A stretch of DNA of 63,849 nucleotides, filler included, from Olpidium bornovanus S191 (GCA_017911155.1; 24 parts of 24 records of this genome joined end to end with filler, not necessarily neighbours in it); one strand, 5' to 3'; shown: positions 1 to 63,849, numbered from the whole stretch's first letter. The notes: a model not told the origin generated them from the sequence alone. Numbers and translations: made by a program.

Positions 1-469
1 CTCGCGTTCCCGTGCTATCTAACCGGCAATCCCGGATCGGTGCGGGACCTGGCCCCCGGGAGCCGATCTCTTCTTCATACGCGGTGTCGACGCTGATCGT
101 GCTGATTGGCGCTTGCACGTACACGTGTGCCGTCATGGCCGATAAGAGTTCAGTTTCTCGGCGTGGGGTGTCAAACGGCTCTTCACCGACACTCTAGAAA
201 CGTTGTCGGCACGACGACGCTGGAATCACCGAGAATTCATTGCTGCTTCCGATCGAAGCTCGGATTCGGCGACTTGCGGACTCGGCGTTGTCGCCGCAAC
301 GGCGGTGCCGGAGAACGCTGCTGGTACCTTGACCTTCCGTCAGTGCGTCTCAGTCAATCCACTTTCCCGCCCGGCTGCCGACGACTGCAACGCCGCGATA
401 CCCGGCGCGACCGTGCTGTCTACATCGCGCGATGGACGGCTCAAAAGTTCCTCCTGTCTTGTGCTCATG

Positions 470-1009
470 TTCGACAAGCTCCGAGAATACAAAACGTTCA
501 AGAACGAACAGTAATTTTGGTAGGCTTTTGCGTAATCACGCACTCGCTGGCTCAGAATGGTATCGTCGCCCACACAAAATTCGTTCCGACCCGTGACTGC
601 GCTCTAGATTGTTCAGTCTAACAACACCGTCCATTGGACCTGCAAACGCAGGCAACCGGCCTGATAATTGTGCCCGCGGCCCAGAGATGTACACGCCCCA
701 ATCGGCTGTCGTGTTGGCGCATTACGTCCAGCCGGACTCCTTAGTGATACACCCACACGGGCTGCGGTATACTTCTGCAGCAGCGGAGATTGAGTGCCTT
801 TGCGAGCTCCCTCTTTTGCCCTGCAGGATGCCTACTTGTCTCAGCCTAATGTTCGCCGCGAGTCAGATGGTCTCACGGCACGCGTGAATTGCTCTGCCGG
901 TTCTCGCCTAGTACATGAGTTCTTAACCTATGTGGAGGCGAACGAGCCTACCTCGTCGGAAGAACTCGTCAAATTCCACATGCAGTTTCCGGAGCAGCCT
1001 CTTCCTATG
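470..1009 (+). pseudogene. Degenerate/truncated paralog of the TET/JBP-like gene at 6377-8182
   Basis: 854-1009 translates RRESDGLTARVNCSAGSRLVHEFLTYVEANEPTSSEELVKFHMQFPEQPLPM, 28/52 identical by hand alignment to RHEPKGLTTRANCSAQHGLAREFLACVEAHNPCLSEELQAFHKVFPDAAPPM (6979-6824). Weaker similarity upstream (ERTVILVGFC vs EETMAIVGGFC). No HxD exon visible downstream. Confidence 0.6.
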
Positions 1010-1040
1010 CCAGGGTCTGCCCTGGTATTTTCTGATAAAA

Positions 1041-1341
1041 TGTACCAGTAATTATGAGCGGAAAGGAAATATGCCCCTGTTTTATTCAATTTCCTACTGG
1101 TCCCTCGACGTCGAAGTAAATGAAAAAAGAAAATATGCCTCTGTTTTATTCTGATTCTTATTGGTCCCCCTTATAAGGGACTAATCCCTTTAAGTATTCA
1201 GTTTTGGCGCTGTTCTCCCCTTCCCTCCGGTGGGCACCCCCTTTGTTCCCCCTTGTATGTAGGCTCTTGTGGGTGAGAAGAAACCCCTGTAGTCCCTTTG
1301 ACACTGGGTTTATTTGGTAAAGTGTGGCTAGGATAGGTACA
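1041..1341. mobile_element. Candidate LTR
   Basis: Bounded by a perfect 6-bp inverted repeat TGTACC...GGTACA. A purine tract (GAGGAGGTGAGGG, minus strand, ~1358-1370) lies between it and the Gypsy integrase but is ~16 nt away. No TSD. Confidence 0.3.
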
Positions 1342-1564
1342 GATATTGCTGCATTACCCTCACCTCCTCAAAAAGCTGGGGAATATGGGTGAGGCAAAGG
1401 GATGGCGGGTATGGAAAAACAAGGGTAAAACATTGGGCGGTAGGGAAAGCGAGAGTGTGTAATCGGGCCGGCCGACTTGGGGGCAGCTAAGTGTGGAAGC
1501 GGGTTTGCACAGTGGGGGTGAAGGACGTGCGAGCGGTTGGTTCAGGGCTAGGTGCGGCAGCACG

Positions 1565-1860
1565 CTAAAAGCGTTCGGGGAGGGCCGTCAAGGGGTCAGT
1601 TACAAATTTGAGGTGCGAGGGGGCGAAACGGCGGTCCAGGACCCGCTCGGACCGAGTGTCGAGGACGATGTAGGAACCCCCCGCCATTTTGCATATGACA
1701 CGGCCAGGACCTTCGTAGATCGGCTGCTGTTTGTTGGAGCGGGTAGCGTTCTGCCACATGACCATGGTGCCTGGTGGGAAGTCGACGAGCTGGTGGCTGC
1801 CGTCGAACCGCTCCTTGGTCTTCTCGCGGTAATGTGCTGTGCGTTGGGCGGTGGTCGGTG
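1565..1860 (-). mobile_element. Ty3/Gypsy integrase C-terminal (GPY/F) fragment
   Basis: HYREKTKERFDGSHQLVDFPPGTMVMWQNATRSNKQQPIYEGPGRVICKMAGGSYIVLD...RRFAPSHLKFV matches the Gypsy integrase C-terminal pattern. Confidence 0.75.
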
Positions 1861-1959
1861 TCGGGGTCTGAAAGGAGGGGGCCTACGTACGGCATATTTC
1901 GTGTGTGTAGCGGAAGTAGTCCTCTAGTCCTTTCCCCCTCTTCGGGTTTCCACGCTTAG

Positions 1960-2056
1960 AACAAAACAGTAAAACGAAAAAGAAAAGAAATAAACTCTCC
2001 TTTCCGCGCGGCACACCACATCTGGTAGCAACGCCTAGCCTCCTGTTCAGCAACAG
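1960..2056 (+). mobile_element. LTR 3' end plus primer-binding site (tRNA-iMet-like)
   Basis: AATAAA-like signal, then ...CACCACA|TC|TGGTAGCAACGCC. 2011-2056 is identical to 41451-41496. Confidence 0.55.
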
Positions 2057-3182
2057 TACGTCCGTCCGCAACTCGAAGGACTGCCCGCCGCGCTGTCGGC
2101 CAACTGGAGTGCAACTTCGATTTATGGAGGAGGTCCAAGGGATAGCGAGGGCTCTTCCTGCAAGGCGGTGCTGTACCGTGGACGGGGATGTCTTCCGCAG
2201 GGTGCCGGGGAGAAAATGCCTGAAATCCCCTTCGAAGGGTTCTTCAAAAGAGTAACCGGTCAGCGAACCACGTCGCTCTACTTCCTCCGAAAGTCCAAGG
2301 AGCTGCCGGCCTCCACGTCGTGCGGAGTCGCAGTCGCAGGGCGCCTTCGGTAGGTGGGTCCGCACGTTGGGGTCACGGTGTTTTTTTTTTCTTTTGTTTA
2401 TTATTCTTCCGGTGAGTGGGACAGAAGCCGCAACAAGCAACAGAGGGGGAGGTCTCCCTATCATAAGGGGGGGGGGGGGGCCACGCTCCCCTCTGACATC
2501 TCGCCCCCTCCACGACCCGACTTTCCAGGCGTGTCGGGGATACATCTTCCACAACAGCAACATGCAAAGTTGGGGGAGCTAAAAGGGACCGAACAGAAAA
2601 AGAAGAACAGAAAGACGGAGCAAGAGGAATGTACCTCTGCCCGTAAAGCTACCTATCTGTTATGCGCGGCGGTAAGAAGCTGCTCGAAGCAACCGTAACG
2701 GGTAATGTGACGCCGTGGCAAGGAGGTAGAGATGCCGCCGGAAAAACCAACCTGCGCTGTTATGCAATCGGCCGTTGTTGCCGGCCACCCACGAAAGTGT
2801 AATCCGTCACAGCAGGGATGTCTGAAAGACCCTTCGAATGTTCTGACGCTAGGGCGTGTGAGACCGGCAGATGACCGCAGAGGCTCCTGACTCCTTCGCC
2901 CTCTGCGCCCTGACGCCCTGGCTCACATCAGGGGGTTGTATGGTGGGAGACGTGCTGCGTAGCGAAGGTTAGACGTAGAGGTAGTGCTGCCTGTCGTCTC
3001 GACACCCGTTGTTTCGACACCATACCTTAAACGCTTTTCCTCGAAGAGCCCTTTGAACTGCTCTTCAATGGATTGGCCGGTGATAACCGACACGCTCTCT
3101 GTAGCGCCCATATCGTCCGTACCGATTTTATACCCATGCGCTCTTGGTAGCGCCTGTAACGACTTCGTTTCGATGTGCCCGT

Positions 3183-3760
3183 CGAAGCGCCCGCCCCGGT
3201 GGGCTGGACAGGGCACATCGAAGCGCCCGCCCCGGTGGGCTGGACGGCTTCCCCGGGGGTATATAGAAACCCCTCTGGGGAGTGCGCCCACAGGCGAATT
3301 CGCGCTTCGCCCTCACCCGAACACTACAACAAAAGCTCCCCGCCGCGCCGTCTGCGCCGCCTGCATCCGCTCGCCGCGCCGCTTCCGCCGCCTTCGGCCG
3401 CCTCCCGCGCCATCTGCGCCGCCTGCATCCGCTCGCCGCGCCGCTTCCGCCGCCTTCGGCCGCCCGTCGCGCCGTCGCGCCGCCTCCATCCGCCCGCCGC
3501 GCCGCCTACGCCGCCGCGGCCACCAGCGCGCCATCTGCACCCCCTCCCGCCGCCTTCGGCCGCCCGGCGCGCCATCCGCGCCGCCTCCATCCGCTCGCCG
3601 TGCCGCCTACACCGCCTTCGGCCGCCCGCCGCGCCATCCGCGCCGCCTCCATCCGCTCGCCGCCGCCTACGCCGCCTCCGGCCACCTCCGCGCCATCTCC
3701 GCCACCTCCGGCCACCTCCGCGCCATCTCCGCCGCCCTCGGCCGCCTGCCGCGCCGTCTC
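3183..3760. repeat. Short direct repeat plus GC-rich degenerate tandem repeat
   Basis: CGAAGCGCCCGCCCCGGTGGGCTGGAC occurs twice (~3183 and ~3219). Repeated CCGCCTGCATCCGCTCGCCGCGCCGCTTCCGCCGCCTTCGGCCG-like units span 3330-3760. The overlapping Pro/Ala/Arg ORFs are shadows of this repeat. Confidence 0.8.
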
Positions 3761-3859
3761 TAAGCACAACTCGTCGTGGTGTTTTCCAGCCGCACGTCCA
3801 ACTGCACTGGAGGAACCAACTGCTTCTTTGTTGGCCACAGCTTACACGGAGACGCTGCT

Positions 3860-4387
3860 TCACGCATACACAGACCTTGCAAGGGAAGAAGCGAGACTCC
3901 TAGTAGGCAAGGACCAACTGTGGACAAAGTCGAGTATGTCACTGTCGCTGTACGAGTCAGGTGGCAGTGGGCCGCCTCCGGCCACCCGCCGCAACACCAT
4001 GGACCTTTCCATGTACACCAGGTCGCGCATAGTCCAGGCCCAGCGCCCCCTGTCTCGGGACTCGTTCGCCCTGCCAGGATCCAGATAGCGTTGCTCACTG
4101 TTGTTGAAGGGGGAGTTGCCGCTCTCTTGAAGATCCCCCCCAAGGTCGGCGAGCGACTGCCGCCGGGTACGCTGATCCAAGAACGCGTTGACAATCTGCC
4201 GATGGCGCATGAACTGTGCCCGCTGCGGCGCGGGCAGGTACCCTCTGTACCTGTATACCAGGAACGAGAACGCGGCAGCCGCGTCTGCTAAACGTCCAGC
4301 CCAACCGTCTCCGAGCGAATCCACGTGTGCTTCGTGGGACAGGGTCAGGATGGTCGACCAACGCCGCCTCTCCGACCGCTTCAGCAT
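3860..4387 (-). CDS. Hypothetical ORF, possibly decayed
   Basis: 175-aa ORF of normal complexity flanked by in-frame stops. No family recognised. Confidence 0.25.
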   Translation of the reverse strand: MLKRSERRRWSTILTLSHEAHVDSLGDGWAGRLADAAAAFSFLVYRYRGYLPAPQRAQFMRHRQIVNAFLDQRTRRQSLADLGGDLQESGNSPFNNSEQRYLDPGRANESRDRGRWAWTMRDLVYMERSMVLRRVAGGGPLPPDSYSDSDILDFVHSWSLPTRSLASSLARSVYA

Positions 4388-4538
4388 GGCCAGCTGCTCA
4401 CGATTTCACGGGGAAAGCTCGAATGAAGGCCGCAGGCGGATGCCGTCACTACGCGGCGGTTCTCCCCGGAGCATCGTCCTCCTGTCGCGCAAGTCGGGGT
4501 GTTCCGTCAACCCGTCACCTGCCCGCATAGCTTTTGCT

Positions 4539-4636
4539 TGTGGTTGGGAATTCCGCCCGGTGGAGTTTTATTCGAGCTCGTAAAATTCTACCATATATAT
4601 ATATATATACGGCATAGAGCGACACCCCCCCTCGAG
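4539..4636 (-). mobile_element. Copia PPT plus short 3' LTR (~86 bp)
   Basis: Minus strand reads CTCGAGGGGGGG|TGTCGCTC...(TA)n...AATAAA...CAACCACA, ~250 bp downstream of the Copia RNase H stop. Confidence 0.5.
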
Positions 4637-4888
4637 CGAGAATGTGGACAAGTGGGTTAGACAAAGAAAAAAAGGGTACAAAGTGCAATTCGGAGAAGTT
4701 TTGGAGGATTCAAAGTCTGAAGATTCTAAACTTGAGGAAAAAAAGGGAGAAAGAAAAGAATGCGAGGAATTGCGGAGGAGTCAAATCTTGGTTGGATTGG
4801 CGCCTCCCAGCCTCGTTCCCATGACTTGCCAGATGCCCCCTATTGCCTATATCCTGTTGTGCGGGATGAGGTAGAAACTTGACGAGAA

Positions 4889-5735
4889 TTAATTGGCGGC
4901 CATGCCCTTGTTGCCAGGCAACGACCGCAGACCGAGTCGAGTACGGAAAGTTTCAAATTCGGGGCGAGGAAGACCTTTCGTAAAGCCATCTGCTAGGTAG
5001 TCCTTGGAGGGAATTGGGTTCACGTGTACAATGCTGTTGGCAACTGCTTCCCTTACGTAAAGCTCACGCAGCTCCATGTGTTTCGATCTTTTTGAGACAC
5101 GATGGCGTTTACTGGCGATCTCAACTGCACCGAGGTTATCGATGCTGAGAGGTGTTGAGCGTTTGTCGCCGGTGATATCCTGGTAGATCTGGCGAAACCA
5201 GGCGAGCTCTCTACACACTTTTGATGCTGCCATGACATCCGCCTTGGTGCTGCTGTGAGCGATAACGGACTGCTTCCCGCTTCGCCATTCCACTGTCGCG
5301 TCTCCATATCAGATTACCCATCCGGTGATACTGCGCAGTCGCCGCCCAGTCACTGTCGCTGGAAACGGCAAGTCCGGTTTCCTGCATGCGCTCGGTGTCG
5401 TGTGGGCTGGTGTTGTTGCTGGTCTTGCCAGGAAAGACAAGCGCATAGTGTGCCGTGCCAGCGAGATAACGAAGTGTGCGCTTCATGGCAGCCCAGTGAG
5501 CAGTGCTCGGATTTGACGTGAACCGGCTGAGGAAGTTTGTCGCCGTTGCAATATCTGGACGCGTTCGGGTACTGAGGTAAAGGAGCGAGCTGATACATTT
5601 CATGTACTTTGCGGGATCGGCCGCTTGCTCCGAGTCGGAACATTCGGCGAATGATCCGATGGCGGACGGATCCAGTGGGGTTGCCTCAGCGTGGCACGTG
5701 GTGTGATGGAAACGTGCGAGGACTATGTTGGCACT
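4889..5735 (-). mobile_element. Ty1/Copia pol: RT C-terminus and RNase H (frameshifted)
   Basis: SLLYLSTRTRPDIA...HWAAMKRTLRYLAGT, SDSDWA, WRSGKQSVIAHSSTKAD, IDNLGA, RSKHMELRELYVRE, LADGFTKGL. Confidence 0.93.
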
Positions 5736-6309
5736 GGGGACAGACCTTCGCGGAATGGATGGATTCCGGAAAAACACGCCCCTGGCCGCTTATTCCGCGA
5801 TCATTACGAAAGCCAGAGCCGCCCTTGAGCACGCCCAAAAGCAACAAGCTAAAGCGTACAACTCACATCGCAAAATGATCCGGTTCGCTATTGGCGACCA
5901 TGTCCTCCTCCGGCGGGAAGGCCTCCTGCAACACGAGGAAAAACTGCTCACTCGCAAGTACTGGGCACCCTTTTTGGGGCCCTTCGAGATTCTAGAAAAC
6001 AACGACACAAGGGACAACTACACACTGGCCCTGCCACCCCGCTTTCATCAACTCCACCCAGTCTTTCATGTCTCCCTCCTCCGGCCCTACAACGATCCTG
6101 GTGAGAAGAGAAAAGTTAACAGGCCAGGAGCAGACGAACAGGGCGAATATGAGGTGCAAGAAATAATTGGAGAGCGAACTCGTAACAGGCAACGACAATT
6201 CCACATCCTTTGTCTCGAATATGATAAGTCAGATGCAACATGAGAAGACGAGGGAGTGCTAGTTAATGCCAGAGAAGCAATTGCCGACTTCCTCGCCCAG
6301 CGACAATGA
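5725..6309 (+). mobile_element. Ty3/Gypsy chromovirus integrase C-terminus plus chromodomain
   Basis: AQKQQAKAYN...FAIGDHVLL...WAPFLGPFEI...HPVFHVSLLRPY, then EYEVQEII...DAT*EDEGVLVNAREAIADF. In-frame TGA at 6241-6243 replaces the conserved Trp. Confidence 0.92.
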
Positions 6310-6376
6310 CCGCTCACCTTCAAAGGACAGTTGTCACGGCCAGGTGACGTGCAATTCCAGCCGACAAATCATCGCT

Positions 6377-8182
6377 CTAGGGCCCTGTTTCATCATCGCC
6401 GGACAACGGCTCAGAGTGCCTGAGGAAGTCTTCATTGCTCGAAAGCTCAGAATGCCGAGAATCCGGCACAGACCAAAGGCCTCGAGCGGTGATAAAGGAC
6501 CAAAAGCGCATCGGAATCACATGTGCCATAGTGACGCGGCCCCCACCGTCTGGGTAGTCGATCACCCCAGTCCCATGGGGTTCCATGTTCGCAAAAAAAA
6601 CAACATGTTGTCTTCCATCTCGAAGTACACACCGTGTCCTAGAAAGATGAACTCCCCGCCTTCGACACCCGGATCCTCCATACAATATGCCAAGCACAAG
6701 TGGTTGGCGTCGTTGTCAATATGAATTCGCGGCTAAACAAAGCAAAGCGGCCGTCATGGTTAGTAGACTGATGCAGTGCAACAACCAGTTCTCAAAACGT
6801 ACCTGGTAGTTGTATGTCGCCCACATCGGCGGCGCCGCATCAGGGAAGACCTTGTGGAAGGCCTGCAATTCCTCGCTCAGGCACGGGTTGTGAGCCTCCA
6901 CGCAGGCCAGGAATTCCCTTGCTAGTCCATGCTGCGCCGAGCAATTTGCACGAGTCGTCAGGCCTTTCGGCTCGTGCCGTAACAATGGCTTAGCAAGATC
7001 CTCGTGCAATTTTTGAACGCCGCGAGGGCTGGCAAGCCCAAATCCTGCCATGCAACCACCCATCCTTCCACCCGCAAGATGCGTCCGCTTGGCGCTCCGG
7101 CTGATGCCCAGCTGCGTCTCCATGAGGACGATACACTTGTGAAGCCAGCGGTTGGCCAGGGTGGCAGAAGCGAAGCCACGACAGAACCCGCCGACGATGG
7201 CCATTGTCTCCTCGTTGAAGATCCAGAGCTCCCGGAACTTCTTGTCGGGGTCCACATTCCTCAGGCGTGAGAAGTCCCGAACTTCGCTCGACGGAGGCGT
7301 CTTGGCCAAACTCGACATGAAGCGACCCAGATGGGCCTCCGCCAGGTCCGACCTCCGGGGCAAGATCAGGCACATGAGGGCCCATCTCCGCTGATCCTCA
7401 GGCGATTTCGGCAGGCCGGGGCAGGCGCGCACATCCCATGAGGCTGCCGTCCGAGGAAATCTTGTTGAGCGATGCTTGGCTTGGCTCCCCAGCAGCCGCC
7501 ATACCAAGCGTTTGGCAGGCCAGAAAACTTGCGATACAGCAGCAGCCTGGAGACTTTCCTTGTTGGCCAGCAGGACTTCTCGGGCGTCGGGCACTTTGAT
7601 GGCCTCCAGCAGAGTTAACAGGACCTGCCGCCGAAGAGCCGCAGAAGAATCACGCGTCAACAAAAGCGAAGCAGCCCAGAAAAAGGGACTACCAACCGAC
7701 GCTTGCTCCTGAGAATCGGCACGCCGACGTCCATAAGCCACCAGGCATATCTCTGCCCCCGAGACGAGTGGTGGACAGGTGGCCCAGATGATGCCGTTGA
7801 CTAAGGAGTACTGCGCGGGGGCCCACCGCCAGCATCCCTCGTTAACGCGGGCCCTGGAAACCACCTGCCGCCTCTTGCCCCGAGTACAGGACGCGCCTCG
7901 AGCCCAGACAGACAGACATGACGGATGTGACGAATGTGACGGACGACGGACACGACAGACAGACGGACATGACGAACGACGGACATGACGGACGTGACAA
8001 ATGTGACGGACGACGGACATGACAGACGTGACGGACAATTACGACGGACGCGGATGCGTGCGAGTTCGCACCTCAAGCTTTACGTGCAGACCGCGGTGCG
8101 TGTTGTCCGCCTTCCAGTCTTCCGCCACATCCCAGTATGTGTGCACGGCTGCCACGGCGCCCTCCACTGCTCCCGCCACCAT
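6377..8182 (-). CDS. TET/JBP-like 2-oxoglutarate/Fe(II) dioxygenase (spliced; one frameshift at an A8 run)
   Basis: Intron 6802-6733 (GTACGT...TACTAAC...TTTAG, 70 nt) joins WATYNYQ to PRIHIDNDANHLCLAYCMEDPGVEGGEFIFLGHGVYFEMEDNML. After a shift at A8 (6593-6600) it reads FFANMEPHGTGVIDYPDGGGRVTMAHV. This gives HxD (6723-6715), a distal His (6577-6575) and the 2OG-binding Arg (6538-6536). GxMxGFG motif upstream. Putative exon 1 at 8182-8072 is phase-compatible with an acceptor at 7864 (less certain). Confidence 0.75.
7905..8050. repeat. GACG/CATGACGG degenerate microsatellite (putative intron 1 of the dioxygenase gene)
   Basis: Repeated GACGGACATGAC/GACAGACA units. Confidence 0.85.
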
Positions 8183-8411
8183 GGTCCTCCTCTCCGTCTC
8201 CCGTCTTCTTTCCTTCTTTCCTTCTTTCCTTCTTTCTTTTCTCTCTTCTTCCGGGGCGGGAGAAGCGAGCGCGGCGCCCCCCCTTTTATACCCGGGGGTC
8301 GCGCCTTTTTTTCCTCGCCGTTTGTTTTGGCTCCTTTTCTTCCTCGCCGTTTGTTTTGGCTTCTTTTTTTTCTTCTCGCCGTTTGTTTGGTTTTCTCCGC
8401 CCGGCCGCGCG

Positions 8412-8421
8412 ATCACGTGAC
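8412..8421. promoter_or_regulatory. E-box (ATCACGTGAC) upstream of the dioxygenase gene
   Basis: 9/10 match to GTCACGTGAC, ~230 bp upstream of the predicted ATG at 8182, next to pyrimidine/poly-T tracts. Confidence 0.4.
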
Positions 8422-8519
8422 CAACACTCGCACACACCAAAAAAAAAAACAACCGAAGGTTGCGCTGGCCGCGCGCTCTCCGTCCCGTCAGATAATTTGA
8501 CCTCGATATTTCCTGTGCC

Positions 8520-9013
8520 AGGAAGTGGGGGGGGTGTCACAGGCGCACGCCTGCAGACTACTCTAGTCACGTGCCTGGCCACTAGATGCCACCAAGGTGC
8601 GCCTACACCGTGGTGTGGCCCCCGCCCCTGTCACATGACCCACATGGGCCCGCTCACGCGTGGGTCCCACACGCATGGATCCCACACGCATGGGCCCTAC
8701 ACACAAGGGGCACCTATGCACGGGTGCACGCCCACGCATGGGGAAGACCCCACACAGCACGGGCGCACACGCGTGGGCCCGTACACAGGATACAGCAGTT
8801 GCGAGCCGTCTGCACACGTTGGCGCTGCCAAGGGCGTGTGCATCAATAGACCGTAGATTCTCGCAACTCTAGATCTGTACACGCACGCTTCACCGAGAAA
8901 AACCTTTCTCCAAGAACTTTTTTCCCAGACCCAGATCTAGAAAACTTGACCTCGATCTAGACTTAGTTCTTTCCCGATCATTGTCATCCAGATCGCGCCG
9001 TTGGCGTATGACA
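8520..9013 (+). mobile_element. Polypurine tract plus 3' LTR (8535-9013, 479 bp)
   Basis: AGGAAGTGGGGGGGG directly followed by TGTCAC; ends ...ATGACA exactly where Copia coding sequence resumes (9014). Internal CCCACACGCATGG repeats. Confidence 0.7.
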
Positions 9014-9700
9014 ATAAAGAACTCTGTTACAGTACTTGTATCCAGCTGGTAAAGGAAATTGTCAGTGCGGAAACTGGTTGCGATGGTCTCACCGTCTTTA
9101 CTCATTTGTAAACACCCGTCCGGTTTGAGAATGACCCGCATGCCGTTGGCTGTAGCACGCCCGAGGGCCAACAGAGCGTGGCGAAGTTGCGGAGCAAACC
9201 GGGCATCGTTGAGGTCGAGAGTAGCATTCACGGTATGCACATGCACTGTTCTGGTGCTTTGCGTACGAGTTGGAGATTTGTCCGTCGCACCATAGAGCCT
9301 GGAAGTATTTTAGCTGTCCAGCTCGGTGAATCTTTTGAGGTCAGGAGACATTTGCTCACTCGCACATGTGTCGAGAAAAACAGGTTTGTCGCCTGCGGCA
9401 GCCTTTGGGTTGGTCCACGTGTGGAGTGCAATCGCGGCATTTGCATGGGCAACTGGTTGTTGTTGTTGAGCAGGCCGGTCCTGCACGTCCGTATTGTCCC
9501 GACTTCTGGTTTTGGCCCTTGGCAAGTGCGCTGTCGTTCGGTTTCTGCTGCCTGGCTTTGAGCAACATTGTTTTGTGAAGTGTCCCTTTATCTTGCACGT
9601 GCAACAGATAATTTCGGAGTAGGGAATTAGTGTGCCATCTTTTGTACGGTACATACCTTTGTTATGTAGTGGACACTCTATTATTCCCTCATTCCTCTGC
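9014..9700 (-). mobile_element. Ty1/Copia gag zinc knuckle, protease and GAG-pre-integrase fragment
   Basis: CCTCKIKGHFTKQC (CX2CX4HX4C), VFLDTCASEQMSP (Copia protease-like), LGRATANGMRVILKPDGC...TDNFLYQLD. Confidence 0.87.
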
Positions 9701-9734
9701 CCAACGCATCGCCTTCTATCGATGTACCGTTCGA

Positions 9735-9875
9735 TCCCGATACCTCCCGTTCGCTCTCGATGCCTCCCGTTCGATCTCGAGGCCCTTCGCTCGACCTCGA
9801 AGCCCTTCGCTCGACCTCGAAGCCCTTCGCTCGATCCCGATGCTCTTCGCCCGACTTCGATATCCCCCGCTTGAG
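9735..9875. repeat. ~21-bp tandem repeat in the Copia gag region
   Basis: TCGACCTCGAAGCCCTTCGC-type units. Confidence 0.75.
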
Positions 9876-9937
9876 CTCAATGTACCGCCCGCTTCTCCAT
9901 ATTGTTGGGCTCCAATCGAGGGGGGCCCCTGTACGTA

Positions 9938-10037
9938 NNNNNNNNNNNNNNNNNNNNNNNNNNNNNNNNNNNNNNNNNNNNTTAATTAATTAANNNNNNN
10001 NNNNNNNNNNNNNNNNNNNNNNNNNNNNNNNNNNNNN
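9938..10037. other. Artificial contig spacer N44-TTAATTAATTAA-N44 (23 copies)
   Basis: Identical 100-bp spacers start at 9938, 13582, 18059, 19771, 21276, 23971, 25082, 26304, 29625, 33015, 34611, 36337, 38845, 41498, 42906, 45840, 50355, 51608, 56242, 58674, 60236, 61454 and 62660. The linker has stops in all six frames. Confidence 0.99.
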
Positions 10038-10116
10038 CCCCGAAAAAGCTGTCCGAACATCGGAAATAAATCACGAAGTCGGACAGCCCTGAGCGTGTCC
10101 GCCCTTTTCAACTCAC

Positions 10117-11310
10117 CTCAACAACTCTTCGTCCCATTTCAGGGTTTTTAGATTCATGAGCATCGTACGGCTTTCGTTGGTGACGTCGGTGACATGGATG
10201 CCGCCGCCCGTGCTGCCGCCAGTCATGTTCTAATGCGTACGGCCACGTTTCTTTTAATCAAATAGTCTCCAACGCGCACCCGCTTAGAGACGGAACGAAG
10301 CCTACGTAGATCAGCCAACTGTCTACTGTGCCAAACCGCAGATTCCCCATCTTAGCGGCTTCCGCGACCTTCGGGACGTTGTCCAAAAGCCACCTGAGTT
10401 TTACGCCGCTGAAGTATGTCGTAATCGGCAGACCGCACCGGTGCTGCGCGGAAAAGCAAATAGATCTGAGGTTTATGTCGAACGCGTCCAAAGATAAAAG
10501 AAAGTTCTCGGGGGCAAAAATCAAAACAAGGTAAATCTCTTTACCATCCAGTGGCTACTGCTCTTCGACGGCGTCCTGTTGGAAAGCACACGGACGAGGT
10601 GGGCTGTACGCGTATCGCACCACACTGCGAGATGGGAACGCGACATTAGGGGTATTTTTATACACTGGACCAAAATCACTAACGGTTCAAACGCGCACCA
10701 ATGGCATTATGCAAAGGGCGTCCGGTCACGGCGTCCCATACAAGAGTCGTTTCGCCTGGATTCGGCGTCACAAACGGTCAGGACGTGCCGTTGCTATCAA
10801 GAACGGCCGTCAAGTGAAGGCAATGGTGGCCTACGCTGGTTGGTGATGCCAACGCCTGGCGGCGATACACACGTTAAGCAAAGACACCAACAAGAAAGCA
10901 ATGAACGCAAGGAGAAGCAGGTAAACGGGAGATATTCACCTTTGATTTCCGCGGGGTTGATCCCTCTTGCTTTCAGTTTTTCGATCGTCTTGTCGATACA
11001 GCAGTACACGGAGCGCAGAATGACGTCCGGATCGTGTTCAACCCACCTGCAGGTCGCAAGAGCGGGGCGAACGCGCCCCTTTGTGAACATGACAACGGCG
11101 CAGGCTTTGAAGAATTCCCACGGGGCTTCTGCGAAAATGCCGAGCGCGCGTTTGCGTGGCTAGGCCGGCAACTTCCTCTACACACCCTGCCCTCGGGTAG
11201 AGCTGGTCAAACTCCTCCTGGTGGTGCGCGACGCAGACCCCGTTGCGGTCGTACACGACGAACTTCGAAGACGAGGTCCCCTGGTCTATGGAAGCGACGT
11301 ACGGCGGCAT
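10117..11310 (-). CDS. GUT1: Glycerol kinase (5' part, multi-exon, truncated by contig end)
   Basis: [76 protein letters not shown]. Confidence 0.94.
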
Positions 11311-12218
11311 CGCGCCTCCGATCGCGGCGGGCGCGTGGAAGCGGCGCGGCCCGCCGCCGCGGGACAAGCGGCCGGTGCGGCCGGTGGCGGTGGCGGCGGC
11401 GGCGGCGGCGCGAAACGGGCGGAGAAAAAGAAACGGTGGCCGGGCGAGATCGGCTCTCGCCGCCCGCGGTCTCGCGGCAGCGGGGACGGACGCGGCCTCA
11501 AAAGCCGCGCGGGTTCCGCCGGCCCGAGGCCGGCTGGGGGCGCGGCGGAAAGAAGCGGATCCGCGAGGCGTCGCTGGCGGGACGAGGGGAGGCGCGCGCG
11601 GCGGCAGAACGCGGTGTGCAGCACAGTCGCGGCGGGCGGCGAGCATCCGCTTCCGATGCGAACGGGCGTACGGCAGCAAGCCGTTCCCAGCAAGGAGTCA
11701 ACCCGCGATCGTCGGTTACGGCGCGTAGACTCTGTTTCACGGCGGACGGGGGGGGACGCCACGATCGACACCAAGGGTGGGGGGGGGGGGGAAAGGGAGG
11801 AGTCGAATGGAACTTGCACATGGGAGAGAAGTTGTGTCTATTGCCAAATAAAGAAAGCGAGCATGGTAAAAGAAAAACGCATGGCGGACATGAGGCAAAG
11901 CATCAGAATCGTGTTCTAAACTGTTGATCACGGCATTGGAGATAATCGCGCATGTATAGGAAAAGCAGAAGAGCATGGTAAAGTACAGCGCGTGGCGGAC
12001 ATTCGGGAAAGCATCAAAGTCATGTGCTTCACCAATTTGGGGGCATTTGCTGCATTAGTTGTGGATGAACAGGTGCTGCAGAATTTCGCAGTTACCCATG
12101 GGTTCTGCAGGTGCTGTCATAAGGCAGCCGAGCAAAAGATTTTGGCAGGGACTGACTCGGCCTCGATGACAAGCGGTGTTGGCGATGGCGGTCGGAGCGG
12201 TTGTAGCAGATTGCGGTT

Positions 12219-12305
12219 ACGGCAGGCAAGCATGACGGCAGGCAAGCATGACGGCAGGCAAGCATGACGGCAGGCAAGCATGACGGCAGGCAAGCATGAC
12301 GGCAG
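12219..12305. repeat. 16-bp perfect tandem repeat, 5.4 copies
   Basis: (ACGGCAGGCAAGCATG)n. Confidence 0.95.
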
Positions 12306-12894
12306 TCAGGTGTGACGGCGGCCATTATTAGTGACGGTGGTGGCCCCAATAGCAATGACGGCAGGAGGGCGTGACGGCCGCCATACGCGGCGACGCCAGG
12401 CAAGAATGATGGCAGCCGAACATCAGTGATGGCAGGCCAGCGTGAGGTCAACAGAACGCGGTAACGGCAGGCGCCGCCACATCAACATCGACGTTTACTA
12501 CACCACGCCGCTCCCGACGGGATTGACGAATTGCTCCACCGCACCTCACCCCTTACCTTTGCCCGCCCCCTCGCCCTATCGACTGCATCACCCCATCGGC
12601 AACCGACCAGTTCCAATTTCTGCTAAAAGAGGCTCCACCGAGGTCTTGACTTTCCACCTCAGCGACCATTCAAATGTTGTGCAATTCAATTTCTTATAAA
12701 AGAAACCCCGCAGTGGTCTTAAGGTTCTACCTCAACGGCCATCCAACTGTTGTACAATCTAGATGGACACAACAAATGTCGGTCTGCATGGTGGTACAAC
12801 ATTTGAAATGCCCGACGTGACCTTATGGCTCGCACTCTATCGCCGCAAGAACTAATAGTAGGGACGGAACACCGGGGTCTCAGCAGGATTCCGC

Positions 12895-13516
12895 TTAGGC
12901 ACAAGCCTCCTTCATGTACGCAATAATGTTTTCGCGGTCCTTGGCTTTCTTGAGCCCAGCAAAGACCATCTTGGTTCCCGGGATGTACTTTTTGGGGTTC
13001 CTGGTAGAAAAAGATACGGCGCAGAAGCGTGTCAGACGGTATGTCCAGCGAAGAAAACGCCTTTAAGATCAGTTTAAAACGAATTCACTTACTCCAGGTA
13101 TTCGAACATGGTCTCCTCCGTCCAGACGATGCCCTTGGAGACGTTCCCCGCCGAATAGGTGAAACCCTCAGCCTGTCCGGTTTTGCGACCTGGCGGGCGA
13201 GGCATAAACGGAAGCGAGAACACGGGACAGGGGGGTGAACAGACGATACTATGAGACGCGGCTACCGCGCAGCGAGCAACAACGAGGCGGGGGATCTTAC
13301 CAAAGATGCCGTTGAGATTGGGCCCGACCTTGTGGGAACCGTTCTGCATAGCAAAATAAAAAGGGCCGCGGGGTTTCCGACAAAACGCCCGCACGTTTAG
13401 CGGGGACGACCATTTCCTTTCTCCGCCGACGGACGCGGAGCGCACAGGCGTACCTTTTCGGTGGTGTGGCACTGAGCGCACCGCGTTTTAAAAAGCTTGG
13501 CACCTTCGGCAGCGGC
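12895..13516 (-). CDS. CYC1: Cytochrome c (first exon lost at contig end)
   Basis: [17 protein letters not shown] (CxxCH), [53 protein letters not shown]. Confidence 0.97.
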
Positions 13517-13536
13517 TAGTGGGGCGTGGGGGGCGT

Positions 13537-13573
<37 letters not shown>

Positions 13574-13681
13574 GGGGGAGGNNNNNNNNNNNNNNNNNNN
13601 NNNNNNNNNNNNNNNNNNNNNNNNNTTAATTAATTAANNNNNNNNNNNNNNNNNNNNNNNNNNNNNNNNNNNNNNNNNNNN

Positions 13682-15475
13682 CAGTCACCGACGACTCTGA
13701 TTTCACCGAACGCACAAACTTGTAGCATTCTTTGACACTGATTATCAGAGCAGTCTGTGTGTCGTACACACGCTGATCAGCTTTCCAGACAATCAAGTCA
13801 TGCCACCTTACACGTGCTCCGTAGAGCATTGTTTTGCTCGCCTTTCGGGAGAGAGTTGATCTCTCTCTTCTTTCGAAGAGTTGATTTACGATGTTAGCGA
13901 ACAGGCCGCTGACACTCCTGTTCCACACCAGGCCCTTCCCCACAACATCCACTTCGGCACCGTTCTCCAGGAGCAGATCGATGTCAACGGAGTTGAGAAC
14001 ACATCTGATCTCTCCGGTGTATTCCCAGTCCAGGGGTTCGCCTGGAACCCGACGCGGCACAATCTTCAACGCTGGTTGATTCCTCACAACCACCTCGTAC
14101 ACCCCGATCTTGCCAGGGACGTAGAAGTCGACTTCAGTGGCGTTCCCGATCGGGAAATCGCAGCACGTCTTCATCATTGGGTACTGTGATCGCATATCAA
14201 TACGCACCACTCGGGTGTGAGGCACTTCAGACCCTTACGGATTATCTGGGTCCTCCCGCGGATGACCGCAGACCGAGCCATCTTGTCCTTATCACCGCTG
14301 AGGATCGTGCAAGAGCTCCTTGTCGAACTCCCTCAGGAACTTGCTGTACATCATCGACGAGCGGGCGATTTCCTTTTTTAACTTAACACCGAGGAGTTTT
14401 TCCATCGCCTTCCTGACCTTAAAGAAAAGCTCACCGGTCATTCCGACGTCTCTCTTCACGTACTTGACGATAATTTCTTCTTCATCGTCGAGGTACCGCA
14501 GCAGGTTGCCGCTGAAACACGCGTCTTGAACCTCGTCGTGGTTGATCTCCTCTTTTGCCATGTCACAGCCGAAATCTCTGCTGGCTTTGGCTAGGGAACG
14601 GCCCATGATCAAACGGAGGTCTCGGATTTTGAACCCACGAACCGCCATGTTGATGATCCGGTCGCCAGTGAACACCTCGTTGTCGGGTCTCTGACCGGCG
14701 AACAAGGGTCTCACGCAGCAACAATAGGTTGTCATATGCCCCGTTGTTGAAACCGACGAGATACCTGGTAACATCGGGTTTCTCAAACCGCCCGATGTAT
14801 CGAACCAATCCGACCGGTCCGATGCGGGAGGTGGTAAACACACACTTCCCGTCTTCGGTGAACTTGGAGATTGCCCGTGCATACGGTGTTATTTTCCTCC
14901 TCTTGTCATACACAGTTTCGTAGTCGAAGAAGTAGAACTCCTTCTCGCGAACGGCAGCCGGCTCCCGTTGTGTGCGGTTGTTTGTCCGACGAACAACACG
15001 TGTGGTCGCCTCGCTGCCGGTCTGTACAGGGGGTGTTCTGTTTCGCCTCGTGGACGATCTCGAACATCGTGTTCAGCCATCCCGCGCGGACCTGAGTGTT
15101 CATGATATCTGAGCCAAAATCTGCGTTTGCCAGCTCAACGGTGCTCGCAATGATCTCGTCAATGCTCTGGATGGTTATCTTTTCTCTCTTCAAACTCCTC
15201 CTCACCGGATTCAAAGAGATTGGCATGTTGAAGAAAAGTGTGACGTTGAAAATGGTGTCCATAGACAACAACTCCATGGCTTCACGAACCAATCCGTGTG
15301 TCAAAAACTCGCCGGAAATAGAAGGGCATCGGTTCTGGTAGACACACGCAACGACTCCTCCAGACAAGGGAATCGGAGTCCAGTCATAGAGACTCAACCT
15401 AGGTTTGAACACCCGGGCTTTCCGTTTCCTGAAGAACTTCGTCTTCAGTTCTCTTTTGATTCTCCTCACTAACAC
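13682..15475 (-). mobile_element. Decayed protein-primed family B DNA polymerase (Polinton/Maverick or Polinton-like virus type) with N-terminal extension
   Basis: ExoI FYFFDYET, ExoII LVGFNNGAYDNLLL, ExoIII KYVKRDVGMTGELF, motif A IDMRSQYPMM...FPIG, TPR1-like GVYEVVVRNQP...LDW, damaged motif B SKTMLYG. Several frameshifts, no introns, truncated at the contig edge. Confidence 0.85.
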
Positions 15476-15779
15476 CAGCTGTCTCCACCTAATTGCGTAT
15501 TTGCGACAGATATACTTCCCTGGTTTTGATGTTTTCTTTGATAACCCAGTCGACCCTGGAGGCGAGCAGGGTGAAGGTCCCGAGTGAAACGACGGACTGG
15601 ACGAGGAGGAGGAAGAAGTCGAACATGGTTTGGATCAAAGTGTGCGTGTTTGAGGGTTTGTGTGCTTGTTTCAGTGATCTTTTCTTACTACTACTGCCGT
15701 ATATATCCAAGCCATTCCATTAGTTATTTCAGGCAAACTGGGTGTGAGTTGTCTCGCCCGCTGCGCTTGAGAACCTAAT

Positions 15780-16225
15780 ATGGTGAGAATATGCAAGTGA
15801 AACTGCAAAAAATGTCCGTGTTTGGATGTTTGACTAACAAATATTCTGTGGAAGGCAAACCGGGCGTGAATTGTCTCGCACGGTGCACTTGAGAGCCTAA
15901 TATGAGAATATGCAAGTGAACCCCAAAAATGCCCGTACTTGGATGTTTGAAACACAAATAGCCCGTGAAAGTTGCATAGGGGAGCGCGGTGACACCTTCG
16001 CGCTCAAAATGGCACAGTGGTTACGCCTGAAAGCCCCAATGGTGACCTGGCAGACTTGATGAAAAATAATAGGTGAGAATATGCAAGTGAACCCCAAAAT
16101 ACCCGTACTTGGATGTTTGAAACGCAAATAGCCCGTGAAAGTTGCATAGAGGAGCGCAGTGACACCTTCAATGGCACAGTGGTCACACCTGAAAGCCCCA
16201 ATGGTGACCTGGCAGACTTGATGAA
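15780..16225. repeat. Imperfect direct repeats (three copies, ~120-170 bp period)
   Basis: GAGAATATGCAAGTGAA...TTGGATGTTTGA at ~15784, 15903 and 16074; GAAAGCCCCAATGGTGACCTGGCAGACTTGATGAAA twice. Confidence 0.85.
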
Positions 16226-16355
16226 AGAATGCGAAGAATGACAAAGTGCCTCTTCACCCCCGCTCCCTCGTGTGTTGTGTTTCTCCCTCTCCCCCACGGT
16301 TCCCTTCTGCGGGGAAGAGGGGTGCCGGAAGGGGAGGGCGGGAGACGGTGAAATC

Positions 16356-16386
<31 letters not shown>

Positions 16387-16883
16387 GGGCCGGGCCAAAA
16401 CAGGAATGCCCAGAAGGCCGACACAAGAGAGCCACAGGCCAAAACGGACACGGCCCGAAACTGCCGACCGGCCACCACACGGAGGACGCCGGATCGCTCA
16501 GAAGCAGGCGGCCGAGGCTGCGCAGCACCCCGCTCGGCTCGCTGCAGTGGAACAGGCCCGGGTCACCGCAACCTTCTTCGCGGGGCGCGATCCCGCAGAC
16601 CGGAAAGCGTCCTCCTTCCCCCGGGGGTGGGGGGGGGGGGGGGGGGGGGGGGGGGGGGCGTAGAGCCCGGGAAGCGCGGCGGAACGCCCAACGCCGTCCC
16701 TCCCGCCCTTCCGTCCGGCTCTGTCTGCCGGTGAAACCTTTGGAGCCTTGCGTGCTTGCGACTGTGCGTGCACTGCTTTGAAGCCCGGGATTCCGAATAT
16801 ACCAAGGCAGCGGAAGACAGGGGAAACTCACGCTCGCCGCCGAAAGCACGAGGCGCGCAATTTGTTGTGGACAAGCGAGGTTC

Positions 16884-18058
16884 ATGTTGTCCTTCGACAT
16901 CGCCAACTTCCCGACGGCGGAGACAGTAAAGATGCTCGCGAGGCTGTTGGACCAGATGACGAAGGCCAACGACAGACTGAAAGCATCAGCGCCGTCGGCA
17001 CTGGCGGCGTCCGCTCCCACCGCGCCGCAACCGCCGCCTGAGGCGCCACTACCGCCCCTGATGCAGTCTGCTGATCACGGCCTGTCAACGTCTACGGCAG
17101 ACCCAGCTATCGCGGGAGGGCAGGCGTCGAGCCTTTGGGCTCAGCCGCACTCGGTTTCGAATTCGACCCACCCGCCAGATCAATTGCTGCAGCCTGCGCA
17201 CCAAGTTACAGCGTTCACACGGTTCCACGCCCGGTCGATTCCCACGATCGATATCTACTCTTACCTGGCCCGGATACTGAAGGTCTGCGATTGACACCTC
17301 ACTCGAAGTTTTCACAAGTGGCGGGAAACGGAACCTCACTTCAATTAATGTGGGTCCGATGTCGCGTTTGGTGCATTAGTACTGTCCATGCGCAAACGAG
17401 TGCTTCCTGTCCTTGCTCGTCTACTTTGATCGGATGTCCAGAAATTCGAATGCCGTAGGCCAGTCATCTGCACAGCATGCGGCTGCGGGCGATAGATCGC
17501 CGTGGCAAAAGAAGTCCGCTGCCGTGTTTGCCATCGATTCGTACAACGTACACCGGCTCCTCATATCGGGGATAATGGTGGCATCAAAATACTTCTCGGA
17601 CGTGTTCTTTACCAACACGAGATACGCTAAGGTAGATGTCCCTTATGCGTAGTGAGTGGCGAGACGTTACGGTACGGCGCCGTTTCACTCACACAGTTGG
17701 TATTCTCTTTTTCTATCGCGTAACGCTACCCTGGACTTCGCAATGTGCAAGGTCGGAGGCCTCCCCGTCGCGGAGATTAATGTTCTTGAGGTCGAGTTTT
17801 TAAGGCTCAACAACTTCGGGATATCTGTCGCCGTCGAGGAGCTGCAGCAGTACGGCGACCTGCTGTTCCGGCACTCGTGCACGGACCCGATTGTGCGGCA
17901 GTCGCTGATAGATGCACGGTTAATACCCCCGTCCGCGGCGAGCGAGGACTTTGGGCCACCGAACTCCCTGCCGCTCTACCCGACCAGCGAACGGGAGCAG
18001 CGCGAACGGGGACGGTCTGGCGGAGAAGCCGGCGACACCAGTTCGGCATTGAAGCATG
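16884..18058 (+). CDS. Pho80/Pcl6-7-family cyclin (3' truncated)
   Basis: FHARSIPTIDIYSYLARILK, LLVYFDRM, NVHRLLISGIMVASKYFSDVFFTNTRYAK|VGGLPVAEINVLEVEFL. Confidence 0.92.
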
Positions 18059-18977
18059 NNNNNNNNNNNNNNNNNNNNNNNNNNNNNNNNNNNNNNNNNN
18101 NNTTAATTAATTAANNNNNNNNNNNNNNNNNNNNNNNNNNNNNNNNNNNNNNNNNNNNCCTTCGGGTTGTTGGTGAACGGTGCTGCATCCTGTTCCAAAC
18201 AAGGGAAGTTTTGGGTTGTATCGCGACCGACCTTTGCGGAAGGGACAAGGCGGGGTATGGAGAGGGGTGCAACAATCCTCCTGTACTGCGGCAAGGTTAA
18301 GCGTCTATTCCTCTCCACGTCAGGTCTGTGACGGTGCTACAGGTAAGGTGACGAGGGCTGACAGTGCAGTTAAAAGGGAAGAGTTGTCTTTGTTAAGCTA
18401 GGTTCGAAGTCGAGCTACGGAGAGGAAGGGACGCTATTTATGCCCGTCGACGTCGAGCGGAAGGCAGGTCGACGGCACAGCCGTCCTTCGACGTCGCGTC
18501 TGTCGACGCGGTGCGTCCGGTCCCTTCCCGCGCGGTCGCGGTTACCACGCGGGCTCCGAGCTCTCGTACGGTTGCGTGCGGTGGGGCGCGGGGGCAGTCC
18601 GGCGGGGGATGATGGTTGGAGAGAGCTCCCGCGTGTGGCGCTGGGGGGGAAGGGGAAATCTCTTCGATTGGCGGGGAGGGAAGGGGGCGAGCTCTTCGAT
18701 TGGCAGGTTTCGAGGGGGATTATTCTATTGGTCGGCCCCCGGGTTTGGGGGCCGTCCTGCCCTCGGTCCTGCCCTCGATCCCGCCTCCGCCTCCGACCTT
18801 CGACCGCCTCTCGCCCTTTGCCCTTCGCCCGCCGTCCTTCGCCCGCCGCCCGCCTTCCGTGGCGTCGGTCGACGGGCGGTTCGAGGGCCGTGCCACAGCA
18901 CACCTCCCCCCTTGCAAAACGAGTGCATGGTCGACACAAGAGTTGGCCAGGTGGACAATTCGAGAATATCAACCAAA

Positions 18978-19277
18978 ATGAGGGTTTGTTCAAAGTGTGG
19001 ACTGGAGAAACCCGACGATAATTTCTATCACCATCGCGGAGCCTGCAGGAAATGCAGGTCACAATACGAATATGAGCGCAGGTACGGGAAAGCCGTTTTC
19101 CTGGCTACAAGCGCCGCACCCGCGCTAGAAAAAAGCCCTAAGTACACCGACGCCCGGATCACCAGCCGGATCGGTGCTGGCGTCCTCCAGGTCGCTCACA
19201 GAGTCGACCGTGCACGAGCGAGAACCGGGCGAGCAGGCGCGAACCATGATAAACAACGAATACCGCACCATGTTTGA
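18978..19277 (+). CDS. Small CxxC...CxxC zinc-ribbon ORF resembling the N-terminus of phage/giant-virus HNH or EndoVII-type nucleases
   Basis: MRVCSKCGLEKPDDNFYHHRGACRKCRSQYEYERRYG. No HNH motif follows. Confidence 0.4.
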   Translation: MRVCSKCGLEKPDDNFYHHRGACRKCRSQYEYERRYGKAVFLATSAAPALEKSPKYTDARITSRIGAGVLQVAHRVDRARARTGRAGANHDKQRIPHHV

Positions 19278-20393
19278 AAGCGTTCACCTGACTCTGGTGC
19301 ACCATCTTCTGAGCACGGTTGGTCTTAAAAGGCGCGCGGACGAGCGCGGGAAGGTGTTCCGGAAGGCTGAAACGGCACCAGGGACGCCCGGGTCCGGGTG
19401 CCCGGCGCGCGGGCGCCCCGAAAGCTGGACCGGGCGCAACCCGCCTCGCTCCGCGCGCTCGAAAACATAATACAGCCCGGTTGTGCAAGTAGATCGCAAA
19501 ACCACCCGGATTCGAGTGTTCGAAAACAAATAAGCCGGTGGGAAACCCGCCCCATGATGGCCGAGCAAAAGTGCTCCCCAAAAATGCACCACACGCTCAA
19601 TGGTCGTAGGAGACGCCTGAGGTTGGACCTGGCCAAAGGGGTACGAAAACATGCAAAACGACCCTGAAAAAGCACCATTTTGATGGCAAAAATGAGTCCC
19701 GAGGTCAAAAAACGGGGGCAAGTGGACAAAATCGGATATGAAAAGTTGCGTATCGTAGACGGGGGGCCAANNNNNNNNNNNNNNNNNNNNNNNNNNNNNN
19801 NNNNNNNNNNNNNNTTAATTAATTAANNNNNNNNNNNNNNNNNNNNNNNNNNNNNNNNNNNNNNNNNNNNCATGTATGACAGACTGTGATTGCTTATAAC
19901 CGCAGGAACCGGATCAGAATTCTGCACCCGCAATGTGGGTGGGTTTCTCCGTCATCCCGCGTTTACCAGGGATCCCTGTAGGCACAGTGATCGGGGCGCA
20001 GACCTCAAACTCGAAAAGGCACGGATCCGGTGGCGAAACAAAGGAACGATGACATTTGCAAGTGGCAACCACGAAGCGGGGCCGACGACTCCGGACACAG
20101 ACTCGGGTTAGCGGAGGCGTTGGGCGGGGAGAGGGGAGAAAAAGCGAGGGGGCGAGGCAGCGACGTAACTGGCAAGCGAGCCTTCACGGCCCGTTTGCAG
20201 CAAAGTGAGGAAGCCCGGCGCCGAGCAACGCGACTTCGCCCGTTTGTTCGGCGCCGCGGAGCGCGGGTCTGGCCGTGGCCGGGGTCCTGGTCGGTGTGGT
20301 CAGGTCGGGTGGTCGGTGGAGGGTGCGCGAAGTTGTTCGCCCTGGCCGCCAGCCCGTCTCCGCTCCCGGTTTCGAGCTCAAACGCGCGCGCGG

Positions 20394-20437
<44 letters not shown>

Positions 20438-21411
20438 TAAAAAGCCCCACAGAACATATTTTCCTTTGAGCGTGCCCCTTTTCCGCGCGCCTCGTGGGAT
20501 GCCAAGACCGCCGGTCGGCCGCGATGGTCAGCGCCACGATGCCCGGCGGCGGCCGCCGGCGTCGCCGGCTTGCTTCCTGCCGTGGCAAGCGTCGCAGCGG
20601 AGAGCTTCGGCCCCTGCGAGGGAGTGCAGAAGGGAGCCGGTGAGGTAAAAGGCGAAGCCGGGGGTGAGGAGGGCCAGGTTTGATACTGGAAGGGCGGAGC
20701 GAAGGACTAGCTTCTGTGTCCAGCCAGGTGCACCCGCTTGTTTACATGTCAAGTTAACTTTTGTTCGTTTGGCAGGCGGAACCCGGCAGTCGCGCACGCG
20801 CGACTGGTGGCGCGGCGACTTTTTCCGACGTTCGCTCTTCTGTATGGTGCGAAAACCGCCCTGTCACTGGTATCAGGGCCGGGGAAAGGCGGGTCTTTGC
20901 GTAGGTGAGCCTCCGAGGTTCTCGCCCAGAGGTCGTTATTTTTGGCCGCCCCGGTGTCCGCTTCTTCGTGACCTTTTGCCTGACTTGCAGGACGCTGTTG
21001 AGCAAGGACACGCTGCGCTTTGCAACCGCCCATTCCACTTTTGCGGCGTTGTATCGCGCTGTCGACCCCCCGCTAGAGAGATACCTTGTCGTTCGCGATT
21101 GGCGAAGTCCGCCGCCGCGTTTGTCGCCGCGGCTGTGTCAGCTCCGGCGATCTCGCTGGACAAAAATGCAGAAAGGCGGCAGGACATTGCTATCTATATG
21201 GCGGCCCGCATGGCGTACTTCTGTCTTCGACTCGTCCTGATAAAGTGGAGATGCCGAACACGGCACTTGACAAAANNNNNNNNNNNNNNNNNNNNNNNNN
21301 NNNNNNNNNNNNNNNNNNNTTAATTAATTAANNNNNNNNNNNNNNNNNNNNNNNNNNNNNNNNNNNNNNNNNNNNGAAAAAAGAGGGGGGGGGGGGGGGG
21401 GGGTGGCGGGG

Positions 21412-21467
<56 letters not shown>

Positions 21468-21502
21468 AGGGGGTGTTTGGGTACGACGGACGCCCGACAT
21501 AC

Positions 21503-21987
21503 TTCTCGACGCGCGGCCTTCCTCTTTGCCTTGCCTTCCTTCTTCCCTGTCTTGGACGCGGTTTTGGCCGGAGTCTTGCCCGCGGGCGGCTTCTTCTCTG
21601 CTTTTCCCAACGCGTTGACCGCGGAGGTGAGTTGGGAAAAGGAAGGGGGTTGCGGGGTTTTAGGTAAAGAAATTTCGGACGGTAAAAGGAACCCCCGGAC
21701 GTTTTTCCGATTGCAAGTGAGGGTCGAGGACCCTGGAGTTGCCGGCGGCAGCCGGGGACTGGCAACGAGAGGCGTCCCCCGGGAAGGGACAAAAAGAAAA
21801 ACGGAGAAAGAAGAAGAAGAAGAACGCGCCGCGAGATCGTCCGGGGCGTGACGGGGGGGGGCGGGGGCGGGGGCGGGGAGCGGATTTCGGCCGAGGAGGT
21901 CCGCCCTCAAAGGATCACAGAAGCTCGCAACTGACCCGCGACCGCGGAAGTGGCGGCGGCGGGGGCGGCGGTCGACTTCGGAGGCAT
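21503..21987 (-). CDS. HTB1: Histone H2B N-terminal tail (two exons, remainder lost)
   Basis: MPPKSTAAPAAATSAVA|EKKPPAGKTPAKTASKTGKKEGKAKRKAARRE followed by a GTATGT donor. This is the fungal H2B tail up to where TYS..YIYKVLKQ would follow; the histone fold itself is not seen. Confidence 0.68.
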
Positions 21988-22807
21988 GGCGCGGGCGGCG
22001 GAGATGGAGCGGGGAGGCGAAGTGGGGAGCGCGAGCGGGGTTTCGTTTTTTCGGGGGGGAACCCGGCGCGGGCGGCAGAAAGGGGAAGGGGGCGTGGGAA
22101 GGGCAGGATAGGAGGCCGAGGGCGTTCGTGTGCTATATCCGTCACGCGTTTTTCGAAACAAATAAATAAATAAAACAAATGAAGCAAAAGGCAGGGCGCA
22201 CAAGGTTGAAGCGCAACCCGCATCGCTGGGCCCTCCGGAACCGCTTCTTCCCTCCCCCTCCCACTCCCCACCCCCGTTACTCCCTTTTCTCCCTCCTTGA
22301 AGGACGGTTGCCGTTTGCTGGTCCGCGGCACAAACGGACCCGACCAAAACAAGCTTCCCGACGCTGCCTTTCTTAACTTTTCCTGGATGTCGGGAAACGA
22401 CGAAAAGAAAAAAAAAAAAAAAAAAAGTCCTCTGCGCGCCCCGCCCTCCCCCATCTCCGCGGCCGATCGGCGCAGAAACAGGCTTTTCCCCCTCCTCGGA
22501 GCGCTTCGACGGAGGGGTGCGGGTGTGTTTGGGCGCGCGTCCACGCGCGTTTTGCCCCCGCCTCCACCTTCTCCGCCCTTTCCTCTTCCCCCCCCCCAAC
22601 AACTCCCTCCGTCCTCGTCCCTTGTCCCCCGCGCGCCTCGCGCGTCGTTTTCCCCCAGCCGCGCGCGCGCACGCACGTAAGGACACGTAAAAGAAAAAAA
22701 AAAAACTCGAACACGCCGCACCCATCACCGCCCCGCATATCCTCGGGGCTTTTGGCAGCAGGAGAGAGAGAGAAAAAGCCAGACGCGCCCGGACGCGCGA
22801 CGGCCCT

Positions 22808-23583
22808 TTATGAGCTCCCTCCTTTCAGCGACGGCGACGACCGTATCCTTTTCAGATGCCCTTCTTCCGTTGCGCCGCCGCCGCTCCCCGCTTTCTCCTC
22901 CTCGTCTCCGCTCCTCCCCTCGGTCGCCGCCGCCGCCCCCGACTTCCGCTCCGGGGTCAAGTAGCCAGTCAGCTCCACCTCGCGTTCCCCCTCCTCCTCC
23001 CCCTTCGCCTCCTGCGACCTCCGCTGCTCCTCCCTCCTTTCCTTCTCCTCCTCCTCCTCCTCCTCCTCGCAGCTCGCTTCGGCCCTCAGGATCGCCGTCG
23101 CCGAGCCCAGAGGGTCCGGCACCGGCTCGGCTCCTGTAGCGACGGACGGCCTCAGTTCGGGCACTGGGCCTGCCGTCGCTGCGGGCGCGGGCGCGGGCGG
23201 CTCGAAAGCCGCCGGCCCTGCGCCGAGGACGTCGGCCTCGGCCGGCGACGGTGGCGCGGGCGTTCCATCGAGCATGCACCTCGGGCCCGGGGACATCGCC
23301 CACCCGAGCGAGAGCAGCACCACCCACGTGCATATGCTCTCCGCCAGAGTCGGCAGCCAGTTCTCGTCGACCCAGGAGATCATGCTGAAGCTGCTGAAGA
23401 GGAATGCAACCGGAAGGGCCAGGTAGGACAGGATGATCCAGCGGAAAATCCTGTGTGGGGGGGAGGAGAAGGGGGGGGGGGGGGGGGAAGGGTTGGAGGT
23501 TCACGGAGGATATCAGGGAGACCCGTCAAGGCGAATACGAAAGAAAAGAAACGAAAAGCAACAACCACAACAACCACAACAAT

Positions 23584-23638
<55 letters not shown>

Positions 23639-23970
23639 AAAAAAGAAAAAAAGAAAGCAAACGCGGTTGAGTGCCCTCCACCGCCCCCCTCCCCCTCCCT
23701 CGCGCGCGCGTGGAGGGAAGAAAGGAGGGGGACGAATTTCAGCGCTGCTTTTTCTTTTTTTTTTTTTTTTTTTTTTTCGGTTTGTGGTTTTCTTTTTCTT
23801 TCCCGACCCGCCGCCCCTTTTTTTCCAGATTCGCCCGTCCCCCGCACGACCCCACCCCTCCCTCCCTCCCGGGTCTCCCACCGAGAACGCTCAGGAAGGG
23901 CCTGTACAGCCTGAACGTGAAGAGCGAATCCGGCGTCTCGCGCAGGATAAGCTTTAATAAAGCCGCGGCC
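22808..23970 (-). CDS. Membrane protein C-terminal part with acidic tail (loosely GPR107/108-PTM1-like)
   Basis: FRLYRPFLSVL, then IFRWIILSYLALPVAFLF...WVDENWLPTLAESICTWVVLLSLGWAMSP and a poly-Glu tail. The splice phase between these exons is unresolved. Confidence 0.35.
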
Positions 23971-24460
23971 NNNNNNNNNNNNNNNNNNNNNNNNNNNNNN
24001 NNNNNNNNNNNNNNTTAATTAATTAANNNNNNNNNNNNNNNNNNNNNNNNNNNNNNNNNNNNNNNNNNNNGAATTGTATTTTGGATTGACGTGGAGGGAG
24101 AGAGAGAGAGAGAAAAAAAGAAAGAGAGAAAGAGAGAGAGAAAGACACGTGCACCGAGAACGCGGGCCGCGGTTTCGCCCTCGCTGCCATGGAAATCCAC
24201 GGATATTCCGCGGTCGACCTGTTGCGCCGGGGAATCTCGTCTGCGTCTGCGTTTTTTACGGATTTTGCAATAGATCCGGGCTCTTTTCGTCCCGGCGCGC
24301 GTGCGTTTCGTGGGGTGCGGGGCGGGTCGGCAGAACACGCCGCGAAAGCTCCAGACGTCCCTCCACCCCGTTTGGCAGCAGTGGTTTTTATTCCCAAACC
24401 GATAATAGGTTAGGGTCCACAGGAGTTTTTTTTTTTTTTTTCGCTTTTCGCTGTAGCGTC

Positions 24461-24505
24461 CCGCCACGTGACCGTAACACCCACGCCACGTGACCGTAAC
24501 CACCC
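24461..24505. promoter_or_regulatory. Tandem CCACGTGACCGTAAC motifs (two E-boxes)
   Basis: CACGTGAC at 24465 and 24487 within a direct repeat, next to a poly-T tract. Confidence 0.45.
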
Positions 24506-25181
24506 GTAGCGGTTCGGGTCCGCCGCGAAGTCGGCTTACTCCTTCATGACGAAAAACTGAGCAGAATATAGTTAAAGTTCTAAACATTGTCGGAATAGGC
24601 ATATGTGGCAAAAATAGGGCTGAAAACGACAAAAAAACCCCCCGAGCCGCAGCGCAGATTCTGCGACAGCGTTCCCTCTTAGGCCTTGACCGCTTTCCCC
24701 CACATCCCCTCCCCCGTGTTTGTTTTTTGAACAGAAACCACCAAACGCTCGTTTGCTGGGCCCTCCCCTTAATTAACTCCCATCCATCGATTTCCCCCCT
24801 CCCCTCCCCCATCCCCAACTCCTTTCTTTTTTTTTTTACCTGCGTGTCGGATGCGCTCTCCGTTGCTTCGCCTGGCCATCGTGGCCGTTGAATCTGGCGC
24901 AATGTGCCTATTGTGCTTATACTGGGTACGCGTTTCAGTTAATCAAACGGTAAGCCCGTCAAAAACCCCCATCGCAAAAGCTCGCGCGACCACAAAACTC
25001 AGTAACTTACCAAGGTTTGTGAGTCTGCAGGCCGAAGGAACGGGGCGATGACCATTTTCTATCGATTCTATATGTACATGANNNNNNNNNNNNNNNNNNN
25101 NNNNNNNNNNNNNNNNNNNNNNNNNTTAATTAATTAANNNNNNNNNNNNNNNNNNNNNNNNNNNNNNNNNNNNNNNNNNNN

Positions 25182-26128
25182 CATGTTAGTAACAACACCC
25201 TTGTTTGCGAGATCAATGAGCCCTTCCTGAAACATTTCCGTCTGGATGCGATATCGGTGGGGGTTACATCATCGAGGAATAGCACGGGAATGGTACAGAA
25301 TCAAAGATAAGTGATGCGGCTCACGTGAATCCCCAGGTCCTTGTGGTTATGAAGGCCGCTGAGAACGGCATCCGGAATCGCACCGATGCCCATTTGCAGC
25401 GTGGCACCGTCCGGCACGAGTTCGGCGATTTGCGCTCCAATCCTTCGTTCCACATCGGAAGAAATGTGAGCATGGACAACCGGGAGGGGCTCGTCGTGCT
25501 CGACTACATAATCGATTGCGCTGATATGGATCTGGGAGCTGCCGAAGGTCCGCGGCATGGACGGGTTGATTTGCGCGACAACGATTTTGGCGGTCTCCGC
25601 GGCAGGATATGCACCGGCCACCTCCGTCCCCAGCGAGCAATAGCCGTGACGGTCCGGGGGAGACACGTTAAGGAGAGCGACGTCGATCGGGAGGATCCCG
25701 CGTCGCATTAGGGCGGGAACTTCGGAAAGGAAGACGGGGATGTAGTGACCGGTGCCCTGGGCCACGGACGAACGGGCGCGCTTGCCGACGAAGAAGTGGC
25801 TGGTGTAGAAGCTGGACCGGAGCGACGGGTCGTCGCAAGGGTTCTTCTCTTCCAAGTGGAGATGGCACAGCTGGACGTTCCTGAGGTCCGAGCGCCTGCT
25901 CAACGCCTGGAGCATGTCGGTGGGGACGGCGGCGATGCCGTGGACATAGACGCGATCATTGTGATTGACGACGGCGACAGCATGGTCGAGCGAAGAACAC
26001 CGCACAGGGTCGCCCTTGCGCGTCAGCAGCGTGCGGCGCGACAAAGTGCGCTGGCGGGGAAGAGCGCGCGTAGAGGCAGTACCGCAGCGGCGCAGAAGGC
26101 CGGCCGCTCCGCTCGTCAACAGGAACAT
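25182..26128 (-). CDS. Family I CoA-transferase, 4-hydroxybutyrate CoA-transferase-like, with probable mitochondrial presequence (3' truncated)
   Basis: RVYVHGIAAVP, HFFVGKRAR, YIPVFLSEVP, IDVALLNVSPPDRHGYCSLG, QINPSMPRTFG, DGATLQMGIGAIPDAVL...LGIH|TEMF. Arg-rich, acid-free N-terminus. Confidence 0.93.
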
Positions 26129-26257
26129 ATTGTATGTACGGCCGGCCCGCGGGTACAGCGCTGACGGGGGCGGGGAACCGTGGCGGTTGTTACGTTTTTG
26201 AAGGCTTTTCGCACGTGCAGCGGCCCTCTGCCCCGCCGCGCCCCGCGCGCCCCCTTG

Positions 26258-26295
<38 letters not shown>

Positions 26296-26418
26296 CCCCG
26301 CTCNNNNNNNNNNNNNNNNNNNNNNNNNNNNNNNNNNNNNNNNNNNNTTAATTAATTAANNNNNNNNNNNNNNNNNNNNNNNNNNNNNNNNNNNNNNNNN
26401 NNNATGTCAGGCGTCGGC

Positions 26419-26453
<35 letters not shown>

Positions 26454-26546
26454 AAATAAGAAAAGATAAGGAAAAAAATATCGTCAGATTGAATCTGCGG
26501 GGGACAAACATAGATAACGAACCACGTCGGTGAAGAAAAACTCACC

Positions 26547-29273
26547 GTTCTGACTGTCTCCAAACCTCCGAACTTGGCCGGCGGTACCACGAGACGGCCG
26601 CGGGAGATATCTCCGAGGGAAATCCACCAGTACGGTCGCTTCTCCATACCGAGCAGATACGGCGCATGGACTGGCCGCGGCTTCTGACTCTCTTCGGCAA
26701 GCCGGCGCCTCCTTGCCTGCGGCGACTCAAATTCCTCCGTCTCGTCGTCATCGTCATGATGACTTTCCCCATTTTCCTCCAGCTTCTCGTCGGACGGCTT
26801 CTCCCCGGGACGCCGTAGGCGGAGCCGGCACACGAAAATGACGATCGCACCCGGGGTTATCGCCTTATCGCCGGTGACTGTTTATTACACGAATAGCCAA
26901 GCGGGTTAGCGTGCTCGTAGTTTACGCAGCAGGGCAGAAAACATTGCCCGCAAAGCTGACACACACCTTTGAATTCCGCCTTGACCCCCTCCAGCACAGG
27001 GTATAGCCCCGCAACGCGAACAACTTCATTCTTCTGCTCTTCGGTTAGGCTCCGCAACAAGCTGTCCCTCTCCTCCTGTGGTAGGCTCATCAGCTGGTCT
27101 ATAGTGCGCACATCACGCTTCTTAGTCCGGGCGTGCTTAACCACGTCTGAAGTAGAGGTGATGTGCGGGAGTTGCACGATAGGCGGATCGCTTATCCAAA
27201 GGGCCTGCACCAGCATCTGTGAAAGCGACATGCAGTTTAAGCTCTGCGCTAACCAGAACCTTGCAACAGTGATCTGGAGCATGCCGTTCAGTAGGTGAAT
27301 CGACTTCTCAACGATAAAGGCTTGGTCTGCCGTTCGGTTAAGCAAAAACATGTATTCCGGGCGTTAAAACAGGCATGGCAAACACCAAATGGGAAAACGC
27401 CCCAAATGCAGAAGGCACCGCTGCCGCCCGACCTTTTGCCAACCTCGGGTCTTCAACGGGTATGCGTAGCATGTGGGCGAGGAGAAGGGTGGTCGCCCTA
27501 TGCGCAAAGAGTGCACTCCCCTTCTTCCTCTTCTCGACCTTTTCGCTGCGCCTGTCCAGCTCTGCGCACACCTTCGCGGCGATCGCGTCGAGTTCCTTGT
27601 GACCGGTGGCGGCAGCGGACGCCTTCTGCGACTTGCCACCGTTCGCTTGAGACTCCCCGAGGTCATCAGCATCGGGAAGGCTGCCGCTCGGCAAGTCATC
27701 CCTGAACTCGCGGGCCGACGCGATGATTGCAATGAGGTCGCGCACGGTCGACCGCTCCGTAATCGCCTTGAAGTACGCGCCCATGGTCCGGTTGAGAATA
27801 CGGTCTTTCGAATACAACTTCGCCGAATACCACCACCGGCCGACCAGGAACGGCAGGAGTAAGCCAAAGCCGACACCATACACGGTCAATACAAAAAAGG
27901 AGTTGTGACCCTCGACAATCCACGTCGGCAGTGCAATGCCGAACGTCATCGCTATGCCGAGCATTTCGAGGAAACGTCAGATTCAGCCGTATTCGACAGC
28001 CCGTATGTGTGACGAGCGAGTACGGATTTCCGACCTTGCCTGCCGTCAGGGTGTCCAAACTCTTCGAAGTTCTTCCTGAGGTCTTCGTTGGTCAACCTGT
28101 CTCAATGCAAATAAATCATAGATTCAGCACGCCAGATAGCATTGAAAGCACCCATCTCGAACCGGCGGCATTCTGGTCGATTATGTCAGTTCGTAAAAGC
28201 ATGCTTACGCCGTGTAGGCCTTGACGATCCCCGTCCACTTCTGATTAGCCTCCTCTTTCATTTCTTCCGGCACCTTGTCAGGGTGCTGAGTTCTCGAGAG
28301 CGTCCGGTATGCCTTCTTGATTTCTGCCACGGTTGCAGACTAAAAAGTTTTCAAGAAAAGCAGGGCTTATTCGTAATTATCCAGGTCCGAGCACTGCAAG
28401 GTTATGGAAATGCTACAGCATTCACTGACGTGCTCGAGACCTAGGATCTTGAATGGGTCCCATAATTGTATGACGGGTGCCTCGGTTTTGTACACCAGGA
28501 CGGACAAGAGGACGATTAGCACCCAGCCAATCACCGTGAACGTTAGTCTAGTTCAGGCCCGGTAGAGGAAAGGAGGATTAGCGGCATCCCTCGACGTCAA
28601 AATCAAGAGTCTAGACAAGCCCATTTTCAGCGACCGCAATCGTCGACGGAAACCGCCAGGGACGATTTTACGTAAGCAGCGCAGGACCGGGAATAAACTT
28701 CCGAGGTTCGCTTCCGCAGTTTGCAGAACGTACTTCTTGTTCAGTCTGTTCCAAAAACTTCGCCGGTCCGCCCTGAATTTCACTTTCTCCTTGTTGCGAC
28801 ATGCGGCGCACGAACAAGCGGACTTTGCAGTGCGTTCTTGGAAGCGGAAAGACGCCCCGGCGGCCGCATTAGCTCAGGAGCCGGGATCACCTCCAGTGCG
28901 TCCTGCCTGAAGAGGATCTGCCGGCACGGAAAACCTGTCTGCCGTCCGTGCGCGCTGGGAACCTGACTCGCCAGCCAGAGACTCCACTACCACGTTTTGC
29001 TTCGGAACGACGGCCACTCGGCCAAGCTTTTTATTTTATTCTGCGCACCCTCACCCTCCCGCCCACGCCACCCCCCCCACTAACTCTCCTTCCCTCTCTT
29101 TGTCTCGTTTGCCGGCTTCGAGACCGGGCTCGAGCTCAGGCGCGCTTTATCATACCTTTGTCCGCGGCGCCAGACAGGAGCCCTATGGTTGGCGGCAGGA
29201 CGAGCATGAAGACCAGGGAGAGCAGGAAGTAGTAGAAGGTTGCCCCGGACTCATCGTACTCGTACTTCGCCAT
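26547..29273 (-). CDS. SEC63: Translocon subunit Sec63 (3' truncated)
   Basis: MAKYEYDESGATFYYFLLSL, J-domain with HPDK (EIKKAYRTLSRTQHPDK), GIALPTWIVE, WWYSAKLYSKD, Sec63/Brl domain LVQALW...QLPHI. Confidence 0.95.
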
Positions 29274-30186
29274 GGCGGGCAAGCTTCTTCGTCGGCGGCG
29301 GCGGCGGCGGCTGCGAGGAGAGGCGTGTCGCGCGCGCCTGTTTCCCCCAAGGGCAGCAGCGGCTGGTCGCCTGCAGCAGGTGTCTCCTTCGTTTGCCGCG
29401 GGGGGCAAGAGCGGGGAAGGCGGCGGAGGCGCCGAGTTGGCTGGCCTCAACCATTCCCCCACCCTCCCCACCAAAAAAAAAAAAAAAAAAAAAGCCCGAA
29501 TGTTTTCTAAATCTAGTAACGCAACTTTGACAAAACAATACTCAATGCACAGCAAGCACCACATGGCCAGACCGCGTAATATGTTCTCAGCTACCGGTCT
29601 CACAGCGAAGGGGGGGGTGGGGGGNNNNNNNNNNNNNNNNNNNNNNNNNNNNNNNNNNNNNNNNNNNNTTAATTAATTAANNNNNNNNNNNNNNNNNNNN
29701 NNNNNNNNNNNNNNNNNNNNNNNNAAATTGTCCAACGTGCCCCCCCCCCAAGCGCCGTAATCCGACCAACCCTCCCCCCACCACCTTTGCCGCCCGTGGT
29801 CGTCGCGCAGTCTGCTGGACTGCCTCCCCGTTTCGCCAGGAAATTTTCGTTACCCTATAACGTGGGGAAAGGGATCTGCCGAGGGGTTACTTCACGGGCT
29901 CTACAGTGGCATCAAGTGTAATTATCGGGGGCCACCCGTATGAGAACGTACTCGGTCTCGAGCGGAGCATGACAACTTCGGCTGCGGCGAGAGCGCCGAG
30001 GCCCCCCGGATTCAAGTCAGAACGGCCAACGTACGCGCTTCACAGGTAGACTTCAGGGCGGATACGCGGTCGAGAACGTTGCTGCAACAGCGATGCTGCC
30101 CGGTAAGTAGTTATGTCGTGGATTTTCCTCAGAAGCGTACAGGTTCTCCGCCGTCTCCGACGGATGCCGTCCGTTGCCGTTTACGA

Positions 30187-32600
30187 TTAGATATGGGCAT
30201 CTTCGGGCAATGCCACGGAGATCGTCATTGCCGGTCGGTTGGAAGCAAAGGCCAACAACCACTGGAAACTCGGAGTTGGTCGGGGGTAGTTTGATTTAGC
30301 AACAGGAAATATAGATCGTGCAACGCACGCGAACCAATTAACTACATCGGCAAAGCCAGGCGCACCTTCGTATTCGTAAGCGTGTATTTAAGCGCTTTTG
30401 TCCACGCTTCGTCGTTGTTGAACTGCAAACGGATGCTGACGTCCCCGATGCGTTCTTTGTTGATCGAATAAGGCAGCTTCGCCGAGGGATCCGCCTCCTC
30501 GGCGTAGTCCCCCAGCTGCTTGAGGCAGTTGAGAAAGGCAACCATCGCATTGTCGAACCGCCGGTTGAGAAAAAGGCGGCCAATGTGGAGGTCACCCGAG
30601 CCGTAGCTGCAGCAGTTGATGAAATTTCCCGGGGTTGAAAAGAAAATTACGGAGATGTCGCTCTCGATCACACAGGGTGGTGCGCTAGAAAAAGCGACGA
30701 GGAGAAATCTTGGAATAACCACTCACAGCTCATAAACGGCCTTGTCGTCATCTGTCCGCTCGATCCGGGAGAAGGAGCCAAGCGGGACGAGCCGGTAGCT
30801 ACACGGGAATGACTTCCGAATCAACGCGAGCTCAACCAACAAATACCCCACACCGAGTTTCCTGAGCCTCACTTTTTGAATTGAAACCCCAACCTCCCTG
30901 CGATTGTGTACAGAAGCAGGAGCGTCTGTCCCCACGCGGCATTTATCTCGTTCCAGTCAACGTTTTGGCCGGGCAAGCGCCCAAGCCGGAGGCCATTGAT
31001 GGTCGCGAAGTGGCCGTCGTGGCCGATGCGGAAGGCGTCGTTGTACACGTTGGTCCGCTGCAGCTTCCCAAGAAGCCGCGCGTCGTGGTCGTACTTGAGA
31101 TTGACACCGTCGCGCTCATCTCGGAACCGCTGCAGCTGCAGCTCGAAGTCGCTGTGTTCCGCCCAATACCTTGTAAATCGGCAGAGGAGCGGACGGATTA
31201 GGGGACGCCGTCAGCCAACGCGAATGCATCTAAAGTCCGGACAGCATTGAGGAGGGGGTTGCTGTCCTAACTTGTCGGTCAATTGGTCCAGCTCCTCTTC
31301 CTCACGAGCGAGCAATCGCATCTCCTCTTGGAGTTGGCTTCGCTGTCGCTCGATGTCCTTGATGGCACGTATTGCGTCCTTCTCCTTGGCTTCAAGCTGC
31401 GTCGAATGCCGAACAAATGCAGGATCGACATTGGATCGTATGGGCGCAAGCCAAGGATTACTCATGTAAGGACAGCCGCATGGTGCCATACCGATACCAT
31501 AAAGCGGTCGGTACTCTGAAATACGTCTGCATGTACCTCAACAATCTCTCGCTCCAGCTGCCGCTCGTCCTCTTCCGTCGGTGCGTCCCCGGCATGCTCA
31601 GCAAGGAAGGCCTCGTAAGCATCCTTCTCCTCGGACATCTCCTCCACCCGCTCGTTCATGATCTGCAGCAGCGTCTCAGCGCACTCCTCGCACATAGGGT
31701 GCTGGACCTCTGTCGCAGAAGCGCTGGCGAGCAGGCGGTCCGTGACTTTGAGGCGGTAGCTCAGCGATGACCGCGCTGGCTTGTCTTCTCCCGTGTCCAA
31801 CAAGGAGGGCGCGGGAAACTGTTCGGCGCCTTTAGCCGGAGCGGCGGCCGGAGCCGTGCCCAGGTGATTCGGGAGAACGACGTAATAGTCGTGAGGTGCC
31901 CCGGCGCCGCGCTCGTCGCCAAGTGGACGGCCCGGGCCCTGTGCACCGGGCTGCGGCACGCGGGGAACACTGGATGAACCTGGAAAATCAGGAGGTGGGC
32001 TAGGTCCTGCGGAACCGGAATTACGTCGCCGGGATAGGTCGTCTGGTTGTGCTGACCCTGATCGTGACCGAAAGCGGGGTATCAGAATCCATGGCACTTC
32101 AACTTCCTCCGGCCTATTCTAATTACGGATTGAAACTTGCAACAGATGTCGGAAAGGGTTTGATCCGCGTTCTCGCCCTGCCGGTTGATTGCCAGGCAGG
32201 GCCCTATCAGCCCGCTCCCTCGACGAAACAGGAAAATAACCGTTCGGTATATTCACGCACCGAAAACAGCGCGCGCGTCGGCCTCCGCAAGCCCTACGAG
32301 AGAAGGGTGCAGAGTAACGAGTTGCTTGCATCGTTTGCACACGAAGAATCCGGTGGCATCCGATCGCGTAGACGGCCACTGCTGGTGCTGGTGCTGGTGC
32401 TGCCGTGTCCCAGGGCGCGCCGATGACGGCGATCCCGGGGTGCCACTATTGTTACTGGACGGGGCAGCAAGGGTTGGCGCGCCCTTCGGCGTCAAGGCTA
32501 CCGCCGCTCTCTTCCGCGACGACGACGGCGGAGACGCGGCGGCCGTGCTTGAAGGCGTCGACGGCGGTGCAGCCGCGCGTTCGGGCGGTGCGGAGTCCAT
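30187..32600 (-). CDS. ATG6: Beclin-1/Atg6/Vps30
   Basis: FVCKRCKQ, EVQHPMCEECAETL, coiled coil, YRLVPLGSFSRIE, LYGSGD...RFDNAMVAFLNCLKQL, WTKALKYTLTNTK|WLLAF. Confidence 0.96.
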
Positions 32601-32789
32601 GAGGGAGCGATGTCAAAACAGCTTTTGGTTTCTCGCGCCACTGTGTTCCGGACTGGCGCTGTGGCTGTCGTCGACAGCTTGGAGGACGTTGTGAGGCTTT
32701 TCCTTGCGGGGCGGCGGAGCGCGGAGGGAGCGCGGACTATCTTAAGCTGCACAATTTTCATTAACAAAAAAAGGTTCGCCCCACTACAG

Positions 32790-32799
32790 GTCACGTGAC
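32790..32799. promoter_or_regulatory. Perfect palindromic E-box GTCACGTGAC (CLEAR/Cbf1-type) ~190 bp upstream of ATG6
   Basis: Exact 10-mer seen in the sequence. Confidence 0.5.
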
Positions 32800-32891
32800 C
32801 GTCCCTTTTGTACTCGAAACCCTTCAAGCCCCTTCGCCCGCAACTGTCGAGCCTCTCCGCCTGTGTCTACCAACGCTGACCGCAGCCGAAG

Positions 32892-33014
32892 CTTTTCGAT
32901 GGTAGGATAGAGGCCTACCATGGTGGTAACGGGTAACGGGGAATTAGGGTTCGATTCCGGAGAGGGAGCCTTAGAAACGGCTACCACATCCAAGGAAGGC
33001 AGCAGGCGCGCAAA
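32892..33014 (+). rRNA. 18S rRNA fragment (123 bp only)
   Basis: TTCGATGGTAGGATAGAGGCCTACCATGG...AATTAGGGTTCGATTCCGGAGAGGGAGCC...CGGCTACCACATCCAAGGAAGGCAGCAGGCGCGCAAA is canonical eukaryotic SSU. Upstream sequence is not rRNA. Confidence 0.95.
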
Positions 33015-33114
33015 NNNNNNNNNNNNNNNNNNNNNNNNNNNNNNNNNNNNNNNNNNNNTTAATTAATTAANNNNNNNNNNNNNNNNNNNNNNNNNNNNNN
33101 NNNNNNNNNNNNNN

Positions 33115-34505
33115 AGGGGCGACCACGATCCTGTTGGTGGCCTCGTCGTAGGTCAGGTTGTTGCATGCGACGGTGGGGTTGAACGTCCTGTCGCAGTACG
33201 CACGGACGATTCTCCCGTCGGGACCCTTGGTCATGGACACCGCCCGCAGCCGTTGCTTGGGGGCGGGAAAGGAGGAGGGAGGGGGGGGGGAAGGAAGGAA
33301 GGAAAGCTCGCTTTAGCTCTTTGACGACGAAAGACAGCAAAAAGCAAAAGAAAAAGGAGAAGGGGGGAAGGAAAAAATAAGGAAAAAAAAAAGAAAAGAA
33401 AAGTAAAGGGAAGAAAAGGGAAAAGAAGGGAATGCAGGTGAGGAGGATGGGGGAGGCAAAAGAAAAAAAAAAAAAAAAAAAAAGAGAAAGAAAAGGGCCC
33501 CCGCCGGCCGCCGCACCTTGTACAGGTAGCTGCCGGGTTTCGACGGGTCCAGGCACTTCCACAGCTCCATGATGCCGTCGTCCTTGTAGACGAGGGCGCT
33601 GCTTGAGGGCTTCAGGGGCCGGTTCTCGCAGCAGCAGTTCGCCGTGAAGCCCTCCCACGACCCGTAGCCCGCGAACTCGTACTGGTACAGGAGGTCCTTG
33701 GATTCCGGTGGCGTTTTCTTCGTGGCCACCGCCGCTATCACGTCGCCGCGGGACACGTTGACGACAAGCCTGTTTGTTTTTCCGGAAGAACCATGCTAGT
33801 TCAGCCCCCAGCCTCCCACCCCCCCCCCCCACTTCCCCTTTCCATTTCCCTCCATCCCTCTCCCGCTCAGAAGCACCTCCCCACTCCCCTGCTCACCCGA
33901 TCACGGAGCAACAGATCGCGAGAAACGAGGCAATCCCCATGACCAAGACAAAGTTGACAATGTTCTTGAGCAAGACCGTGTTCAGCTGCGTGTCGAGCGC
34001 GGCCACGAACTTCTCGACCTCCCTGCGGACTCTGCATTCCTCCGGCTCTTGGAGTTCGGCGATGTCCGGCTCCCTGGCGGTGGCGGCGGCCGCGGCGGCG
34101 GGCTTGGACCGCGCGTACGCCGAAGCCACGAGCGGGCCGGTCGTCCGCAGCTTCACGGTCTCGAAGTACCTCGACTGGAGGTAGGCCCTGGCGAGGGCGT
34201 ACAGCGCGGACGCGCCGACGAGGCCGCCGTTGAATCCGACCAGCCCGCGCTGCAGCCACGCCGGGACGCCGACGCCGACCTTGATCACCGCCGCGACGAC
34301 GAAGTTGGCCGCCGTCAGCAGCCGCAGCGACACGTTGATCGCGTTCTCGTGCCGGCTCAGGTACGGCCGGGCGCCCGCGTTGAAGCACGCCACGACCGTC
34401 TGGTGCGCCGCCAGCCACACCGCCGACGCCGTGGCGATGTACGCCGCGAAGGTCGTGATCAGCGCGACGACGAGCTTGTCCGTCGTGAGAAGGATGTTGT
34501 AGAAC
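33115..34505 (-). CDS. Hypothetical multi-pass membrane protein with Cys-rich loop (internal fragment)
   Basis: Hydrophobic helices (33893-34500), then spliced exons YEFAGYGSWEGFTANCCCENRP...ELWKCL...YLYK|RLRAVSM...VRAYCDRTFNP. Strong GC3 bias. Confidence 0.6.
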
Positions 34506-34533
34506 CGCCTGCGCGCGCGCGCGCGGAAGGCGG

Positions 34534-34565
<32 letters not shown>

Positions 34566-34798
34566 GCGGGGGCGAGGGGGGGGGGGGGGGGGGGGGGGGG
34601 GGCACCGGGGNNNNNNNNNNNNNNNNNNNNNNNNNNNNNNNNNNNNNNNNNNNNTTAATTAATTAANNNNNNNNNNNNNNNNNNNNNNNNNNNNNNNNNN
34701 NNNNNNNNNNCATGAAGACTCACTAAACGCAGTAAGAAGCAAAAATGAAGAAAGCCAAACGCGACACCGGCTTTGTGCTCTCCATAGCGGCCTCTCCA

Positions 34799-34819
34799 TA
34801 ACCCTTACCCTAACCCTAA
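34799..34819. repeat. Short telomere-like tract
   Basis: TAACCC TTACCC TAACCC TAA. Confidence 0.6.
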
Positions 34820-35152
34820 GTTTAAAAGAGGGCTTTTGACGTTTGGCTGTGATTTGTGTTGTGTGCGCAAAATAGTTATTTTACGCATAGTATGCGCACC
34901 GTAGATTAACTTTTTTTTATTTTTTTTTTTATGGAAATCTTGCTCAGACCCGACCGCTCCCAGCCACTTCCCTCTCGCCCCTGTCGAAACAGAAAACCGC
35001 AGAACGAGAAAACTTCCGACAACTGCCGCGCTGTTCCGCTGCTTCCGCCGCTTCACGTTCCACACCTCCTCCTTTCCTTCCGAACGGAGAACCCGACGAT
35101 CGGTCCTGCCACCCGCCGTCCCACCGCCGGGGAACCCGCACGCCTGCCGGAT

Positions 35153-36336
35153 ATGCCCGCCGAAGTCTGCGCCGTCGCCGACGATGGGAGCGCGGTCATC
35201 GCGCGCGGCCTCGACGGGACCGCCGCCGCTACCGCGCAGGAGCCGGTCGCGCCGCTCGTGTCCGCGCGGGAGCTGGCCGACGTTTACGAAGTGGAGAGGA
35301 CCGTCCGCCGTATATGCGACATGAGCTTTACTAAGGTACGGGAACGAGCAGGGAGGGGCGAGGGTGGGGAGGGGGCTGAAAGTGCACTCGCAGCACGGCC
35401 TTGGCAAGGTCCCGTCTGGAGAGCTGAACGCGACCGCGGGCTTCCGCGGAAGCAGGTGGCCCTTCAGTTCCCAGACGATCTCCTGGAACACTCCACGGCC
35501 ATCGCGGCAGAGCTAGAAAAAAGAACGGCTGAGCGCGGCGTGCCCTGCCGGTGCTACGTTCTGGCAGACACGTCTTACGGCAGGTAAGATCAGTCTCGTC
35601 GAGCCGCGGGGCGTACAGCGTTTGCTCCGTTTGACCCCTGTGCCCTTTGCCGACCAAGAAGTGACTGACGATGATATTACCGCGCCTTCGTTATGCTTTT
35701 CTAGCTGCTGCGTCGACGAAGTTGCCGCCGCGCACGTGGACGCCGACTTCGTTGTACACTACGGACGGGCATGTGTGAGCCCGTACGTCCAAGGCTGTCG
35801 TATTGCGCGACCTGGAGGTGTCTTGCTGACAGTACAGGCCGCGTGCGACGTGACATCCCTGCGAACCAAAAATCCAGGTCCCCCCGCCTGCCGGTTCTGT
35901 ACGTGTTTGGCCGAAAACCGGTCGTTGTGGAGCGGGCTGTTACAGCATTTGAAGAGCTCCTTGGCGCACAGCGCGCAAACACCGTTAAAGCCATTGTTAT
36001 GTGCGACGTTGTTTATTATCACTGCATAGGTTTGACGTTTCTCTTTTGTTCGCCCTTTCATTTGCCATTCTTTCGACGCCAGAAGCTGACTTCTTTCACC
36101 TCCGCTCCGCTTAGATGACGTTTGTTCCGCCCTGCGAAACCGGGGGTATACCAACGTCATACCGACGACAGTGCGGACAGAGTGGAACCCGCCGGGAGCA
36201 CTTTGTCCGCCGAAGTCGGACGAGAAACGGAGCGCTGGATGTAGTCGCACGTCGTGCGTGGCTCCTGTCTCAGCATGTAACGGTACTCCGGAAGAGCGCT
36301 CTTTATCATCTGACGACGGGCGCTGCGTCTGCATGA
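35153..36336 (+). CDS. DPH2: Diphthamide biosynthesis protein 2 (3' truncated)
   Basis: [19 protein letters not shown]|[36 protein letters not shown]. This is the Dph2 rather than the Dph1 (DVTYGACC) pattern. Confidence 0.92.
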
Positions 36337-36436
36337 NNNNNNNNNNNNNNNNNNNNNNNNNNNNNNNNNNNNNNNNNNNNTTAATTAATTAANNNNNNNN
36401 NNNNNNNNNNNNNNNNNNNNNNNNNNNNNNNNNNNN

Positions 36437-37270
36437 GCGCTCCCAAGCCTCTCGTTCCTTCTCTCGTTCCCGCTCTCTCTCCCTCTCCCTTTCCGCTTCT
36501 CGTTCCCGTTCTCTGATCCGATAATCTCGCCAGTCATCCTCGCTGGGTTCTTCCATGCCGTAGCGGTCCGGGCCAGGCAGTGGCCGCGGTAACGGCGGAG
36601 GAGGCGGCCGCCGCCCAAACCGGTAATCTCCACCGCGGAACGGCTCGTCCCAGAACGGAGGGGGCCCTGCGTGGCTGGTAACACTCTCGCGACGGGGAAA
36701 GACGTCCCGCGGCGCCCCTGGAAGAGGACCGTTGTGCCCGTGCTGAGAAAACCGCGGTCTGTCTCGGTAAAAATCGCGATCAAACGCGTCCGGCGGGAAC
36801 CTGCCCCGTCGCCAGCGGTTGGAGGGAGTAAACGTGACGCTCATGAGCCATGCAGACACGAGAAACGCGGTTTACAGGACGAACGGCCAGGAAACATACG
36901 GTCCGGCCGGTCCATCCCTCTCCCAGCGCTCTCTCTCACTGCTGCGACGGCGACCCCAGTCGTCCGGACCGTATCGACCAGATCCGAACTCGTTCTGCGG
37001 ATGATACGGAGGCGACATGCCACCCGGGCCGCCGCCACTTCTGAGTCCAGGCGCCTGACCAAGAAAGCGCATGCCTGTTCTTCCAAGCGACCTATAGCGC
37101 GCGTGGAACCGTGCAGGCGGGCCGTGCTTGGGAGCGCGGGGCGGCTGCGCAGCAGCGGTAACAGGAAAAGAAGGATCAGCCGAGCGGCAACGCGGAGCGC
37201 GCTGCATACGACCATTCGACCGTCTATGCGCTCTGCTCCACGCACACGGAGCGTCGAGATATATAATCAT
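36437..37270 (-). CDS. Hypothetical Arg/Pro/Asp-rich protein (fragment)
   Basis: Spliced low-complexity ORFs (FDRDFYRDRPRF...ERERERE). No domain recognised. Confidence 0.4.
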
Positions 37271-38944
37271 AAGGAGTCTGCGTCCCTCTCACCTCCCCGA
37301 ACTGGCTTTCCGGTAATGGCGGGCGCGACTGGTTGCACGCTCCCAAGTGCCTAGCGGACTCCTTGGTAGGCGAGGAGCCGCCGCGGTCCCTGTCGTCGTC
37401 GTTTCTTTCCACAGAGAGCCGTCGCTTCCCGGTAGGTCTAGACGCCTGCCCGACGGGAAGTGACGCGGGGCCCCTCGGTATACCATCTCGACCATGGTCC
37501 GAGCTGCGGAGGCAAAGCGACGTTCAGAGTTCGGGTATTCGCGCGTATACAACTTCTGCCTCGTCAGAAGCAATATCCTACCGGTCTTCCCGTTTCCAAC
37601 CGTACCGGTCCTCGCGTTCGCGGAACCAAGCTCTGCCGACACCGCACGGATTCAAGCAACACAGGCGTTAGTCTGCTTTGTTGCGGGCCAAGGTGCGCAA
37701 CCGCGCGTTTAGCAAACCGGAAAAACGGAGCCGGAGGGCCTCGTCCGCGCGGGCGTTTGGTACGCCGAACAACGCGGAGGTGGCAGGCTCGTCCGCGACC
37801 CGCCCGTCGCCAACAGAAAGCTTACCGCTCGTCGGCAAAGAACTTCCCCCGCGTGCCCGAGCTTTCGGGGTGCGAAAGACCCGGCCCGCGACCCAGAGCG
37901 TGCAGTTTCTGGTCTTGCGGCGAGAACCCGGAAGCGAGGGAAGGCGGCGGTCGCTGCGGCGGCTGCGCGGGCAGCGGCGGAGGCGAACGCGACCTCGCCC
38001 TGAAAGCGGAGTGAGGGGGCGGTCTCGGTTGCGTGGGGCCTGAGGGCTTCGGGTTCTGCAGCTGGGACCGCTGGCGCGCGAACCCCTGCTGGAGCCGCTG
38101 GTGCTGCTGACGCTGCTGCTGGCCCGGCGTCTGGCCTTCGCCCTCGGCGGCGCTCCCGGACGCACGCCAGGCCCCGCCCGGAGCCGCGCCCGCGGCAGCG
38201 GACGACGGCCGCCGGCACTCGGGGGAAGCCTGGGCGGAAGGCGTCGCCGACCGCTGGCGGCACGCCGCGCCCCTCTCCGAGGCTCCTGCCGCGCTCCCTT
38301 CCGCCGAGTCAACCCAGGCGCCCTGTTTCTCGTCCCTTCCCTCCGGCGCTTCCGCCGACTGCGCTGGCGGCGGCGGCGGTGGCGGCGGCGGCGGCGGTGG
38401 CGGCGGCGGCGGGTTCATGGCGCGCCGGGGCGGCGGGCAAGTTGTTTCCCCTCGGGCAGGGCGGGCGGGTCGGCGGCGCGGGCGGCGGCGGCGGCGTGGG
38501 GGGACCTCGGGCGAAGAAGCGGCAGGGGTGCGTTTCAGGCGCGGGCGGGCGAAGGAGCGGCCGGGAGCCGGTGGCTGTCGGAGAGGAGGGCGGGGGACGA
38601 GGAGCGGGAGGAGGAGGAGGAGGAGGACGACGACGACGACGACGACGAAAGCCCGGAGGGCATGGAAACGCGGGAGCGGGGGAAAAGGACCGGAGCGGGG
38701 GAGGCCGGGGTGGGGCGGTGGGCGGGGAGCCGAGCCCCGGCCCGGCGGTGGCGTCCTCCGTCGTCGCTTCGTCCTCTCTCACCTTCCGTCCTCTTCCCCA
38801 CCCCCGGCCCCCGCCTCGCGCGACCCTCCCTCCCACCCACCCACNNNNNNNNNNNNNNNNNNNNNNNNNNNNNNNNNNNNNNNNNNNNTTAATTAATTAA
38901 NNNNNNNNNNNNNNNNNNNNNNNNNNNNNNNNNNNNNNNNNNNN

Positions 38945-39472
38945 CTTGTAGAATTCGACCACTTTGGCCTGCACGGCCCCCTCTCCGACGTCCGTCTCGC
39001 CAAGCGAGGAAATGGTGCTGTCGAACTCCATTTGCACGGCCCCCAACGTCTGGACGAAGACCATGTGCTCCTCCTCTTCTGGCCTAGTGTCCTCGGCCAG
39101 CCGCTGCCTCAACTCCTCCTGCCGAGCCTTGGTTGACGCGGGGTCGATCGGCGCGGGGCCCGCTCCCACGCTGGCGGCGGTGGCCGACGTCCTCTGCCGC
39201 GAAGAGGCGATCCGTCGGTCCCGCATGACCAACTCCTGGAATATGTCGATGGCCGATTGCTGCACGCGCAGGCCCGCCGCCGTCCTTCCTGCGCCGGGCC
39301 GCAGAGACGACTCCGGCGGCTCGTTGTCGCCGGGCGAATGCGGCTCGACGGACTTCAAGGCCGCGAGCGGCGACGGTGTCCGCGTCCGTCCGGTGCGCGT
39401 CCCGCCATCTTCCGGCTCCGGCAACCCGAGGAGGGGCGGGCCGCGCTTCGTTCCGCTGGTGCTCCCCGACAT
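38945..39472 (-). CDS. Hypothetical protein, N-terminal part
   Basis: MSGSTSGTKRG...SAIDIFQELVMRDRR...VFVQTLGAVQMEFDSTISSL, open to the contig end. Confidence 0.5.
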
Positions 39473-41419
39473 TCGAATAGGCGTGACAGTCGTTTTTTTT
39501 TTCTGCTGAGTGAAGTGACCGCGGGGCAGAGTACAATCGACGCGACGCGGCGCGAGGGCCAGTAGAGACGGACGCGACGAGCTGCCTTGGCGACGCCGGC
39601 CATGCGATCGCGGAAGGCGCGGGCGGTTACCTTGGTTCCGACGGCGTGCTGCCGCTGTACGGAAAGCGCCTCGATCGTCGCCCTCCCCTGTTCCTCCTCC
39701 CCCTTCCTTCCCGCCTCGGAAGCCGGGGAATATCCCTGAAAACCGTCCGGTTCGGCGGGTCCATGGCAACCGGAAGTGGGGAAGTCCAGTCCCCTGGTGG
39801 CTGCGCGAATTGGGGGGGGGGAAGAACGAGTTTTTGCCCGCGGTTTTTTTTTTCGTGGGGGCACGACTAGGGACAACACCCCAGGGTTCACAACCCCGTT
39901 GTCTTAACCCTGGGGTGTTCGGACACACACTCCGCGCCCCGCACGGCCTGTCCCCATCCTGTTTCCGTAACACACATGCAGCAGAAAACGGTGCTGCCAA
40001 TTTTGCTCGATTATTAATATTTATATATTTAATATTATATCATACGAAATAGATTGAAAAGGACTGTTTTTTGACGCTGCAGGATTCGAAGGTAAGATCG
40101 ATCGCAAAGTGGGCAATAATTCTCGTCGTCTGCTCACTATATTATCTGTTTGCAAACTTGTAGGATCTTAGTCATGTTTGTATGGAATTGCACGGGAAGT
40201 ACGCGTTCGCGAAATGGCCGATAATTATCTTTTTCAGCATTCTATATTTTCTGTTTGCGAACTTGCAGGATCTCGTTCATGGTTGTATGGAAATTGCATG
40301 GAATGCCAAAATCATGGTATAGCCGTCTGAGTCTGCGTCAGATTCTGCCACCGTTGCTTCCGTCATTTTTTCCTTCGTTGCCGTCATTGCCTGTGCCTAC
40401 ATCTTTTATTTTCTTTTTTTTTTGCCTTGTTTTGCGGCTTCCGGCGTACCAACTGTTTTTTTTTTTCCTTTCTTCCCCCTTCCTTCCGGAATGGCTGCGA
40501 AAGGTCCCGGAAGGAAGGAAAGAGTGGCGGCGAAAGGTGGCGGTTTGCTAGGTGTTTCCGGCTTCACCCTATGATCTAGTATGGGGGACACCGCGAGTAT
40601 GTGGATGCTGACCGGCTCTTGCCAGGATCTGCCTGGAGCTTGGGTTTTGTCCGCGGAACAGCAAGGAAGTAAGAAAGAAAGGAAGGAAGGCGGGCCAACC
40701 TGTTAGTCGTTGTTGTTTGTTCTATGGTCGTGGTGTTTGTTTACAGGACGCTAGTAGGTTTGACTCTCAATTGGTACCGCTCAAACCTAATAATCTTAAT
40801 TATCTAAATGTTGGTTGTTGTGCCCTGGCACCTCCAAGTGGTGTTCACTGCTGCTGTTTGTGTCCCTGGCATCTCCAAAGACGTTGTTTGGGTGGCCGAG
40901 AGATAGAATATTGATTGGTTGATTCTGCATATAGCATCCAATTTTAGGAATTACACAGTAAGCTGCCCGAGTTATACGGCCATCCGCCCAACTTATACTG
41001 TTTACACCGTCTGTCCCACATTGGAAAGGCCAGTTAGTATGGTGCAACCAGCCTAGACGGAAACGCCAGTTAGTATGGTGCAACCAGCCTAGACTCACCA
41101 ATAATTTGCCGGGACGCCAAGTCTATCTGCTCCGTGGAAACATGGGTTACTTGCAATGTTCTCTCCATTTCCTGTAAATCTGAGCATCCCGTACAAGAAA
41201 TGGAAAGCAGATCTTGTATATCTAAATTTTCTGCGAAGCTATAACAAATTGCGGACCATCGACTCGTTTTATATGGGGCCGAGGCAAAATTTATACACGT
41301 GACGTCGTCGCCCCGAATACAACCTCGGACATTTTGTTCGGTGTCCGGGTTAAAATAGTGTCCCCCCATTTCTTCCCGCTCTTCTCTGTTTAGCTCGTTC
41401 CCGCGCGCACCGAAACACT

Positions 41420-41497
41420 AAAACGGAAAGAGAATAAGGCTCTCCGCACAGCACACCACATCTGGTAGCAACGCCTAGCCTCCTGTTCAGCAACAGC
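41420..41497 (+). mobile_element. LTR 3' end plus PBS, same family as 1960-2056
   Basis: 46-bp identity with 2011-2056; the contig breaks one base later. Confidence 0.55.
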
Positions 41498-42542
41498 NNN
41501 NNNNNNNNNNNNNNNNNNNNNNNNNNNNNNNNNNNNNNNNNTTAATTAATTAANNNNNNNNNNNNNNNNNNNNNNNNNNNNNNNNNNNNNNNNNNNNCAT
41601 GCTCGGCGTGCGCCAGCTGCTTTCGGAGGACGATGAGGAAGTCTGCGCTGATATTGAGGAGGGGAGACGCGTGCTTGGGACCGCGAGAATGCTGGAGGAG
41701 CGAAGGGTGGAAACTGGCAGACTAAACACGGGTGCGCCTGGGGCGTCGCAGTTCGGGCCTCGACCAGTCATCGGAAATAGGGACTGGCGTGGCGAGGGGA
41801 GTGAATGTGACGGGCGAAGCGTGCCCATACGGGAGGACTTGGTAATTTGAAGATGTGGTGGAAGATATTATACCGACTTCTCTGCCAACGGTTTCGGAGA
41901 TGTACCCGAAGCTGACCGCGGGCAAATGTTTTACAGGTCGATCCCGAAATTATAATTACCGTCCGGAGACCCAGTAGCCTGGATGACCCCGACGTAACCT
42001 CTGCACAGTCGCCGTGGACTGTCAAGCGGCTCTTCTCGATGTTCTGGGGCAACCGCTCGGCTTCAAGCTGGCGCCAGTTACCAGAGGACGAACGCTTCGG
42101 GCCTACCGCAGGTGGCGACGACCGGCGGCCGTTTCCCGCCGACTCTGCGACGCGGGCTAGTAGTGGCTCGAACGAGGTAGGAGAGAGACTGGTGCTGGGC
42201 TCGGGGTCCCAGTCGCTGGCCGGTATCGATGGCGAGTTGGCGCACACGCGTACTGCCGCACGAATCGGAAGTACCCCTCGGCCTACGAGCGCCGCAGGAA
42301 ATCCCGCCCAGCGGCCCGACAGCCGGGCGTCGGGGAGGGTGTTCGGACGCTCGCCGGCCAGGGGGGGTGCCGCGAGGAAGCAGCCACCGGAGGACATCTT
42401 CGGCGCTCTGTAGGAATCACGCTGCGATTAATCTCATGTTCCGTCCATTTACAGTTGTCGGAGGACCGGGCCCTAGCAAGAAAACTGTTCTGTAGATACA
42501 TTTTACTTAACACTGGCACGCATTGTTTGCTCGCCCTCTTTA

Positions 42543-42896
42543 TTAGAAAAAAAAACCCCTTGTTGGGATCCTGTCAGTGTCATAAGCAGGGAGAAAATTT
42601 AAAGGAAGCGCTAGATAGTGCGTATACATGGCTGGCGGAATGGCGCGCAACACCCAGTATTGCGGTACCAGTACGGGCAGTTGATTTCCGAATATTGCAG
42701 CGCTGTGGAAATTCGTCGAGATTATGGCTTTGTTGCCACCATGCTGGTGCACTATACGCTCCAGCTCTAAGTCAAAATCTTGGTCATGTGTCGGTGTCGG
42801 CAATACATCAGTCACTGCGTCGGGCAGGGAATTGATGCGACCGCTGCTCACTTTAGATCGCACGAACGGCAGGTTACACTCGTGGGGGCACCACAT
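42543..42896 (-). CDS. Possible BRCT-like exon
   Basis: LERIVHQHGG...LPVLVPQYWVLRAI resembles the BRCT l..lv..hGG...v...Wv..ci pattern. Confidence 0.3.
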   Translation of the reverse strand: MWCPHECNLPFVRSKVSSGRINSLPDAVTDVLPTPTHDQDFDLELERIVHQHGGNKAIISTNFHSAAIFGNQLPVLVPQYWVLRAIPPAMYTHYLALPLNFLPAYDTDRIPTRGFFF

Positions 42897-43009
42897 TTTT
42901 GCAGGNNNNNNNNNNNNNNNNNNNNNNNNNNNNNNNNNNNNNNNNNNNNTTAATTAATTAANNNNNNNNNNNNNNNNNNNNNNNNNNNNNNNNNNNNNNN
43001 NNNNNGCAT

Positions 43010-43048
<39 letters not shown>

Positions 43049-43098
43049 CGCGAAGAACCCGCCACCCCTCTTTGCCCCCCGGTTTTCTCGCGCAGAAG

Positions 43099-44838
43099 AT
43101 GGCGCCCTCGTTCGCCGCTCTGCGCCACGCCCCGGAAGACCGGCAACCCGACTACTTTCCGCCCTCCGAAACAACCGCCGGCCCCGAGGCTTCCGCCGGG
43201 GACGAGCTCTTGCCGCCCCGCCCGACGCGGGCCGAGGTCGACGCCTGCGCGTTCTCGTCCTGGCACCGCTCGCACCGCTCCCTGACGCCTTGCGCGGAAA
43301 TCATTCGGCCGCTGCCCAGGGAGTTCGTGGACTACCTGCTCGCCGACGGGATCTTCCTGCCCGGGGAGGCCGGCGATGCGTGAGCACGCCGTCGAGCGAA
43401 GGACGGGACGGACTTTGCGCCGCGCCCCGTTTGCTTTGCCGTTTTTCCGCTGTCCCGCCGCGGGTGCTCCGGTTAACCGGCTCCGTCCCGCTTTTGCTTC
43501 GTTTTTGGCTCTTTTGCAGGCGGTGGGAGTCGGGCTCGGAGGACAGCGGTTATGCCCCTGATGCCGAGGAGGACCAGTCCGTGGTACGCTCTTCTGCGCA
43601 GTGTCCTCTCTCAGGGACATGGCCGGGCGACGGGCACTCGAGTAAAAAAAAAACCTCTTGTCTTCGTTGATATCGTTTAGACGGGCCCCAATTTTCCGGA
43701 ACTGCAAGCGCGGATATCATCCATAATCCAGAAGCTGGGCGGGTCAGTCTTTCCCAAGCTTAACTGGTCATCTCCAAGGGTGCAGTGGCTGTTTCGTTTG
43801 CTTCCAAATGTTACGAACCGGGTCGCCCCCGGCAGCCGTCAGCCTCATATTCTCGTTCCTCCACAGGATGCCTCCTGGATGGCCACCGGCGGCGTCATCA
43901 AGTGTAACACTCCGGCGGATGTTTTTCTTCTGTTGAAGAGCTCTGATTTCATCGTGCACGACCTGTGCCACATGTATGACGCGTGCCGCGGCGACCCGGC
44001 CGAAGAGAAAGACGACGGCGCGACCGAATACGAGCTCGTCCTCAAGAAGTGGTACAACTTCGCGAGCAGCATGGAGTTCAGGTGCTTCGTCAGAGACGGC
44101 TTCCTGGTCGGTGAGTAGTTCTATCTTTGTCTCGATTGTAGCCTTGCCAGAACGACGCGGCCTGGACAAGGTTGTTTTTCCGTCGCTGACGCCACTTGGT
44201 TTTCACTTTGGTCTGGCAGCCGTCTCACAAAGAGACCTGAATTATTACGACTTCCTCATCGACTTGAACCACCGGATTCAGTCCATGATCGTCGACTTTT
44301 TTGAGGAGCACATTTTTGGAAGTTTTCCGAACAAAAATTGTAAGCCGCTCGCTCTGACCTCCGTCCGCGAGCCGTGCGGGCATCCGATTCTCTAATCAGG
44401 TCACCGAATACACGCGCTGCGGGCCGCTTCTGCAGATGTATTTGATGTATACATCACCAGGGACATGACAAGAGTGTGGCTCATCGACTTCAACGTGTTT
44501 TACCACACGACAGACGCGCTGCTGTTCAGCTGGGATGCGATAATGCGATGTAGGCCAGAACTGCTGCCGCGTAACGCCGTTCTTTTGAGAAATTTCGGCT
44601 GAACCTCCGCTCTCAAAACGTGTTTCCAGTGCCGCATGACGGCCTGGATTTCCGATTGATCCGCTCGCAGATGGAAGCCAACCAGTATTCACGGTCCGCA
44701 ATGTCATTTTCGACCAATCGGTACCCCAAGGAGGTGATCGACCTGTCCAACGGCGTCACGCTGGCAGAATTTGCTGCCAACGTTACGAGGGAGATGTCCG
44801 GCCGAGCCGCGGCGGACTCCGACGAGGACGACGCTTGA
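43099..44838 (+). CDS. CDC123: Cdc123/D123 ATP-grasp protein
   Basis: CAFSSWH, IIRPLPREFVDYLLADGIFLP, LGGSVFPKLNWSSP, DASWM, LLLKSSDFIVHDL, YELVLKKWY...MEFRCFV, VSQRDLNYY. Confidence 0.94.
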
Positions 44839-46940
44839 GCATAGCCTTTCCGACAATATTTGGACGTTGCACGCGACTCACTCGGCGTGTTCGGGATGTT
44901 ACATCAGTCTCCAGCTGTGGATTGCTACGTGCGGGTGACCCGTCAAGAACGTGCTCGGTATTCGGAATGCCGCACCTGTTTTCGCACACTGTGAATACCA
45001 AATCCGTCCGTATCCTGGCCCACTGCATATCTGGCTGTACTGCCTGGGTTTTTCTTCTTTGGACCTGACTTGTCGCGTGTCAATCTCCTTCTGTTCATTC
45101 ATCGTATTGTGAACGCTGAAGTATTTTTAGAATCCAATGCGTTTTCGTTTTGTTTTACCTTTGCTGGACCGTACACGGTGATAGTAGGGCAAAGTCGTTT
45201 TGCTTCATGTATGTCCATGGTTCACTAACTGTAGCCAACGTGAACAATCCCATGATTCTTTGTGAAGTACAGCTAGTCGCGTCATGGTTTGCAGGTGTGA
45301 CCCTGTTATGACTCCTGAAATGGAACTGAACCATATATTTTATATAGCGTTCTTGTTTCGTGTGATCTCTCCGCGAAAGCGCGCGCTACCGAGACGGAGA
45401 AAGACGTATCACGTCTGGGATTTGTTACGGGGATCAAAATTTGTACGCGCACTCAACCATTAGCGGTGTTATCACGACGCTTCCCTTCGTTTCTCCGGCG
45501 TTCGCGTATAAGATTGGGATTCCAGCGGATACTACGGGTACGCAGGACATGTAATATTCGTGCGGCTTGTGGAGGGGCTTCCACAGGAGGCAAACGATAT
45601 ATTCATATGTAAAATAGCGAGGTCAACCGGGATTTGATGTGATCTGCCGTAGTATAGCGGATTAGGGGGAGGTTCGGCCGTGAGTCCGGCCGTATGCACT
45701 GTATCTACCAAGGGAATAATAAGCGGAAGGCAGGATAAGTAATAATAATATACCCATCCTCACGGCTCAGGGGGGGGGGGGGGGAGGGGGGTTAAGGGAC
45801 CGCGCCTTAGGGTCATGAGCCGGAGGGAGGGCGGGCCGCNNNNNNNNNNNNNNNNNNNNNNNNNNNNNNNNNNNNNNNNNNNNTTAATTAATTAANNNNN
45901 NNNNNNNNNNNNNNNNNNNNNNNNNNNNNNNNNNNNNNNCATGCACAAGTGCACGTGCCGTGCATAAGACGTGTGCGGACAATACTTCCAATGCGTCCGC
46001 ATACATTTGCGCCGCAATTGCATATGCACTTCTCACGAAGTACACACACGCGTGTCGCAGCAATGCGGCCGCAATCATCAGACACCCTTAGTCGCTCAGA
46101 AGTCAAAGCGCTCTGCAGACGCTTGCCCCCTCGAAGCACCGTTGCAGATGAGCGAATGCGGGGATTCGCCAAACACGGGGGATGCAGGACGCAAAGCGAT
46201 GCACGACTTGCGGCAGAGCGCAGGTTTTTGCGGAATGCGCGATTTGCAGAATTCGCATTGCGCGAGTGCGGGATGCACGGTTTGCGAATGCGCTGGCGGG
46301 CGAAAACGGGTGCGCGAGTGCGCGAAAGCCAATGCGCAAAGTTGATGACGCGATGACGCCGACACCCCGTCAGCACAATCACGACGCGTCAAACAGACGC
46401 CAAAACGATGATATCCGCATCCGCCAACACCAGGGATAAATCCAGCTCCTGAAAAAAAAACATTAGCTTGTTAGTCATAGATGGGAAGCACCGGGGGGGG
46501 GGGGGGGGGGGGGGGGGAGGGGGGGGGGGGGGGGGGCGGGCGGAAAGGGACCGACAAACCGATTTGAAAAAGCGGGTTTAGTAGTAAAATATGATGGGGA
46601 GAAAAGGGCTACTGGTTACAAAGCTGTTTTTTTTCCTTCTTTTTTTCTTTCTTTCTTTTCTTTCTTTCTTTTCTTTTTTTTTGCGAGTCGCGTCGGGGCT
46701 CACAGTTTACGATATCCGAGCAATAACGGGGAGGAAGGAATGGGGGGGAAGTATACAAAACGGTAGAGTGTAATAAGAGAAGACGGCAAAGGGAATGAAG
46801 AAAAGTAAGGAAGCGAAAGTGCCTTCGCGGAGCAGTTGACCAGGAACCAATCCGCGCAACGCGTTTTCGCTATCTTCAAACTCCTGTGGCAAATGGAGAG
46901 TTGGCGATAGCGACCATGGGGAGCGTTGTACCGGCGCTGC

Positions 46941-49248
46941 TCACATCCCGAACTGGAAACCGCCCTGCGGGAGAGTGACGTTTTGGGCGTTGAACGCGAA
47001 GGCGCCGGTTGTGGAGTCAACCTGCGGGGAAGAGAGCTGGCTGTCATCCTCGTCATCTGCGAAGTACTTCTGGATAATACTGTACGACTTCGCATAAATC
47101 TCCTCGTTGTCGTGCATTTGCAGGTTGTGGATCTTCTCCATGCCGCCGGCCTCCTCAACGTACAGCGAGAATTGGTTGACGTTGTCGTTGGCTGCTTTCT
47201 CCTGTTCGCCCACCTTGAGGATGTTCTCCAGGCCGTCGAGCGCGACCTGAATGATCTTGTTGTCCATGCAGGTGAGCAGGTCGCACAGCGGCTTGATGCA
47301 ACCCTGCGCGACAAGATACTTGATCTGCGCAGGGTTTTGAAATGCCCCGGAGGTGGCGTTTGAGATGGCCCAACAAGCCTCCTTCTTCGACTTAAAGTCA
47401 CCCGTCTGCAGGATGTTTATGAGCGGGGGTATGATGTTGGCATCGATAACAGCCTGGATCTGCTCGCTGTTACCGGCAGTCACGTTGGAGATCGTCCAGC
47501 AGGCTTCCTTACGGATTGCCTCCTTGCTGCTACCAAGGAGGCTGAGAAGTGCAGGGAGCGCCCCGCAGTTGATCATTATCTGAGTTTGGACATCGTTGCC
47601 AGTAACGATGTTTCCGACGGACCGCAAAGCCGGGGTTTGCACGAAGGAAGAAGGATACCTAAGCGCAAAATAGTGATGAAGCGTCAGGTTTCTCCGGGAT
47701 ACGAAGTATTAGGACGAAGCCACATTGAGCAACATACATAAGGAGTTCAACCAGCCGGCGGCAAACGCCTGACTCCACGACGGCCTGAATATTCTCGTTC
47801 TTGCCGTCGGAAAGATAGGAAATAGCCCAGCAGGCGTCAGTAAGTACCTCGTTGTCTTCTGCGTGCACGAGCTTCGCGAGAACGGGTAGAACAGGGGAAA
47901 TCTGCGACCAGACAAATGACTTAGTCAGATCGACGTTGTAGTGCATAGCCGGGACGCTTGCAGGTACTCCTTACTATGTTCCAATCCGGCTGAGGGCTCT
48001 TGCCCCTACAGAGGTTGGAAAGAGTCCAGGTGGCGTTCCGGATCATTGATATCTTGTGGTTTTCGTTTAGCAGCCTCAGGAGCGGAGGAAGTACGCCAGC
48101 CTGAAGAACAATGTCGCGGCAATTCGGGTTGTCTCCAGCGATATTTCCAAGTGCCCACACGGCCTGCAATCATTCCAGATCAATAATTCCCGTCAGGGCA
48201 ACAATGCTCGAATGAGCCCAAAAGCGTGAGGAGCAATTGGAAAACTTCACAAAGCCCGGCGGGGAGACGCTGTCCCACCTGTTCGCGAACATCCGCGACG
48301 CTGCTGCTAAGGAGTTCGATAAACAGCGGAACGGCACCTTCGTTAATTACTGTCTGCGTCTGCGAAGACGAACCCGACGCGATGTTGGTGAGGGCCCATG
48401 CAGCCTCGAACTGGACGACTGAGTGGGGCGAGCGGAGGAACTCGACGAAACGAGGCACGATGCCGCAGTTGATGACCTCCTCTATTGGCGGATTGCGCTC
48501 CTTCGATAGCAGCTTGCGGAATTTGGTGGTTGCCTGCAGCTGTTCTTCGACGTTGTTCGAATACACTCCGTTGAAAAGGCCGGGAAGCGTCTCTGCGAGC
48601 TAGACTCACGGAAGGGCGCAGGCAAGCCGCGCCAGTTAGCGGTCCGTAAGACAAAATCTCGGGCAGCGAGAAACCACAGGGGCCTCCCGAAAATTTGCAA
48701 ACAGCGGCTCCGGCGTGTTTGATGCGCGTCAAAGTCAAAAGCACGTCAAAAACGTTCAGTAGAACGGATCCTTAACGAGTACTGTCGTGTCGCGCTCAAG
48801 GACTGGACCCGCCCGCCTCCGAAGCGGTTTCAGAGCCGAAAACAGCGGGGGTGGAAGGTTGTCCATCTTCTTCTCCCCTTCCTTCCTTCCTTCGGTGCCC
48901 CAATCCGCTGCGGACTTGGAAGCCCCCCGCGGGCGTCCGGCCGAAAGCCGCAGCACGCGCCACAAACAACACACAAATGCCAAAAAATAATTGTTGTGCA
49001 CGCGGAGAGTCTGCCAGGGTTTTACAGCGGTAGCGAACGCAACGGACCTCCTGGGAGCCGGAATCCTCCTCGGCGTCCGAAGCGAAGGACTGCGCGGCGG
49101 CAGAGTCGAAGGCGAGGTTCCTGCGCTTTGAAATGTTCTCCTCTCGCTTTTGCCTGCGTATCTCAACGTTCTGCTCCTCCCTCCTCCTCCGCAGCTCGTC
49201 CTGGTTGAACGCGCCCTTGGCCTTGTAGTTCGCACGGCGGCTGTCCAT
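46941..49248 (-). CDS. SRP1: Importin alpha (complete, multi-exon)
   Basis: IBB domain [31 protein letters not shown] repeats ([39 protein letters not shown]), C-terminal GGFQFGM. Confidence 0.98.
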
Positions 49249-49776
49249 GGCCGAGGTGTTCGAACGGAGGGCCCCCGCAAGGACGTTTCTTTTTTTTTTC
49301 CCTTTAATGCGCGGGGAAAAAAAAAATCTCCGTTTGCTTTCCCCGCCGCCCCTTGCTTTCCCCACGTGGAAAGCCCCACGCCATCCATCTCCAAGGACAG
49401 AACCGGAAGCTGGAGGCCCTCTGGGAGAGAGAACCCCGGAACGGAACGTACGACATCACCGTGCAGGAATCTCGCAGACCTGCAATCGATGATGATGATG
49501 TGCATTGGGAAACGTTGGAAAACAAGATAGCTTTCCAGTACAGCACTGCGGACAGTTCTGCATGGACCCAGATCGAGTTGGCGCACGCTCTGAGACGTTT
49601 CCGTGGTTTGTTAAATATCTCCGGCGAGAGGTTTCCTTGGTAAGGACTGTTCAAGAACAGCTAGTCATAGGGCTCTTGTAGATAGAGAGGATACACAGTA
49701 ATAGCAAAGCAGCTGTCTTTTGCTCGTGTCCCCTAACAAATACTTCGCGGTTTCTGCTATACAATAGTACCTTATA

Positions 49777-49833
49777 AACTGTTACTTCCACCGTAAGCAA
49801 CTGTTGCTTCCATCGTAAGCAACTGTTGCTTCC
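49777..49833. repeat. 22-bp tandem repeat with internal palindrome, 2.6 copies
   Basis: AACTGTT(A/G)CTTCCA(C/T)CGTAAGC; junctions give AAGCAA-CTG-TTGCTT. Confidence 0.85.
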
Positions 49834-51707
49834 GCAATTGGCGGATCCCACGAACCGCGTTTTGCCATGGCCATGACCGTTGCCACCGCCCGTGCCCTCA
49901 AACGGACGAGTGGATCCTCCGGAACGGAAGGAGAGCCGCGCGGGAGTGAGGGAAGGGGGGTCCCCGCTTGGAATGTACAGTACACAAGGGGTTGGATGAC
50001 CGGTATAGCTTCCCTGTGATGGGGGGCGGATGGGGGGGAAATGTGGGGGCGGAGGATCGCTCGTAACGCAGGGAACGGTTTTTCCGGTCGTGCCGCGGCT
50101 GCACTTGATGAAGACACCAGCCGACCTTAGTCAGAACGGCAGAGATTTGGCAATCCGGTCCGCCGCCCCGGTACCGCCAGTAGTTGCGCAGAGCGCCCCC
50201 AGGACGGCGACGTCAACCCGCGCAGATCTAACCCGCATGCCGTTGCCCGCCACGTTTGTTGGCGCCTGGCGCGGCGACATCGCCGGCGAATTAGGGAGGG
50301 AGCCAAAATTCGAGCGCGGGATCCGCTGGTCGTTTGCAATTCCGAGGGCCAGCGNNNNNNNNNNNNNNNNNNNNNNNNNNNNNNNNNNNNNNNNNNNNTT
50401 AATTAATTAANNNNNNNNNNNNNNNNNNNNNNNNNNNNNNNNNNNNNNNNNNNNCATGCATTTATGCCGTTGGGGAGAATTATTATGCGCACGGACTAAT
50501 TGTGCGGCCTATGCCGACGACATACTACTCGCCGGACCAGACGGCAAAGTCATCACCAAATTTTAAAAAACACTCGAAGACAAAGTTTAAGATGTCCGAG
50601 GAAAGCGATCTCACGTGCATCCTTGGCGCGTGGGCGACCCTGGCTAGTGATAGATCACGAACGCTAGGCCACGGGCATTTTGCCATTGAGCTGCCAAGCA
50701 ATTTTGATATGCTTGACGACCAAGCCTGTTTCTGCTCCTCTGGTAAGCGGCAGCATTTAGGCCGTATCGACAATGCCGGCATGCGACGCAGAGAATTGAG
50801 ACGAATTGCTGCGCAGAGGTGACACCTCGCGCCGAACACGCGATGTTCGCTTCTCGCCGTCGGAGAGCAAATTCTCTTGGGTAAGCCCGGCGCGCCCCTT
50901 CTACCGTGCGCCGATCCGCGGAATCGTTAGCGGCACAGGGTCTGCCGCGGGATCGGCTCTCGCCGGATTTCGCGACGGAATCGGCGCCCTGAGTTCAACC
51001 GCAGGATCGGCTGCGGAATTCACGACGAAATTAGGCGCAGGATCTAGCAGGGTTCGCTGATGACCAAAGCTTTGCGCTTTGGGGGGGAGGGAGGGGGGGG
51101 AGGAAAGAAATTCCCGACAGAACGCAAAGTCCGTTTCCGTCCTCTTCCGCCGGCTTCCCTGGCCCCCCATCTGGCCCGGCTCCACAACTTTTCTTTTTCC
51201 TCGGGAGCTTGGGCCGCCCCGCGCAGTAGGCCTCCATTCATCCGGTGTGGTTCCAGATCGCCCCGAAGTCGGGTCAGGCCTCCATTCACGTGCGGTTTTT
51301 TTCTTAAAAAAAGGAAAGAGGCGTGGGAAGTTTGTATGTACAACTGGTATATGCGAAGCTGTCTATATCGCCCTGAGAATTAGGGCGCGCGGTCGTCGTG
51401 TGCAGGGTAGAGCCCAGCTTGTATGAAAGAGCGTCACCGCGCGAAAAGGCCCGCGCCCGCCCGTGGCGCGGGAGTGACAGGAAAATCATGCGGAAAAAAA
51501 TTGGGGGTTTCTTTCCTGGTGCCGAAAACTACTCCAAGTTTGGGCCAGTGTAAAAGCAGAGAATTCGTCCGCAGTTATCTGTGCGAATAATGGTGGCGTC
51601 CTCCCTCNNNNNNNNNNNNNNNNNNNNNNNNNNNNNNNNNNNNNNNNNNNNTTAATTAATTAANNNNNNNNNNNNNNNNNNNNNNNNNNNNNNNNNNNNN
51701 NNNNNNN

Positions 51708-53676
51708 CATGTGGCCCGATGTGGCCAAGTTTATGGGGGTCGCCGCGACGGAGAACGCGGACGACGCTCAGTAAGCCTGCTTCATTTGATTTTTGCCTTC
51801 TTTGCTTCGTCGTTGGACCTTTTTGCCAACCCACAGACTGCAGACTCTATTTTGCGGTTCTCCTGCCAAGTGTTCCCGACTAAGTTATTTCTTGGCGTAT
51901 TACGATAATCGTCTCTCGGTGCCAGACCACCGACCTCCATCTACGCCGTGAGGGAGCTCGTGTCCCGGCCCGAGGTCTTCTACACCGGACAGATCTCGCG
52001 CGCCGGTAGCATTGTCAACGCCAATGTCCACGACCAGAAGAACCCCTTCCTGGCCCGCGTGGCTCTGACGCGCGAGCTCTTTGCGGCCTCTTCGCGCCGC
52101 CATTGCGTACACGTTGAGATCGATCTGACGGGCTCGCTTCTAACGTACGAGGCCGGGGATCACCTGGCGATATATCCGATCAACCCCAAGACTGAGGCCG
52201 AGAAATTGGCAAGGGCGCTGGGGTTGTGGGACAAGAAAGACACGTTCGTCATGATCGAAGCCGTGGATGGTGAGCTTCTTTTGTTTTCGTTCAACTTGTG
52301 GCCAACATGGGCGCCACGTGTCCTCCATTCCCGGCCCGCGCTCTCGTTTACCCGTGCGCCCTCTCCCGTCCAGCGACCGCCGCGAAAAAGCATCCTTTCC
52401 CGGTCCCGTCCACGTACGACACGATTCTTCGCCACTACCTTGACATCACCCGCGTTCCGACGCGCGACCTCCTCGCTATCTTGGCATCGTTCTTTCCCGC
52501 GGGAAGTCCTGCACGAGCCCATCTAGCGAAGCTTGCTTTGGACAAGTTGGAACATGAGCGTGTTTGCGTTCACGACCGGCTGATGCTTGGAGAAATCTTG
52601 CAAATTGTCGAAACGATGGAGGGCGGAGCTGGCCTGAAAGATCTTCCGCTGTTCCCCGCAATCGTCGAGGGATTGGGACGCTTGCAGCCAAGGTATTACA
52701 GCATCAGTTCGAGCCCAAAGGTAAACAGAAAACCAAAAAAAAGGATAGCGTGAAGGGTGAGTTGTTCTTTTGGCAGTAATGTGCTGAGCCAAACCCCATT
52801 TTTCCTTAGCTTTATCCCAAAATGGTTCATGTGACGGCAAGCGTATTGCAGTACAATTCTCTCGTTAAACCTGAGCGGACGCTGTACGGCATATGCACGA
52901 ATTATCTCCTGGCGATCCATGATATGCTCTCGAAAGGAGAACTGGCCGAGGACACCGAGCAGCACGCACTCTATTCCCTCCAACCGGCGGGAATGAAAGT
53001 GGAGGACGTGCCCCACCGCGAGGTGCGCATACCCGTGTTCCTGCGCCGGTCCAACTTCAAGCTGCCCAGCGATCCGAAGCTTCCGATCATTATGGTCGGA
53101 CCCGGCACAGGAGTGGCCCCGTTTCGCGGGTTTATCCAGGAACGCCAGTGGCAGCGGCGGCAGGGCATAGAGGTCGGGCCGACGCTTCTGTTCTTTGGTT
53201 GTAGGCGAAGCGACGAGGACTACCTGTACCGGGAGGAGTGGCTGGAGGCGATGGGCGAGATCAACCCGGAGTCGTACACGTACACTTCGCCGGCCCTGCC
53301 TTCCGCTCGGCCGCGGAAGGGACGAGATGCGGAAACAGGCGCGTCGAAAGCGTCGGACAACGGCGACGGGCTGGCCGTGAGCGAAAACAAGGCGGCGGAC
53401 GCGGCGGTGTTCGTGGCCTTTTCGCGAGAGGACCCGCAGCACAAGCACTACGTGCAGCACAGGCTGGCCGAAATGGGCGCGCGTGTGTGGACGCTGCTCG
53501 GTCCCGGCGGTGGTTCGTTTTACGTGTGCGGCGACGCCAAGTACATGGCTCACGACGTGCACGCTACCCTCAAGAGCATCGCCAGCACCGAGGGCGGCAT
53601 GAGCGCGGAGGATGCCGAGAAGTGGGTCAAGGACTTGAGGGCCATGGGACGGTACATGGAGGATGTATGGGCGTGA
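51708..53676 (+). CDS. NCP1: NADPH-cytochrome P450 reductase (FMN domain lost upstream)
   Basis: KNPFLA...RELF, CVHVEIDL, YEAGDHLAIYP, RLQPRYYSISSSP, GICTNYL, IMVGPGTGVAPFRGFIQER, FYVCGDAKYMAHDV, RYMEDVWA*. Confidence 0.96.
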
Positions 53677-54671
53677 AATGGAAGGGCCAAAAACGACCGC
53701 ATGTTTCAGTTAAATTCCCGCCATTTTTTTCTTTTTTTTTTAGTTATTTATTTTCTTTTTGTTGGTTCCATGGTTTTTTTTTTGAGGTGTTACCTGTAGG
53801 CAACATTTTCATATCATTACAAAGTTTCCGATGATAACTGCCTCAGCGAAGTCACTTAGTGATTGGCCGGAAAGCCCATGCTGGCCAGAACGGGTTTACG
53901 CTGAGATTTGCTTGTTGTGTGGTATGTTATTTATTTTTAATTTATTTTTTTTTTTGTGGGGTGGGGAAGGGGGGCGGGGGACAATAGTTGTTACCTGAAC
54001 ACCCGATCTCCCCGGTGTCGAGCTCCCGTGCGACTTGTGCACCTGTTAAGTTTTTGTGACTTCAAGCGGAGGGAGCGAGAGAGATGGCGAGAGAGGGATC
54101 TTCTTACAGAAGGCACCTTCCCGGCAGGTTCTGCCTTGAGGCTCACAGCTCGGGCCTGCACTCTCGGGGCGCCGTTTACCGGGGACGGTCGGGACCGTTA
54201 AACGCTTTTTTTTGGAGGGAGGGGGGGAAGGGGGGGGGGGGGGGTAATGTTGGAGGGGAAGGCGAACGCAGCGTACGCCGCGAGCCCGTAAGAACGCGAA
54301 GGAAAGAGAAAGTTGTATTCGGGATTTGGGTTTACTAGTTTCCCCTGGGCTTATTTAATATGATGTGGTAGATGTCCTTGCCGTGCTGAGAAACAAGGAG
54401 AAAAAGAACGAAAGCGATCACAGCGGGTGTGCCTTTTGTTGCTGATGGAACATCAGAGAATGCGCCGAACTTTGTCAGAACAAATACAACCGGGGCACGC
54501 AGCATGTGGGGATCGAATGAAGAGAGAGAAGAATTCAGGAAAAAGGCGAACGCCATGTGTGTGATGCGCGCGCGCGTGCCTCGGGCCCCGTCCGGGACCG
54601 CCGCCACCGGCACCCTTGCGGACCAGGGTCACGTGACCCGGACACAACCCCCCGCAATAAACCCCCGAGCT

Positions 54672-54703
<32 letters not shown>

Positions 54704-55429
54704 CCCCCCCCCCCCCCCCCCCCCCCAAACCCCCCCCCCCCCCCCCCCCCCCCCCCCGGAAACCCCGCGTGTGCAGCCCGCCCGCCAACGCACTCCGCGA
54801 CGAAACCCGCGAGGGGACAAGCGAGGCGGAGGGGCCAACCAGCAACCCTGGGCGCCGACCGCGGAACGGCTCGCGCGGTGTGCCCCATCGGAGAAGACGA
54901 TAGCAGGACGGAAACCGCGCGGGCGCCTGTGAAGCACTGCTTGACCCAGCGTGGCGCTCAGCGCGCGCAGTGGCATAAATAGCGCCCGTCCCTTCCCTTT
55001 CCCGTTGTACCTCACTTGTTCCCTCGGCTTGCCCGTCCACCCGTACTTTACCTTACTTTCGCTCGTGTACCTTACACGTAGTCAACTCGAAACTTGAATA
55101 CAACGTCTCGTATTTCGCGACCTCCTTCGGCTAAAGAACCTGACCGCGACTAAAGAAGTGCAACCCCACAGTACAATGTGTGCTGGACGTTTACCCCTAA
55201 TCCGGACGGCTCGCTGCTTGTGGCATTTTGGTTGGGAGAAGAACTTCCAAACGGGCCATCTTCAAGTGTCGATCAGAAGGCTAGAGGCTAACTCCCGGCC
55301 AGGCAATTTACGCCCGTTTCGAGAGTTTTTCTCGAGAGAAATACCCCGTGGCGACCAACGTGGCCTGGATCGAACGAAGCCCATTGTAACTAGTGAAGTA
55401 CCTAATCTGCGCAATGCACTATCTGGAGA

Positions 55430-55873
55430 TTGTATTTCACGAGTCTAGCTCTGGAATCTGGGTCTATTTGGAGTTCTAGTTCTGGGTTTGTTGTTATTCT
55501 GGATCTTGATCTTGTTCTCTATGTCTAAAGATACGTAGGGCATAGGCGCTTTATATAGGCGCGGCCTACTGCCGGCGCCAGCGCGGTTATGCGAGGTGCG
55601 TTCCAGAGTGTGCACTTGTACCGGTGCGCAATACCGTGCCGGTGCACAATATCCAGTATTGCGGCTCTGGTACTGGCATCAGGCTCGGGAATATTCCGCA
55701 ATATCTGATATTGTGGCTCTGATACTGGCGTCAGGCTCAGAAATATTCGGCAATATTTCGGAAGCCACAGCGTGGTGGGAATTCACCGATGTTACGGCTC
55801 TACCGCCACTAGGCTGGCGCGCGCTATACACACCGTTCTTGATCTTGGTCTAGGTCTGGATGGTCACGTGACA
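55430..55873 (-). mobile_element. LTR-like segment
   Basis: Minus strand begins TGTCAC, has ~47-bp internal direct repeats (55640-55760), a TATATAAAG box (~55550) and an AGATC/TCTAG-rich tail. Inner boundary uncertain. Confidence 0.45.
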
Positions 55874-56341
55874 TCGCGACTAGACACACTGGTGTGTCGT
55901 GGTCTCGGCGATTCCAAAGTCACGTGATCGGCCCTCGGCAGGCTGCCCTCCGAGAGGGGTTTGACACAGCCCGAGAGGGGTTTGACGCCGTCGTAGCGGG
56001 CGCCGTGACACCCATCCGATTTTTCGACGAATTTGGAGTTTATGGAATAACTTTTTTGCCAGTGTCTCAGAAACCTCGCCGGTAACTTTCCGCCAAATGT
56101 TCCGTCGGACAGGAAAGGCACATGCCACTGCCAGTGCATCAGATGCATATTGTGGCCGGCGACCCTCTTCTGCCGGCGCAGTACTACTGGCACTGCGTAG
56201 AAGTTTTGATCAAAATCCTGCTTGGATGGGATATGAAAAAGNNNNNNNNNNNNNNNNNNNNNNNNNNNNNNNNNNNNNNNNNNNNTTAATTAATTAANNN
56301 NNNNNNNNNNNNNNNNNNNNNNNNNNNNNNNNNNNNNNNNN

Positions 56342-56926
56342 CATGTCGCAAAAAAAAGAAGATTCGCAAATCGCATAAAAGAGAAGATCTGCACGTCGCA
56401 AAAAAAGAAGATTCGCACGTCGCAAAAAAAAGCAGATTCGCAAATCGCAAAAAAAAGAAGATTCGCACGTTGCAAAAAAAGAAGATTTTGGTTCGCACGT
56501 CGCAAAAAAAGAAGATTTGCACGTCGCAAAAATCGCAAAAAAAAAGATTCGCACGTCGCAAAAATCGCAAAAAAAGAAAATTCGCACGTCGCAAAAATTG
56601 CAAAAAAAAAGAAGATTCGCACGTCGCATAAAAAAGAAGATTGGCACGTCGCAAAAAAAAAAAAGATTCGCACGTCGCAAAAAAAAGAAGATTTGCACGG
56701 CCCAACAAAAAGAAGATTCGCACGCCGCAAAAAAAAAAAAGAAGATGCGCCGGTCGCAAAAAAAAAGAAAATGCGCCGGTCGCAAAAAAAAAAGAAGATA
56801 CGCCCGTCGCAAAAAAAAATGAAGATCCGCAGTCGCACAAAAAAAAGGGGATGTGCCTGTCACAAAAAAGAAGAAGAGCCTGTCAAACGAAGATGCGCCC
56901 GTCGCAAAAAAGAAGATTCGCACGTC
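56342..56926. repeat. ~25-bp minisatellite (over 20 imperfect copies)
   Basis: GCACGTCGCAAAAAAAAGAAGATTC units with variable A-tract. Confidence 0.93.
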
Positions 56927-57178
56927 ACGGCGGCGAGCGGCTGCGGCGTGAAAATTGAGCCCAAGCCAACTCTGACGGCCGACCCCGCAGTGCGGTCCCC
57001 GCAGCTGCCATCCCCGCCGCTCTGCCGTCTCCGCCGTCTCCGCTCTGCCCCTGCACCGTCGACGCTTCGCTCCGCCCCGGCACCGTCGACGCTTCCCTAT
57101 CGGCTTCGCTGCCGCTTTCCGGCCGCCGCCACCGCCTTCGCCGCCACTCGCCGCCGCTGCTCGCCGCAGCCGCCGCGG

Positions 57179-57915
57179 AGAAACCGCGACCATGGATGGC
57201 GTTGGCCAGCCTCCAGCCCCTCCGCAACGCCCTCAGCACCTTCCTTTCTTCCATTTTTCCTTGCGCGGTCGGGCGACCATGCCGACCATGGCGAAACCAT
57301 GGTTCCACCGCAACGACCCGTTTCACGGGTTTTCACCGCGCTAACATGGCTCGTGACTTGCATCCCTTGCAGCTTGACAGGGAAAGACCTAAACGAAGTG
57401 GTTTTCGACTCATTCTAAAGGCCTCAACGAGGCCTTTCGAACGAGCTTTGAACCGGCTTGGGTAGGTACCTTTGTGTCCCGCGGTATGGTTTCGAAGTCA
57501 GCCTCCATGTTCAAACAGTGCTAAAGGAGAAATCGCGACCATGGATGGCGTCGGCCAGCCTCCAGCACCTCCGCAACGCCCTCAGCAACGCCGTCCGCAA
57601 CGCCCTCCGCACCTTCCTTTCTTCCTTCCTCCTTGTACGGTCGGGCGACCATGGCGACCATGGCGACCACCATGCTTCGACCGCGGTGTCCCGTTTCACG
57701 GGTTTTCACCGCGCTAACATGGCTCGTGACTTGCATTCCTTGCAGCTTGACAGGGAAAGACCCAAACCAATTGATTTTAGACTCGTTTTAAAGGCCTCCC
57801 ATGAGGCCTTTCGAACGACCTTTGAACCGGCTTGGGTAGGTGCCTGTGTGTCTGGCGGTGTGGATTCAAAGTCGGCCTCCATTGTTCAAACCGTGCAAAA
57901 AGGAGAAAACGTGAC
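57179..57915. repeat. ~350-370-bp tandem repeat, two copies
   Basis: AGAAA(C/T)CGCGACCATGGATGGCG at 57179 and 57529, with shared CCCGTTTCACGGGTTTTCACCGCGCTAACATGGCTCGTGACTTGCAT blocks. Confidence 0.9.
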
Positions 57916-58199
57916 GTACCTCGGCCTCCAGAGCAGATAGAGAGACCTGCGGTTTTTTTTGGACGGTGTCTCGCGGAGTTGCTCACCTGCCTGACCTGTT
58001 CTCCTGTCTGTGCTGGTGCTGGGGTTGGGCCGGGGCACCGATTCAGGTGTTGAATCAATCACGTCTTTTTCGGAGAGGCGTTCCGTTTTGCTTCAAGCGG
58101 GTTTTCGGGGGGTTTCGGGCATTCGGCGGGAGGGAGTGCTGACGGAGAACTGCCCACCACCCACACCCACTCTCAACGGAAAAACGGAAAATACTTCGT

Positions 58200-58673
58200 T
58201 TCCACACCACCCCCAACTCGGATTTTACCTCCGGCAAGTGAGACAATCCCGGAAGCTTTTGAAACTCACCAGGCTTATAGTACTCACCGAGGGGTTTAAA
58301 AAAGCTAAAGTTCACGCTGATCTGACGACCGGTTCCCGAGAAAGCCACCGATTCAAGCGTTCCTACCACAATACCTAGTTTTCAAACCACCCCCGACGCT
58401 GATCTTACTACCAGCTGGTGAAACCAAAGCGGAAAATTGTGAAACTCGGCAGGCGCGTAGTACTCGACGAGGGCTTTCAAACGCGCCGAAGATCACGTTG
58501 ATCTGATTACAGGTTTCCGAAAATGCCACCGATTCAAGTGTTCTTACCACAACACTTAGTCTTCCCACGAGCCCCTGCAGTGATCTTACCAGCAGCAGGT
58601 GTGATCAAAGCTGAAAATTTTAAAACTCGGCAGGTTTATAGTACTCGATGAAAACTTTTTAGACACACTAAAG
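58200..58673. repeat. ~180-bp satellite, ~2.6 copies, running into the contig end
   Basis: TAGTACTC at 58278, 58458 and 58639; GCCACCGATTCAAG at ~58345 and ~58525. Confidence 0.88.
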
Positions 58674-59544
58674 NNNNNNNNNNNNNNNNNNNNNNNNNNN
58701 NNNNNNNNNNNNNNNNNTTAATTAATTAANNNNNNNNNNNNNNNNNNNNNNNNNNNNNNNNNNNNNNNNNNNNGTTCGCGTGCCACCGCTGCTGTTTGTG
58801 CGCCGCCGGCTGTACGCCCTCTTCGTCGATGCCCAGTATCATGCTGACGGGCCTTGGTACGCTCGCGATGCTAGGGCGTCGAAGGTGAACGCGGGGGGGG
58901 GGGGGGGGGGGGGGGGGGGGGTGAGAGCGGAGGAGGAGGAGGAGGAGTTGAGGGAGGGCGGGCCCGGGAGGGGCGGACGGAGGAGGGAGAAAGAAAGAAG
59001 GCGGGGAACGGAACTCTTCCCTCGACCCCCAGGGATGATGAATCTCTCTCGAGGGAAAAAAGAGAGAGACCCGCAGACGCTGCTCTCCGTCCGGGGGAAA
59101 GCTCTCGCCCGCGGGAGGACCTGCCGTCGGCCATTTGAAACATTTCTCTTACCTTTCTGACGAACGGTTTCTCTGCACACACACAAACAGTGATTTTTTT
59201 GACGCTGATTTTGAGTTCTTTTTGGGTTTTTTAATATAGTGACCTGTTTACATTTTATCCACCATCAAGAAAAAAAGTGTTTGCGTGATAGAATGGGTGA
59301 CCTCTTACACAATTCTATATCATCTGACCAAAAAAGGATGAAGGTAACAAACTCTCACCCCAGGAACCCGAGTAACCACTTGTAAAACAAAGTGCGGGAA
59401 AAAGGCCAAAATCAGAAAGTTGATTAATGGTAACTCTGATTTTAGGATAATATCCTTTGGTGCAGCTCAAAGTGCTTCAGTCATATTTTGCGGCTGCGAG
59501 TTACCAGGAGCCAGGAAATTGGCAAATCCGCAAATGACACACAA

Positions 59545-59567
59545 AGACACACACACACACACACACG
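59545..59567. repeat. (CA)n microsatellite
   Basis: Direct reading. Confidence 0.9.
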
Positions 59568-61798
59568 CGTATATTTGCGCGTGTCACGGAACAGTGTCGG
59601 TCTCGTCAGTCGCCGTTCAGGATGGTATACGTGAGAAAACACTGGGGGGTGAGACAAGGAAACAACCGCATTCGACCCTTCCCCTCCCAAAAAAAGAAGT
59701 CGCTACGAACGATAATTTTCAATCGTCAGTTTGAATCTTCTCACGTTTCGCTGCTTGATCAGCTGCTTGAAATTTCTTAATTACGTCACGACTGGTTTTT
59801 GGCCCTCGAAACACGTTCACCGGTCGTCGCGCGCACCAAGATCCGCGGCAGGGTGGGTCCAAACCTGCGCCGACTGGCACGAGATGAGCACAGTATAGTT
59901 GTTCACCCACGATGACTTTCCATTTTCTCTCTGAAAGTCAGGATCTCGGATGTCGCATCGCAGAAGTCCGGAACGTTGCGCGACGCACCGTTGTGCCCGG
60001 CAGACATTTGCGTCAACTTATTTTTTGTGCTCTCCAGTTTTGTGCTCTCCACTCAAATCACGGGCGGGGGCGGGGAGACGTCTCTTTGGGTGCAATCAGG
60101 GCGAGCGGAAGGTCGCGCGGGGCGGGGGAGTGTGGGCGCGCGCGCGTGCGCGATGGGAAGAGGGAAAAGCCGCCCCCCCCACCCAACCCCGCAAAAGTTC
60201 GGCCAAAAAAAAAAAAGAAAAAAAAAAAAAAAAAANNNNNNNNNNNNNNNNNNNNNNNNNNNNNNNNNNNNNNNNNNNNTTAATTAATTAANNNNNNNNN
60301 NNNNNNNNNNNNNNNNNNNNNNNNNNNNNNNNNNNCATGGAGGCGTCGTCAAAGATGCAAGCGACTTACGGGCGTATCATCAAAAAGAAAGAAAACTGTG
60401 AAAGAGCCGCACTCGAAGGTATTTTTTGGTGCTCGCCTTGCGTTCGAAATAGCGCCACATTTCCGGATTTGGAGATTCAAAAAGGATTATTGCGCCGTCG
60501 ACGAAAACGGACACGGTGGGCGACAACGGATATCACTCTGCTGCTCCTGGATCGTTCGCAGCGGGCAAGCAGCAGCCGACAGGTTGCTCGTGTAAGTTTC
60601 AGGCCTGTATCGTTCGACCTGCCAAGCCTGGACAGCGGGGCATATTTGCGCACCATGGCGCACGGCGATCCGCGGGCCCGGTTAACAGCGCTTCTGTACC
60701 CTGCGTGCCCCTCTTGCCTGTTTCTCTGCGTCATATGAGCGATGCGGGGTCGTTACTGCGCTATGGGCGATGCTGGGTCTCCGCGCGGCGCGCCATGAGG
60801 TACCCGTGGGACTGAGGGCACTATTCTCCAAACAACATGGCACCCGACCGGGCGGCGCAACTCGTCCTGTTGAATCCGCCCCGCCCCGTGTTCAATTTGT
60901 AGGGTACGCGCCGCTTTCTTGCCGAATTGGCGTTGTTCGCAGGCGAGGGCGTGCGCCACCGACACGCGCGGGACCGCCCAATGGAGAAGCCTACCTGGAA
61001 GCCTACCTGGACTCGCGACGCGGACGCGGCGTTCAGGGACAACACGTGGAAGGCCCCAACTACCCACGGAGAGTTTCACACAGATTTAATCAATATCGTT
61101 GGTCGCTTGTTATCGGCACAACTTCCATCCCGCACGCCATTAACAATGGCGCCTTGGTGACTTTTTGACCAAGGCGCCGTGCCAGCACCCCGCATTTATA
61201 TCAATAGGCAATCTATATAATGATTTATTATGTATTATACATTATACATTATTTTACATTATTTATGGGTGTAAATATTAATTATGCCGCTACATTTACC
61301 GATTGCGGCACGCATACCCGGCTTTTCCCCGCGGCAAAAGAGAGAGAGTCAGAAATGAGGGGGCCAGAAGTGGGGGACACCCTGATCCTCACGGAGGCAA
61401 GAATTTCGAGCTTCGCCTTCGCTTCTATTTGATATGTAGCTGATTCATGAAGANNNNNNNNNNNNNNNNNNNNNNNNNNNNNNNNNNNNNNNNNNNNTTA
61501 ATTAATTAANNNNNNNNNNNNNNNNNNNNNNNNNNNNNNNNNNNNNNNNNNNNATTCGGTGTGGTGTAAAGACGTGGCTATCCTTTCCTTCTCTTAGCCA
61601 TGGCTTTCCCGATAAGCGCCCAGACCTCCGGGAGGTCGACTTCTTCGGCGTAGGCCATGGCCCTGTCGACATTTGCGTCGGCAGCCGCCCCACTTCTCCC
61701 AGCACCACGCGGCGGCGCAATCATCATGCGAACGGCATCTAGGTGATACCCTCGAAACGAAAGTATAAAAATCGCTTCCTAAGCGTTGGATGTTTCCG

Positions 61799-62659
61799 TT
61801 AGTGAACGCCGCCGAAAATTTGGAAATGAAAACGGAAAAGCCGTCCAACCTCCGTATACTCTGTCCTAGATACCGCCCGCGCGACCTCCACTGCGTTGTA
61901 CAGCTTCAAGCGTCTCACAGTATCTCTGAACTTCTGCGAGGTCGCTTCCCGGTCAGCGCTGTCCGAAGCGATTAGCAAGGTAACCAGGAGAGAAGTCTGG
62001 AGATAACCGTTGTCGGCGAACGCCGCCCGTGGTTTCGTCACCAGAATGTTTTCGAGGACGAGCCGCAGAGCCCTCCGATGTCTCGACCTGATTAGCACGT
62101 CGAGGAGGACTGCGAGCTGATCGTCGCTCATCACCTGCAGACCGGTACCGCCCGCGAGAGCTTTGCCGAGCATGAGCTCAATAACGGGCTCAGGGACTTG
62201 CCGCATGGCCTTTGTCCATTTCGAACGATTTCTGGCGGAGACCAGGATTCCAGCGAGTTTTGCGTGGTCGGCGGTGAACGTGGTAGAGCCGCCCGCGGCC
62301 TCGAGGAGAGCGTCGAAGCCGCCATCGGCCTCGTCCAAGGAGGCACTCAACTCGGCGGCCTGGTTGAGGTCGATCACGAGCGATCGGCGGGCGTTCTTCA
62401 TCACCTTGTCTGTCGCGGCTTGCGCCTCGATCTCGGCGGCGGCGTTTGCCGCCCGGTCCCTGGGGCGTACGACGGCCTGCCCTTGGCTTGCGGAGGCCAA
62501 GAGTTTCTCGAGCTGCTTCCTGACAGACCCTCGGGCGTCCATGGTGGCGACAAGGTAGCGCAGCTGCGGCTCCGTGGGCGGCGGCACCGCGACGGGTTCC
62601 CCGGTGAGCAAGTCTTCCCCGCGCCCGGAGAGCAACTCTTCGAAAATAGGGATGGTTTG
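61799..62659 (-). CDS. Hypothetical alpha-helical protein (internal exon)
   Basis: Open frame of over 278 aa with strong GC3 bias and a probable GTTGGA donor near 61855. No family recognised. Confidence 0.6.
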   Translation of the reverse strand, partial: QTIPIFEELLSGRGEDLLTGEPVAVPPPTEPQLRYLVATMDARGSVRKQLEKLLASASQGQAVVRPRDRAANAAAEIEAQAATDKVMKNARRSLVIDLNQAAELSASLDEADGGFDALLEAAGGSTTFTADHAKLAGILVSARNRSKWTKAMRQVPEPVIELMLGKALAGGTGLQVMSDDQLAVLLDVLIRSRHRRALRLVLENILVTKPRAAFADNGYLQTSLLVTLLIASDSADREATSQKFRDTVRRLKLYNAVEVARAVSRTEYTEVGRLFRFHFQIFGGVH

Positions 62660-62759
62660 NNNNNNNNNNNNNNNNNNNNNNNNNNNNNNNNNNNNNNNNN
62701 NNNTTAATTAATTAANNNNNNNNNNNNNNNNNNNNNNNNNNNNNNNNNNNNNNNNNNNN

Positions 62760-62790
<31 letters not shown>

Positions 62791-63054
62791 AGCAAAAAAA
62801 AAGGAAAAAAAAAGAAAAAAAAAAGATAATCTTTCCCCGCCCCCACACTTTTCTCGACCCGCACTCCTTTCGACACGCTCCTGTGCTTCTTTGCCCTTTC
62901 TGCCGGAAAAAAAAAGTATCAGTGCGCCAGAACAAACCCGTCGTCGCTCGGCCGCGAAGCTGACGAGGAACGGCTCGGGGCGGACGACATGCAAATCTGG
63001 AAAATGACATGTTGATATGAACAAACGACGTGTAACCAAATAACGCGTAAATGC

Positions 63055-63190
63055 CAACAAAATGACACGTAAATCAAAACGAATGACACGTAAATCAAAA
63101 CGAAGTACACGTAAATTGGAACGAACGACACTTAAATGCAGACAACCGACACGTAAATGTAAACGAATGACACATAAGCGAATAACACGT
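63055..63190. repeat. 21-bp tandem array, 6-7 degenerate copies
   Basis: AATGACACGTAAATCAAAACG units. Confidence 0.88.
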
Positions 63191-63849
63191 GCTCGTCCGC
63201 CGCACCCTGCGCGAGGGCCAGCTTTAACTCTCGCCACGCGATTCAATGGGCGGCGAACAAAGATTGGCCCCTGGTCCCCGCCTGCCATCGCAAGGAAATT
63301 CGCTTTCGTCACGTTCCACTCACCATTTCCAGGATCATCCCGTCGGCAGCCTCCAAGGTACACCGCCGGAGGTCGCCGCCACCGATTGTAGGCCGCTATC
63401 GAGGCACACTGACTCCTCGTGCCCCGCGCCGCTTCGTCGTGCCGTTTCGTGTCACCGACTCGTTCCGCCTTTTTTTTCTGTCCATTTGTTTTTTCTGGTT
63501 CCGTCCCCTTTGAAGGGTGGGTGGGATCACTTCGGTCCTCCGCCCACTTTCCAGGCTGTCCAAATGTGGAAAACATCTTCCAAGAAGCTTCCCGCAAACG
63601 GCGACGGATATCGTGGCCCTCTGCCGCGAAATTTCGGCGGCGGTCTATGAGCCGAGTTAGGTGGGGCTCTTTTCCAGCACGCACGAATCCCGCAAAAACA
63701 AAAACACACAAAAAACTAATCTCTCGAATCCTGTGAAACCATCCAATCCAGAAGCTTCGAAAAGCGAGGGACTCCTCTTAAAGGTCTTTCAGTGGAACCC
63801 AAGACCACCCGCGTCCGGTCAGCCCTTGCTGAAATTCAAGGGTTACATG

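Follow-up and report, generated by a model that had tools for sequence, protein, structure and literature searches.

An antisense TET/JBP-like dioxygenase gene in a chromovirus lineage of Olpidium bornovanus and its proposed anti-silencing role

Iyer et al. are said to have recognised in 2014 that fungal DNA transposons carry genes of TET/JBP dioxygenases. The carriers described to date comprise KDZ, Plavaka, hAT7, Harbinger/PHISTA, IS3EU, EnSpm, ESTA and Helitron elements, and the genes have been read as an anti-silencing device (Kojima 2025, PMC12730594). It was stressed in the same study, and reasons were proposed for it, that no retrotransposon carries a TET/JBP gene (Kojima 2025, PMC12730594).

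Here we describe a locus in a window of 63,849 nucleotides (the whole stretch analysed, filler included) from the root-infecting fungus O. bornovanus, where one contig contains a Ty3/gypsy chromovirus, of which the 3' 3.3 kb are present, inserted in a Copia element. We consider it probable that this is a 5'-truncated, mutated copy from a chromovirus lineage which carries an antisense TET/JBP-group gene between the end of pol and the PPT/3' LTR, and that the role of the gene is the one proposed below, oxidation of 5-methylcytosine against silencing.

Layout of the element and of the antisense gene

The locus is composed of the following features (positions are those of the window):

4889..5724, minus strand: host element, ORFs which we take, from conserved Ty1/copia RNase H motifs, to be a Copia-type RT C-terminus with RNase H; the gypsy fragment adjoins
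5725..6309, plus strand: 3' end of pol, integrase C-terminal SH3 (Tf2-1 type) and chromodomain; Pfam SH3_Tf2-1 3e-13, pol stop at 6307-6309
6320..6732, minus strand: exon 3, with HxD (HID), GGEF, PHGT and GRVT, most of the putative jelly-roll core; intact in seven other copies
6733..6802, minus strand: intron 2, 70 nt, GTACGT...CTACTAAC...TTTAG, phase 0, between ...NYQ and PRIHID...; position conserved
6803..7624, minus strand: exon 2, 274 codons, open in the window copy; putative N-terminal part of the catalytic domain
7625..8071, minus strand: intron 1, 447 nt, GTGCGA...GGCAG; donor and acceptor kept in 6/6 copies
8072..8182, minus strand: exon 1, 37 codons, ATG at 8182 (M..AV..YW.V.E.WK.DNT.RGL.VKLE); placed by peptide conservation
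8183..8519, minus strand: presumed promoter of the antisense gene, rich in CT/T; 29-nt repeats occupy 8301-8390
8520..8534, plus strand: polypurine tract GGAAGTGGGGGGGG, abutting the 3' LTR; common to L010, L017 and L042
8535..9031, plus strand: 3' LTR, 497 bp, TGTCAC...GTTACA; start and end fixed by multi-copy comparison
9032..9654, minus strand: host element, ORFs presumably, by motif, of Copia-type gag (zinc knuckle CX2CX4HX4C) and the pre-integrase region; interrupted by the LTR at 9031/9032

An earlier, sequence-only reading of this DNA had placed an integrase with a chromodomain on the plus strand up to 6309, and this was borne out: the integrase C-terminus matches SH3_Tf2-1 and is followed by a chromodomain, which in side-by-side translations aligns, with one stop inside, to the chromodomain of the intact paralogue L043 (836-1591; Pfam Chromo 2.7e-13 and SH3_Tf2-1). 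At 6241-6243 an in-frame TGA replaces the Trp codon of intact copies. The 5' truncation of the element lies at about 5725, where similarity to L005 and L043 begins, and since the element lacks its 5' half, its own TSD is not readable; a related solo LTR (L011, 585 bp) has the 5-bp TSD AATCT on both flanks.

The polypurine tract and the LTR start had been located correctly, the latter being fixed at TGTCAC (8535) by more than ten copies with unrelated upstream flanks. The LTR end at 9013, which gave a length of 479 bp, had to be moved: four copies are alike up to 9031 (...CTCTGTTACA) and diverge beyond it, while the middle of the LTR, about 8675-8897, differs among copies. In L019, which contains an LTR of a related subfamily, a PPT-like tract lies before the LTR and a PBS-like TGGTATCAACG after it; the 1.4 kb upstream contain no integrase and no dioxygenase-like gene. 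Pfam gave no match for the flanking Copia-type ORFs (4889..5724 and 9032..9654), nor for the upstream ORFs in L035 and L040. Among the contigs of the assembly a full-length element was not seen, and none links gag/RT with the dioxygenase-like gene, because the assembly breaks inside pol.

It had also been suspected that a decayed PPT/LTR start might lie at about 6319-6339, in which case the integrase could belong to another element than the LTR. This candidate was rejected: TGTCACGG at 6332 encodes the conserved C-terminus of the antisense gene (...LAVTTVL and stop), therefore the integrase and the LTR at 8535 are parts of one element.

The antisense gene (minus strand, 8182-6320) lies between the integrase and the polypurine tract, has three exons and encodes a protein of about 450 aa. 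It had been drawn from 8182 to 6377 with a single intron. The ATG was right, the exon 1 peptide being kept at the protein level in all subfamilies and also in a Logan contig without a DNA-level match there; however, intron 1 (8071-7625) had been missed, and the TAG at 6377-6379 is premature in the window copy, the stop of the family being at 6320-6322, 10 bp from the pol stop. Intron 1 holds tandem repeats and an in-frame stop at 8039-8041, through which the ATG is out of frame with the main ORF, and its removal joins both. It has GT..CAG ends in six of six diverged copies, with lengths of 373-644 nt that in four of them are not a multiple of 3.

Exon 2 contains the conserved blocks GG[KR]M..G.G, EP.GL..R.N and PPMW..NYQ. 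As had been predicted, HxD, GGEF, PHGT and GRVT appear only once the intron at 6802-6733 is removed. This intron stands at the same position in about ten diverged copies, being 70-94 nt long (about 180 nt in the P0003 type), with GT..AG in most of them and the AG lost in one; the only copy in which it can be read through in frame, L041, has a truncated exon 3 and no sister copies. Public gene models are in error at these loci, and some of them read the integrase backwards: the NCBI models P0002, P0016 and P0017 are all mis-spliced, and no correctly spliced public model was found. Upstream of the gene the E-box that had been pointed out is the palindromic TCACGTGA at 8413-8420 (CACGTG at 8414), kept in three of four close copies (window, L010 and L042). 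In the window the frame of exon 3 is broken in the homopolymer 6593-6600; with this, the premature stop and the chromodomain stop, the copy is dead, and most other copies are broken too.

Family and proposed chemistry of the gene product

The sequence-only reading had recognised a TET/JBP-like layout, and the weak matches of three methods all fell on TET/JBP and none on another dioxygenase family. In Pfam, Tet_JBP (PF12851) and the Tet-like PF20515 (2OG-FeII_Oxy_6) were the only recurring families, with 11-16.6 bits and E=0.008-0.27, below the gathering cut-offs of 27 and 34.9 bits; they were matched in six of ten exon-3 sequences (G000 and a soil contig) and also in L071, a 28%-identical relative. 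When the whole genome was searched with PF20515, only the element-borne family was matched, weakly. The only real PDB match of the family profile was CMD1 (PDB 7cy4), an algal TET homologue, with E=1.2e-4 (next E>1.6), a value reached by way of 0.049, 0.014 and 0.0011 as the profile was diversified. This match covers about 55 residues from HxD through the distal His, and it aligns HxD, GGEFVLP and the distal His (HLD and HGT in CMD1). ESM features of two distant members were nearest to PF20515 and PF12851.

Every aligned copy that covers the HxD site has the motif, except L035 (HIS), and the distal His stands 49 residues after it, exceptions being the soil copy L067 (Asp) and L058, which ends there; L071, at 28% identity, has both HxD and the distal His. 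G-R-[LVY]-T occurs in all copies but L043 (Cys), with R-W-A in L071, and its Arg, 10-15 residues past the distal His, might by its position bind 2-oxoglutarate. The motifs are collinear with those of PU-type transposon TET/JBPs (Kojima 2025, Table S1, PMC12730594). These signals are weak but one-directional, and they suggest that the gene product is a divergent Fe(II)/2-oxoglutarate dioxygenase of the TET/JBP group.

In the mechanism which we propose the gene would have a promoter of its own, lying in the stretch of roughly 340 bp that separates the ATG from the polypurine tract, and the mRNA transcribed from it would be spliced. The introns would not be removed from the genomic RNA of the element, because they are antisense to it, and would thus be copied at every retrotransposition. 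The enzyme would oxidise a methylated base, most likely 5-methylcytosine, in or around the element copies. By doing so it would work against silencing through methylation or against CpG decay, the role that has been put forward for TET/JBP genes on DNA transposons of fungi. New copies, in turn, would be put into heterochromatin by the chromodomain integrase, and base oxidation would pay there. Between 92%-identical copies CpG transitions were 4.4-fold those at other sites, and thus are a pointer to 5mC on the element copies; the CpG o/e of the element is about 0.9, hence there is no strong CpG depletion in it. The assembly also contains a fragment of a C5-methyltransferase.

A different chemistry is the alternative that survives best, even though we regard it as unlikely: the element would carry the gene, and its enzyme, instead of demethylating 5mC, would hypermodify DNA like CMD1 (glyceryl-5mC with vitamin C), hydroxylate thymine like JBP, act on 6mA like CcTET, or act on RNA, for instance the element's own transcript. 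CMD1, the closest relative with a solved structure, differs from the classical 5mC oxidases, activities of other kinds may exist among divergent transposon TET/JBPs (Kojima 2025, PMC12730594), and an AlkB-type m6A RNA demethylase occurs in an orchid Gypsy lineage (PMC9289625). Nevertheless, the R-x-T past the distal His suits ordinary 2-oxoglutarate binding, the raised CpG transitions point to 5mC, and no partner glycosyltransferase was seen. Oxidation of 5mC by a TET/JBP-group enzyme is the reading that we prefer.

It is much less probable that the product is a jelly-roll dioxygenase, or a catalytically dead derivative of one, unrelated to TET/JBP and with another role such as protein hydroxylation or a structural one, its weak matches being due to a generic HxD...H or to chance. 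The Pfam scores under threshold would agree with it, and so would exon 2, which makes up more than half of the protein and is without detectable relatives of known family: it had only 15 matches among 1.84 billion proteins, none in a profile search against the PDB, and only low, unrelated scores in ESM features. The 3D models were not usable either; AlphaFold2, run on single exons, gave low confidence for both exon 3 (pLDDT 39) and exon 2 (pLDDT 54), and Foldseek on the exon 2 model returned noise, with no match below E=0.5. PHROGs returned no match, the single ORFs of the window matched nothing in Pfam beyond the integrase SH3_Tf2-1, exon 2 of the hAT-linked L071 had no homologues among proteins 0.55-1.75 times its length, and exon 3, in a word-based database search, matched Olpidium models alone. 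An alignment joining exon-2 and exon-3 pieces via the mis-spliced P0002 was left out, since MAFFT misaligned the fragments. What speaks for TET/JBP is that AlkB, P4H, JmjC, TauD and PhyH were absent from every search at E up to 10, that the E-value of CMD1 became 400-fold better as the profile diversified, and that GGEFV[LF]P is, together with the other motifs, collinear with PU-type TET/JBPs.

Linkage of the gene to the retroelement

The gene had been proposed to be antisense cargo of an LTR retroelement, and its linkage recurs in many diverged copies. In all 15 contigs with a complete 3' end of the gene and room beyond it, the integrase stands tail-to-tail with the gene, 16-170 bp apart, and the integrases of the lineages with this junction are only 30-60% identical; at the other end, the 5' end of the gene, the polypurine tract and the LTR are contiguous in four contigs (window, L010, L017 and L042). 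The three groupings obtained from integrase identities are those obtained from gene identities. The dN/dS of the gene is 0.06-0.20 between lineages with saturated dS (0.12-0.20 for exon 2) and 0.5-0.7 within lineages, and both introns keep their position and phase, with GT..AG in most copies, while their length varies. No TIRs were found around the gene. Distant relatives of it have as neighbours a hAT transposase and a Harbinger-type one; around L071 no clear hAT termini emerged from a search for inverted repeats.

With recurrent linkage, purifying selection between lineages, conserved antisense introns and no TIRs, the gene is part of the element. The rival reading, in which nested insertion or mis-assembly brought an independent gene or DNA transposon beside the integrase, is hardly credible and was rejected: the assembly is in a great many pieces (13,525 contigs), the window copy itself lies in a nest of elements and the more distant relatives lie in DNA-transposon contexts, yet the same tail-to-tail junction in 15 contigs with such diverged integrases, the like gene-PPT-LTR junction in four and the lack of TIRs speak against it.

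Comparison with known systems

To our knowledge, no enzymatic domain of the TET/JBP-like kind has been assigned to the antisense ORFs of plant LTR retrotransposons. In the plant Tat/Retand and other LTR retrotransposons an extra antisense ORF likewise lies between pol and the PPT/3' LTR (PMC7264820, PMC11963269). The plant elements are non-chromovirus, whereas the Olpidium ORF codes for an enzyme and has kept its introns. Orchid Ty3/Gypsy elements are similar in being Gypsy-type LTR retrotransposons in which a demethylating Fe(II)/2OG dioxygenase has become fixed, but their enzyme is of the AlkB family, acts on m6A in RNA, belongs to 25-kb elements of plants and is unrelated in sequence to the Olpidium gene (PMC9289625). 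CMD1 of Chlamydomonas reinhardtii, the only solved protein matched by the family profile, is in contrast a host gene product, which adds a glyceryl group to 5mC using vitamin C.

It seems to us rather likely that this is the first retrotransposon lineage known to have a TET/JBP-type base dioxygenase, with antisense expression, two introns surviving reverse transcription by their orientation, and an early-diverging zoosporic fungus as host. A chromovirus lineage keeping a TET/JBP-like gene under selection, with saturated synonymous sites, contradicts the generalisation that retrotransposons lack such genes (Kojima 2025, PMC12730594). Should this hold, mobile elements would have captured demethylation enzymes outside DNA transposons and outside Dikarya as well, and the enzyme and a heterochromatin-seeking chromodomain integrase would act as a pair. 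The phenomenon would be extended to a lineage adjoining the non-flagellated terrestrial fungi. The element would also offer a clean natural case of an intron-bearing antisense gene spread by reverse transcription, and a compact system, with enzyme and chromodomain integrase in one element, for studying mobile elements versus DNA methylation.

The closest likeness is to the TET/JBPs of fungal DNA transposons, with which the Olpidium system has in common a selfish carrier, an accessory dioxygenase gene, multiple families in one genome and the presumed role of escape from methylation-based silencing; with the PU-type proteins it also has the motif order GGKM..G, N.P.H.D..D, GG.FV.P, H.T and R...S. 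It differs from them in its carrier, an LTR retrotransposon, in its host outside Dikarya, and in the gene itself, which is antisense, has two introns and is too divergent for Pfam thresholds.

Linkage of the antisense gene to the retroelement

Positions 1-9937 of the window represent the entire contig C10305 of the Olpidium bornovanus assembly (28.2 Mb, 13,525 contigs), which was obtained from non-axenic zoospores of this zoosporic parasite of roots (PMC7865070). In this contig a chromovirus fragment, which has lost all sequence 5' of the integrase C-terminus, is nested within a minus-strand Copia-type element, and a TET/JBP-like gene of three exons lies antisense between pol and the polypurine tract (PPT). 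The main features are as follows.

left of 5725, minus strand: C-terminus of a Copia-type reverse transcriptase (RT) and RNase H, by motif
5725-6309, plus strand: end of Ty3/gypsy pol, integrase C-terminal SH3 domain followed by a chromodomain
6732-6320, minus strand: exon 3 of the antisense gene (PRIHIDND..., GGEFIF, ...EPHGT, GRVT)
immediately before the LTR start at 8535, plus strand: PPT GGAAGTGGGGGGGG, by multi-copy comparison
right of 9031, minus strand: Copia-type gag and pre-integrase region, by motif

The surrounding element is presumably of the Copia type: since the Pfam search of the window ORFs gave no match for it, it was assigned by motif. Elements of the gene-carrying LTR family nest in each other and in Copia. 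Elsewhere in the contig, overlapping GC-rich ORFs full of PPSAARRA-type repeats cover 2984-4088 on both strands, and the right end (9665-9937) includes a tandem repeat of 20-30 nt (CGATCTCGAGGCCCTTCGCTCGACCTCGAAGCCC...) which also occurs in L018, L023 and L026.

The integrase SH3 domain was recognized by Pfam (SH3_Tf2-1, E=3e-13). A TGA at 6241-6243 interrupts the chromodomain; at this codon the intact paralogue L043, with a Pfam Chromo match at 2.7e-13, has Trp. The pol stop placed by the sequence-only reading at 6307-6309 was borne out. Its LTR start at 8535 (TGTCACAGG...) proved exact, since over ten further contigs match the LTR from this very base onward, with unrelated sequence upstream. 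The LTR end had to be moved from 9013: the window and three contigs share sequence through ...CTCTGTTACA at 9031 and differ beyond it, therefore the LTR is 497 bp long with TG...CA ends. Of the contigs that share the LTR start, three also have the PPT and the upstream region of the antisense gene.

Further LTRs were seen in related copies. The solo LTR L011 (C5906, 1304-1888; 585 bp), of a sister subfamily, is inserted at the YVDD motif of a Copia RT and has the 5-bp duplication AATCT on both sides, while in L014 a different LTR is inserted in exon 2 of one dioxygenase gene copy. L019 (C2855, 1-2020) contains a related LTR of 533 bp with PPT-like AAAGGGGGGAGGA before and PBS-like TGGTATCAACG after it; neither the antisense gene nor an integrase was found in the 1.4 kb upstream, and it may be a relative without the gene or a rearranged copy.

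A profile search of the assembly with exon 3 gave 34 matches. In all fifteen contigs containing the complete 3' end of the gene and some sequence beyond, the window and the divergent subfamily resembling the soil-metagenome protein P0003 included, the end of an integrase-chromodomain stands on the opposite strand, 16-170 bp off. In the window, L010, L017 and L042 the 5' region of the gene runs on without a break into the PPT and the LTR start. Contigs break off within pol, hence none joins the antisense gene to RT or gag.

Integrase identity and gene identity sort the copies into the same three groups, with a modest overall correlation (r=0.35). When two of these groups are compared, identity is far higher for the gene (68-76%) than for the integrase C-terminus (29-45%). 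The dN/dS of the gene was 0.06-0.20 between groups, where synonymous sites are saturated, and 0.5-0.7 inside groups. Low values between and higher values within groups are typical of a gene that selection maintains in the active lineage and that degenerates once a copy is dead. An insertion of the gene as a DNA transposon with its own terminal inverted repeats (TIRs) was rejected, since no inverted repeats bracketing the antisense gene were found. The sequence-only reading had also cautioned that 'TGTCACGG' at 6332 might be a decayed LTR start, with the integrase and the LTR belonging to separate elements; this was ruled out because this stretch encodes the conserved C-terminus of the family, therefore integrase and LTR belong to one element.

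Gene structure and decay of the window copy

Exon 3 joins ...TYNYQ at 6803 in phase 0 once the 70-nt intron 2 (GTACGT...CTACTAAC...TTTAG) is removed. This intron, proposed earlier from the window, keeps its position in about ten diverged copies, where its length is 70-94 nt and its sequences are unalignable, as well as in soil-metagenome, Logan and JGI contigs. In most copies the intron has GT..AG borders and a CTAAC or CTGAC resembling a branch point; the AG is lost in one copy, L043.

The ATG at 8182 was at first doubted, as the long ORF is cut off from it by a stop at 8039-8041. Nevertheless, the 37-residue peptide starting there (M..AV..YW.V.E.WK.DNT.RGL.VKLE) is conserved at the protein level in every subfamily, also in a contig whose flanking DNA no longer matches. 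In 6/6 copies examined exon 1 ends with GAG|GT, and CAG| precedes the conserved block that comes next, the intervening length being 373-644 nt and not a multiple of three in four of the six. Therefore intron 1 was placed at 8071-7625, connecting the peptide to the main ORF, and the start codon of the sequence-only reading stands.

Intron 1 is rich in repeats. In close copies a 163-bp unit (7721-7883, within the repeated stretch 7721-8036) shows two or three tandem duplications, and 7902-8036 holds 50-nt GACGGACATGACG-type repeats; the copies compared were L004, L006, L007, L008, L031 and L034, and two or three repeats are present in further lineages too. These repeats might enhance transcription of the antisense gene or serve as a signal carried by the sense RNA.

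The window copy is a dead fragment: its frame is broken in the homopolymer 6593-6600, and the stop taken earlier as the gene end (6377-6379) is a premature TAG. In other copies the frame continues to ...LA[TV]TT[LV][LV]*; the equivalent end in the window is 6320-6322, ten bases off the pol stop. The best candidates for a nearly intact copy are contig C5186 (L031) and the Logan contig L079. As the window copy is dead, the interest lies in the gene-carrying family and not in this copy.

Public Olpidium models of the family are mis-spliced. P0002 (L005/L043 on C9937) skips the HxD segment and reads on through the integrase in antisense, P0016 (L030, C7319) continues beyond the family's stop, and P0017 (L035, C1930) joins the N-terminus straight to exon 3. 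P0013 (873 aa) was built from the left half of the window contig itself and strings together unrelated ORFs of 200-4500; it includes a second short relic of the dioxygenase-like gene family (800-1009, plus strand), equivalent to the final 60-70 codons of exon 2 and with 67% identity to P0003.

Protein family of the gene product

Exon 2 (274 aa) is conserved across the family and had no match to known families beyond its own: an exhaustive HMMER search through 1.84 billion representative sequences recovered only 15 proteins. These comprise Olpidium models together with short ORFs from metagenomes; where such an ORF reaches the end of exon 2, it mostly reads through into intron 2 (...NYQVR). The family signal is in exon 3. 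Its Pfam matches were confined to the C-terminal end of two models, Tet_JBP (PF12851) and PF20515, which is Tet-like; they were obtained with six of ten exon-3 sequences and with a 28%-identical relative on the JGI metagenome contig L071, with E=0.008-0.27 and scores below the cut-offs. The sole outstanding PDB match was CMD1, the Chlamydomonas TET homologue (next match >E=1.6), its E-value being 0.049 for one sequence alone and falling stepwise, with the addition of further divergent copies to the profile, to 0.014, 0.0011 and 1.2e-4; with the broader profile the alignment extended to HxD through the distal His. The ESM features of two distant members had PF20515 and PF12851 as nearest clusters. 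The Pfam and PDB searches returned no dioxygenase family besides these, and the ESM lists held one further dioxygenase cluster, 2OG-FeII_Oxy_3, at low rank. Compared by eye, the PU-type TET/JBP domains of Kojima 2025 (Table S1) have the same motif order as the Olpidium protein (GGKM..G, N.P.H.D..D, GG.FVFP, H.T, R...S). Nearly all copies retain HxD, the distal His and R-x-T. Structure prediction on unspliced single exons gave pLDDT values of 39 (exon 3) and 54 (exon 2).

The observation is real and beyond chance. The TET/JBP assignment of the sequence-only reading gained the weak Pfam, PDB and ESM matches and the motif order, against which stand the sub-threshold Pfam scores and the low single-exon pLDDT; judged from sequence, the protein probably belongs to the TET/JBP superfamily, and this interpretation is supported, pending fold and activity.

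Possible function and comparison with known systems

In the proposed mechanism the plus strand would be the genomic RNA of the element, and the dioxygenase mRNA would be transcribed off the opposite strand from a putative promoter within the ~340 bp separating its ATG from the PPT. This stretch is CT-rich with 29-nt repeats, and three of the four close copies keep the E-box noticed there earlier (TCACGTGA). Being antisense to the genomic RNA, both introns would be unspliceable there and would thus survive retrotransposition. The enzyme would oxidise 5mC on the element, so that silencing would be relieved or CpG decay slowed; this role is proposed by analogy with the reading given for transposon TET/JBPs (Kojima 2025, PMC12730594).

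Among ~92%-identical copies (the window versus L002, L003, L004, L006 and L007) transitions amounted to 12.2% at CpG-involved sites versus 2.8% elsewhere (4.4-fold); CpG o/e within the element is still ~0.9. A C5 cytosine methyltransferase (PF00145) had one match in this non-axenic assembly (L078 on C2136, 522-710, plus strand), a fragment covering the C-terminal 53 positions of the model with 43-46 bits, which may be of DNMT1, DNMT5 or Dnmt2 type and may come from Olpidium or from an accompanying organism. The transition excess and this fragment give indirect support to the 5mC role. Since CMD1 is the nearest solved relative, other chemistry was also considered: the enzyme may be CMD1-like or JBP-like, or may act on 6mA or RNA.

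Our literature search found no description of an LTR retrotransposon with an antisense TET/JBP-like gene. TET/JBP genes are established on fungal DNA transposons of Pucciniomycetes, Agaricomycetes and Pezizomycetes; plant LTR retrotransposons are known with additional ORFs in antisense between pol and the 3' LTR (PMC7264820, PMC11963269), and orchid Gypsy elements contain an ORF for an AlkB-type dioxygenase (PMC9289625). Distant relatives of the Olpidium gene have transposases as neighbours. On L071 (6856 bp; 2539-3891 plus, 4108-6278 minus) a relative with exon 3 28% identical, the same intron-2 position and HID...GGEFVFP...VHGT...R stands tail-to-tail with a hAT transposase (Dimer_Tnp_hAT, 4e-23), no clear TIRs being found in this contig, and the 7.5-kb contig of the relative P0015 also encodes a DDE_Tnp_4 (Harbinger-type) transposase and a DUF6818 protein. 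These hAT and Harbinger-type neighbours fit a gene family moving between element classes.
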